Shown in pieces: positions 1 to 64,000 of a stretch of DNA of 64,000 nt (positions within the stretch are counted from its first letter, which is position 1; every line of letters begins with the position of its first letter). Position numbers and translations under genes: made by a program. The DNA comes from Eledone cirrhosa (Eukaryota). The notes beneath the pieces were generated by a model. It made no database searches and was not told the DNA's origin. It worked only from the letters and a program-made list of their open reading frames with translations. The stretch spans positions 12,276,001 through 12,340,000 of the forward strand of contig OZ024751.1 in the NCBI GenBank assembly GCA_964016885.1. Direction: 5' to 3'.

Positions 1-33
<33 letters not shown>

Positions 34-102
34 TATCTATATGTATATATTTATTTATATGTATATATTTGTGTATATATATATATACTTATATCTATAC
101 TA

Positions 103-158
<56 letters not shown>

Positions 159-165
159 ATACCAG

Positions 166-203
<38 letters not shown>

Positions 204-210
204 ATACCAG

Positions 211-269
<59 letters not shown>

Positions 270-286
270 TATATATATATATACCA

Positions 287-329
<43 letters not shown>

Positions 330-391
330 ATACCACCATATATATATATATATACCAGTATAATATATATATATATATATATACATACCAG

Positions 392-447
<56 letters not shown>

Positions 448-603
448 GAAAAGTATAGAAATGATTGTAGTGAAAGGCTAACAGTATTCCATAATATATA
501 AGTGACTATAGCGTCAAAATGGGAAAATAGTTAACATAATATATGGGAAAGATAATTCAAACTCAATTCAAAAAGAATCAGGATATAGATTTATCCAACA
601 GAA

Positions 604-685
<82 letters not shown>

Positions 686-740
686 AGTATATATATATAC
701 CAGTATAATAAAATATATATATATATATATATGTATATAA
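1..740. repeat. Compound (TA)n/(CT)n microsatellite with recurring ACCAGT interruptions and a short unique insert (446-600)
   Basis: Directly visible; ACCAGT recurs about 7 times inside (TA)n. Confidence 0.95.
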
Positions 741-741
741 A

Positions 742-1026
742 TAAGAAAGGAATTGTGGTAAGGTTCCAGATGGACCATAACGCACCAGAGTACTCAATAC
801 TTAGGGTAGTAGAGTGGGAAATAGGAAAAAGTATGACCCCGACGGCGGAGCTCAAGCCGTTTCGATGGCTATTTGTGGACTATTTCAGTCCAGAAATAGC
901 CGTCGAAACGGCTTGAGCTCCGCCGTCGGGGTCATACTTTTTCCTATTTCCCACTCTACTACCCTAAGTATTGAGTACTCTGGTGCGTTATGGTCTATCT
1001 GGTTCCTTACCACAATTCCTTTGTTA
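742..1026. mobile_element. 285-bp near-perfect palindromic element in (TA)n; probable PLE/retrozyme-like 3' end with a mirrored hammerhead half
   Basis: Arms 742-881 and 887-1026 are reverse complements with few mismatches around loop ATTTC. Related segments occur at 14451-14561, 16275-16346, 36818-37131 and 55921-56060. Confidence 0.8.
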
Positions 1027-1046
1027 TATATATATATATATATATA

Positions 1047-1404
1047 AAGTGTCCCCTAGGCATTCGCGGTCCAGGTTATATGCGGTATTTTCCTTACAAC
1101 CTGACTAATAATTGTTCCGGAAAGCCTCCGCATATTCGCCGAATCACAAATATCTTCCGTGATTTTATTACGGCTTTTGCGTGGCAATATATATTCTTTT
1201 AACACTAAATCATTAATAGCAATATACCATAGTTGCCAGCCTATTGGACGCCCCTTCGCATAAAACGCTACCTCTATTTTTTTATATTTTACGTTATATT
1301 TTAACGTTGGTAATGATTTTTATGGAACCTGTCTGATATTCGCGGTTTTCACCTTTCGCGAGTGTTCTAGGCAGGTGACTTCCGAAAATATCCGAGACCC
1401 TCAG
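1047..1404. mobile_element. Possible decayed Tigger/pogo-like non-autonomous DNA transposon
   Basis: ATTCGCGG motifs near both ends and a terminal AATATCCGAGACCC resemble degenerate Tigger-type terminal repeats; it starts at a TA tract. Resemblance from memory only. Confidence 0.3.
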
Positions 1405-1516
1405 AAGACAACTGATGAGGAAAACTCCCTCCTCGCGTTCTTGCTTTCTTCTTATTCTCATTCCATTTTAAACCTAACTTAACTAGCAACTTCACAGCCA
1501 TTCTGTTCTCCATATA

Positions 1517-1573
<57 letters not shown>

Positions 1574-1578
<5 letters not shown>

Positions 1579-1697
1579 GGAAGCAGGAAATTGCTTATTG
1601 TGATCCAGTTCGTGGTTAAGAAAGCCAGTTTCATGGATGAAATCATGGAACCTGGATAAAATCCTTTTCTTAATGCTTACCTGTGTTTTCTCTTTTA

Positions 1698-1779
<82 letters not shown>

Positions 1780-1882
1780 TAAAAGCTAAAACACAGGTAA
1801 GCATTAAGAAAAGGATTTTATCCAGGTTCCAGGACTTTCTCCATGAACTGGATCACAATAACCAATTTCCTGCTTCCCTAAC
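1574..1882. repeat. Inverted pair of ~110-125 bp repeat units flanking a (TA)n tract
   Basis: 1574-1700 and 1777-1882 are reverse complements (GTTAGGGAAGCAGGAAATTG...CCTGGATAAAATCCTTTTCTTAATGCTTACCTGTG). A third partial copy lies at 56209-56250. Confidence 0.85.
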
Positions 1883-2916
1883 TATATACTTTTCTTCTTG
1901 TTCTGTTTTCTGCGTATATATATGTCTGTATCAAAGTTTTTGTTTTACTGCTTGCTCAAAGATTTAACATACATCACTGTAGCATGAAAACCACAGAACT
2001 CTGCCCTTATTTACTTGGCTTACTATCACTGTGTCCTCGCAGTTCTTTAAACTGTTCTTTAGTTCACCGTACCCAGCTTGGCCTATGACTGGTATTTATG
2101 GAACAATATATTGCACTTCCAAGTTTGATAGAATAAAATACCAGTCATGAACTCGCAGTGATGTAATGAACTTCTCCTTCTGCCAAATTACTGGCCTTGT
2201 ACATTTAAGTTCGAAAGAATTATTGTGGTTTTAAATATATATTCTTACCAACCCACATCTCCACAACCTACCACTCTACCACTCTACTACTAACTACCTC
2301 GGCCACCCCTCTTACTAACAATGCACCCCCTCACCCTATGTCTTCTACCCCATACCCACCTTATCATTCTCCGTTTTTTTCCCTCTCACTCCTTTGATGT
2401 CAGTTCGCTTAATTACTAATTGTTATTGTAGGCAGAGATATATTGTCTCTTCTTCTTCTTCTTCTTCTTCTTCTTCTTCTTCTTCTTCTTCTTCTTCTTC
2501 TTCTCTCTTAATTTTGTCTCTTCTCTATCATTCTCAATCTTCTCTGCTCTCATATATATTTCTCCCAACTCCCTCACACTCTCCTGCTCTCCCTCTCCCT
2601 CCTTCGCTCTCTCTCTTTCTCCTTCTGTCTCTTTTTTCTCCTCTATCATCATATTGTTTTATTTCCCCTGTCTCTTTATTGTCTTTGAATGTCTTTCTTC
2701 CATCACACTCTCCTCCACTATATAGCTATTAGCTATTATCTCTATTACTATCATAAGTGAGGTCTTGTGTCTCTATTTAAATATATTATCTTCATATCAT
2801 TGTTTTCTACCACCTCTCTCTCTCTTTCTCTCGCTTTCTCTCTCTTTCTCTCTCCCAATCTCGATTTCTGCTTTCATATCTTTTATGTATTATCTATATT
2901 TCTTTGTCTCTCATGT

Positions 2917-2963
<47 letters not shown>

Positions 2964-3319
2964 CATTTATATATCTAGCTATATATGTATCTATTTGTGT
3001 CTAACTATCTATCTATCTATTTATGTATCAATCTACATGTCTGTCTATCTATCTATCAGTCTATTTATCAATGTATATATCTATCTATCTACATCACACT
3101 ATCAGTTTATTTATCTATCTTTCTATTTATCTATCTATCACTCTATCGATTCATCTATCTAATTATCTCTGTCTATCCAGGGGTTTATTTACTTATCTAA
3201 TCTATATATCTCTTACACTTTCTTACTTTATCCTACTTATTAATCTTTTCTTCGTTATCTCTATCTCTTTGTCTTCCACATCATTCTGCCCCTCTCTATC
3301 TTTTGTACTTATAATTATA

Positions 3320-3465
3320 GGAAGTAAGGTGGCAGAGTTGTTAGAGTGCCAGGTGAAATATTTCGCAATATGTTCCAATACTCGTCACTCATAGTTCAAA
3401 TTCCCTTCGGATCAACTTTACTTTTCATCCTTTTGAATACGATAAATAAAGTATCTGTTCAGGAT
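3320..3465 (+). mobile_element. Degenerate tRNA-derived SINE (family 1)
   Basis: TGGCAGAGTTGTTAGAG A-box-like motif, GTTCAAATTCC B-box and CTTTTCATCC...GATAAATAAAGTA core. Confidence 0.6.
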
Positions 3466-3587
3466 CGATGGAATTATTTAAGAATCGAACGTGAAGCTTT
3501 GTAGTATCTCATCCGTCATAATATGGTTTTACTTCAAATCACGCCTCATTCTGCAAAGAATTGCAACCGGCGTATAATAACAGCATA

Positions 3588-3830
3588 GGCGGCGAATTGG
3601 CAGAGTCGTGAGAACGTCAGATAGAATGGCAGAGTCGTTAGACCGTCAGATAGAATGGCAGAGTCGTTAGAACGTCAGATAGAATGGCAGAGTCATTAGA
3701 ACGTCAGATAGAATGCTTTATGGTATTTGTGCCGACTCTCTGCTCTCTGAGTTCAAATCCCGCCGAGGTCAACTTTGCCTTTCATCATTTCGAGGTCGAT
3801 AAAAAAAGAACCAGCCTAATACTGGGTCGA
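3588..3830 (+). mobile_element. tRNA-derived SINE (family 1) with a 4x tandem 29-bp head
   Basis: GGCAGAGTCGTTAGAACGTCAGATAGAAT x4 at 3599-3714, then the core GAGTTCAAATCCCGCCGAGGTCAACTTTGCCTTTCATC. Confidence 0.85.
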
Positions 3831-4032
3831 TTCTTTCTCTATATCTCTTACTCATTTCCTCTCCCTCACTTTCTGTCTTTCTCTGGAAGAAATCTGCTGT
3901 ATTCAGGCCTGGAGAAGGATGGGCTCCGCCAAGCTTAAAATCCCCCCCCCCCCCCCCAAACGCCATATGTGAATACGGCGCCCCTACGACTCTATTAGGA
4001 GTTACTGAACCATACAATACAATACAAAATAT

Positions 4033-4195
4033 AATTATTTATACTTTTGGCACCAGGCCAGCAATTATCCCGGTGTATTACTGGTACTTTATTTTATCGA
4101 CCCCGTAAGAATGAAAAGCCAAGTTAACCTCGGCGGGATTTGAACTCAGATCATAAAGGGCCGTAACTCTATGCTACAAAGCACGGCGTCCGAAC
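4033..4195 (-). mobile_element. tRNA-derived SINE (family 1)
   Basis: Reverse complement of the window consensus (GGTACTTTATTTTATCGACCCCG...CGGCGGGATTTGAACTCAG). Confidence 0.9.
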
Positions 4196-5832
4196 AGCTA
4201 CTTTCCTTTGTTTTACACATTCTTTCTCAGTGCATACTCTCTCTTGATTCTTGTATAATTCTTGGCTATTGTCTTTATCACTTTTTCTCACATCTCTTTC
4301 TGTAAATTTACATTTGTGCCCACATTTAAAAAAGGGTGGTAACTCAGGTCGTTTTGATTTGTTTCTTCAGAATTCGTACATGCTGTTTTCCTCGGTCGTA
4401 AAAATGATAGAAAGATAAATTACAACTGAAAAGTTGGGGTAAAAACATCAGAAAGATTTCACTTAGGTAACTTAGGCGAGCCATTCAGAAAGCTTCGCGA
4501 ACGCATGCGGCCCGCGGCCCGCAGGTTGCCCATGATTGCTATATATCTACCCTTCTTTCCTCCTTCTAGCGACTCCACTAAAAAGCTATCACACCATATG
4601 TTTAGCATAGCGTAATCGTTAGAATGGTGAACCGCTATATCACAAATGTGGGTTCAAATCCCACGAGCGGTGCTGTACAATTTCTTTATAGGCCAAACTC
4701 TAGGGTTTCTAGGCCAAACTAACTTTCATGAAAAAAATAGTTGAAGCTTCTAACATACAAATTCAAAATTAAATAAAATTTGCACATGTGCTAGAATGAA
4801 CGGGTGGTGCATAGTTAGACATCACAGCGTGGTACATTGGCAAACCACAGGTAGTAATCCTCACTTTTGCTTCGTACGTGATAATTAGAATTGTTTACTG
4901 TTTGATAAATAATTCTAATTATGAGGTACTCCAGGAGGTCTCACATAATTGTCCACTCCACTTATTTTCAGATTTTTTCCAAGCACCCGCCCACTTATAA
5001 ACTTTTTCTAATCTATCTGTGACGAACGTTTTTTTATTCATTAAACAACATTACATAGAACCAGAAAAGTACATTATTAGAAATTCCATACATCATAAAA
5101 TAAATAGGATGGGCTGGTGTCTCAATATGTAAACTAAACGACTAAATCTGGATATAGAAACAATTCATGGAGACAACCTAGAAAAATTAACGATTTCGAC
5201 CACTTCCCGCTTATTCCAATACCCACAGTTTATTCCAAACCTCCTTTTTGTTGGAACCCAAAGGAAGGAGGCCAACATACCACTCTGTTAGATCGAACAT
5301 TGCAGCACACATGTAGATTTTGTTGATCGTAAAAGTTCGACGCCTCAACGCTTTTTTTTTTTTTTTTTTTTTGCTGTAAGAAATAGTATAACATATAAAC
5401 ACTAAAGAGAGGAAAACATGTGAACAGCGCCGCTCGCAGGACTCGAACTCTCAATTGCAATATACAGTATAACCTTGCTAATTATTACATTAATTTTAGG
5501 AATGTATTTAGTGCAAGGAAAATGTACGAGCGAGCTTAAACTGTTTAATTTCCATTCAACCACCGAAACAGTGTAAAATTGACTGTACGGTAGAGAGGGG
5601 GGCGGGGGTGCAATCCTGCCCACGGCACTAAGTGGTTTCGGTTTGTGTGTTCAGCGAGCCTTTTCAATGTTGTAGTAATATTTGTGGGGTGTGTAAAAAT
5701 ACGTTTCTAATCTTGGTAGGGATTGGTCAAACTTATCTCTATACCCACTCTGCATCTCCCCATGCATTGGAGTCTCCCCGGTTTCACCATCACGGATTCT
5801 CTCTCTTTCTCTCTACCTCTCTCTATCTATCT

Positions 5833-5889
<57 letters not shown>

Positions 5890-5947
5890 TTATCTCTCTC
5901 TTTATATATATATATATATGATCGTGTGTAAGTGTTATTGATGACAG

Positions 5948-6046
5948 ACTCCTGAGGATACGGAGGTTCTCGCCTGTCTTTCCAGAGGGTCATCACAAAA
6001 GCGTTTATCTGATGACCCTGTAAACACACAGGCGAAACTTCAGAGT
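5948..6046 (+). ncRNA. Degenerate hammerhead-like motif with an upstream mirror copy
   Basis: CTGATGA 6009-6015, stem II CCTGT/ACAGG, then GAAACTTC and a downstream AATAAA; 5963-5995 is an imperfect inverted copy of 6010-6041. Confidence 0.4.
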
Positions 6047-6120
6047 AATACGATTCTCATTTGGCTTTAATAAAATAAATCTCTACTATGGTATTGAGGA
6101 CTCGTTCCATGACCGTGTAT

Positions 6121-6173
<53 letters not shown>

Positions 6174-6377
6174 AGTATTTAATGCACCATGCATAGTTTG
6201 CCCTCCCTCTCTATCGCCACTCGGCTCTCACTTTATCTCCTATCAATGTCGGTCAAGACCCTATTTTACTCTCTATCTCTCTTGCTCTGTGCGTCTTTCA
6301 CTCACTCTCTCTCTCTCGCTTTTTCTCTCTCACTCTCTCTCTCTTTCTGTCTCTCCCACATACACATACACACACAC

Positions 6378-6426
<49 letters not shown>

Positions 6427-7036
6427 CTCTTCTCTCCTTCACACATACATACGCAGTAAGACAGACACACACATACACAGAAACATAACCACACACACCC
6501 AAACACATACAACCACACGGCAAAAACATCCACTCGCCCACAAACACGTTCTCTTCTCGCCCCTCTCTCTCTCTCTCTCAATCTCTCTTTCTATCTCTCT
6601 CTCTTTCTCCCCTATGACCACGTCTCCCTCTTGCTCTCTCTCTCATACTCTCTCTCTCTATATATATATATATATATCCACGTCTCACTATATCTCTAAG
6701 TCTCTATCTCTCTCATTTTCCCTCAGTACATTCCATACTCTATCGTTACATCTACACCCTTCTCTCTCCACTTCAGCTCGTGTCTAACCTCTAACCCTCT
6801 CCTCCGAAAAAAATGTTATCTAACCTTTCACCTCTATTGTTTTCCTTTCATCTACTTGTTTCCTTTCATCTGACAAACGCTCTGGTCACTTTTATTTATT
6901 TACTTACATATTATTAGACGTCTACCTCACATCTATGATTACCACCACCGTCTTTCCTCTCTCTCTCTCTCCCCCTCTCTCTCTCTCTCTCCCCCTCTCT
7001 CTCTCTCTCTCTCTCCCTCTCACTCTCTCTCTCTCT

Positions 7037-7070
<34 letters not shown>

Positions 7071-7076
7071 ATATAC

Positions 7077-7115
<39 letters not shown>

Positions 7116-7495
7116 CCTGACTGTGTAGTGAGTGAGTAGTGTATATAGTATGTATGTATATATATAGTATAGTAGCTTGAGCTGTATATATATATGTATG
7201 TATGTAGTGTATATGATATATACAGTATATATGCATAGATGTGTGTATAGTGTGTGTGTATATATATACACACATACATATATAGTGAGTAGTAGTGAGT
7301 ACAGGTGTGTGTGTGTGTGATGGTATGTGTGTGTGTGTAGTGTGAGTGTGTGTGTGTGTGTATATACTGTCTATTTGTATGGTATGTAGTGTGTGTGTAA
7401 GTAGAGTGTGTGTGTGTGTGTATATATATACATATAGTGTATCTACTCTCACTCATCACGACACACAAACACACACACACACGGACACACACACA

Positions 7496-7536
<41 letters not shown>

Positions 7537-7793
7537 CACACACACACACTCACACACACACACTAACACCCACACACACCCACACTACTACTACACTATA
7601 TATATACACACTACACCCACACACACCCCCACTCACACCCACATATATACCACACACACACACTACACACCACATATATACCTACTCTATACACTACTAT
7701 ACTCATACATATACCTATACACCCCCCACACTACACTATACCTACACACACACTACTATCTCTCACATACTATATATACATATATACACACAC

Positions 7794-7871
<78 letters not shown>

Positions 7872-8071
7872 TAGAGTACCTAAAATATATATATATATAT
7901 ATCTTTTAGGTACTCCCTCTGTTTCTCACCGCTACTCATTCTGATAATCTTTCACCATTTCTAGTATATTCTATCCTTTCCTAACTATTTAATTGACAAT
8001 GACTTTAATGTCTCACCTTGTTGTTTACTCAAATTCATTATAGTATATATCTTCATTATAGTATATATATA

Positions 8072-8256
8072 GGTGGATTGGCAGTATCGGTAGAGGGTCG
8101 GACGCCATGCTTTGCAGCAAAGAGTTACGGCCCTTGATGGTCTGAGTTCAATTCCCGCCGAAGTTAACTTTGCCTTTCATCCTTACGGGGTCGATAAAAT
8201 AAAGTATCAGTAATACACTGGTAATTGTTGGCCTTGTGCCTAACATAGAAACAATT
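8072..8256 (+). mobile_element. tRNA-derived SINE (family 1), near full length, with probable target-site duplication
   Basis: Matches the consensus; ATTATAGTATATAT on both flanks (8055-8068, 8254-8267). Confidence 0.9.
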
Positions 8257-8594
8257 ATAGTATATATCTGTGTGTATGTGTCACACACACATATATATAT
8301 ATAAGTATATTCATGCGCTCAAACATGCACACACACATATATATATGTATCACACATCAGATTTTCTTTGCTTTTATATGTGTATATATGGATGAACATC
8401 GTTATGTATGTATATAGATATGCTATGAGGCTGGTTGAGTTCTTCGTTTTGGCGCGAATTGCTTTGTTTGAATTCAACTACCAAAATCACGTGTTATGGT
8501 CTGCGATAAATTGTTCCTCTTTTTATTAGAGGCGGAGTGGGGGACTGCCGTGAACTGCACAAATATCTAGAACGTATCGTATAATGTTGGGCAA

Positions 8595-8720
8595 TTCTTG
8601 CTGAAGAGTGTAATAGCCCGATTACGTAAATATCCGCTGATTTTACATGATTTTCTGAACATTGCAGAAATAAAATCTGCATTTGTAAAGTTATATTACA
8701 CGGAAACGATCGTCCGGGAG
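8595..8720 (+). ncRNA. Type I hammerhead-like motif with extended stem II
   Basis: Stem I TTCTTG/CGGGAG, CTGAAGA 8601-8607, stem II GTGTAATA/TATTACAC, an extra G, GAAA 8703-8706, palindromic stem III ACGATCGT, GUC site. Confidence 0.65.
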
Positions 8721-8886
8721 AGAGATATGTACACCAAACTCTAACTATACACAGCCAACCGTCTACAGTAAACTAAATGTGTCCATTCTGAATAATTGAT
8801 TGCAGCTGCATAATTGCAATTCGCCAGACTCATTGAGTGAGCTAGACGATGGTCGGAGGGCGCTGTATTTATACCAGCGATCTTCG

Positions 8887-9015
<129 letters not shown>

Positions 9016-9035
9016 ATATGTATGTATGTATGTAT

Positions 9036-9525
9036 GTCATGACACCAGTTGGTGCTACTGGTAACATGTATCCCAGTACAACCTGTCTCATGGTCAGGTC
9101 GTTGGCGACTAAACTGGCAACCCCACCAAGGTTTCTTGGTGAGGAGGGTGACTTTGGATATCCTGCAGGACTAAAAACAAAACATGTCAAAGGGCAGAGG
9201 AGCTCTTAAGGGTCAATGGCCATCCAAAATCACCGGGAGAGATGACCCCTTAGCCTTTGTCAAGGCAGAATTCTAGGAGAAGGAAAACTCTGATATAACA
9301 CCTGCAACCCTGATGGTATCCAATGATGTTGACTTGTTCTTCTTTTTGGTAAATGTTATCTTGGTTAAGAGAGTGGACGGGCTTTGTGCAGTGCCTTTGC
9401 TCACTATAAAAGCTTCACGGCACAGGCATTGCTTTATATCTGGAGATCTCTCTGCACTTGTCATCACATGGTACCATGGGCCCTGCATTATGTGTCAATA
9501 ATGGTCACAAGTGTAGTCTTTGTAC
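9036..9525 (+). mobile_element. Possible 5' UTR fragment of an RTE-clade LINE
   Basis: CTAGGAGAAGGAAAACTCTGA near 9273 resembles a motif I recall from RTE-type 5' UTRs; no ORF support. Confidence 0.35.
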
Positions 9526-9725
9526 NNNNNNNNNNNNNNNNNNNNNNNNNNNNNNNNNNNNNNNNNNNNNNNNNNNNNNNNNNNNNNNNNNNNNNNNNNN
9601 NNNNNNNNNNNNNNNNNNNNNNNNNNNNNNNNNNNNNNNNNNNNNNNNNNNNNNNNNNNNNNNNNNNNNNNNNNNNNNNNNNNNNNNNNNNNNNNNNNNN
9701 NNNNNNNNNNNNNNNNNNNNNNNNN
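9526..9725. other. Assembly gap (200 N)
   Basis: Run of N. Confidence 1.
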
Positions 9726-10160
9726 AGTCCAGTCAGCTGGCAAAAACACTTGTTATTTAGTGAATTTGCCAAGTCACTTATTGTGTCAGACTGAACCCCA
9801 CTGAGAAGTTCGTTAATTGTGTGTTTACGTGTGTGTAGAATGCTTGGCCACGTACACGGCAATTTCAAGTGCAGGCAGTCTGTTGATTGATTTAACTGAA
9901 AAATGTGTTGTTGGAAACCACAGAGGTTCAACGCAGGACAGGTCGATGTCATTCTAGGTATTAGAATGAAAACGAGGCTTATTGACAAAGCCAACAGAAC
10001 GTAGGATAGAATGATTTGAGGAAGCTTTTTCTAACTTCTACAGTTCCAAGTTCAAAACCCACCGATATTAATTTTGCCATAAATGCTTTCGAAGCCAGCA
10101 CATAATGTGCCTGCTCAATACTGGAGTCAATGTTTGGCCTATATCGCTTTTTCCCTCACC

Positions 10161-10263
<103 letters not shown>

Positions 10264-10598
10264 TCGGTCTTATATACACTTTTACTCAATTTACTCAATT
10301 GCTATTGAAGTAATCAGTTGTGTTCCATTCTGAAAAGAAATGGATTCTATCAAGTTTAAATGATATAGACCTGCTCCTGTTACCAGTCATGTAGTGATGG
10401 TGATTGTACGTTTTACTTTCAGGTTGAACAAATTATCATTTTTGCGCATGTGCGGTTCAATTCCCGCAGGCATTGATGTCAAAATGGTTTTCTTCAGTCA
10501 GTCACTAATTACACCATCCGATTTATTCAACACTTTTATACTTAGTAAATACATTTTGGTACGTTTTCACTGTAAGACCAAATAGATTTTAAATTGTC

Positions 10599-10636
<38 letters not shown>

Positions 10637-11319
10637 ATATGTGTGTGTGTGTGTCTATGTCTTTTCTCTTTCTCCCCTTTCTCTCTCTCTCTCTCTTTAT
10701 ATATATATATATATATACACACACTATATATATAGAGAGAGAGAGGAGAGAGAAAAGAGATAGACAGATAGATTAAAACCATCTGCAGATTATACGGGTG
10801 GGTGACAGATTGATTGAAATGATTGTCAGTGAGTGTTGATAAAATATATTATAAAACAGATATTCGAAATGAAGTCCAAAGTTTTACGAGAGAGAAAATA
10901 GAGAAAGACTGGTCATTGGACTGTTAATGAAGACAGCAAGCAGCCAAGATGTTCATATGTATGAAAGTCTTGCAAGAATAAAGAATATTGTGACTGGGCT
11001 GGTTGAGGCACAGTACGATTGGGTCAACGCCTGGGTCACCCTGATTCAATATATATATGCGGCTCAGCTCCCTTCGGATTTATTTTTTTTGCCAGTGATA
11101 TAAAATATTCAAATCCCTTCTGGGATGTATCAAACCTTGGAAATGCGGGTTTACAGTCAGCGGGAGGGTGAAAAATGAAGTCTTAGTTTCTTCATCTTCT
11201 TCCCCCACTTATTCCTGAGACGGTCGTGGAAACAGGCCTCAAACACTCCCTCCAGCGTGTCCTGTCAGCAGCAACCATCTCCAAATGATTCGGCTGGAGT
11301 CTTAGTGAAAATTATATTT

Positions 11320-11393
<74 letters not shown>

Positions 11394-11398
11394 TGTGC

Positions 11399-11436
<38 letters not shown>

Positions 11437-12439
11437 AATAGAGAGAGAGAGAGAGAGAGAGAGATGGGGAGAGAGAAAGAAAGTAAGAAAATGAGTGTGC
11501 ATGTGTGTTTGTTTGTGCACGTGTGTGTCCATGTGTGGTTGAAAAGGTTATTCTGTGTATGTGAGAAAGATACCGTTTGTGTGTGTGTGTATGTGTATGT
11601 GTGTTTGCCTGGATCATAATGATATTGTATATATTAATGCGTGTGTGCGCTTGTGTGTGTGTGTACATGTATGGTTGCGAATGATATTCAATGAGTGGGG
11701 GAGAGATACCTTTCGTATAAGTGTGAACACTTCATGAAATTATATACATATGTATGTGTTTATAAGTGTGTATCTGTGTGTGTGTTTCTCGGTGTGTGAG
11801 AAAGTGTGTGTGTGTGTGTGTGTGTATGTAGGTGTACGTTCTTAGGCTGGTGCACGAATATATACCAGTGTTTATTTATGCACTGATATATATTCTTTTT
11901 GCACGGGTGTGTATTAGTGTGAATGAGTGAATTTATAGATATAGAAAGACGTAAACATACATTTACACTCAGACAAATAAACACAGACATATGGACACAT
12001 ATAAGTATATTTATGAACCATGAAATGTCCGTACAGAACCAGTAAAATATTTAACCGGCGTTGACCGAAATGTGTCTCTAAACACGTTCAAATTTATGTA
12101 TATAAACATATATTCTTTATGTATTTCTCTCGTTGACTGAAACAAATTAACAGCTTCATCCGAGTTACATTGGTCTTTGCTAGAACTATCCTCAGGAGCT
12201 AACTATATCTCTGAATATAGCAAGAGAAATACTTAACTAAAGGCTTTATGTATCCATGAAAGTAACAGTGAGGTATCTAACATGTAAAGATTGTGAAATA
12301 GGTAATCTGTCACGGAATTGAAAATATAGAAGTTTCTATATCGTCGTCGTCGCCTTTTTGTGGTTGCTTTTTTAAAAAGCTTTTGTTGTTTGATGTTGTT
12401 GCTATTCATGTTGTATCTTTTGTAGTTGTTAGTTGATGT

Positions 12440-13190
12440 GATGGCGGTAATGGTGGTTGTTGTTGTGGTAGTGGTGGTGGTGGTGGTGGTGGAAGCGACG
12501 GTGTTGTTGTTGTTGTTGTTGGTGGTGGCAGTGGTAGTGGTGGTAGTGGTGGTTGTGGTGGAAGCGACGGTGTTGTTGTTGGTGGTGGCAGTGGCAGTGG
12601 TAGTGGTGGTGGTGGTGGTGGTGGAAGCGACGGTGTTGTTGTTGTTGGTGGTGGCAGTGGTAGTGGTGGTGGTGGTGGTGGTGGAAGCGACGGTGTTGTT
12701 GTTGGTGGTGGTAGTGGTAGTGGTGGTGGTGGAAGCGACGGTGTTGTTGTTGTTGGTGGTGGTGGTGGTGGAAGCGACGGTGTTGTTGTTGGTGGTGGTG
12801 GCAGTGGTAGTGGTGGTGGTGGTGGTGGAAGCGACGGTGTTGTTGTTGGTGGTGGCAGTGGTAGTGGTAGTGGTGGTGGTGGTGGTGGAAGCGACGGTGT
12901 TGTTGTTGGTGGTGGCAGTGGTAGTGGTGGTGGTGGTGGTGGTGGTGGTGGCAGCGACGGTGTTGTTGTTGTTGGTGGTGGTGGTGGTGGCAGTGGTAGT
13001 GGTGGTGGTGATGGTTGTAGTGTGGGAGTGGTGGTCTCTTGTTGTTTGTAGTGGTGGTGAAGGTGTTGTTGTTTTTATAGTTGATAGTTGTGGTTTTGTT
13101 GTTGATTTTGGTGGTGGTGTTAGTGGTGGTGGTGGTGATGGTGGTGCTAGTGGTGGTGGTGCTAGTGGTGGTGGTGGTGGTGGTGTTTAG
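12440..13190. repeat. GT-rich minisatellite, unit ~40-60 bp anchored by GTGGAAGCGACGGTGTTG
   Basis: About 9 copies of the anchor with variable (GTG)/(TTG) tracts. Confidence 0.9.
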
Positions 13191-14070
13191 ATCTTACCAG
13201 TCATGTTCAAGCATATGTATCATCAAAGATTTCCCTCCCATGAAATTATGTCCTTTTATCAAGAGATAAGGTAAAACTTCGAAATGTACCTTCCCTCATA
13301 TAACAACGTTAAGCTGAGATTTTGAAAACAAATTAACTGCTGCTTCTAACGGGCCTGTTGACATGGCGATAATCCTCACATGTTTGCTTGGAATCGTTTA
13401 AGTTAAAAGATTACTTTGCATTGTGAAAGCAAATGAAGACGTGTCACACCAACATGGTGCAACCGGAACTAGATAGTATTATTTGATACATGATATGGTC
13501 GAACATACACGGGTATGACGGAACTGGACAACGTTAAAATAAAGTATGTGTGCGACAGACAGAGAGAGAGAGAAAAAAAAGGAGGGGAGTGGGATAGAAG
13601 AATGAGATAGGTGGGCTGCAGAGTGTCAATAAAGGGGCCAGAGAAGAACAAATGCAATATCTCAAAGCTACAATTTACATGGGGCTGACAACGATGAAAG
13701 GACACGAACTGGGAACCCCTGGGTTTTAATACCATATACTGCATCTCACTTCCCTAATGAGAATTGTCCAACGAGAATATAGAAAGGACAAAAGTTATAT
13801 GTATATATATAGGTAGGTGTACCAGTGATAGTATGCGGGTAAAGAGTCAAATGAATAAAAGACCCGCATTGTAAAATGTCTGCCATAATTTCGACCTCCT
13901 ATGTGGTAGGAAAGGTTGTACGTGTCACGGCCATAGTGTCATTATATTTTCTCAAATAATGACTTTAATCTCCAGGCTATCTGTAATATATGTGCTGATA
14001 ATATAGTGTTACTCTTTCTACCTGTTATATTATATTTTATTATATTTCTTTATTTTTCACCTATTATTTA

Positions 14071-14142
<72 letters not shown>

Positions 14143-14220
14143 AAGTTTTATTTAAATTGTTGGGTTAACAACGAGTAAATATTTATAACTGATATAAAAG
14201 CACTCAACAAGTATTTGGAG

Positions 14221-14418
14221 TATATTTACGATATTAAATAAATGGAAACTATATTTATAAAACCATATTTATTTCATTATATATATTTCAGGGATATCAT
14301 ATTAAAAATGTTATGCCTTCTAGAGAAGGCATAACATGTTTTTAATATGATATCCCTGAAATATATATAATGAAATAAATATGGTTTTATAAATATAGTT
14401 TCCATTTATTTAATATCG

Positions 14419-14426
<8 letters not shown>
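14221..14426. repeat. ~205-bp near-perfect AT-rich palindrome
   Basis: Arms 14221-14321 and 14324-14426 differ by a 2-bp indel; the right arm contains GAAA-TATATA-TA followed by AATAAA. Confidence 0.9.
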
Positions 14427-14683
<257 letters not shown>

Positions 14684-14733
14684 AATATATGTGTATATGT
14701 GACTGACTATATGTGTATATATATATGTATATG

Positions 14734-14785
<52 letters not shown>

Positions 14786-14795
14786 CGTGTGAGTG

Positions 14796-14856
<61 letters not shown>

Positions 14857-15045
14857 CGTTTTTTAATTTGTTTTGCAAGATTCTTAGCTGAAAAGGTGAG
14901 TTGAAACAGATATTGTTATAATTTGGGAGTGTCATGCTGCCAATAAAAACACACGCACCTATAAATGTTCACTTCAATTTATTATAAATTTCCGGTTGGT
15001 TGGCTGGTTGGTTGGTTTGATAACCGGATGGATTATTTATATATT

Positions 15046-15088
15046 ATCAAAGCTCTTTCGTCACACATTCTGTGACCTTCTCAGTGAC
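15046..15088 (-). ncRNA. Minimal hammerhead in the PLE pLTR (core altered)
   Basis: GTCA-CTGAGAAG-GTCACA gaatg TGTGAC-GAAA-GAGC-TT-TGAT. Confidence 0.6.
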
Positions 15089-15319
15089 TAGGTTTTTATT
15101 TTGAGTGTTTCTCCTTTGTTCTGTCCTACATCTTTTTTTGTGTGGGCTTAGTTTGCGCATGCGTTACATCTGTGTGTGTGTGTGTGTGTGCGTTTATTTA
15201 TTTGTGACTAGTTGGTTGTTTGTGCTATCTGTGTGTGTGTGCTTTGTTTTGTTAGTTTGGTTTTTGTGTGTGCCTGTATGTCTTCATTTTGTCCTTAATT
15301 ACTAGTTGTGATGTTACTA

Positions 15320-16120
15320 TCCCTCTCATGTTTTCTGTTTAATTTTGGTTGGATTTCGTTTATATTTGTTGTCTCTGTGATTTATCTGAGCATTGCATCT
15401 TTTCTGTGTGTGGATATAATTGTTATCTCCATGTTCTCTAATGTTCCCCAATGTTCTATTTGGCATGTTGGTGGAGTATTGATGAGTTTTTCCTATCCTG
15501 GAGATCTTGCCAGTGTTCACTTATCCTATGCTACGGGCTGTTTCCTATGTATGTTATATTCTTATTCCTACACTGTTCCTCTGTACATCTTATGCTATAT
15601 ACTACGTTCCTAGTTTTGCACTTAATTTTGGCAGTTCCTAGTTTTGCAGTTAATTTTAGCTTGCAGACTATGCATTTCGTATCAGCACATGGTGATCTTT
15701 GAAATGGGTATGTTTTACTGATTAGGGTTTTATGCGAATACCTGGTCTTTCAACTACCTTGATATTTAATTTGAGCTTGTCTAGGGCTCTTCTAAATCTA
15801 TAAGCTAGTTCGACTCTAGGGGTTGTATGGACGAACATTACACTCTGGTATTTATTGCTATCATAGCATCTGGTTATTTTATTTGCCTTATTCTTAATTC
15901 TTTATACTCTGTTTCAGAATTTGCTCCTATACATGGGGCAAGTTCCATTTGCATCATTTTCTAAAAACTTTGCCCATTTAGTTCTAGCTCCTTTATATAC
16001 CCTGATCTTGTCTCTCTGATTATAGCTATAGAACTGCATGCGGTGGATGATGTGTTGTATGTGTCTCTCTAAATCTTTGGCGTTGTACACACGGGACACA
16101 TTCCTCATCACACTTACTAA
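15320..16120 (-). pseudogene. Disrupted PLE ORF C-terminus: Cys-rich linker and GIY-YIG endonuclease
   Basis: VVY near 15600 and YIG at 15543-15551; stops and frameshifts present. Confidence 0.85.
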
Positions 16121-16346
16121 ATCCGCAATAATGATAAGGAACGGATCCCACATGCGCAACCCCATACAAATCAGCATACTGATTGCGGACTTAGTAAGAA
16201 TGACGAGGATCGTCTCCGGCGGTTTCGACAGTGAGATGCGAACTCGACTAGCTGTCGAAACGACCGGAATCTAGTCTACTACCCCAAGTATCGAGTACTC
16301 TGGCGCGTTATGGTCCACCTGGTATCTTACCACATCTTCTTTGTTA
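16102..16346 (+). mobile_element. Hairpin-rich segment plus the conserved tail of the 742-1026 family
   Basis: Imperfect inverted repeats at 16102-16209 and 16216-16267, then the tail TCTACTACCCCAAGTATCGAGTACTCTGG...CTTTGTTA(TA)n. Confidence 0.7.
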
Positions 16347-16625
16347 TATATATATATAGCGTTTTTAAGGTATTGTTTTCAAGAGACTACTTAAAAAACG
16401 TCATTTGTTTACAAGGTACGTACACTGAGATAAGCACTACATTGTATGTGATAAACACTGTGATAAGCACTACACTGTAGAAGCACTACATTGTATGTGA
16501 TAAACAATGATTAATATTTAATATCATTATAAAGCTTTTAAAAAGTATGTATTCAATGATAATGAACATTTAAAATTTAGTATTTTTATAAACTCTGAAA
16601 CTTGTTCTGTATTTATTATTTAATA

Positions 16626-16998
<373 letters not shown>

Positions 16999-17096
16999 AA
17001 TATATATATATATACATATATATATGCATACATACATACATATATATATATACAGTATATATATATATATATATATACAGTATATACATATAGAGT

Positions 17097-17308
17097 GAAG
17101 GCGTGTGGCTGAGTGGTTAGAGAATTGGATTCGCAATCGTAAGGTTGTGAGTTCGATTCCTGGACCAGGCGATGCGTTACGTCCTTGAGCAAGACACTTT
17201 ATTTCACGTTGCTCCTTCTACCTGGAGTTGCGACCGATAGATAGTATTGGCAATTGGAAAGACCAACGGAAACATTGTTCCCTCGGTCGGATTTGACGAA
17301 AGTCTATC
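17097..17308 (+). mobile_element. tRNA-derived SINE (family 2, V-domain-like core)
   Basis: A-box TGGCTGAGTGG, B-box GTTCGATTCC and GTCCTTGAGCAAGACACTT core; second copy at 56441-56652. Confidence 0.85.
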
Positions 17309-17490
17309 ATTCCTTAATATATATATATAGAGAGAGAGAGAGCATTAGTCGTGATCTATAAAATAAAACAAAGAACTTATACACAAGCACAAATACACTA
17401 ATCCTTTCACACACAGCCTTATGTGTATATATATATATATATATACACACACATGAGAGCACAAATACACTAATCCTTTTATACACAGCC

Positions 17491-17526
<36 letters not shown>

Positions 17527-17743
17527 GTAAATTGAAATTCAGGTTTTGTATATGTGTGTATATATATATATATAATTGTAAATCGATACTTATTTTAATA
17601 AATATATATATATACACACATGAGAGCTGGGTAAGTTTTCTTTAAAATACATTGTATGGGTGCAATAAGAGAGCAATGTTGGGAGACCACAGTTTTGTTA
17701 CCGTATTATTATATGTATGTATATTATTATTATTATTATTATA

Positions 17744-18218
17744 GTTGCATTTATCTTGCTTTATGTTCATACGAGTTATCACCAAGTCACAACCAGTGAC
17801 CTCAAGAGACAACAAGGTCCGCCATGTTCAAGAAAGAACATACATACACACATGCATCTTTAGGTGTTTAGACTTCTGATGTACTTATATTGACAGAATC
17901 TTCCTTAGAATATGGGAAGTTCCCATTAGTACTATCTTTTGTATTTCTCCTATACGCGGGTTTCCTGGGATTTGCGATAAATAATCATTAGACCCCTTAG
18001 GTATCATTCCTAGAGCGCCTACAACCACTGGTAAGGTTTTAGTTCTCAATTTCCACATTTTTCCAATTTCTATCTCCTGGTCCTTATACTTGCTCAATTT
18101 TTCAAATGTTTTATAGATACATTCTTGTCTATTGGAACGGAATATCAATTAGCAGGCATACCCTCTTTTTAAAGTCCTTCAGTATTATATCAGGTCTATT
18201 TGCATCTATTTTTCGGTC
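17744..18218 (-). mobile_element. 3' fragment of an R4/Dong-type non-LTR retrotransposon (restriction-like endonuclease)
   Basis: ANRPDIILKD...LLIDI...KLSKYKD...PVVVGALG...IQKIVLMGTSHILRK (stop at 17885); its 3' end runs into (TAA)n. Confidence 0.85.
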
Positions 18219-18752
18219 CATCGTGAGGATTGCCCCGCCCTCTTCCTTTAGCCGCGAAGGGCAGGCAGTTTTTATCTGTCTGGTGGCCATGGCGAAAGAG
18301 ATAGTATAGTGGACACGTTTGAAAGGGCTGAAGACGAGCACTTACCTCTTTGGTGATGCCCTAATTAACTTTTTCAAATTTCATTAGAAAAGGAAAATCA
18401 GGACAGAGAGGGAAGTGCTCTCTTCCCAGCATTTTGTTGAAAGATGGGTGAGAGAGGCAAGAATGGCCCGAGTGAATGGGCCTACTCTGAGTATGTCTGT
18501 AAGTTAAAGGTGGAAAACTGGGAGAGGGCACTTGCCCTGGTGGTAAGGGTCATTGTGGCTTTTAATGGGCTTTCTCCACGAATGTTCCTCGGAAATCTCC
18601 CCCGTATTGGGGAATTTTTTATTGTTATTTTTTTTGTTACATACTCTGTTTTTGATTTTTACACGAGAAATGCCCATTTGTACCGTCCTGTGTTGTCCTG
18701 TACTGTCCTGAATGTCTAATTTATGTAAACCCTTGTGGTTAATAAAGAAAGC
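18216..18752 (+). mobile_element. 5'-truncated Tx1/L1-clade LINE 3' end (divergent subfamily)
   Basis: Aligns by eye with 23697-24262; ends AATAAAGAAAGC(TTA)n. Confidence 0.85.
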
Positions 18753-18978
18753 TTTATTATTATTATTATTATTGGTCTAAGCAGACGTATTTTGCTCGCT
18801 CACAGTAAGTCGCTTTATTTGCCTGTTAAAATTATTTGTTGTTAAATATTTCTTGTAGTGTAAGGGATATAAGCCCTTAGACTTTGCCCCGTGAAGGGGA
18901 AAGTATAATATTTGGGCCTTTTGGCACAAATATTTGAACTTTTTTTACATGTTAAAAAATTTACGAAGAAAAAAAAAC

Positions 18979-20556
18979 ATGGCTGTGCCACGCCCCCCAG
19001 CGAGATGTCTGCTGTCGTGCGACAACGACGTAGAAGTTGAGAGGAGCGCTACAGCGAAATTAACACACATTGATAACACAAACACCACCACAAACAATGT
19101 AAACAAAGACACCAATGATACCAATGAGAACTCTAATTTTGAAAAAAATGACAGTAACAGCGACAATGAAAATACAGATAACAAAAATAATAACAAATGC
19201 AACAAAAATATCAACACCACTAACATGAAAACAAATAGCGACAACACCAACAATACCAACTGCACCGAGAACAACGGTGGCAACAAACACAACAATGATA
19301 ACAGCGACAGTGATAACAACAACACCAACAAGAACAACGACAACCAGCAAGGTCATAATGTACCCCTCCCACATGGGAAAAAGAACGGCCTGTTTCCGCA
19401 TTCCCAGAATCCCACCAGGACTTGACATGTGGTGGCTTCTGGGATGTGTGATTGTGGAGGGGATGGATATCGTCCCTATAGAAGTGACCAGAACGGCCAG
19501 AGACGACTGGTCCGGGGTTGACCTGGAGATCCTTATCCAGATCAGGCCCGAGAATGTGAAGACAATCCGGACCACATCCGCCTTCAGAATGGGACGGTCA
19601 TTCACATTTTGACCGAAGGCTGCAGTGTTTGTTTGTGGGGAAAAAACCCATTTGCGAGCCTTCTGCCTTGAACTGATGAAAGAGGTAAGGGGTCGAAAGG
19701 TTCCACTGCTGCCGACGCCGGGGCGAGGACTACAACCAGCACCAGCACCGGCAAAACCACCAACAACAACACCAATAGAAAGACCAACATCAACATTGAC
19801 CACCCAGGGAGGAAACGAGGAGAGCTATCAAATTCCCCCTCCCCCCAAAAATACACACACCAATAAAACCATAAACATACATACAGACACACTTACAGAC
19901 ACAGACCTCTCATCTACCAGTAGTGAAGATGAGGGAAAACCAAAATCCCCCAAAATACAAAAAAGGAAACACAAAAAGAAAAAAAAAACCAACAAAGCAC
20001 AAAATCACCCACAATAAAAAACGCAGACACCACCCACGCAAACATCTCTCCAATAACACCAACATTACACCCCCATCACCAGAATCCCCCAAACGCAAAT
20101 AACCTAAACAGATGCAAGGACAAATATACACACAAACATCTGAGACTACAGACACCGCACTCACAACAAACACAGACACAACCGAAACAACACCACCACA
20201 GCCACGCAAACAAATAAAATCACACCAACAAAACATACAAAACTTCGTGCTCATCAGGAGGGCCAACAAGGAACTGATGGCCCTCGTAGTACGAAGTGAA
20301 AATATACAGAAAGGGGGGGGGGGTTAAATCGAGCACATTTCGCGTGGCGGAAGATTTGGTTCTGGTGCGAATGTCGCTCAATATATTCAAAGAAATACGA
20401 GACAGCTTTCCTCGGGACGTGGGAACCCCGAACGTAAAACCCACTTCAAGACTTTTAAAGGGGTTCCCAAAAGAAACCCCACCAACTATGGAGGTCGAAC
20501 AACCCGACCTTCACAGAGCCCGGAAGGTAAGTAAACCTTCCTCTCTCTCTTTTTAA
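18979..20556 (+). pseudogene. LINE ORF1 (disrupted; Asn/Thr-rich, CCHC zinc knuckle)
   Basis: C(F)VCGEKTHLRAFC at ~19625-19667 after restoring a 1-nt deletion; several frameshifts. Confidence 0.65.
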
Positions 20557-20565
20557 CCTGCCAAC

Positions 20566-23500
20566 ATGGCCGTATTAAGAGTAGGATGTTTAAATGTTCG
20601 AGACCTGGGATCGTTCAGGAAGCAGGGTCACCTGCTCAACGACCTCAGGTCTATAGAAATGGATGTAATTGCCGTCAGCGAGACCAGGATTTCCGACATG
20701 CGCGCACTAGCCCCCATTTTCGACGACTATCAGATCTTTGCATCTGTTAGCCGGCCGGGAATGGGAGGCGGGGTGGCAGTGCTGTTTAGGAAAGGCCTGG
20801 ATCTCGAGGTAAGGTCGATCTTCCGGGACCCGGACGGGAAGTTGGTGGTCCTGGACGTGAACAATAACGAAGGTGGTGCCTTTAGACTGGTTGCCGTCTA
20901 ATCTTTTACTGGGGCAGGACGGCCGGACTTCTTTAGACGCCTGGAAGCCTTTCTGGGTACGTCTCGCCCTTTACTGTTAGCGGGGGACTGGAACGGCATC
21001 TTAGACGCACGCTGGGACTGTGTGGGAGTATCCGATAGGAGCGGGGGGTGCAAAAGCCTCAAGAACCTGATCAGCCAGTTCCAACTGTCTGATAGGTACA
21101 GACTAGATTTCCCTAATGCGCCAGTGTGGACCTGGGCTAACCGCATAGTGTCATCTAGATCGTATATAGACAGGATATTCATTAGGAAAATAGACAGAAA
21201 TAGTGTAAGCTGTCCACGTTTTGAAACGGTCGCCTATTCAGATCACAAGTTTGTGATCTGTATGGTCGACCTAGATAAGACGCGTAGGTTAGGACCTGGT
21301 TACTGGAAGCTAAACATGTCATTTCCGGCACGTAAGGCTTACAGGGACCAGGTCAACAATTTAGTTAAGAAAAAGTTGACAGGGGTAGTCGTCAACAATA
21401 GATGGTGGGGGGCTCTCAAAAGAGAGATTAGAGTAATGTCGATAGAGTTTAGCAAAGAAGTAGCGTTAGAGAAAAATAGAAAGGAGGGGAGTTGGTAGAA
21501 AAGTTAGACGAGGCTATTGGTAGTGGCATTGCAACTGACGTGCTAGCGGCGAGAATGGCATTAGACCATTTCTTCAATGCGAAACACAAAGGTTGCCTTG
21601 TCAGAGCTAAAGCGCGTGCTCTGAGAAACGAGGGAACGAAAGCTGTTCGATGGGCCCGCGTGGCAGAGGCGCAGCGTGGTAATAAAACCACGATTCAGTC
21701 TTTGACGGACCGAGACCGGCACGTGTTGAGCGATTCCAAGAGGATGTGTGAGGCCTTTCGCCAACATTTTGCTTGGTTGTTCGGGGGAAGTGGCGGGTCA
21801 GAGATAGTGGCGGACTTCCGTCCCTACCTCGATGGCTTGCCACAACTCTTGACGGCTGACGTTGGGCGCTGCGAAAGTCCAATTACTACAGCCGAGATTC
21901 AGGATGCCCTTGTCGGCTGCATGAGGCGCAAGTCACCCGGTTTGGATGGTCTGCCCTATGAGCTTTACGTAAATATTCCAGACTTATTCTCCAATCTCCT
22001 CGAAGCCCTTTACTGCAACTGGCAGCAAAACGGGAGTATTCCCAGTTCTGTGAGCCGGGGCGTAGTGACGCTGATAAGGAAAGACGAGAACAAGAGGGAC
22101 ACATTAGACAATTTCAGGCCCATAACTCTGCTCAACACAGAGTTTAAGATTTTGGCCAGGGTGTTAGCGAAGAGGTTGGCGTTTGTCGTCGGGGATTTCG
22201 ATGGGGAGGCGCAAACTTGCGCAGTTCCAACCAGGTGGATACACGACAACCTCCACCTAATGCGATACATCATAGAGAGGGTAGGGTGTAAACCTGGCTT
22301 CGGTGGGGATCTGATCAATTTAGATCAATCGAAAGCATTCGATAGGGTCGACCATCGTTACCTGGAGGCTGTCCTCAAGGCGGCTGGCTTCGGCCCCGTC
22401 TTCAGATGCTGGATCGCTGCAATGCACAGCGGCACCTGCTCGATGGTCAAAAGTAATGGCCACCTCTCGGAACCGTTTCAGGTCTCCCGATCGGTCCGTC
22501 AAGGGTGCCCTCCCTCCTCTCTTCTGTACGTATTGACTGTCGAGCCTTTACTGCGGAAGCTGGAGCTGTTGCAGGGCATCCCGCTCGAACCGGGACGCGG
22601 AAAGGCTGTGTCGGCTTATGCGGACGACATCAACGTGATGGTGTCTGACACCTCAGAAATCGAGGTGGTCGGCAACTTATTGGAGGAATATGAAAGTTTG
22701 ACGGGAGCAAAACTTAACCCGGAAAAGTCGGTGGGCTTGCAACTCGGCACCTGGAGAGGCAAGTCCATGCTGTCCAATAGGGTCGTTAGGCGCTGGACGG
22801 ACGGACCGGTAAAGTTGCTAGGGGTTTGGTTCGGGCCAGACCTCCAGGTGGATAAGAATTGGGACGAGGTGACGGGAAGGGTAGCCAGTCTCACCCAGAA
22901 ATGGGCTGGGAGGAAGCTATCACTGAAAGGTCGGGCGGAGGTGGCGAAAGCGTGCATCGCGTCTGTCATCTACTACCGTCTAACCGTCGTCCCTTGCCCC
23001 CGTTCGCGCCTCGCCATCTTGGAGCGGCTCCTCTTCAAATTCTTGTGGAGGGGTCAGGTTCCGCTGGTGAGGCGGTCCATCTGCTGCCAGCACCCTCTAC
23101 GGGGAGGGCTGGGCATGCCGTGGCTAATGATGCGCAGGTACGCGCTAAGGCTGCGGCATCTCCAGATATTCTGCCTAAACGGTGAACAGGTGTGGTCATC
23201 GTTTATCAGACGGGCCTTCCGCAGCTCGTTTCTTTGACTGAGCTGCAGTCCTGGGTCAAGAAGAGACCGAGACTGGGTGACTGGTATCTGGAATGTTGAC
23301 AGGCACTCACTGCCCTCTACCAGGCGGGCAATGCGGTCAGTGGAACTTCCACTCTCGAGTTCTATAGAGGATTAGTGGTGGGCAAGTGCGACGACGCACT
23401 CAGAGAGGCTCTGAGAGTCGACGAAGTCGAACTAATCAGTCTGTACCGGAAGACGTTCGAGCCGGGGACGATGGATAATTTCCAAAAATCCCTCGCTTGG

Positions 23501-23983
23501 CAGTGCTACCGGGGGCACTGCCGGTTCGAGATAAACTCTACAGGCACGGAAGTGCTGTCAGACGGATCTGCCCGAGATGCTCGCAGAGCGACGAAACCGT
23601 TCTGCATGCACTCGTCCAGTGTCCGTGCATTACTAACTTGTGAAGTTATTTTGAACAGCTGTTCTCGCGTGTAGAACGGATCCGGCTATCGGCCGAGTCC
23701 ATAGTGAAGATCGACCCACCGCCTTCTTTTGGCCAGGTAGGGTAGGCAATTTTCCTCTGTCTGGTGGCAGTAGCGAAAGAGGTTGTATGGTGGACGAGGT
23801 TGAAATGACTGAAGACAGACACTTTTCTCTTCGGCCAATTCCTCATCAACTTTTTCAAGTTTCACTTGGAAAGGAAGGTGAGGGGGGAGAGAAGTGCTGC
23901 CCTCCAGTACATTTGCTGAAAAGTGGGTAAATGTGGCGAGAATGGCCCGTGTGAGTGGGCCTACTCTGGTCATGCGGCTGTAG
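20566..23983 (+). pseudogene. LINE ORF2: APE endonuclease, reverse transcriptase and C-terminal Cys motif (disrupted)
   Basis: GCLNVR, VSETR, GGGVAVL, AGDWN, YIDRIF, SDH, KSPGLDGLP, FRPITLLN, DQSKAFDRV, RQGCP, YADD (22617-22628); stop at 20899 and frameshifts near 21490 and 23225. Confidence 0.95.
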
Positions 23984-24264
23984 GTAGGTAAAGTTGAGGA
24001 GGAGAGCGGTGCCCTTCCAGGGTGCTCTCGAAGCGTCGGGTCGTTCAGGACTGGTGGGGTACCTGGCGAACCCTAGGTGGTCATCCCCCCCTATTGGGGA
24101 ATTTTTTCTTGTTGTAATTTTCTTGTTACTTTATTGTTACTTAGTTATTGTTACTTTGTTATTGTTATTCATATTATTTACTCGATTTTTCTGTAAAACC
24201 CACTGTCCCTGTCTTTTGTATTGTCCCCTATATGTCGGCCCTTGTGGCCAATAAATGAAATCAA

Positions 24265-24298
<34 letters not shown>

Positions 24299-24300
<2 letters not shown>

Positions 24301-25172
24301 AATCCCGCCTGGGTCACCTTTGCCTTTCATTCTTCCAAGGTCGATACAATAAAGTATACGTTAATTGCTAGGGTTAATATAATCGACTTTTCCTTTCCTC
24401 ACAAATTTCTGCCCTAAATCAAAAGAAAAAAAAATATTATTCAAATCCCGCCCAGGTTATCTTTATCTTTCACCCTGACTTGGTCGTACCAGTAACAGAC
24501 GGAGGTAGATTTAAATGACTTTACCATTCCCCAAAATTTGTTGGCCTTGTGCCTAAATCAGAAACCATTATTATTATTATTGTGGATTGACAGCGTCGAT
24601 AAAGCGTTGGACATCATTATTCGCGGTATAGATTTACGGCCGTTTATGTTCTGAGTTCAATTCCAGCCGAGGTTAATTTTGCCTTCCATCCTTACGGGGT
24701 TGATAAAATAAAGTACCAGTCAGACAGTGGGGTCGATATAATCGACTTTCCAATTCACAAAAAAAAAAATTGCTGGCCTTTTGGCAGTATTGGTAGAGTC
24801 GGACATCATGCTTTGCAGCATAGAGTTACGGCCCTTTATGGTAGAAGTACGAATCCCGCCGACGTTAACTTTGCCTTTCATCCTTACGGAGTCGATAAAA
24901 TAAAGTACCAGTCACGCACTGGGGTCGATATAATCGACTTACCCTTCCACAAAAAAATTGCTGGTCTTGTGCCTAAATCACAAATCATTTGCCAGTACGT
25001 TAGAGGGTCGGACGCCATGCTTTGACGCATAGAGTTACGGCCCTTGCCATTCTGAGTTCAAAACCCGCCGAGGTTAACTTTGCCTTTCATCTTTACGGGG
25101 TCGATAAAATAAAGTACCAGTAATACACTGGAAATTGCTGGCCTTGTGCCAATAGTAGAAACAATTATTATT
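24299..25172 (+). mobile_element. Head-to-tail cluster of about 5 family-1 SINEs
   Basis: Repeated AAATCCCGCC/CTTTGCCTTTCATCC cores near 24300, 24445, 24655, 24852 and 25055. Confidence 0.85.
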
Positions 25173-25604
25173 ATACATAAATACGTATATACGTACATAT
25201 ATATACATGGTTGTATGTACGTATGTATGTATATATTTACTACTAAATATATTACCTTAAGTGTATGTAGAATCATGCATGCATAGAGAGATTTATAGAG
25301 AATTGGGGAGAGCAATATATACTTACAGAACAATACACCAATACTCGTGTGTATGTGTGTGTGTGTGTGCGTGTGCGTGCGTGCGTGCGTGTGTGTGTGT
25401 GTGTGTGTTTAATCTACATGGATACTTTTATCTAAAACAGGTTAACGCTATCATGCATATACGTACATATTACGTATTCATACACACTTGAAGGCTTACA
25501 CACCCACCAGTCATGCACACGTACACACACTGAAACACACAGACACAGAAATACTCACACACTTATACACACACAGACATGCGCGCGCGCATATATATAT
25601 ATAT

Positions 25605-25635
<31 letters not shown>

Positions 25636-25728
25636 ATTAAAAGCAGAGGGATTGAGGTAAAGAAAGAAAAAAGCGACAGACGAAAGGTGTCTATGGAAGG
25701 ATATATGCATAAATATATATATATACAG

Positions 25729-25763
<35 letters not shown>

Positions 25764-26796
25764 TATAATATATAAGGTTATCCATATAGTAATATATATT
25801 CATACATACATAGAGAGGGTGAGAGGGGGCTGAGCGTTAGAGGGTGTGTGATATCTATGATATTGAGCCATCTACGTTTTATGATTTATTGTTCCATTTA
25901 TATAAACATTAAATATGACAAGTGACAGTCTTAGTCATGATATATAATCTCCACTGCTTTTGATATCATAATCTACATTGACCATTTTAACTCTATAATG
26001 TCGCTAGTTTTCCACGTTAAAACCAGTAAATTACAGAAAATAAAAATCAACATCGATAAGTCACTTAAATGTTTCATTTGATGGGGCGTCCATGTTTTAT
26101 ATATTGATTCAGTTATTTAGTATCTTTTTAAATTTACTATTTCTTTTTTTTTTTTTGTAGTTTGAAAATCTGCTGTGGCACCGGAAAATATTTGTATATA
26201 AATATAGAGATTGGTTAGAATGGGAGAGATGACAAATAAATCCTGATCTTTGTGGTAGGCTAATTAATCTACTTTATATTTTGAAAATGTATGTAGACGT
26301 ATGAAGGGCGGGGGGCAAAATGAAAAATGAATCTAACATTTGTTTGTTTATAGTTGGAAAACGAAAGTGAAAGTGAAAAAAATCAAAAACAAAAACAAAA
26401 ACCAAAACGAAATGCAGAGAAGAAAAAATATAAAATGTGATTTCGTAACGAATTGTTGCAGATGACAGATTCGATAGATAGTTTTGTCGGTCTGACAGCC
26501 AAGTAAGGTCACAGATTCATTCATATACCGTTAGCGACGCTGAAGTGTGTCCATGACCTAGACACTTAACTTTTTCTGCCTCACTGCACCGCGTTGAGCA
26601 TTCGTATCATGTGTGCTACACGTGACCTAGCTATAAATAGCAATCATAAGAGAATCGGTGTGCCTAGTTGTAAATCAATTCTAAGTCGTGGCAGTGAAAC
26701 TGCACCTAGCTGTAAATAATTACCATGTCAGTTAGATTGTACAAAGATGTAAACGAAAACAACAAATAGAAGTCCTACCATTGCCTCAGCAAATCT

Positions 26797-26847
<51 letters not shown>

Positions 26848-26848
<1 letters not shown>

Positions 26849-27172
26849 GAGAGATGCTCAACCCCAGTCGTTTTTATGAAAGGTGGGTGAAAGTGGCGAG
26901 AATGGCCCGTGTGAATGGGCCTTCTCTCTACATCAGCCTGTAGGTGGAAAAGAGGAAGGAACGAGGGAGCACCCTCTCTCTGTGCTCCTGAGGAGAAGGG
27001 GTTGCACACTTTTTTCAGGGGTGTGTGCGACCCCCCAAACGCCCCCTCCCTATTGAGGACGTTATTGTTAATTTTATATTTGTTATTTGTTTTATTTACT
27101 CGCCTTTTTGTGTAAACTCCCCCCTTGTATTTGTCCCCTTCTTTTGCGCCCTAGTGGCAATAAATAGAAATC
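26848..27172 (+). mobile_element. Short Tx1-like LINE 3' end inserted in (TCTA)n
   Basis: GTGGCGAGAATGGCCCGTGTGAATGGGCC matches 23933-23961; ends AATAAATAGAAATC with (TATC)n on both sides. Confidence 0.85.
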
Positions 27173-27205
27173 TATCTATCCTATCTATCTATCCTATCTA
27201 TATAA

Positions 27206-27238
<33 letters not shown>

Positions 27239-29274
27239 AATATATATATAAAAAACATGAATGAATCAAATTATGGATGTAAACAGCTAAACTATTAATA
27301 ACTAGACCACTACATCTGGCTGATTCAGTACTCTTCTGGCTCCATACAATATTCTACCATACCAGATATGTATACAAAGGGTTAAGAAATCTTAGATTGT
27401 CATTCCGATCCCCCCCCCCCACCACCACCACCACTCTAGATATTCTACTTAGATTCAAACATTTGGTGTCGATACGCTACAAGACTAACTATCGTCAAAC
27501 ATATCAAGAGGTCGAGGTCATACATACATATGTGTGTGTGTGTGTTTGTGTGAGTGTGTGTGTATGTGTGCAGTGTGTGTGTGTCTTAAAAAATGTATAC
27601 ACACTTCAACAACATTCTAATAAATATTGCCTGTACAGTTATTCAAAGTGCATATACATTTTTATAGGACACTCTGTATATATACATACATGTATCTACG
27701 TATATATGTATGTATTGCACGTACGTACGTATGTATGTATATATGTATGTATGTACGTATGTATGTATATAGGTACTGTATGTAAGAATGTATGTGTACA
27801 TGTATTTTTGGAATAAGCTTTAAGAATGAAAAAAAATGAACTATGCTTAAAAGAAATTAATAGATAGATTGTGGGAAAATGAAAAATAACACAGAAATAA
27901 ACGAAATACAGAAACTATATGTAACATATTCAGAATAAAACATGAAGAGATTTCAAAGATAAAAAAACCCAAAGGATAAATGTGGGAGGAAATAGAATAA
28001 AATAATATATATGTTTAAAAAAATACAAAATGAAGGCAGGATTTAAAAAAAAAAGATAAGTGTAGATATAGTTTTTTTAACGAATATCTAATCAGTCTAA
28101 AATACAAAATAAATCATGAGAAATAAAACAAAGGATTTTGTTTAAAATGGACCTTAAGGAAAGCAAAGAAGGTGAGAAGAGGAAAATAGAAATTTAAAAA
28201 GAAATTTAACTAAAATGATATAAATAAAATAGAATACTATAAATCGTAGAAGAGAAAGGAATGAGTTATCGACATCGAATAAAGGGCACTGATTGAATGA
28301 AATAAGACAGGATGGCAGAGAAAGAAGGATAGAAGAAAAAAATAGAAGTGCGAAAAAAAAATAGGGGTAGATGGTAAAAAAAATAAAGTGAAACGACAGT
28401 TGTATTCTAGGAGAGATCTTTTTGAAGTGTCATGAAATATTGTTTGTTTTTTTATACTTATTGTCATTATTTTAGAATATTTTATTTTATTTTATCTTAA
28501 AAGATATTTTACTTTCGTTTTATTTATATTTTATTTATCTGCTCTAAGATTTAAATCCTATAAATTTGGACTGACAGATTAGAGTGGGTAATATTAGCCG
28601 AGGTTTTGTCCTCATCTCTCCAAGATAATATTCTGAATAGATTTTAGTGATGTCATTACTAAGTGGGGATTGAGGGTCGGGAGCGGCGGATTGGGGGAGG
28701 GGAAGAGAAATTTTACTTGAAACTTTCACAACACAGTGGGAGGAGAGAAGCATGGTCGTAATATGGCGGCTACAAGCTTGATTCCTTTGTTGTTGCTGAT
28801 GATGATGTTGATGATGATGGGGTGGTGGGGATGGGTATGTGTGTGAGTTTTTTCACATTTCACCCATGAGCTTCTTTGTCCTTTTTATTATTTATTGCTT
28901 TGTCTTGGCCATTGTTGTTGTAGTTGTAATATATATATATATATATATATATGTGTGTTTGTGTGTATGTATACATATTATGTATTTATATACATACACA
29001 TATATACACACGCATATATATATAATGTATATATATATATATATATATATTGTACATGTATGTTTATGTTTTTCAATTCCTTTTATTCGTCCATAAGGTA
29101 ATTTTATTGATTTGTAAAGTAGAGTGGGCGGTTACACGATTCCGCGGTGTACCGAATGTCCGAGGGACAGGAAAGAGAGGGTGGGAGGGGTGGTGAGAGA
29201 GTGGTGGTTAGGAGGGCGGGGGGGGGGGGGGGAGAAATAAGAAAAAGAATGATGTGCCTATGGAGATGGAGTTT

Positions 29275-29458
29275 TATTACTACTACTACTACTACTACTA
29301 CTAATACTAATACTAATATAAATACTACGATTATAACTACCACTATTACTGTTGCTGCTACTACTACTACTAATACTACGATTATAACTACCACTATTAC
29401 TGTTGCTGCTACTACTACTACTAATACTACTACTGCTGCTACTTCTACTACTATTACT

Positions 29459-29492
<34 letters not shown>

Positions 29493-31375
29493 GTACTACT
29501 ACTGGTGATACTATTGCTGTTGCTGTCCACGCCACCACTATCATCTCCATCTTGTATCATCCACCACCACCACAATCACCATCTTAAGCTCTGCCACTAC
29601 CACCACCACAACCACCATCTGCACTTCTGCAATCACCACAACCACCAACTTCAACGCTGCCATCCCCACCAACTTCAGCTCAGCCACCACTTCCACCACC
29701 ACCATAAACACAATATCCCCCATCTACACCCCTGCAAGCAGCAGCAACACCACCATCTACACGACCACCACTACCACCACCACCGCCACCAACCATCACC
29801 AACACCACCATACCACCACCGCCACCACTACAACCACTACCTCCAACCATCACCACCACCACCGCCACCAACCATCACCAACACCACCATACCACCACGG
29901 CCACCACTACAACCACTACCTCTAACCACTACCACCACCACCACCGCCGCCGCCACCAACCATCACCAACACCACCATACCACCACTACAACCACTACCT
30001 CCAACCACTACCACCAACACCACCACCGCCACCAACCATCACCAACACCACCATAACACCACTGCCACCACTACAACCACTACCTCCAACCACTACCACC
30101 ACCCCCACCACCAACCATCACCAACACCACCATACCACCACCGCCACCACTACAAACACTACCTCCAACCACTACCACCACCACCGCCACCAACCATCAC
30201 CACCGCCACCAACCATCACCAACACCACCAATCCACCACCGCCTCCACTACAACCACTACTACCACCACCGCCACCAACCATCACCAACACCACCATACC
30301 ACCACCGCCACCACTACAACCACTACTTCCAACCACTACCACCACCACCGCCACCAACCATCACCAACACCACCATACCACCACGGCAACCACTACAACC
30401 ACTACCTCCAACCACTAACACCACCACCACCACCGCCACCACCACCATCACCAACACCACCATACCACCACCGCCACCACTACAACTACTACCTCCAACC
30501 ACTACCACCACCACCACCACCGCCACCAACCATCACCAATCCACCACCGCCACCACTACAACCACTCCCACCACCACCACCACCATCGCCACCAACCATC
30601 ACCAACACCACCATACCACCACCGCCACCACTACAACCACTACCTCCAACCACCACCACCACCACCGCCACCAACCATCACCAACTCCACCATACCACCA
30701 CGGCAACCACTACAACCACTACCTCCAACCACTAACACCACCACCACCACCGCCACCACCACCATCACCAACACCACCATACCACCACCGCCACCACTAC
30801 AACCACTACCTCCAACCACTACCACCACCACCGCCACCAACCATCACCACCACCACCAACCATCACCAATCCACCACCGCCACCACTACAACCACTACCA
30901 CCACCACCACCATCGCCACCAACCATCACCAACACCACCATACCACCACCGCCACCACTACAGCCACTACCTCCAACCACTACCACCACCACCACCGCCA
31001 CCAACCATCACCAATCCACCACCGCCACCACTACAACCACTCCCACCACCACCACCACCATCGCCACCAACCATCACCAACACCACCATACCACCACCGC
31101 CACCACTACAACCACTACCTCCAACCACTACCACCACCACCACCAACCATCTCCAACACCACCATACCACCACCGCCACCACTACAACCACTACCTCCAA
31201 CCACTAGCACCACCACCACCACCGCCACCAGCCATCACCAACAACCACCATACCATCACCGCCACCGCTACAACCACTACCTCCAACCACCACCACCACC
31301 ACCGCCGCCACCAACCATCACCAACACCGCCAACACCATCGACACCACCACCACCACCACCACCACCACTACCAC
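29275..31375. repeat. (ACT)/(ACC)-derived minisatellite with a higher-order unit
   Basis: Recurring CCGCCACCAACCATCACCAACACCACCATACC...CTACAACCACTACCTCCAACC. Confidence 0.9.
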
Positions 31376-31747
31376 AAGTCGTATATTGCATTGCTTGACG
31401 TTTGATTACGGTAAAAGTCCATCTGTCGCTGTTGTGAGCAAGGCTGTGTTCATCTGTGCTCTCACCTAGCTCGAGATGTTCGCCCTTCAATAGAGTCACG
31501 TGTGCTATTTGCCCTAAATCAGGATGTGCCACACAACGGCGTTGATGTCGTCAACAACAACAACGACAACAACAGCAGCAACAACAACGATAAGGAAGTA
31601 GATGACGACAACGAGGATGACAAAAAAAACCCACAAACGTAACATCAATAATTTCGGTGCAACAAGAATATCGGCAGTAGAAGGGACTACTACTAGTGCT
31701 GCTACTACTACTACTAGTAATACGATTGCTACTACTGCTACTACGAT

Positions 31748-31808
<61 letters not shown>

Positions 31809-31811
<3 letters not shown>

Positions 31812-31942
31812 TGTTTCTACTTTTGGCACAAGGCCATCAATAACCCAGTACATTACTGGTTCTTTATTTTATCGACCCCGTAAGGATGAAAGGCAAAGTT
31901 AACCTCGGCCGGATTTGAACTCAGATCATAAAGGGCCGTAAC
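31809..31942 (-). mobile_element. tRNA-derived SINE (family 1), 5'-truncated
   Basis: Reverse complement of the consensus. Confidence 0.88.
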
Positions 31943-31951
31943 AATAATAAT

Positions 31952-33935
31952 GATTTCATTTATTAGCCACGAGGGCCGACATGTAGGGGACAATACAAAG
32001 ACAGGGACAGTGGGGGGTTTACAATAAGGTCGAGTAAATGTGCACAATGGCAAGACTAATTTAACAATGAAGATATAAAAATATAAAATAAACTATCCAT
32101 AAATATAACAAAATAAATTCCCCGATAGGGGGTGGACGACCCTGGGGTGACTCGGGTACCCCACCAATCCTGAACCACCCTGCGCTTCTAGAGCACCCAG
32201 GGAGAGCACCCCTCTCCTCAAGTTAGCTAGCCTATAGGCGCATGGTCAGAGTAGGCCCATTCTCACGAGCCATTCTCGCCACATTCATCCAGCTTTTAGC
32301 AAATGTACTGGGGGGTAGCACTTCTCTCTCCACCCTCACCTTCCTTTCCAGGTGAAACTTGAAGAAGTTGATGAGGGATTGGCCGAAGAGAAAAGTGTCT
32401 GTCTTCAGTCCTTTTAATCTGGTCCACCATATAACCTCTTTCTCAACTGCCACCAGATAGAGGAAAATTTCCTGCTCCTCCTGACCTATTGAAGGCGGCG
32501 AATCGATCTTCACTAGGGACTCGGCCGATAGCCGGATTCGTCCACACGCGACAGTAGCTGTTCGACATAACTCCACTAGTCAGCAAAGCACGGACATTGG
32601 ACAAATGCGGGCAGAATGGTTACGTCCTTCTGTGCGCATCTTGGGCAGATTCGTCTGACAGCACTTCCGTGCCTGTAGAGATTATCCCGAACCGGCAGTG
32701 CCCCCCCCCCCCCCCCCCCCCCATTACCACTCCAAGCGGATGATTTCTGGAAAATATCCATCGTCCCCGGCTCGAAAGTCCTCCGGTATAGACTGGTCAG
32801 TTCGACTTCGTCAAGGCCCAAAGCTTCTCCTAGTGCGTCATCGCACTTGCCCACCACTAATCCTCTATAGAACTCGAGAGTGGAAGTTCAACTGATCGCA
32901 GTGCCCGCTTGGTAGAGGGCAGTGAGTGCCTGGCAACATTCCAGGTGCCAGTCACCCAGTCTCGGTCTTTTCTTGACCCAGGACTGCAGTTCAGTCAAAG
33001 AAATGAGCTGCCGAAAGGCCCGTCTGATAAACGGCGACCACACCTGTTCACCATTTAGGCAGAATATCTGGAGATGTCGCAGCCTCAACGCATGTCTGCG
33101 CATCATTAGCCACGTAATGCCCAACCCTCCGCGTAGAGGGTGCTGGCAGCAGATGGACAACCTCACCAACGGAACTTATCCCCTCCACAAGAATTTGAAG
33201 AGGAGCCGTTCCAACTTGACGAGGCACAGACGGGGGCAAGACACGGCGGTCAGGCGGTAGTAGATGAAGGACGCGATGTACGCATTCGCCACCTCCGCGC
33301 GACCTTTCAGTGATAGCTTCCTCCCAGCCCATTTTGGGGTGAGACTGGCTACTCTGCTCGTTATCTCGTCCCAATTCTTTTCCACCTGGAGGTCTGTTCT
33401 GAACCAAACCCCGGGCAACTTTACCGGTCCGTCCGTCCAGCGCCCCAGGTTCCGAGCTGCAAGCCCACCGACTTTTCCGGGTTAAGTTTGGCTCCTGTCA
33501 ACCTTTCATATTCCTTCAATAAGGTGCCGACCACCTCGATTTCTGAGGTGTTCGACACCATCACAGTGATGCCGTCCGCATAAGCCGACACCGCCCTTCC
33601 ACGTCCCGGTTCGAGCGGGATGCCCTGCAACAGCTCTAGCTTCCGCAGTAAAGGCTCGAGTGTCAATACGTACAGAAGGGATGAGAGAAGGCACACTTGA
33701 CGGACCGATCGGGAGAGCCGAAATGGTTCCGAGAAGTGGCCATTAACCTTGACCACCGAGCGTGTGCCGCTGTGCATTGCAGCGATCCAGCTTCTGAAGA
33801 CAAGGCCGAAAACAGCTGCTTTGAGGACAACCTCCAGATACCGATGGTCGACCCTATCGAATGCTTTCGATTGATCTAAATTGATCAGTGCCCCACCGAA
33901 GCCAGGTTTACACCCCGACCCTCCCTATGATGTAT
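31952..33935 (-). mobile_element. 5'-truncated Tx1/L1-clade LINE copy (RT to 3' UTR)
   Basis: Minus-strand ORFs match 22265-24262 (SRSVRQ, SAYADG, RKLSLKGRAEVAN); (TAA)n on both sides. Confidence 0.93.
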
Positions 33936-33953
33936 AATAATAATAATAATAAT

Positions 33954-34143
33954 AATTGTTTCTACTGTTGGCACAATGCCAGTAATTACCCAGTGCATTA
34001 CTGGTACTTTATTTCAAGGACCCCGTGAGGATGAAAGGCGAAGTTAACCTCGGCGGGATTTGAACTCAGAATGGCAATGACCGTAACTCCATGCGTCAAA
34101 GCAAGGCGTCCAACCTTCTACCGATACTGCCAATCCACCGCCC
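33954..34143 (-). mobile_element. tRNA-derived SINE (family 1), full length
   Basis: Reverse complement of the consensus. Confidence 0.9.
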
Positions 34144-34323
34144 TACTACTACTACTACTACTACTAATAATAATAATAATAATATACTACTATTATTACT
34201 ACTTCTAATGCTACTATAACTACTATTACATGCATAGGCGCATCTATAGATTCACACATATATACGTACATAGATTCATGTATACATACATATATGCATA
34301 CATATATGCATACATATATTCAT

Positions 34324-34730
34324 GTGTTGTTAGGGACCACACCTTGAAAACCTGTTCTGTTGCGGAGATCAGCTGCCCACTTGATGTAAACATTATCAGA
34401 AAAATACAGGAGAAGGAGGACATCTACGGACCATTGATGAGGAGTTTACAAATCCAGTATCCAAGATACACCTTTAGCTTCATACCCATCGTTATTGGAG
34501 CTAAGGGTTATATACCAACCCGCTTGGACCAAAATATGACTGAACTTGGATTTCCGGACAAAGACCGCAGCTCCCTAATTCATAGTCTACAAATGGCTGC
34601 GATAGCTGGCACCTTCAAGATTTGCAAAACATTCTTGCGATTCAAGGGATGACAATTTCTTTTCTTTTACAACCTTGGCACCGGGAAGGTGGCCGGTCAA
34701 AAATATATACTCGAAATTAAGAGAAAGAGA
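34324..34730 (+). mobile_element. 3' fragment of a restriction-like-endonuclease non-LTR retrotransposon
   Basis: VAEISCPLDVN...KEDIYGPL...FIPIVIGAKGYIP...LQMAAIAGTFKICKTFL, stop at 34652. Confidence 0.8.
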
Positions 34731-35569
34731 TTACATATATGCATACGTAATACAGACATACATACACAAATACATACGTACACACATGTATGTATACATA
34801 CATACAAAGATGCATACAGACATACATTCATGCTAACATACATTCATGTAAACATACATACACATGTATACATATGCTTACATTCATACATGCATACATA
34901 AATGCATGTATACATACATACACATGTATACATATATATTCATGTATATTCGTGTAAACATACATACACATGTATACATATGCTTACATTCATATATACA
35001 TACATACATAAATGCATGCATACATACTTATATAGGTTCATGTATACATACATACACATATGCATACATAAATTTATGTATAAATATATGCATACATACA
35101 TACACACGAACGCACATACACCCATACATGCACACACACACACACACACACACATACATACATACATACATACATACATACATACATACATACATACATA
35201 CATACATACATAGAACAATGATAATAGTGTTGGTGACGACGTCGCCAGAGGTTGCTTGGAAAATGAACAGACGACATGAATGGCGGCGAAGGCGGAAGTC
35301 GTAGAGTGGTGGTGGTGAAGAAGGGGTGAGGGGAGTGGTGGTGACGGAGGGGTGAGGGGAGTGGTGATGGCGGAGGTTGTGGGGAAGTGGCGGTGGAAGT
35401 GGGTGTTGATTAAAATGGTGCGACATAATCTCTTAAAGATCTATGACATTGCATTCTGGGATATAATATTATATGTTGATATCTGGAGACTTAATATGAC
35501 ACAGATAGAATGAGAGAGAGAGTCACGTCGATATATATATACAACCCCTATATATATATATATATACAT

Positions 35570-35600
<31 letters not shown>

Positions 35601-35617
35601 CACACATGTATATACAC

Positions 35618-35648
<31 letters not shown>

Positions 35649-35817
35649 AATATATATATGCACACATATATATATACATATATATATACACACATATATT
35701 CATATATATATACATATATATATATTCATATATATATATATATATATATATAGTTATATACACACATGTATTCATATATTCATATATATATATATATACA
35801 CATGTATTCATATATTC

Positions 35818-35854
<37 letters not shown>

Positions 35855-35954
35855 TATATTCATATATATATATATACATATATATATACATATATATTCA
35901 TATATATATATATACATATATATATAAACATATATATTCATATATACATACATG

Positions 35955-36042
<88 letters not shown>

Positions 36043-36271
36043 CACATACATACATACATATATACGTGTATGTAGTGAGTGGTGGGGTGACTCCGAGAGA
36101 GAAGCAGAGATAGTATGAGAAGGTTTGAAGGTGGGGGGGGGGGGAGGGGTGATGTCGGTGCCATCTTCTTCGCAGCTAGAGTAATTTGTAACTTGAATAT
36201 ATATCATATTAGCAAAAGGTAATTACACTGCCACACTTAATTACACTGACTCAATTAATATCACGCTGAGG

Positions 36272-36334
<63 letters not shown>

Positions 36335-36415
36335 TTACAGACATATACACACACAAACCCACAGAGTAGACAATCACACTTCTGCGAACACAATACAAAA
36401 TCATGTAACCCATTA

Positions 36416-36446
<31 letters not shown>

Positions 36447-36464
36447 CATACGTACATACATATT

Positions 36465-36552
<88 letters not shown>

Positions 36553-36657
36553 TGCAGACAGGCGCATGCATGGGAGTACGGAGAAAACACGGACAGATGT
36601 GTTAAAATGGTCTTGAACACTAACATCATACATATATATGTGTGTGTGTGTCGGCGA

Positions 36658-36697
<40 letters not shown>

Positions 36698-36735
36698 TAT
36701 TTCACCTGGTAGTGGAGGGGCGGATGCACAAACAC

Positions 36736-36815
<80 letters not shown>

Positions 36816-36817
36816 AT

Positions 36818-37129
36818 GTTTAACCCCGTCGGCAGAGTTCAAGCCGTTTCGACGGCTATAGAAATAGCCGACGAAACGGCATCAGCTCTGCCGTCGGTGT
36901 TAAACAATAGATATTTCACTTCATATATATATTTGAGAAAGTATGACCCCGACGGCAGAGTTCAAGCCATTTCGACGGCTATTTCTGGACTCAGTTCAAA
37001 AATAGCCGTCGAAACGGCTTCACCTCTGCCGTCGGGGTCATACTTTCTGCTATTACCTCTCTACTACCCTAAGTATTGAGTACTCTGGTGCGTTATGGTC
37101 CATCTGGTTCCTTACCACAACTCCTTCGT

Positions 37130-37131
<2 letters not shown>
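36818..37131 (+). mobile_element. Two hairpin copies of the 742-1026 family (short 36818-36904; longer 36936-37131 with tail)
   Basis: CCCCGACGGCAGAGTTCAAGCC...GAAACGGCTTCACCTCTGCCGTCGGGG plus the conserved tail. Confidence 0.88.
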
Positions 37132-37169
<38 letters not shown>

Positions 37170-37458
37170 CAAATAGTAGAGAGGAAAAGGATCTTTTCAG
37201 TAGAAAATGCCGAAGAGTTTCTTTCAGTATAATATCAAAACATTTATTTATAAAGTGGATATTTCCGCATTTAATAATACCGGTTTCAGCATTGTATTCT
37301 TTTTCAACTACGGATATGCATAATGTAGTTATGTTGTATATTTTTACGAATAATAGATAGGGAAAAGAAAAATTATTAGTTTTTACATCCATATTTAGAG
37401 AGGAGAGTTCATATCTCTGTCCGCGTTGTCCTTTGTTCTCTGTTAGTTGGCTGACAGA

Positions 37459-37494
<36 letters not shown>

Positions 37495-37496
37495 AA

Positions 37497-37560
<64 letters not shown>

Positions 37561-37867
37561 AAAACTTGTTTCGCTCTTCACATGGTGGATATCTAAATTT
37601 ATTTGTGAGTGATTAATAATAATATTATATGAATATCATATTATTAATAATATTATATGTGTATATATATGAAAACAGGGAGAAAGAGACGATTATTAGG
37701 AAGAAAACATTTTTTTTTCCTTTTTTATTTATTTCTCTCTTTTTTTTCTGGGTTAGAAAATGCTTAAAACGAAATATTTTACTTTGTATGAAGTGTTAAG
37801 GTATTAGTTGATTTATTTATTATTTAACAATTGCCTTTATTTATCTATTTATATATTTAATAATTGT

Positions 37868-37909
37868 CTATTATCGGTTTCAGCATTTGTATGCATTATC
37901 AAATGATAG
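37868..37909 (-). ncRNA. Decayed minimal hammerhead-like motif
   Basis: TTGATAA-T-GCAT acaa ATGC-T-GAAA-CCGA-TA-ATAG; the core is mutated. Confidence 0.4.
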
Positions 37910-38493
37910 TGGTATGTATTGGTGTAGAATGGTGGTGTCCCACATGTTAAAGAAATGGTGCAGAAAGAATAATGTTATTTAGAAACAAGGTTTATGAAGT
38001 GAAAAGAAAAAAGAAAGAGAAAAAATGGGATGTAATGTGGAGCATAATAAGTCAATGTGAAAGAAAAAATAATGTTATTTACAGGCATAGTTAAGCAGAT
38101 CAAAAGTGTTAATATAGCAAAGGTGCTTAGTTGATCCATGATTCCATGATGGAGGCAAATGGTGGACTAAGGTTTGATATGATTTTCCCTTTTAGAGAGT
38201 TAATATGCAGGGGCAGGCAATTCTTGCTGGATGATATTTAATTTATTTAAGAAAAGGGATTATATACACATCGCATTCATATGGTGGTCAATTTATATGT
38301 ATATATAAATTGACCACTATATGAACGTAATACGTTACAGAGATGTTTAATGCTTTATATGTTCTTTCTGTCATTACAACAGCAGAGGTCCGATGACCTT
38401 TCGATTCCATAGTCAGGCCAGATCGATTCAGGTCAAACCATGAGCTGATCTATAGCGAAACACTTCTCACTAATCAATAAACGAATCGTCCTT

Positions 38494-38580
<87 letters not shown>

Positions 38581-38899
38581 CAGTTCAAGAGTAACCAATC
38601 TTAAAGAGAGAGATGGAGATAGGACAGGAGATAAGAGAGGCGAAGAGAGATTGGTGAATTAGTTAGAAGCCAAAGCGTAAAGGCATGTGCTCAATGTGCA
38701 ATATGCAGTAGAAAGCAGCTAGGTGGCTGGGTTCATGCAGAGGTTAGGTGCACAGAGCTGGAAATATTCATTACTTAAGCAAAACAAGACGACAAATTTC
38801 ACAAGGAAGACATTATTAAAAGATTGTCAAGATATTTTAGTTTGATGTAAGGAATGTAGAGAATAATAAATAATAATAATATTAATAATAATAATGTCC

Positions 38900-39018
38900 G
38901 TTTACAATTGTTTCGCTACTCCATATAGTATTTCTGGAACAAATGATTATAGATCATTATTGATCTGGTTCAGTTGAAAATAATTAACTTAGGTATAATT
39001 AGAGCAGCTCATCGGAAC
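38900..39018 (-). ncRNA. Hammerhead-like motif with CCGAUGA core variant and long stem II
   Basis: GTT-CCGATGA-GCTGCTCT...GGAGTAGC-GAAA-CAATTG-TA-AAC; palindromic stem III ACAATTGT. Confidence 0.65.
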
Positions 39019-39480
39019 TTCAAAAGGAATATAAATTAAAATAACGATTCTTAGCCATTTTTGAATCTGTTTCTGGCGGGGATCGCTTTGGAAAATTAAC
39101 TGTCCTATGACCTTGTCTCCTGGTGAGTTCGATACTCGAGATTTATCCTAAATAGGATATCTCAAAACGCGAACTAAACCCCAGGGTAGGGACATAATCA
39201 CGGTAAGAGTGTACGCATTTCTTCTAACTTTAAATTTATACCTGATTATGTATGGTTGACGGTATATTTAGTCGATTTCTACATGCTGTTGAAATGTGGG
39301 GTAAATATTCTATTGCGGTTGGCCGCGAAGAGGCTGCTGTAGTTTATTTATCAAATATTTCTTCATGGGAGCCTTTATTATTATAGCTTGGTCTAATTGA
39401 TTTGTTATGTGGTTAATTATGCTAATTGGGAGAGGAAATAGTGTATATATTATATGGCATGAGTCTATGGACATACTTTA

Positions 39481-39531
<51 letters not shown>

Positions 39532-39566
39532 AATAACCAAAGAGTGCTTATAAATACATTGTTTTA

Positions 39567-39617
39567 TTAGTTAACAGTGTTTCATCCATACCACATGGCA
39601 GGAATCATCAGAGCCTA
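39567..39617 (-). ncRNA. Minimal hammerhead-like motif
   Basis: GGCT-CTGATGA-TTCCTGCCA tg TGGTATGGAT-GAAA-CACTG-TT-AACT, then AATAAA; stem I is imperfect. Confidence 0.55.
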
Positions 39618-39746
39618 TAAACAAGAGTATATCAGTAGTTGCATGCTCCATCGAGCTGCGTCACCAGAACAAGGTAATAAATGGAAAATATCCCTATAGC
39701 ATCATATGTATTTTATAAATGGGAAATATCACTATAGCATCATATT

Positions 39747-39788
39747 TATTTTATTATACATATTTCAAGACTTTCATCAGATAAAATA
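39747..39788 (-). ncRNA. Minimal type I hammerhead with intact core
   Basis: TATTTTAT-CTGATGA-AAGTCTT-GAAA-TATGTA-TA-ATAAAATA; perfect 8-bp stem I. Confidence 0.7.
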
Positions 39789-39947
39789 CAATATTTGATA
39801 TATAAGATAGTGTCATATCCAAAATATAGCCCTCCACAGTCAGCTTACAATGCATATGTGAAAAGAAATTTCAAAATTTCGTAGGATATAACTTAATATA
39901 TATATACATACATATACACACATACACATAGAAAGAAATTCTAAAGG

Positions 39948-39984
39948 ACTTGACCAGTTTTATTCGTTTGAAATCATCAGAGGT
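39948..39984 (-). ncRNA. Decayed minimal hammerhead-like motif
   Basis: ACCT-CTGATGA-TTTC aaac GAAT-AAAA-CTGG-TC-AAGT (GAAA changed to AAAA). Confidence 0.45.
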
Positions 39985-40299
39985 TTCGCTGGTGATGTTA
40001 AATGAAAGTAATTGTCTTCGACCTCTAGAACTCTATAAAATAAATATGCACCAATCCTTCCCTTATATCGGGTAACCTATTCCTCTGAGGTTCTCTTCCA
40101 TACCTGGAGACATATATACAGTCTATCATGTACCTTTCTCTTTATTGCTTTCCAAATTTTCTTCATTATAATTTGTATTTATATTATATTCTTTCTCATT
40201 CCTTCTATCTCCATTTAGATGGATCTCCTTCAAATGGACCCAGTCTCTTCTTTCTTCCCCCTCTTCCACTCCTTTATACTCACACCCTTTTCCACCACA

Positions 40300-40352
40300 C
40301 CTCCTCCTCCTCCTATCGCTACTACTACCACTATTTCTACTACCACCATCAT

Positions 40353-40400
<48 letters not shown>

Positions 40401-40413
40401 TACTATTACCACC

Positions 40414-40444
<31 letters not shown>

Positions 40445-40498
40445 TCACCACCACGGACAGTACTACTACTACCACCACTACTACTACTACTACTACCA

Positions 40499-40553
<55 letters not shown>

Positions 40554-40670
40554 TGCTGCTGCTGCTGCTGCTGCTGCACCATACCACCTCTCAATCAACA
40601 TATGATCTTCAATGTTTCATACATCTTACATCATCTGACTTTTGAACCACAGTAGCCATGTTTGTGTCTA

Positions 40671-40716
<46 letters not shown>

Positions 40717-41200
40717 TATAATAGTAGGGTTATTGGTGATAGTAGTTCTGGTGGTGGTAGTGGTGGTAGTGGAGCTGCTACTGGTTATTGTGGTGGTGGT
40801 GGTGGTGTTGATGATAGTTTTAATAGTGCTATTAGTAGTAGTGTTGTTGTCGGTGCTGGTTGTGGTGGAAATGCTAACATTTATGATAGCGGTAGTGGTG
40901 GTGATGGTGGTGGTGATGATGGTGGTGGTGGTGCTGGTAATGCTAGAAGTTATGATAGTGGTGATGGCAACGGTGGTGGTGGTAATCGTGGCGGTGGTGG
41001 TTATGGTGGTAATGGTGACAGTGGTGTTGTTGTTCTTGTTATTGGTGGTGGTGGTGATGGTTATGGTGGTAATACTAAAACGTATGATAATGGTGGTGGT
41101 GGTGGAGATTGTTGTGGTGGCAATTCTAAAATGTATGATAATGGTGGTGTTGGTGTTGGTGTTGGTGGTGGTTTTGTTGGTTTTGGTGGTGGTGGTGGTC
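40300..41200. repeat. (TAC)/(TGC)/(AGT)/(GGT) trinucleotide repeat field
   Basis: Directly visible. Confidence 0.9.
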
Positions 41201-41381
41201 TTGTATTGCTAAAAGGTGGAAGCAACACAAGTTTTCTCACTGAATGATGTCAGTAGAAGGTCTTATCGTAGTAATGGATGTTATTTAACCCCAGGTCAGT
41301 CTCAAACGAGTCAACATTACCAACGATGTTCCCAGCTATGATCAGCCAGATTTGTTGGGGTTTGTTTTCAGCATATATTAT

Positions 41382-41570
41382 CGGTGGATTGGCAGTTTTG
41401 GTAGAGGGTCGGACGCCATGTTTTGACGTATAGAGTTACGGTCCTTGCCATTCTGAGTTCAAATTCCGCCGAGGTTAACTTTGCCTTTCATCCTTACAGG
41501 GTCGATAAAATAACGTACCAGTAATGCACTGGGTAATTGCTGGCCTTGTGCCAAACGTAGAAACAATTAT
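41382..41570 (+). mobile_element. tRNA-derived SINE (family 1)
   Basis: Matches the consensus. Confidence 0.9.
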
Positions 41571-41599
41571 ATAACATAATTTTTAAATAGTGGGTGCTG

Positions 41600-42800
41600 G
41601 TGGTAGTGTGGGGTTAGTGGTATTGGTGTTGGTTGTTGTAGTAGTGGTTGTGGCGTTGATGTTGATGGCGGTTGTGGATATAATGGTAGTGGTTGTGTTG
41701 TTAATTGTATTGGTGTTGGTTGTTGTGGTAGTGGTTGTGGTGTTGTTGTTGATGGTGGTTCTGTTGTTAATTGTATTGGTGTTGGTTGTTGTGGTAGTGG
41801 TTGTGGCGTTGTTGTTGATGGTGGTTCTGTTGTTAATTGTATTGGTGTTGGTTGTTGTAGTAGTGGTTGTGGGGTTGTTGTTGATGGTGGTTCTGTTGTT
41901 AATTGTATTGGTGTTGGTTGTTGTAGTAGTGGTTGCGGTGTTGTTGTTGATGGTGGTTCTGTTGTTAATTGTATTGGTGTTGGTTGTTGTGGTTGTGGTG
42001 TTGTTGTTGATGGTGGTTCTGTTGTTAATTGTATTGGTGTTGGTTGTTGTAGTAGTGGTTGTGGTGTTGTTGTCGATTGTGGTAGTGGTTGTGTTGTTAT
42101 TGGAAGTATTGGTGTTGGTAGTTGTGGTAGTGGTTGTGGTGCTGTTGTCGATTGAGGTTGTGGATGTGGTGGTAGTGGTTGTGTTGTTATTTGTGTTGGT
42201 GTTGGTGGTTGTAGTAGTGGTTGTGGTGTTGTTGTCGATTGTGGTTGTGGTGGTAGTGGTTGTGTTGTTATTGGAAGTATTGGTGTTGGTGGTTGTGGTA
42301 GTGGTTGTGGTGTTGTTGTCGATTGTGGATGTGGTGGTAGTGGTTGTGTTGTTATTGGTGTTGGTGTTGGTGGTTGTAGTAGTGGTTGTGGTGTTGTTTT
42401 CGATTGTGGTTGTGGACGTGGTGGTAGTGGTTGTGTTGTTATTGGAAGTATTGGTGTTGGTGGTTGTAGTAGTGGTTGTGGTGTTGTTGTCGATTGTGGT
42501 TGTGGATGTGGTGGTAGTGGTTGCGTTGTTATTTGTGTTGGTGTTGGTGGTTGTAGTAGTGGTTGTGGTGTTGTTATTGATAGTTGTGGTTGTGATAGTG
42601 GTGGTGCGGTTGGTCTTAACTGTAATGTTGTTGTTGGTGGTGGTGGTGGTAGTTGTAATGGTAATGATGATATTAGAAGTGTTGAGAATGGAGGTGGTAG
42701 CACTAGCAATAGTAGTAATGGTATTGGCAGTAGTAGTGCTAGTGGTAGTAATAGTGGCAGTGATAGTAGTAGTAGTAGTAGTAGTAGTATCATTGGTGGT
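41600..42800. repeat. GT-rich minisatellite with ~50-75 bp units in two subtypes
   Basis: GATGGTGGTTCTGTTGTTAATTGTATTGGTGTTGG units followed by GTCGATTGTGG...TTATTGG units. Confidence 0.9.
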
Positions 42801-43035
42801 GGTGGTCGTCGTGTTGTAGCGGTGGTCTAAATACGTGACGTGACGGCTAAGAGTTGCAATAGAAATAGAAGAATAAGCGTAAGAAGCGAAGCCTGTGAAG
42901 AAGGAGAAATCTGCGGTTTAGGGCTGTTGTGGCTATCACGGAAACACAAGTGTATAGTGGCTTTTGTGGCTAGCTTCGCTGGATTTAATCGAATTCTAAG
43001 CCATCCCTTCTCCTTTCCTCCCGCCATCTTGTTTC

Positions 43036-43539
43036 CTATTTGCCTCACCACAGCTCCACGGCTTGGCTAACCACAAACTCTTGTTAAATATGTTATCAAC
43101 CATCTCCTGACTGACTGACTGACTGTCCAAGAAATACACATCTCTCTATCTCTATCTGTCGATCTCCCATCTCCCTTGTCTCCTTCCTCTCCTCCTCCTA
43201 ATTCTCCCCCTCACTCATCATCATCATCATCAACACCACTATTTACCTCACCACAGAACCACAGCTCGGCTAACCACAAAATCATCTACTGACTGACTGA
43301 CTGACTGCCCAAGAAACATACATCTCTCTATTTACCCACTCACCCTCTCTCTATCCATCACACTACCTCCCTCACTCACCCTCTCCCTCCGCTCCTTCCT
43401 CTCCGCATCCTAATTCTCCTACTTCTACTTATCATCATCATCACCACTATTTACCTCACCGCAGCACCACAGCTCGGCTAACCACAAACTCATCTTCCGA
43501 CTGACTGACTGTCCCACAACTCACTCTCTATCTCTCTCA

Positions 43540-43576
<37 letters not shown>

Positions 43577-43726
43577 TCTCCTTCTCTTACTTCTACTAAT
43601 CATCATCATAATCATTGCTATTTAGCATCACTATTATCAACATCATCACTATTTGCCTCTACAGAAGCTTGGCTAACCACAAACTAATGTTAAATTGTTA
43701 TCCATCCACGGATTGACTGACTGTCC
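43036..43726. repeat. Four ~200-bp tandem units with conserved GGCTAACCACAAA and (CTGA)n
   Basis: Units start at 43036, 43239, 43447 and 43649. Confidence 0.85.
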
Positions 43727-43752
43727 AAAATGTCTCTGTTTCCCTCTCGCCC

Positions 43753-43822
<70 letters not shown>

Positions 43823-44477
43823 TTCCATCTATGTATCTCTTTTTCTCTGCCACCCTCACCCTCTCTCCAACACACTCTCCACCTCTCTCATTCCATCTCT
43901 CCCCTACCTCACCTCTTTCTCTCTCAATCTAACTACCTATCTATATATCTATCTATCTATCTATCTATCTATATATCTATCTAACTATCTATCTATCTAT
44001 CTAACTATCTATCTATCTATCTCTCCTGCCCTCAGCATCTCTCGAACTACCCCTCTCACTACTTCACTCTCTCCACCCCTTTCCCCCCTCTCATTTCTTC
44101 TCTTGCTCCTCCTTTCTGTCCAACCCCCGCTTCCTCTCTCTCTGCCTCTCTCTGTGTCACACATTTTCACTCAATCTCTATCTCCCCTCGATCCCTCTCA
44201 TCATCTCATCATCATCATCATCATCTCACCTTACTCTTCTTCTCATCACACAGCTCTCCCTACTCCTACATTTACACTTTACACCATTTTGTTTTCTTCA
44301 TTTCGGGTGAGGGCTTCATTTTTTTTTTTTTTTCTTTGGCAGAAGAAATTTCCATTTCTTTTTCTTTTTTTCTTTTTCTCTTTTTTCGTCCGATTTCCCC
44401 CATCCATTTCTTCCCTACCACCACCACTACTCCGAAAATTATTACTTCACTCCCCAGCACCACCCATTAGCGTTTGT

Positions 44478-44479
44478 TG

Positions 44480-44535
<56 letters not shown>

Positions 44536-47065
44536 CATTATTGCTGTTGTTGTTGTTGTTGTTGTTTATCATAGTCTTCTCCATTTTCTTCATCCATTTC
44601 CTCTTCTCGTTCAGTCTTCCATCGCCACACTCCAGGCACAATACATAACACACGACCACCAATACCATCACCTCCGCTATCATCGCCACCACCAACACCA
44701 CCACCACCACCAACAACAACAACACCACCACCACCACCACCAACAACACCGCCACTATCACCACCAACACCACCACCACCAACACTACCAACACCACCAC
44801 CACCTCTGCTATCATAACAACCACCACCACTACCACCACCACCATCACCATCACCACCACCAACACCACCCAAACCAAACACCAACACAATCACTAATAC
44901 CACAGTGACCACCGTAGCCACTAATACTATCATCACAACCACAAACACAAAACCTCCACCACCAGCACCCAAACAAACACCAAAATCAACCACTAATACC
45001 ACCATAACCACCACAAACATTAATACCACCTAATTCCAAAAATACAATGGCCACTAATACTACCACCATAACTACCACCGCCACCATCACTAATACCACC
45101 ACTACAACCACCACCACCACTGCCACCACCACTAATACTAACACCACTAACACAAGCACTACCAACATCATCATCACGAAACCCAGTACCATCACAATCG
45201 CCGTCACCACTACCACTACCACCAACACAAGCACTACTATCACGATCACCACCACTGCAACCACTAATACCACTACCACCACCATTACCACAACTACCAC
45301 CACCACTAATACCACCACTACCACTAATACCACTACCACCACCACCACTACCAATAAAATCACCACCACCACCACCACCACCACTATTTACAACAACCAT
45401 CACTACCACCACCACTACCACCACTATTTACAACAACCATCACCACCACCACCACCACCACTATTTACAACAACCATCACCACCACCACCACCACTATTT
45501 ACAATAACCATCACTACCACCACCACCACCATCACCACTATTTACAACCACCGCCACCACCACCACTATCTACAACAACCATCACTACCACCACCACCAC
45601 CACTATTAATACAACCACCAACACCACCACCACCACCACTACCAATAAAACCACCACCACCACCACCACCACCACCACTACCAATAAAACCACCACCACC
45701 ACCACCACCACCACCACTACCAATAAAACCACCACCACCAATAAAACCACCACCACCACCACCACCACTACCACCACCACCACCACAACCACCACCAATA
45801 AAACCACCACCACCACCACCACAACCACCACCACCAATAAAAACACCACCACCACCACCAATAAAACCACCACCACCACCACCACCACCACCACCACCAC
45901 CACAACCACCACCACCACTACCACCACCACCACCACAACCACCACCAATAAAACCACCACCACCACCACCACCACCACCACAACCACCACCACCAATAAA
46001 AACACCACCACCACCACCACAACCACCACCACCAATAAAACCACCACCACCACCACAACCACCACCACCAATAAAACCACCACCACCACCACCACCACCA
46101 CCACCACCACCACCACTACCAATAAAACCACCACCACCAATAAAACCACCACCACCACCACCACCACTACCACCACCACCACCACAACCACCACCAATAA
46201 AACCACCACCACCACCACCACAACCACCACCACCAATAAAAACACCACCACCACCACCACAACCACCACCACCAATAAAACCACCACCACCACCACCACC
46301 ACCACCACCACCACCACAACCACCACCACCACTACCACCACCACCACCACAACCACCACCAATAAAACCACCACCACCACAACCACCACCACCACCACCA
46401 CAACCACCACCACCAATAAAAACACCACCACCACCACCACAACCACCACCACCAATAAAACCACCACCACCACCACCACAACCACCACCACCAATAAAAC
46501 CACCACCACCACCACCACCACCACCACCACCACAACCACCACCACCACTACCACCACCACCACCACAACCACCACCAATAAAACCACCACCACCACCACC
46601 ACCACCACCACCACAACCACCACCACCAATAAAAGCACCACCACCACCACCACAACCACCACCACCAATAAAACCACCACCACCACCACCACAACCACCA
46701 CCACCAATAAAAACACCACCACCACCACCACAACCACCACCACCAATAAAAACACCACCACAACCACCACCACCACCACCACCACCACCACAACCACCAC
46801 CAATAAAACCACAACCACCACCACCACTACCACCACCACCACCACAACCACCACCAATAAAACCACCACCACCACCACCACCACCACAAACACCACCACC
46901 AATAAAAACACCACCACCACCACCACAACCACCACCACCAATAAAAACACCACCACCACCACCACAACCACCACCACCAATAAAAACACCACCACAACCA
47001 CCACCACCACCACCACCACCACCACAACCACCACCAATAAAAACACCACCACCACCACCACTATC
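44478..47065. repeat. (TTA)/(GTT) tracts followed by a long (ACC)n array punctuated by AATAAA
   Basis: Directly visible; ACCAATAAAA recurs dozens of times in 45350-47045. Confidence 0.95.
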
Positions 47066-47665
47066 TACACCAATGATATAGTTGACCACTCAAGACAGTC
47101 AGTCCGAATCACAATAACTACCTACAATATGGTCATATTCTTTGGACACAGCCAAATCTACCATTTCTTGATCCTTCACATTTATCGTCCTGTCCCACTA
47201 CTACTCTTTACCCCCCCCCCCCCCCTTCTCAACCTCCTCATCCTCCTCATCATCATCATCCTTCTTACTCTAGTACTACTTACTATTACTATCACCACCG
47301 CCTCCACCATGTGTCCTTCACCTCTCCTCTTTCGTGTTGATTTTTCTGGCAATTGCACACATGCGCCTCCACGCTCCATTATTCTGTCCACTTGTCTTTC
47401 TTTCTTTCTTTCCCTCTCCGCCATCCATTTCTTTCCCTCCCCATTCTCACTGCTTCTCTGCATTTCTCTATCTCCCTCTTACACATTCCCTCTCTGTCTC
47501 TCTCTCTGTCTCACTCTCACCTTCCCCCTCTCTCTTTCACTCTCCCTCTCATTCACTCTCTCCGTCCCTCTCCCTCTCTCTCTCCCTCTCTCTATATCCC
47601 TCTCCCTCTCTCTATATCCCTCTCATTCTCTCTCTCCCTCCCTCTCACTCTATCTCCCCCTCACC

Positions 47666-47703
<38 letters not shown>

Positions 47704-48290
47704 TACAGAAATGCGTAAGTCCTCTCTGCATGTTCTACACGACGGCGTTTTTTTGTGCCACCTTTACTCAAACACTCTCGATCCTTCTCGTTTCTCTTCC
47801 TGGTCTCAATCATGTTGTCTCAACCCCAACTGTAGGTCCCACCTTCAACCTCAAAATGGCTGCCTTCTGGTACGTCAGGTTTCTGTAGACATCAACTTGG
47901 CACGGCACACGAGCAACAATACTATTAGGTCGTCAAGTATGCAATTTGTAGAAATTTGTTTTTTTAATTTCTACAAATTTTATACTTGGCGAGCCAATAG
48001 CATCGAATCCAGGATTCAAAAAAGTCTTCAAAAACTTTCAGGGCTGCCTTTGACTGTATCAGATCCACCTAAAGAATGAGAAAGACAAAAACAAAATCTA
48101 TAACGAACTGAATAAACATTGATGTGTGTTTCTTTCTGTGTGTGTGAGTGTGTGTGTCAGACGCGATATTTGGTGAGAAAATTGAGCAATGACCTGTATT
48201 GATCAACTGCTATTGGACTCTCCCATTTACACATTTCAAACTCACAGAGCACTTCGATACTGCATATATATATATATATGTGTGTGTGTA

Positions 48291-48406
<116 letters not shown>

Positions 48407-49357
48407 AAGTTTGAGAGAGATATGTGTATGTACGAGTATGTATGTATGTATGAATGTTTCTTACATAATGTGTATATTGAGGGCTTTTTTCTTCTCCTTT
48501 CCCTTCAAAAATTACAATCAACAACACCTTTTTCCCTTCCTTTCTTTCTTTTAATTCAATTTTCCTCGATTATCTGTTTTTATATTATTTTAATATTTAG
48601 AGAATAAAAAAAATTCTTATTTGTAGCGCCAATTCTCATTCATCTTAAGAATATGTAAAATTCCAATCATACACACACAAACACCAACTCACAACAATTA
48701 TCACACAGATTCGATCGATCCAGTAAAAGGAATTTTTATCTTTTGATTATATATTAGATTTTTTTTTACCGTGTATGACTTTATTTGCTATGTACTTTTG
48801 TTTGGGAGGTTAAAATTTGAATTTTTTAGAAATTAAAAAAAATGTAATAATAGAAAGTGAATTTCGTAAAAAGAAAGTTGTTAAAAATATCAAATTGAAA
48901 CTAAAATTTAATAAATGCCAAAAAAATGAAATAAATTAAAACACAAAAATTGCATTTTTTAAAAAGTTGAGTTTATTGTATGTGTATGCGTGTGTGTTTG
49001 TGTGTTTGTTTGTGTGTATGTGTGTGTGTGTTTCTGTGTTTGTGAGTGTATGCGTATGAGTGTGTGTGTTTGTGTACGTGTGAGCGTGTGTACGTGTTTG
49101 TGAGTGTATGCGTGTGTGTGTGTTTTTGTGTGTTTATGTACGTATGAGTATGTGTATGTGTTTGTGCGTATGTATGCGTCTGTGTGTGTGTGTGTGTGTG
49201 TGTGCGTTTCTACACAAGCATCAGGCCTTTTTTTTTTTTTTTTACTGTTTAACCAAGGACGGAATGAAAGTGCTCGCAACCCATTTCAAGAGAGGCAATG
49301 TCAAGTGTGTTTCTATGTCTGCTGGCAACAACTTGGATACCTAGTATCCCTGAGTGA

Positions 49358-49492
<135 letters not shown>

Positions 49493-49904
49493 CGTGCGTA
49501 TGTGCGCGTGTGTGTGCGCGTGTGTGTGTGCGTATGTGCGTGCGCGTGTGCGTGTGTGTATGTGCGTGTGTGTATATGTGTGTGTGTGTGTGTATTCGTG
49601 AGTAAATACCCACCACGTTAACAGCGAAAACAAATTGTTATATATATATATATATATATATATATTCATTTTTTTGTGAGAAAATTGTTATTGCACACAT
49701 AACTCTGAGCTACCTAATGTATCTAGGCTAGAATTTCAATAAATATTCTGATAAAATATATTTCCCTCCATTTTAAGTATATATTTCGTATATGTGAACA
49801 AAAGTAACTAGACGCAGTAGAATTCCATATATAGAGAGATAGACAGATAAAATTCTGTATAAGACATGTGTAGGGTAGGTTTCAGTAGATTCATGAAACA
49901 TTGA

Positions 49905-50060
49905 ATGAATGGCAGAATAGGTAGAGCGTCAGATATGTTGATATTGCAGTATTCGCTCTAGCATTTAATATTCTGAGTTCAGATTCTGCCGAGGTCAACT
50001 TCCTCCGGGCCGATGAACTAAAGTCTCATTCATGTACTGTGATTGATTTAATCGATTTTT
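49905..50060 (+). mobile_element. Degenerate family-1 SINE
   Basis: TGGCAGAATAGGTAGAGCGTCAGA head and CTGAGTTCAGATTCTGCCGAGGTCAAC core. Confidence 0.65.
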
Positions 50061-50126
50061 TCCCACCCACCCTGCAAAAGGTTTGCTCGTATACCTATAT
50101 AAGACATCAGTATACTATATATATAT

Positions 50127-50177
50127 GTATTCCTGATGATTTATCAAGAATGAAACAGTTCTAGTCCTGTAGAATAT
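50127..50177 (+). ncRNA. Type I hammerhead-like motif
   Basis: GTATTC-CTGATGA-TTTATCAAGAAT-GAAA-CAG ttctagtc CTG-TA-GAATAT, then ATTAAA; lies between (TA)n tracts; stem II is weak. Confidence 0.65.
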
Positions 50178-50260
50178 CATCTATATTAAAACTGTTATAC
50201 TCTGTTATGTATTGAGTACCTTACTTACTGTGGTTACCTCCGATTCAACCCGGAATAACT

Positions 50261-50311
<51 letters not shown>

Positions 50312-50346
50312 CATGTGCGAATTCTCACTCTTAACAAACGCGAATT

Positions 50347-50743
50347 CGGTGGATTGGCAGTATCGGTAGAGGGTCGGACGCCATGCTTTGCAGCACAGTT
50401 ACGTCCCTTTACGGACTGAGTTCAAATCCCGCCGAGGTTAACTTTGCCTTTCATCCTTACGGGGTCGATAAAATAAAGTACCAGTTATACCCTGGGATAA
50501 TTGCTGGCCTTGTGCCAAAAGTAGAAACAATTATTTAGTATTCCATGAGGGCGGTGGATTGGCAGTATCGGTAGAGAGTCAGACACCATGCTTTGCAGCA
50601 AAGAGTTACGTCCCTTTATGGTCTGAGTTCAAATCCCACCGAGGTTAACTTTGCCTTTCATCCTTACGGGGTCGATAAAAAAACGTACCAGTAATACACT
50701 AGGATAATTGCTGGCCTTGTGCCAAAAAGTAGAAACAATTATT
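50347..50743 (+). mobile_element. Two tandem family-1 SINEs (50347-50535, 50549-50743)
   Basis: Both match the consensus. Confidence 0.92.
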
Positions 50744-50785
50744 TAGTCTTCTAAGGAAATTAGTAGTGGAGACATTACTGATCTG

Positions 50786-50865
50786 AACATCCACTGAAGA
50801 GCATTGGATCTTTACCCCTCTCCACTGAATTGTGAAACAGTTCTACCCAAAGCTGTCAGGATGTT
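50786..50865 (+). ncRNA. Type I hammerhead with full stem III and GUC site
   Basis: AACATCC-A-CTGAAGA (50794-50800), imperfect stem II, GAAA (50834-50837), CAGTT ctacccaa AGCTG, TC, A-GGATGTT. Confidence 0.7.
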
Positions 50866-51033
50866 GATAGTTATCATAATCGGTTTGTTAATCATAATTT
50901 ATCCTTTTGAGTATTGTGAACCATATAATCTTTAGTCAGTATTTGCTTCACCCTGGCGGTTTATGTCTCTTGGTTTATGTGATTTGAACGCATATATGTT
51001 TATATCTGTGTTCATCTCTCTTTATGGTATATT

Positions 51034-51119
<86 letters not shown>

Positions 51120-51350
51120 GAAACACACAGATACATGCGGACACACACATATATACATGAATGCATCCGCACCCAACTGTGAGTTAAGGGTGCCAACTTC
51201 ACCGATGTTGCTCAATGAATGACTGGGACAGACCAATTCAGTTTGAACCAGACTGAACCAGTATCAGAGTTAAAAATACATTATGAAGAGAGAAGAAACA
51301 TTTAGATATAATTAGTAATAAAATGTATCATACCTAAACTGATATGTATA

Positions 51351-51385
<35 letters not shown>

Positions 51386-51552
51386 ATTACACAATAATCA
51401 AAGCTATGTCATTTATATTCCGTCTCTGTAAAACATCTCATGTATTTACATTGAGCTATTTTTTCTTACTGATAATAAGGTAGTAATAAATTACCGACCG
51501 ACTTTTCCTGTTTATAGTGTATACATAACTATGTATACACTATAAATAATAT

Positions 51553-51589
<37 letters not shown>

Positions 51590-51595
<6 letters not shown>

Positions 51596-51900
51596 CAATA
51601 TCGGAGAAAGCGTTTTAGCGATACTCCGGCCAAATTCCAACTCACTCAACAAACATTAGGAAATATGTGATTATATTCCTAATTATGCGTTCGGGGTGCT
51701 AACTAAAAGTATTGCGTGGAAAAATGGCTGTATTATTTCATATGAGACATATCTAATATATCTCTTCCCAGACGGACGTCTCGTTTCATTATATGATTTC
51801 TACAATTTGGGTGAAATTATACCAATTTATGTAGGAGCTTGTATACCATCACTAGATATATATTCATCAGTCGGTGCTCCAATAATACTAATATTGATAA
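51590..51900 (-). mobile_element. Non-coding hammerhead-bearing element related to 8595-8889
   Basis: Minus strand: CTGATGA (51864-51870), long stem II, GAAA-CGAGACGTCCG-TC-TGGGAAGAGATAT. The tail TTGAGTGAGTTGG...GGCCGGAG resembles 8833-8860. Confidence 0.6.
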
Positions 51901-53154
51901 TCTAACAAAACATCAGTATTTAGCGATAATCATCATCCTCTGTGCCTGAGGTATCTGTCAGGTTGCCAGTTCAGCAGTTTTAAATAAGTGCTCAAACTGA
52001 TTAAAAAAATGAGGAAGTAAATTACCGCTATATATATATATATACTTTTTTTTTTTTTTTTTTTTTTGAAGACAGCATATATATGTGAAGGTATGTATAT
52101 TTCCTCTGATAGTTTGTAACAATTTTACATAGATCTATATGATATACATACCAACGCACATATATATCCTAGAAACGATTGTAAAATGATGAATTTTTTA
52201 ATATAAGGAACTTGTTCTTTGTTTTTATTCATTGTTTTTATTAATTTATATATATATATATATATTACCCCAAGAATCGAGTACTCTGGTGAGTAACTGT
52301 CTAACTAGTTTCTAGCTGAATCTATAAATACATGTGTATGTATGTATATATGATAGACTCTCCTATCGTATATCGACGTAGGAGGTTTCAGCACATTTCT
52401 CACTTCAGTGTATGTGTCTATCTGTATGTGTGTATGTATGTGCATCTTTGTGTGTATTTGTTCTTGTGTGTATGTGTATGTCTACATCTGTGTCTGTATG
52501 GGAATAATATCCGTCAGTTTTTTCACGAAACGCACTCACTACTTTTATTATATTACTCGATGCATCATTTCCACAGAAGCTTCTGTTAACCTGTCAGTGA
52601 TAATAAATAGCAATTTGCAACTATCTTTGTAGAAATCCAATGAGAGTCTTCACAGTTAAAAACATGTCTCTCTAAGCCAATGAGCAGACAATGAGAAATA
52701 TTTTTCTCCAGGCAAATTCTGTTTTAGAAAATAAAGTTTAATGAAGTGAAAATATAGAAAGCAGTAACAAATGTGAGTTAATTCTGTAAGAACAATAACA
52801 GCATTTAAGTTAGAATTGCCAAATTATGTTCTATGCCAGCTGGATTAAACATGGCTTTTAAATTATAGTTTCATGGTAATTTCGAAAACGTAAAAACTAA
52901 AAGAAACCAAGAAAAACACGAATCATGTTAGATTGTATTAGTTTGTCAGGTATGCTGTTAAATCACAAAATAAAAAAAATCAAAGTGTTGACTTTAAGTG
53001 TGTATGTATTTACAGTTGGTATAGATTTCACACCTCAGGTAAAACTGTTTTAGTAATTGCTATCTAGGAATCTAGGTAATACAGATAACACAGTGGTGTG
53101 ATAGACACGATGATGTATTGAACAAAATGTTGCCTCTAATTACTTTTACACAGA

Positions 53155-53760
53155 CGAAGGTGTGTTGAAAATTTCATAGGAGGACTATGAAGAAGTAATG
53201 CTATTGCTGTGAAATCTTTACATGCATTCATTTCGACTCTTAATAATTGCATTGTTTTATTTTTTCATATGGTGGTTGTTTGGCAGTATTGGTAGAGCGT
53301 CGGACATGTTTCGCGGCATAGAGTTGCGGCCCTTTACGTTCTGAGTTAAAATCCCACCGAAGTTAGCTTTGCCTTTCGTCCTTACGGGATCGATAACAGA
53401 AAGCACCAGTAATGTACCGGGGTCGATTTAATCGACTTTACCCTCCCCTAAAATTGTTGGCCTTGTGCCTAAATCAGACACTATTTTTTATAGGGTGATT
53501 GCGAAGGAGTGATGCTAGAGCTATAAAATCTCGCATACATAAATTTCACCTCCTAATAACTGCATTGTTTTATTTTTTCATAGGGTGACTGCGAGGGGGT
53601 GATGCTAGAGCTGTGAAATCTCACATGCATAACTTTCAACTCCTAATAACCGTATTGTTTTATTTGTTCATAGAGTGACTGCAAAGGAGTGATGCTAGAT
53701 TGTGAAATCTCACATGCATTAATTCCACATTCTAATAATTACATTGTTTTATTTTCATCT
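53155..53760 (+). repeat. Four ~90-bp tandem units (possibly mariner-MITE derived) split by a SINE at 53271-53488
   Basis: TAGGGTGACTGC...GATGCTAGAGCTGTGAAATCTC...TAATAACTGCATTGTTTTATTTT units near 53176, 53490, 53581 and 53670. Confidence 0.8.
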
Positions 53761-54212
53761 TCAGGTAAACAAAAATCTGATTTTTCAAAGAAGACTTCAA
53801 AAGTAAGTCGTAAATGATTCTCACTTCGATATCAATATCTTAACATCCGGTTGATATATAAACCACGAAAAAAAAGCTTGAAATTCAAAATGGAGTCATT
53901 CCACTGCAGATAACTATAATAGTAGTTGAGAACTATGCGTAATTTTTTTTTTTAATCAACTAAATACTCAATGGAGTTGGAAAAAGTCGATAGAGGTGAT
54001 TTATTTCTACTATAATTTATAGTTAACCACTATTATTTTAGTCATCTGCATTGGGTCAACTACATTTCAAATATCACTTATTGGCCAGATGCTGCATTTT
54101 AATTTAATTTCATTTATTCCTTGTTAAATGTTTAACTATTTACAATATATATATATGTGTCCCAAGGCTCTAAAACTATCAACACCCAAAACCCAGAGGT
54201 GGCATATCTAAG

Positions 54213-54268
54213 ACTGCCTGATGAGGTCATAGCCATACAATGGCTATCATCGAAATATGTATAGCGGT
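54213..54268 (+). ncRNA. Minimal type I hammerhead ribozyme with intact core
   Basis: ACTGC-CTGATGA-GGTCATAGCCA tacaa TGGCTATCATC-GAAA-TATGTA-TA-GCGGT, then AATAAA, in a ~160-bp cassette between (TA)n tracts. Confidence 0.8.
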
Positions 54269-54311
54269 AAATAAAGGATTATGAGTTCATACAATTGACT
54301 TATGTTTCGTC

Positions 54312-54356
<45 letters not shown>

Positions 54357-54523
54357 GAATACATAAATATATACTCATGAAGAAGGGCTGAACCCCGCTA
54401 TGTCAAACTTTCTTCCCCTTTTCCATATAAAGCGTGGAACTAATACGACATTTCGTACCTCTATTTGTTGTTTCCTTGAAAAAAAAGAAAGAATAATTAT
54501 ATATATATATATATATGTGTGTT

Positions 54524-54585
<62 letters not shown>

Positions 54586-54650
54586 TGTGTCTGTATATCT
54601 GTGTGTGTACGCGTACACACGAACAAACAAACAAAAAAGTTATCATATAT

Positions 54651-54835
54651 AATTATTTCTACTTTTGGTACAAGGCCAGCAATTATCCCAGTGTATTACT
54701 GGTACTTTATTTTATCGACCCCGTAAGGATGAAAGACAAAGTTAACCTCGGCGGGATTTGAACTCAGACCGTAACGGGCCATAACTCTTTGCTGAAAAGC
54801 ATGGCGTCCGACCCTCTACCGATACTGCCAATCCA
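54651..54835 (-). mobile_element. tRNA-derived SINE (family 1)
   Basis: Reverse complement of the consensus. Confidence 0.92.
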
Positions 54836-55714
54836 TAATGTTTAGTTTAACTGGTTTAGTTAGTCAGTCGAAACTGTCCGACACACGACTTCACTCTCAA
54901 TGTTCATTTGTCAGTAGGGAGTGGAGAGGGTTGATTAAATAAGGTCATATAATTGCTATTTCTAGGTCTATGTAACACCATTTAGATACTGTAAGATGAA
55001 TTATTAGCCGCACATAACGAGCGACAGTTCCTCATTATTCCCTCTTCCCAACTACAATTCTAATCAAGAATGAGGGACTTATATTTTCCTGTCACCATAT
55101 TGCATGCATGCATGAGCCTTTAACTTCTGGAGGAGTTGTAGGGGTGCAATCCTGGCATAAGGCATGTATTGGCCACTTACACATAGTGGAGCCCATCCCT
55201 CTTCAGGACGCCAACGTATTATCATATCCTAAAACATTTTTGTAAAGCTCTTCACCAGCAATTGTGTGGCCACAGTAAGTACCATATATGCTAAGCTGAA
55301 GGTATAGAGAAGATGTAAAGATTAATGAACACATCCTGGTAGTTATTAATCACCCATTGCGCCTTATGAATACGTTGAATAAGATGTTAACACGTGCCTC
55401 TGTACGAAACCAGTGGTATGAGGTTGACCTAGATAATAGACAATGCGACACACGCTGAAGACAAATGTTAATAATAACACGCACGATATCCAAAAGCGAA
55501 CCTCCTCTACACATACAAATACACACACATATATTCAACCTATTTTGTGAGCTATTCTAAAGCATCACCGCGCTTGAGCACATCATTATATATATATATG
55601 TGTGTGTGTATGTGTGTGTGTGTGTGTGCGCGCGCGTTTGTGTGTGTATATATATATGAATATATGTATATATATATGTATATATATAAATATATGTATA
55701 TATATAAATATATG

Positions 55715-55747
<33 letters not shown>

Positions 55748-55786
55748 GTATATATATGTATATATATATATATATGTATATATATG

Positions 55787-55820
<34 letters not shown>

Positions 55821-55822
55821 CA

Positions 55823-55858
<36 letters not shown>

Positions 55859-55886
55859 CATATATATATATAAGTTTGTATATATG

Positions 55887-55919
<33 letters not shown>

Positions 55920-55920
55920 A

Positions 55921-56060
55921 TAGAAAAAGAGTCAGGACCCCGACGGCTGAGTTCCGGCCGGGTCTTGAGTCCTTTACTATTACTACCCATTCTACTACCC
56001 AGTATCAAGTAGACTGGTGCGTTATGGTCCACCTGCTTCCTTACCACACTTCCTTTGTTA
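55921..56060 (+). mobile_element. Divergent copy of the 742-1026 family tail with a short hairpin
   Basis: CTACTACCCAGTATCAAGTAGACTGGTGCGTTATGGTCCACCTGCTTCCTTACCACACTTCCTTTGTTA. Confidence 0.8.
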
Positions 56061-56073
56061 TTCACACACACAA

Positions 56074-56150
<77 letters not shown>

Positions 56151-56247
56151 AAGTTGTATACAGTATAGCGATATAAGGTTGCGCTTACCAATGAAACGGT
56201 CGTAAACACCTGGATAAAATCCTTTTTTTAATGCTTACCTGTGTTTA

Positions 56248-56364
<117 letters not shown>

Positions 56365-56440
56365 CGAAATGTTCACTCTACGTGGCTGAATACAATTATC
56401 AGATTATATATATATATATATGTATATATATATAATCATT

Positions 56441-56652
56441 GAAGGCGTGTGGTTGAAACGTTAGAGAGTTGGATTCACAATCATGAGGTTGATAGTTCGA
56501 TTCCCGGACCAGGCGATGCGTTATGTCCTTGAGCAAGACACTTTATTTCACGTTGCTCCTTCTACCTGGAGTTGCGACCGATAGATAGTACTAGCAACTG
56601 GACAGACCGACGGAAACATTCTTTCCTCGGTCCGATTTGACGAAAGTCGATC
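56441..56652 (+). mobile_element. tRNA-derived SINE (family 2)
   Basis: Colinear with 17097-17308. Confidence 0.88.
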
Positions 56653-56983
56653 GATTAAAAATATATAATCAGACAGAAAATATTGAGGGAAGACATATAC
56701 ATATATACACAACCGCACAAACACACATAAACATATATTTTTGTAACTGTGTTTCTGTGTTTCTTTGGGGGAAGAGGGAGGGGGAATATGTGTACATGTG
56801 TGGGTGTGTATATGTGTGTGTGTTTGTTTCTGTGTAGATGTGTGTGTGTATATGTTTGTTTAAATCATACTCCCATGATATTCGAGGCATATGCGGTTGG
56901 TGTCCTTATTGAAACCTCTATCCACATTGTTCCGTCCCTATATGAAATTTACCCAACTCCCTCAACTATTATCTATAGTAACC

Positions 56984-57170
56984 GGCGGTGGAGTGGCAGT
57001 ATCGGTAGAGGGTCGGACGCCATGCTTTGACGCATAGAGTTACGGCCCTTGCCATTCTGAGTCCAAACCCGCCGAGGTTAACTTTGCCTTTCATCCTTAT
57101 GGGGTCGATAAAATTAAGTACCAGTAATGTACTGGGTAATTGCTGGCCTTGTGCCAATAGTAGAAACAAT
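56984..57170 (+). mobile_element. Family-1 SINE with a 15-bp target-site duplication
   Basis: ATTATCTATAGTAAC at 56968-56982 and 57169-57183. Confidence 0.93.
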
Positions 57171-57250
57171 TATCTATAGTAACAGGCTGTTATTTCAGTT
57201 ATTATCTTCGTTTGGGGTTCTCACATTTCTCACATATATTATATAGTAAT

Positions 57251-57432
57251 AATTGTTTCTACTTTTGGCACAAGGCCAGCAATTATATCAGTGTATTACT
57301 GGTACTTTATTTTATCGACCGCGTAAGGATGAAAGGCAAAGTTAACCTCCGCGGGATTTGAACTCAGACCATAAAGGGGCGTTACTCTATGCTGCAAAGC
57401 ATGGCGTCCGACCCTCTACCGATACTGCCAAT
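57251..57432 (-). mobile_element. Family-1 SINE
   Basis: Reverse complement of the consensus. Confidence 0.92.
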
Positions 57433-57488
57433 AGTACATGTATATGTATATGTGTGTGTGTGTGTGTGTATGTGTGTGTGTGTGTGTG

Positions 57489-57527
<39 letters not shown>

Positions 57528-57664
57528 TGTAGGTATGTGTGTGTGTGCTGTGTGTGTAGTGTAGGTATGTGTATGTATATGTGCATGTGTATGGGTCGAT
57601 GTATGTAGGAATACATGTATATACGGAGTGGTGTTGGAGGTGACTGTAACGTTGCGGATGTTAG

Positions 57665-58755
57665 AGGTGATGATGATGATGAGAACGATGACGATGATGA
57701 TGATGGTGATGATTATGACGATGACGATGATGGTGATGATGGTGAAGGTGATGGTAATGATGATGAAAATGATGATGATGATGACAATGATGGTGATGTG
57801 GTGATGATGGTGATGGTGATGGTGATGATGGTCATGGTCATGATGGTGATGGTGGTGGTGATGGTGATGGTGATGATGGTGATGGTGGTGATGATGGTGG
57901 TGATGATGATGGTGATGGTGGTGATGGTGATGATGATGGTGGTGAGAGATGATGGTGATGATGATGATGATGATGATGGTGATAGTGATGATGATGATGA
58001 TGATGATGATGGTGATGGTGGTGAATGTGATGGTGATGGTGATGGTGATGATGATGGTGATGGTGATAATGATGGTGGTGATGATGGTGATGGTGATGGT
58101 GGTGATGATGATGGTGATGGTGGTGATGGTGGTGATGGTGATGGTGGTGATGATGATGGTGATGGTAGTGATGGTGGTGATGATGATGGTGATGGTGATG
58201 GTAATGGGGATGGGGATGGTGGTGATGGTGATGGTGATGGTGATGGTGGTGGTGATGGTGGTGATGATGATGGTGATGATGATGGTGGTGATGATGGTGA
58301 TGGTGATGGTGGTGATGGTGATGATGATGACAATGGTGATGGTGATGATGATGATGGTGATGGGGATGGTGATGGTGATGATGATGGTGATGGTGATGAT
58401 GATGGTGATGGTGATGGTGGAGATGATGGTGATGGTGATGGTGGTGATGATGATGGTGATGATGATGGTGGTGATGATGATGATGGTGATGATGATGGTG
58501 GTGATGATGATGATGGTGATGGTGATACGCTCGCTTCTAACCCTAACAATCTGATGACGAAATGATGACGGCAATTATCTCTAAAAATCGAATGCAAATC
58601 ACTACAGATTTTGATGTGGTGGGTGTTGTTGTTGTTGCTGTTGTTGTTGCTGTTGTTGCTGTTGTTGTTGCTGTTGTTGTTGTTGTTGCTGCTATTGTTG
58701 TTGTTGCTGTTGCTGTTGTTGTTGTTGCTGTTGAAGGTGTTGTTGCTGCTGCTGC

Positions 58756-58792
<37 letters not shown>

Positions 58793-58883
58793 GCTGTTGC
58801 TGCTTTTGTTGTTGTTGTTGTTGCTGTTGTTGTTGTTGCTGCTGTGGTGTTGCTGTTGCTGTTGGTGTTGTTGTTGTTGTTGC

Positions 58884-58914
<31 letters not shown>

Positions 58915-58995
58915 GGTGTTGCTGTTGTTGTTGTTGTTGCTCTCATTGCTGCTGCTGTCACTGCTGCTGCTGTTGTTGTAGATGATATTGTTATT
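57665..58995. repeat. (GAT/GGT)n and (GTT/GCT)n trinucleotide arrays
   Basis: Directly visible. Confidence 0.95.
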
Positions 58996-59125
58996 GTTAT
59001 ACCATACAGAATCTATTCCCCTTAAAAGGTACACAGGGTCATTTGTAGCTCAACTCATCGAACAGAAGACATACACCTCTCTCTATCTCACTCTCTCTCT
59101 CCTTATCTCTCTCTCAATTTCTCTC

Positions 59126-59182
<57 letters not shown>

Positions 59183-59197
59183 ATCATTTTTTACATT

Positions 59198-59232
<35 letters not shown>

Positions 59233-59730
59233 GTGTGTATCATTCTTTACATCTCTCTCTCTATATATATAATTATCTACCAATCTCACTCTCGCTCTAT
59301 ATCCCGCCCCTCTCCCTCTCTCTCACCATTTATCCACCCCTCACCATTTCTCTCTCTCTCTCTCTCTGCAATCGATCAAACCAGCAAGCAGTGTGTGCTT
59401 CACGTATAATATAATAAATAGACCAATCACAATAATTTGTTTAATTACAAAACCTTAATTATCTGTTGAAGATGGGTTCGTGAATAATTACTTGGTTAGA
59501 AACTACTCCGCTGTAGAATTTATATGACAGATAAATTGTTATCTGCTACGTTAGTTACCATAATCAGTCATTGATAATGAGAGCTAAATCAGCAGGAATT
59601 CTCTGGAGTGGTTATCGACACAGTCATTTCGTAGCTTTTAACGTTATACTGAATGTGTATGTTTACTAGAATAATCTACTAAATCCGATCATGTTGTAGG
59701 ATAGAATATCTAAGGATTAATATCATTAAG

Positions 59731-60800
59731 TGCGGTAGATTGGTGGATCGTCGAATCGGCAGTAAAGGTAGAGCGTCGGACGACATGATTTTCAGCATAG
59801 ATTATGGCCCTTTACGTTCTGAGTTCAAAACCTGTCGAGATTACCGTTGCTTTTCATCCTTAATTGATCCAGAAAATGAAATATCAGTAACGTACTGGGA
59901 ATAATTCAGTCAATGTTCCGCCACCACCAAAATTGCAGGCCTTGTCTTTGGTCCTATATCAGAAATCATTAGGGGCAGTCAGTTGACATTATTGGTAGAG
60001 CGTCGGTGGATTGGCAGTATCGGTAGGGTGTCAGACGCCATGCTTTACAGCATAGAGTTATGGCCCCTTGCGTTCTGAGTTCAAATCCTGCCGAAGTTAA
60101 CTTTGCCTTTCATTCTTATGGGGTCGATAAAATAAAGTACCAGTAATGCTTGTGCCAAAAGTAGACACAATTATCGGTAGAGCGTCGGTCAACATTCTTT
60201 TCAGCATAGATTGCAACCCTTTACGTTCTGAGTTCGAAACCTGCCGAGATTACTGTTGCCTTTCATCCTTAAGTGGACCAGAAAATAAAGTATCAGTAAC
60301 GCACTGGGGCCGATCTAGTCGATGCTCCCGCTCCCCCAAAATTGCTGACCTTGTCCTTGTGCATGTATCAAAAACCATTATTAAGGGCAGTCAATAGGGC
60401 AGTGTCGATAGCGGGTTGGACACCAGGCTTTGCGGCTTAGAGTTACGTCCCTTTAAGTTCTGAGTTCAGAACGTGCCGAGGTTGACTTTGCCTTTCATCC
60501 TTACGGGGTCGATAAAATAAAATACCAGTAATGCACTGGATAATTGCTGGCCTTGTGCCAAAAGTAGAAACAATTATTAATTGGTGGTGGATCGGCAGAA
60601 TTGGTAGAGCGTCAGACACCATGCTTTGCAGCATAGAGTTATGGCAATTTACGTTCTGAGTTCAAATCCCTCCGAGGTTAACTTTGCCTTTCATCTCTAC
60701 GGGGTCGATAAAATAAAGTACCAGTAATACACTTGGATCAATTTAATCGGCTTTCGCCTCCCTTAAAATAGTTGGCTTTGTGCCTAAATCAGAAATTATT
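59731..60800 (+). mobile_element. Head-to-tail cluster of about 5 family-1 SINEs plus a head fragment
   Basis: CTGAGTTC cores near 59820, 60075, 60227, 60460 and 60656. Confidence 0.88.
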
Positions 60801-61154
60801 CAATGAAGTTGATGATGATGATGAAGATGATGATGATTATGGCAGTGATGACGAAGATGGTGATGAAGATGATGATTATAATGATGATCGTGATGATGAG
60901 GATGATGATGATATTGATGAGTCAGAGGGAATATGATGAAGATAATCTATTTCTTTCTTTATAAATGTCTAGGGGAAAATATATAAGGCAGAGTTGGAGT
61001 TGTCTGGTTGAGGACTAGGCTTCAAAACCCCGTGGTTTCGGGTTCAGTCCCACTGTGTGTTACATTGGTTAAAAGGCAATGAATAGGTATATGGGTGTGC
61101 GCTTGTGTGTGTGTGTGTGTGTGTATGTATGTGTGGGTGTGTGTGTGTATGTGT

Positions 61155-61194
<40 letters not shown>

Positions 61195-61196
61195 GT

Positions 61197-61276
<80 letters not shown>

Positions 61277-62083
61277 TTGCTGGGCCTTTCTCTGTTGTGA
61301 AGACGAGTGTACCAGTTTCTGGAACAACGAAGCTGTCTGCTCACAGTATTAAAGTGCAAGTGTCTGAGCATTCTACAGACATTTTCTTAACGTAGGTCTC
61401 AGCAATATTCGGTGAGACACAGCTTGTAACAATACTGGCCCTGTGAATTACAGATAGAGTGGAGTGAAGTGGATTGGAGCAACGTATCTTGCTCAAGGAC
61501 ACAACCTTACGATTGGGAGCCAATTACTCTAATCACAAAACCACCTGCTTTCACTAATTACATATATATATAGCACGGAAAATAACTATTCGATCATCCA
61601 TTGTATTGAACTTGATCAGAGCAGGGGATAACTGATGATGAAGATGATGATGATGATGATGATGATGTTGATTATGGCAGTGATGACGAAGATAGTGATG
61701 AAGATGATGAGTATAATGATGATCGTGACAATGATGATGATGATGATGATGATGATGATATTGATGATGGTGAAGATGACGATGGTGACCGTAATGATGA
61801 TGGTGATGATGATGATGATGATAATGATGATGATAATGATCATAGTTAAACTGGGAGTAAACAATAACAAAAATAACGACAACAATAACAACAACAATAT
61901 CAACATCAAATTTATTGACCCTACAGAAAAGGGGAGGAAATGTATATTTCTGTATAATTATTTACTGTATATAGTTTATTCATATATGTGCCATATATAT
62001 ATATATACATTAAATTTTGCTCTGGTACTTACATAGAACACTCTTCACTCCTATGACTTTTTCTATTTTCAACGGAAACTTCA

Positions 62084-62136
<53 letters not shown>

Positions 62137-62171
62137 ACATACATATCACACACACACACATATATATATAT

Positions 62172-62410
62172 ATATTGTTATAATTTGAGAGGGTCATGTT
62201 GTCAATAAGAAACACACGCACCAGTCGCTTTCACTCCAATTTAATATAAATTTAAAACATTTTTTTTTTTTTTAAATAGTTTTCCGGTTGGTTGTTCATA
62301 TATTGTCAAAGTTCTTTCGTCACACACCCTGTGATCTCTTCAGTGACTGGGGATTCTTTTCTTTGTTTTGTGCCTCTCCTTTGTTCTGTCCTACGCCATT
62401 TTGTTTTTGT
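62172..62410 (-). mobile_element. Solo PLE pLTR related to 14910-15130, with a hammerhead at 62305-62347
   Basis: Shares the block TTGTTATAATTTG...CAATAA...ACACACGCACC; minus strand GTCA-CTGAAGA-GATCACA gggtg TGTGAC-GAAA-GAAC-TT-TGAC. Confidence 0.8.
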
Positions 62411-62419
62411 GCATATATA

Positions 62420-62491
62420 TATATTTACACAGGCTTCTATATAAATATATATATACAGGCTTATATATATACATGCTTATATATATACATG

Positions 62492-62540
<49 letters not shown>

Positions 62541-62834
62541 TTTGGAAAATCTGCTTCCTAGAATCGAGACATATCCGAGAATCTTGCGATTTCAGAGTCA
62601 GGTTTGATGACTACATCGATTGTGCCTCGAGCTGGTCGCCAGAGAAACGATTGTAATACGTCTAATAAATCTTATTCGTCGCACCACTGATTCTCCGTTT
62701 CTTATATGATATTATACTCAGCTCTGTAAGACCATCGAGTGCTCAAACGGCATACCGCTTACGGACGCTTTATGTATCCCACACCAATTATATATATATA
62801 TATACATATATATATATGCTTATATATATGTGTG

Positions 62835-62895
<61 letters not shown>

Positions 62896-63018
62896 GTAAA
62901 CATATATATATGCTTATATATATGTATATATATATACATGCTTAAATATATATGCTTATATATATGTATATATATATATACATGCTTATATATATATGTA
63001 TATATATATATATACATG

Positions 63019-63053
<35 letters not shown>

Positions 63054-63057
63054 GCTT

Positions 63058-63137
<80 letters not shown>

Positions 63138-63141
63138 GCTT

Positions 63142-63172
<31 letters not shown>

Positions 63173-63947
63173 CACACACATATATATATATATATATTTA
63201 TATTCATGCTCATATATATGTATATGTATATGTTTGCAACTTCTGAGTTTATGACGTGTGTCTATGTTGGTGTGGGGTGAGAGTGACTTATTGTTTTAAC
63301 TACTAAACAATTTCGTTTGCAAAACTTATACCTGCATTGAGTAAAGGTGGTGCTTTCGACGTCTTTTTTTTGTTTTAGCTCAACTTTCTTTACTAAATCA
63401 TATAGACCCTAACTATTCCTTCTGGGCTTCATACATCAAAGAAAGCTGTCTAAACTGACGAAAGAGAGGAGAGGAACAAAGAGGGGAGGTAAGCATGAAT
63501 GAAAGACAGAATGAAAGGAAGAAAACATAGGAAGAAAAAGAAAGAAAAAAACAAAGAAAAAAATGAAGAAAAGAGAGAGAAAGAAAGATTAAAAGAAAGA
63601 AAGGAGAGAAGGAAAGTGAATTTTGTTTTATAAAAAGGACATATAAGTGTGAAGAAAAAATAAAAGAAATGATAATTCATCAATATGTTATCGAAAATAT
63701 AACAGAAGAGTTCACAGTGAAAAATAAATCTTTTCTTATGTTCATACTTATATAGATTATATATATATATGTGTGTGTGTATGTGTTATATATATATATA
63801 TATGTATGTAAGCATATATATGTATATATGTATACATAAATATATGTGTATATAAAAATATATATGTACATATATATATATATATATACATATATATATA
63901 CATATATATATAGATGTATATATATATATATAGATATATATATATAC

Positions 63948-63980
<33 letters not shown>

Positions 63981-64000
63981 CATACATATATACATATATA
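62420..64000. repeat. (TA)n fields with recurring CATGCT interruptions, short unique inserts and an AG-rich tract
   Basis: Directly visible. Confidence 0.85.

Follow-up and report, generated by a model that had tools for sequence, protein, structure and literature searches.

Tc1/mariner-type MITEs are short, palindromic elements that are flanked by TA and reach high copy numbers. In LINE-1 twin priming, two primings from the two ends of the target give rise to a 5' inversion with a microhomology joint; the second primer is set at variable internal sites and the two cDNAs are made on adjacent stretches of RNA.

Penelope-like elements (PLEs) of the Hydra clade are recognized, in the available text of PMC8557442, by RWK and DKT motifs, a CxCx5C linker, CxxC and CxH around the E/N and the lack of CCHH; they insert into (TA)n and are generally shorter than 3 kb. 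The same text calls the origin of PLE tandem and inverted structures, and of the one-sided tail, an open problem, for which the published proposals, as far as these sources extend, are self-priming (PMC3846280) and endonuclease resolution (PMC8557442). A Poseidon PLE studied in vitro nicks both strands and extends each of them, and it initiates at two sites inside the RNA, one on either side of the tail; the enzyme is predicted to be a dimer and, according to the sections describing the assay, the top strand and the bottom strand do not differ in start site (PMC11167929). Schistosoma hammerhead pairs lie 100-700 bp apart on opposite strands in the part of PMC4209133 consulted, and a non-LTR retrozyme, as described in the accessible part of 10.64898/2026.07.22.740005, is a head-to-tail tandem of complete hammerhead monomers.

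Here we describe a palindrome in the window, that is, the whole 64,000-nucleotide stretch of DNA analysed, together with its relatives in the genome. Such palindromes are very short insertions, without coding sequence, of a Hydra-clade PLE in (TA)n, in which two 3' ends stand head-to-head, likely through two separate primings and not by fold-back.

The palindrome and its relatives

The palindrome of about 280 bases has (TA)n on both sides. In a symmetry test of 744-1024 around a centre at 884, 134 of 142 positions were complementary, and the next-best centre reached 32%. Its parts are as follows.

601..743, no strand: (TA)n target sequence, left flank
744..881, minus strand: left arm, an inverted PLE 3' end in the long (tailed) form, with its inner end on the stem II 3' strand
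882..886, no strand: filler of 5 nt between the arms, repeating left-arm bases just upstream
887..1024, plus strand: right arm, a sense PLE 3' end in the long (tailed) form
887..904, plus strand: stem II 3' strand of the hammerhead in the parent fold; most arms end within it, 11-23 nt 5' of GAAA
905..927, plus strand: hammerhead 3' core with GAAA, stem III with a near-palindromic loop and the GUC triplet; predicted cut after 927
928..944, plus strand: stem I 3' strand and extension; the base of the extended stem I coincides with the short end, 944/945, after which comes TAT
945..1024, plus strand: tail, 80 nt between the two fixed ends
1025..1046, no strand: (TA)n target sequence, right flank

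The initial annotation read the right arm as a well-formed hammerhead 3' half with a GUC site, and the left arm as its mirror in the place where the 5' half of the core would stand. Both readings were confirmed (GAAA at 905-908, stem III at 909-925, UH at 926-927 and the stem I 3' strand, which is G-rich, from 928). The hammerhead 5' half is missing from the window copy and each strand carries a 3' half only, so that neither strand holds a complete core. The proposed centre at the stem II loop did not stand: the palindrome lacks both the apical loop of the parent and its true stem II 5' strand, and both arms stop on the stem II 3' strand. Compared with the pLTR of the parent copy L269, described below, the left arm is 87% identical over 145 nt and the right arm 89% over 147 nt. 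The filler is probably a templated insertion, and the same centre recurs in several long+short copies in both orientations.

With two long ends, the window copy belongs to a long+long minority of 1-2% and falls outside the long+short rule given below. Its arms share a loop III variant that was found in only 3 of 293 arms, and arm-to-arm copying is therefore possible for this copy: one arm may have been copied or homogenised from the other. Its origin would lie either in two RNAs or in a later event in which one arm was copied onto its partner.

The further copies which the initial annotation had placed at 14531, 36818 and 36936 exist, and two more were found.

14447..14562, no strand: sister insertion, a long arm ending at the predicted hammerhead cut site and joined to an 11-nt short arm (mirror 14447-14552)
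16200..16350, no strand: diverged relative, with the tail as in the window copy and a mirrored centre (mirror 16275-16350)
36811..36905, no strand: older sister palindrome, arms 36823-36858 (minus) and 36860-36900 (plus); the left is a short arm and the right end is unclassifiable
36935..37135, no strand: sister insertion of the commonest short+long type, arms 36940-36991 (minus) and 36993-37135 (plus)
55921..56061, no strand: short+long insertion of an older subfamily with early-stopped arms (mirror 55981-56061)

The parent ORF was not found in the 64-kb window by tblastn. The window also holds decayed L1/Tx1-like LINE ORF pieces (20902-24072 and 33421-33924) and a C-terminal piece resembling a restriction-like LINE endonuclease (34209-34652), all recognized by eye, the former from the translation. 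Next to the palindrome, at 1047-1505, a 460-bp element lies between TA runs, with no second copy among the loci compared. Two diverged inverted copies of an unrelated element of 110-127 nt (1574-1700 and 1777-1887) flank a 76-nt TA run; no further copy of that element was seen among the loci compared.

In the genome (3.0 Gb) we counted 15,251 exact mirrored centres, 32,073 exact arms and 33,710 exact tail motifs; reversed-pattern controls of the centres and arms gave 0. Independent short-read contigs carry the same ends and joints, and the palindrome family is therefore not an assembly artefact; TA loose ends occur in these contigs at 821 and 947, and no piece among the contigs listed spans the whole window copy. 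Contigs of at least two other organisms (runs X5 and X6) contain an arm with the parent-type upstream continuation, and the family is therefore present there. At one locus (L196, C1:15465560-15466029) three short arms follow one another head-to-tail at intervals of about 200-230 bp, the same TA-rich spacer accompanying each; this array is a later local tandem duplication. In one long+long copy (L003, flanks of 1501-1783) the flanking DNA is mirrored too, which suggests that fold-back copying there ran past the element.

The parent PLE and its hammerhead

Among the first 30 exact arms in genome order, 8 were unmirrored and continued into one common upstream sequence, made up of the stem I 5' strand, a core 5' half TTGANAA and the true stem II 5' strand. 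Further upstream these parent arms have 0.7-1.3 kb of 3' UTR and then the end of a GIY-YIG ORF. The palindrome arm is the 3' (pLTR) end of a Hydra-clade PLE. A tandem copy (L269) retains an uninterrupted frame of 786 codons with RT and EN motifs; counted from the ATG, RT motifs lie at 253 and 348, YIG at 606, RWR at 37, DKT at 117, CxCx5C at 572, CxxC at 670 and CxH at 698. It has no CCHH, and its GIY-YIG core contains a single cysteine only. L269 thus has the single ORF, PLE-type RT and C-terminal GIY-YIG of an EN+ PLE, as well as all three features of EN+ PLE pLTRs, namely a partial tandem, an inverted copy at its 5' side and a tail. Its tandem unit of 3,118 bp is slightly above the general Hydra-clade length of <3 kb, and (TA)n flanks nearly all inspected ends, in agreement with the target of that clade. 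We found 2,217 full-length relatives at E<=1e-20. Atlas neighbours carry GIY-YIG/RVT_1 on part of their members; a Pfam-A scan of three ORFs returned 0 families. Placement in the Hydra clade would follow from the motifs and from likeness, judged by eye, to printed Hydra proteins. Neptune was considered as the identity of the parent and dropped for Hydra on the defining motifs (RWR, DKT, CxCx5C, CxxC, CxH and no CCHH).

At the L269 tandem junction the tail passes, again via TAT, into the 5' leader at a point about 95 nt upstream of the ORF's ATG, and both fixed ends are therefore internal to the RNA. TAT comes after the short end and after the long end alike, and a nicked (TA)n end could base-pair with it. 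Two 5'-truncated GIY-YIG ORFs found beside an arm (L029 and L030) belong to other PLE families with Hydra-like motifs and are capped in inverted orientation by the short arm of this family; these are cross-family two-ended insertions.

The core 5' half of the parent has U3-A8 in place of C3-G8, and 7,049 such 5' halves occur genome-wide. The first 100 of these, counted by eye, comprised 74 U3-A8, 24 C3-A8, 2 U3-G8 and 0 C3-G8; 43 complete parent hammerheads, mostly picked by the core pattern, comprised 33 U3-A8, 9 C3-A8 and 1 U3-G8. Stem I has at least 4 bp in 36 of the 43 and GUC is present in 41; stems I and III are kept, and N7 may be any of the four bases. These 43 copies have the three stems, core, 3-8 position, G10.1-C11.1 and UH of a type I hammerhead. 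The minimum free energy (MFE) structure of one copy (L166) has the hammerhead shape (z -2.25, with 5 of 200 shuffles as good), and in another (L175) that shape lies 1.2 kcal off the MFE. In stem II, 3 of 10 pairs are compensated, a figure resting on 2 copies of an older subfamily. Rfam reported nothing at gathering score in the window, and no hammerhead in three parent loci. The C3-A8 mismatched core marks a successful subfamily (L174, L224, L225, L271, L272 and L283), which suggests that cleavage is not required for spread. Long-arm matches diverge exactly at the predicted cut in 495 cases, of which about 70 in 100 were true junctions by eye, a count without a control at neighbouring positions. 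In some cut-site copies both arms end at the predicted cut (14447-14562 in the window), and such arms hint at occasional self-cleavage.

The initial annotation had expected parent copies with a CTGANGA 5' half linked to PLE ORFs, and would have taken the lack of any such half as evidence against its reading. Parents with a hammerhead 5' half downstream of a PLE ORF do exist; their core is TTGANAA, and that test would have misfired. Because the core has U3-A8 and not C3-G8, every CTGANGA search missed the parent. A genome-wide search gave 36 matches, the motif lying within fillers or foreign DNA in the 30 loci inspected; a second pattern gave 9 matches, 7 of them in the antisense of an unrelated LINE ORF, and a third gave 8, which were junctions to other families. 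With the fourth and fifth patterns there were 50 and 9 matches and no parent, and among 212 arm matches examined for CTGANGA the one near-match was a mutated mirror.

Other short PLE-derived repeats in the window carry canonical minimal type I hammerhead motifs, at 6009 (plus), 54218 (plus), 62343 (minus), 39780 (minus) and 50133 (plus); each ends in (TA)n about 100 nt downstream, and none reaches the Rfam gathering score. A tail motif common to other hammerhead families and the present one was considered and dropped, since only 5 of 25 motifs matched, at other distances. Other hammerhead families are also mirrored head-to-head (L081, L084, L086, L087, L036 and L042), with a centre near the 5' side of the core, not at stem II, and their mirrors are sometimes capped by an arm of this family.

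Ends, centres and routes of insertion

The initial annotation took the length of the mirror to vary freely from copy to copy. Instead, there are two fixed outer ends 80 nt apart, a short one at 944/945 and a long one at 1024/1025, and what varies is the inner end of each arm. Among 79 mirrored pairs, chosen neither by likeness to the window copy nor by CTGANGA although in part by a pattern limiting the length of the centre, 67 were long+short, 1 was long+long, none was short+short and 11 had one unclassifiable end; 50 pairs from biased searches were kept apart. Independent choice of ends would give mixed ends in at most 50% of pairs, and 67 of the 68 classifiable pairs were mixed (against 0.5, p 5e-19). 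A set of 100 tail-anchored arms gave 76 long+short, 2 long+long and 22 unpaired or long; long arms without a recognised short partner amounted to 15-22 of 100. The samples come from the first 20 Mb of one contig. By eye, 20 long inverted regions with 0.1-5 kb between cores comprised 13 plain long+short, 4 with a long and an unclassified end and 3 complex cases, with no plain long+long or short+short among the 20. The palindromes are the short end of a continuum of inverted insertions with spacers of 0 to 5 kb.

Most inner ends lie 11-23 nt 5' of GAAA, on the stem II 3' strand before the loop (60 of 76 short arms and 50 of 76 long arms). Of 76 pairs, 19 had a short arm reaching at least 10 nt deeper than the long one and 3 had the reverse (p 0.0009); without the breakpoint artefacts L141 and L304 the counts were 17 and 3 (p about 0.003 by hand). 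In 7 of 76 pairs the long arm is confined to the tail and does not reach the short site, and its short partner extends across the hammerhead 3' half; a second sample gave such tail-only long arms beside full short arms in 7 of 75, and these joints recur in independent short-read contigs, where 788-826 is joined to 884-894. Near-symmetric centres have no depth bias (14 vs 23 at >=3 nt). Later deletions at palindrome centres could have blurred the inner ends. We also considered whether the inner limit reflects a hard RNA 5' end, set by an initiator-like motif or by cleavage upstream; parents that run through the limit ruled this out.

Of 77 centres, 67 were distinct, with a few recurring. In a set of 67 joints, 28 had microhomology, 13 were blunt and 26 had filler, a mixture like that of microhomology-mediated end joining. 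The linker subfamily was identical in both arms of 60 of the 62 classifiable pairs (of 79), against a random expectation of 0.19, and discordant in 2 of 62; some long+long copies also have arms of different subfamilies (L002 and L016), and other PLE families are sometimes capped by an inverted arm of this one (L027, L029, L030 and L036). From the discordant pairs and cross-family caps it follows that two-RNA events happen, and a few percent clearly use two RNAs.

Because the short arm is often deeper, and because of the tail-only long arms and the cross-family joints, two independent cDNAs are needed. The following sequence of steps is inferred from finished insertions in genome sequence. A GIY-YIG/RT enzyme, probably a dimer, would nick both strands of (TA)n, and each DNA end would pair with RNA UAU, the short site serving one end and the long site the other. 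Both primings would probably take place on one RNA molecule; granted two primings, we lean towards a single RNA. The short-site cDNA would lead, and the long-site cDNA would trail and abort more often. Both would usually stall in stem II of the folded ribozyme, through an RT stall and not an RNA cut, and host end-joining would then link the two cDNA 3' ends by microhomology or templated filler. Each centre is probably made anew at insertion, and the products only look like MITEs. The two internal starts and two-strand extension in the available text of PMC11167929 fit this two-cDNA reading; strand-indifferent start sites such as those of Poseidon would not alone yield an obligate long+short rule.

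The initial annotation proposed that a cDNA folds back at the ribozyme hairpin and primes itself. We give little credence to such a general route, in which, at or close to the hairpin, a single cDNA folds onto itself or an antisense RNA acts as its own primer, the short end arises by a cut or a jump to the target at the short site and the centres are revised later. It would account for the agreement of the arms in subfamily (60/62), and there is precedent in what could be consulted of two papers, in which inverted-junction palindromes of PLEs are ascribed to self-priming on an antisense template (PMC3846280) and the tail to EN-mediated resolution (PMC8557442). Private variants shared by both arms of some long+long copies (the window copy, L003 and L006) and the mirrored flanks of L003 also speak for it. 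However, a copied arm cannot exceed the depth of its template, yet the short arm is the deeper in 19 of 76 pairs against 3, and the 14 near-symmetric centres with a deeper short arm also conflict with fold-back. Tail-only long arms adjoin full short arms, a short-primed cDNA would be unable to add the tail, and self-copying cannot bring two different PLE families together as an inverted pair. The native stem II has yielded 0 fold-back products, although 7,049 arms run through stem II and 15,251 short palindromes exist. For the long+short copies fold-back is largely refuted. Another route that we consider improbable takes two separate RNAs from the same active source locus, one for each DNA end, with an asymmetric enzyme dimer forcing one long and one short start. 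In its favour, some pairs are discordant or cross-family, and it makes strand displacement unnecessary; yet several subfamilies are each abundant and only 2 of 62 pairs are discordant, and the excess of early-aborted long arms beside complete short arms better fits a polymerase trailing on a shared template. This route shares its two-priming core with our preferred explanation and is partly counted in our confidence in it.

Least credible, and by a wide measure improbable, is a non-autonomous element that propagates itself, be it as the MITE of a DNA transposon with TA targets or through a short palindromic master RNA that is copied whole. The copies are short, palindromic, TA-flanked and very numerous, and a few centres recur; both flanks are (TA)n, in which a TA target-site duplication is indistinguishable. 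But the ends are unlike, long against short, in 67 of 68 pairs with no matching terminal repeats, the arms are continuous with the ORF of a PLE, which is the parent, 67 of 77 centres are distinct with no common interior, and the spacers form a continuum from 0 to 5 kb. A MITE or master RNA as the main source of the palindromes is refuted, and the retroelement origin that the initial annotation had preferred to a DNA-transposon MITE is upheld.

A broader reading of the two-priming explanation, which we offer tentatively and with slightly less than even expectation, is that twin priming is obligate: one RNA would be copied twice, from two fixed sites, by the halves of a dimer. In this single step all EN+ PLEs would acquire their tail as well as their inverted 5' copy. 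The role of the hammerhead would be mainly structural: the short start would be set by its extended stem I and the RT halted by its stem II, so that most events would end as MITE-like palindromes. If so, some of the sequences annotated as 'MITEs' in invertebrate genomes rich in (TA) would be retroelement dead ends.

Relation to described systems

The family provides tens of thousands of independent insertion products, each short enough to be read whole, and any model has to meet the same rules: one long and one short end, the same subfamily in both arms, independent inner ends and a leading short arm. These rules tie the in vitro two-site initiation described in the accessible sections of PMC11167929 to genome structure and make the open PLE question testable. 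In practice, CTGANGA descriptors and Rfam overlook this hammerhead, and MITE finders would likely misfile its products. Hydra PLEs, U3-A8 hammerheads, inverted pLTRs and tails are already in print in the portions of PMC8557442 and PMC4209133 available to us. We found no report of the coupled long+short rule, of PLE twin priming or of PLE-derived MITE mimics at this scale, in a survey with subscription papers, Repbase and bioRxiv supplements outside its scope; the literature search gave no paper with 'twin priming' together with pLTR, and neither 'palindrom' nor 'Hydra' occurs in the available part of the octopus repeat paper PMC13282606.

In contrast to the tandem of complete monomers that makes up a non-LTR retrozyme, as described in the accessible part of 10.64898/2026.07.22.740005, the present copies are head-to-head half-hammerheads. 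They differ from Tc1/mariner-type MITEs in having no matching terminal repeats, no common centre and a retroelement parent, and from LINE-1 twin priming in having two fixed sites and overlapping cDNAs, which yield a palindrome.

The closest likeness is to the Hydra-clade PLEs in the available text of PMC8557442, which share the single ORF with C-terminal GIY-YIG, RWR/RWK, DKT, CxCx5C, CxxC, CxH, the (TA)n target and a 3' hammerhead; the printed Hydra-1_Obim and Hydra-2_Amil proteins are similar to the L269 protein by eye. Hydra hammerheads are canonical in that text (C3-G8 in Hydra-1_Obim), whereas the present one has U3-A8, a long stem II and a full stem III, and the present family differs further in its unit of about 3.1 kb and its huge excess of ultra-short palindromic insertions. 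The same U3-A8 covariation occurs in the pLTR of the Schistosoma Cercyon PLEs, as far as PMC4209133 could be consulted; these belong to another clade, and here stem III is complete, folding as a monomer is predicted and a quarter of the cores are C3-A8. EN+ PLEs in general, in the parts of PMC8557442 and PMC3846280 consulted, have the same head-to-head inverted 5'-truncated pLTR, a tail on one end only and partial tandems as in L269. Their tail is 30-40 nt; here it is 80 nt, and truncation usually leaves about 60 nt of one half and about 140 nt of the other. Self-priming is proposed in the available text of PMC3846280; our data favour two primings and contradict self-priming for this PLE family. 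Poseidon of Anolis in vitro likewise has two internal initiation sites bounding the tail, an AT-rich target and extension of both strands; its sites, in the sections of PMC11167929 at hand, lie inside the ORF, whereas here they lie in the 5' leader, are each followed by TAT and are coupled within one insertion.
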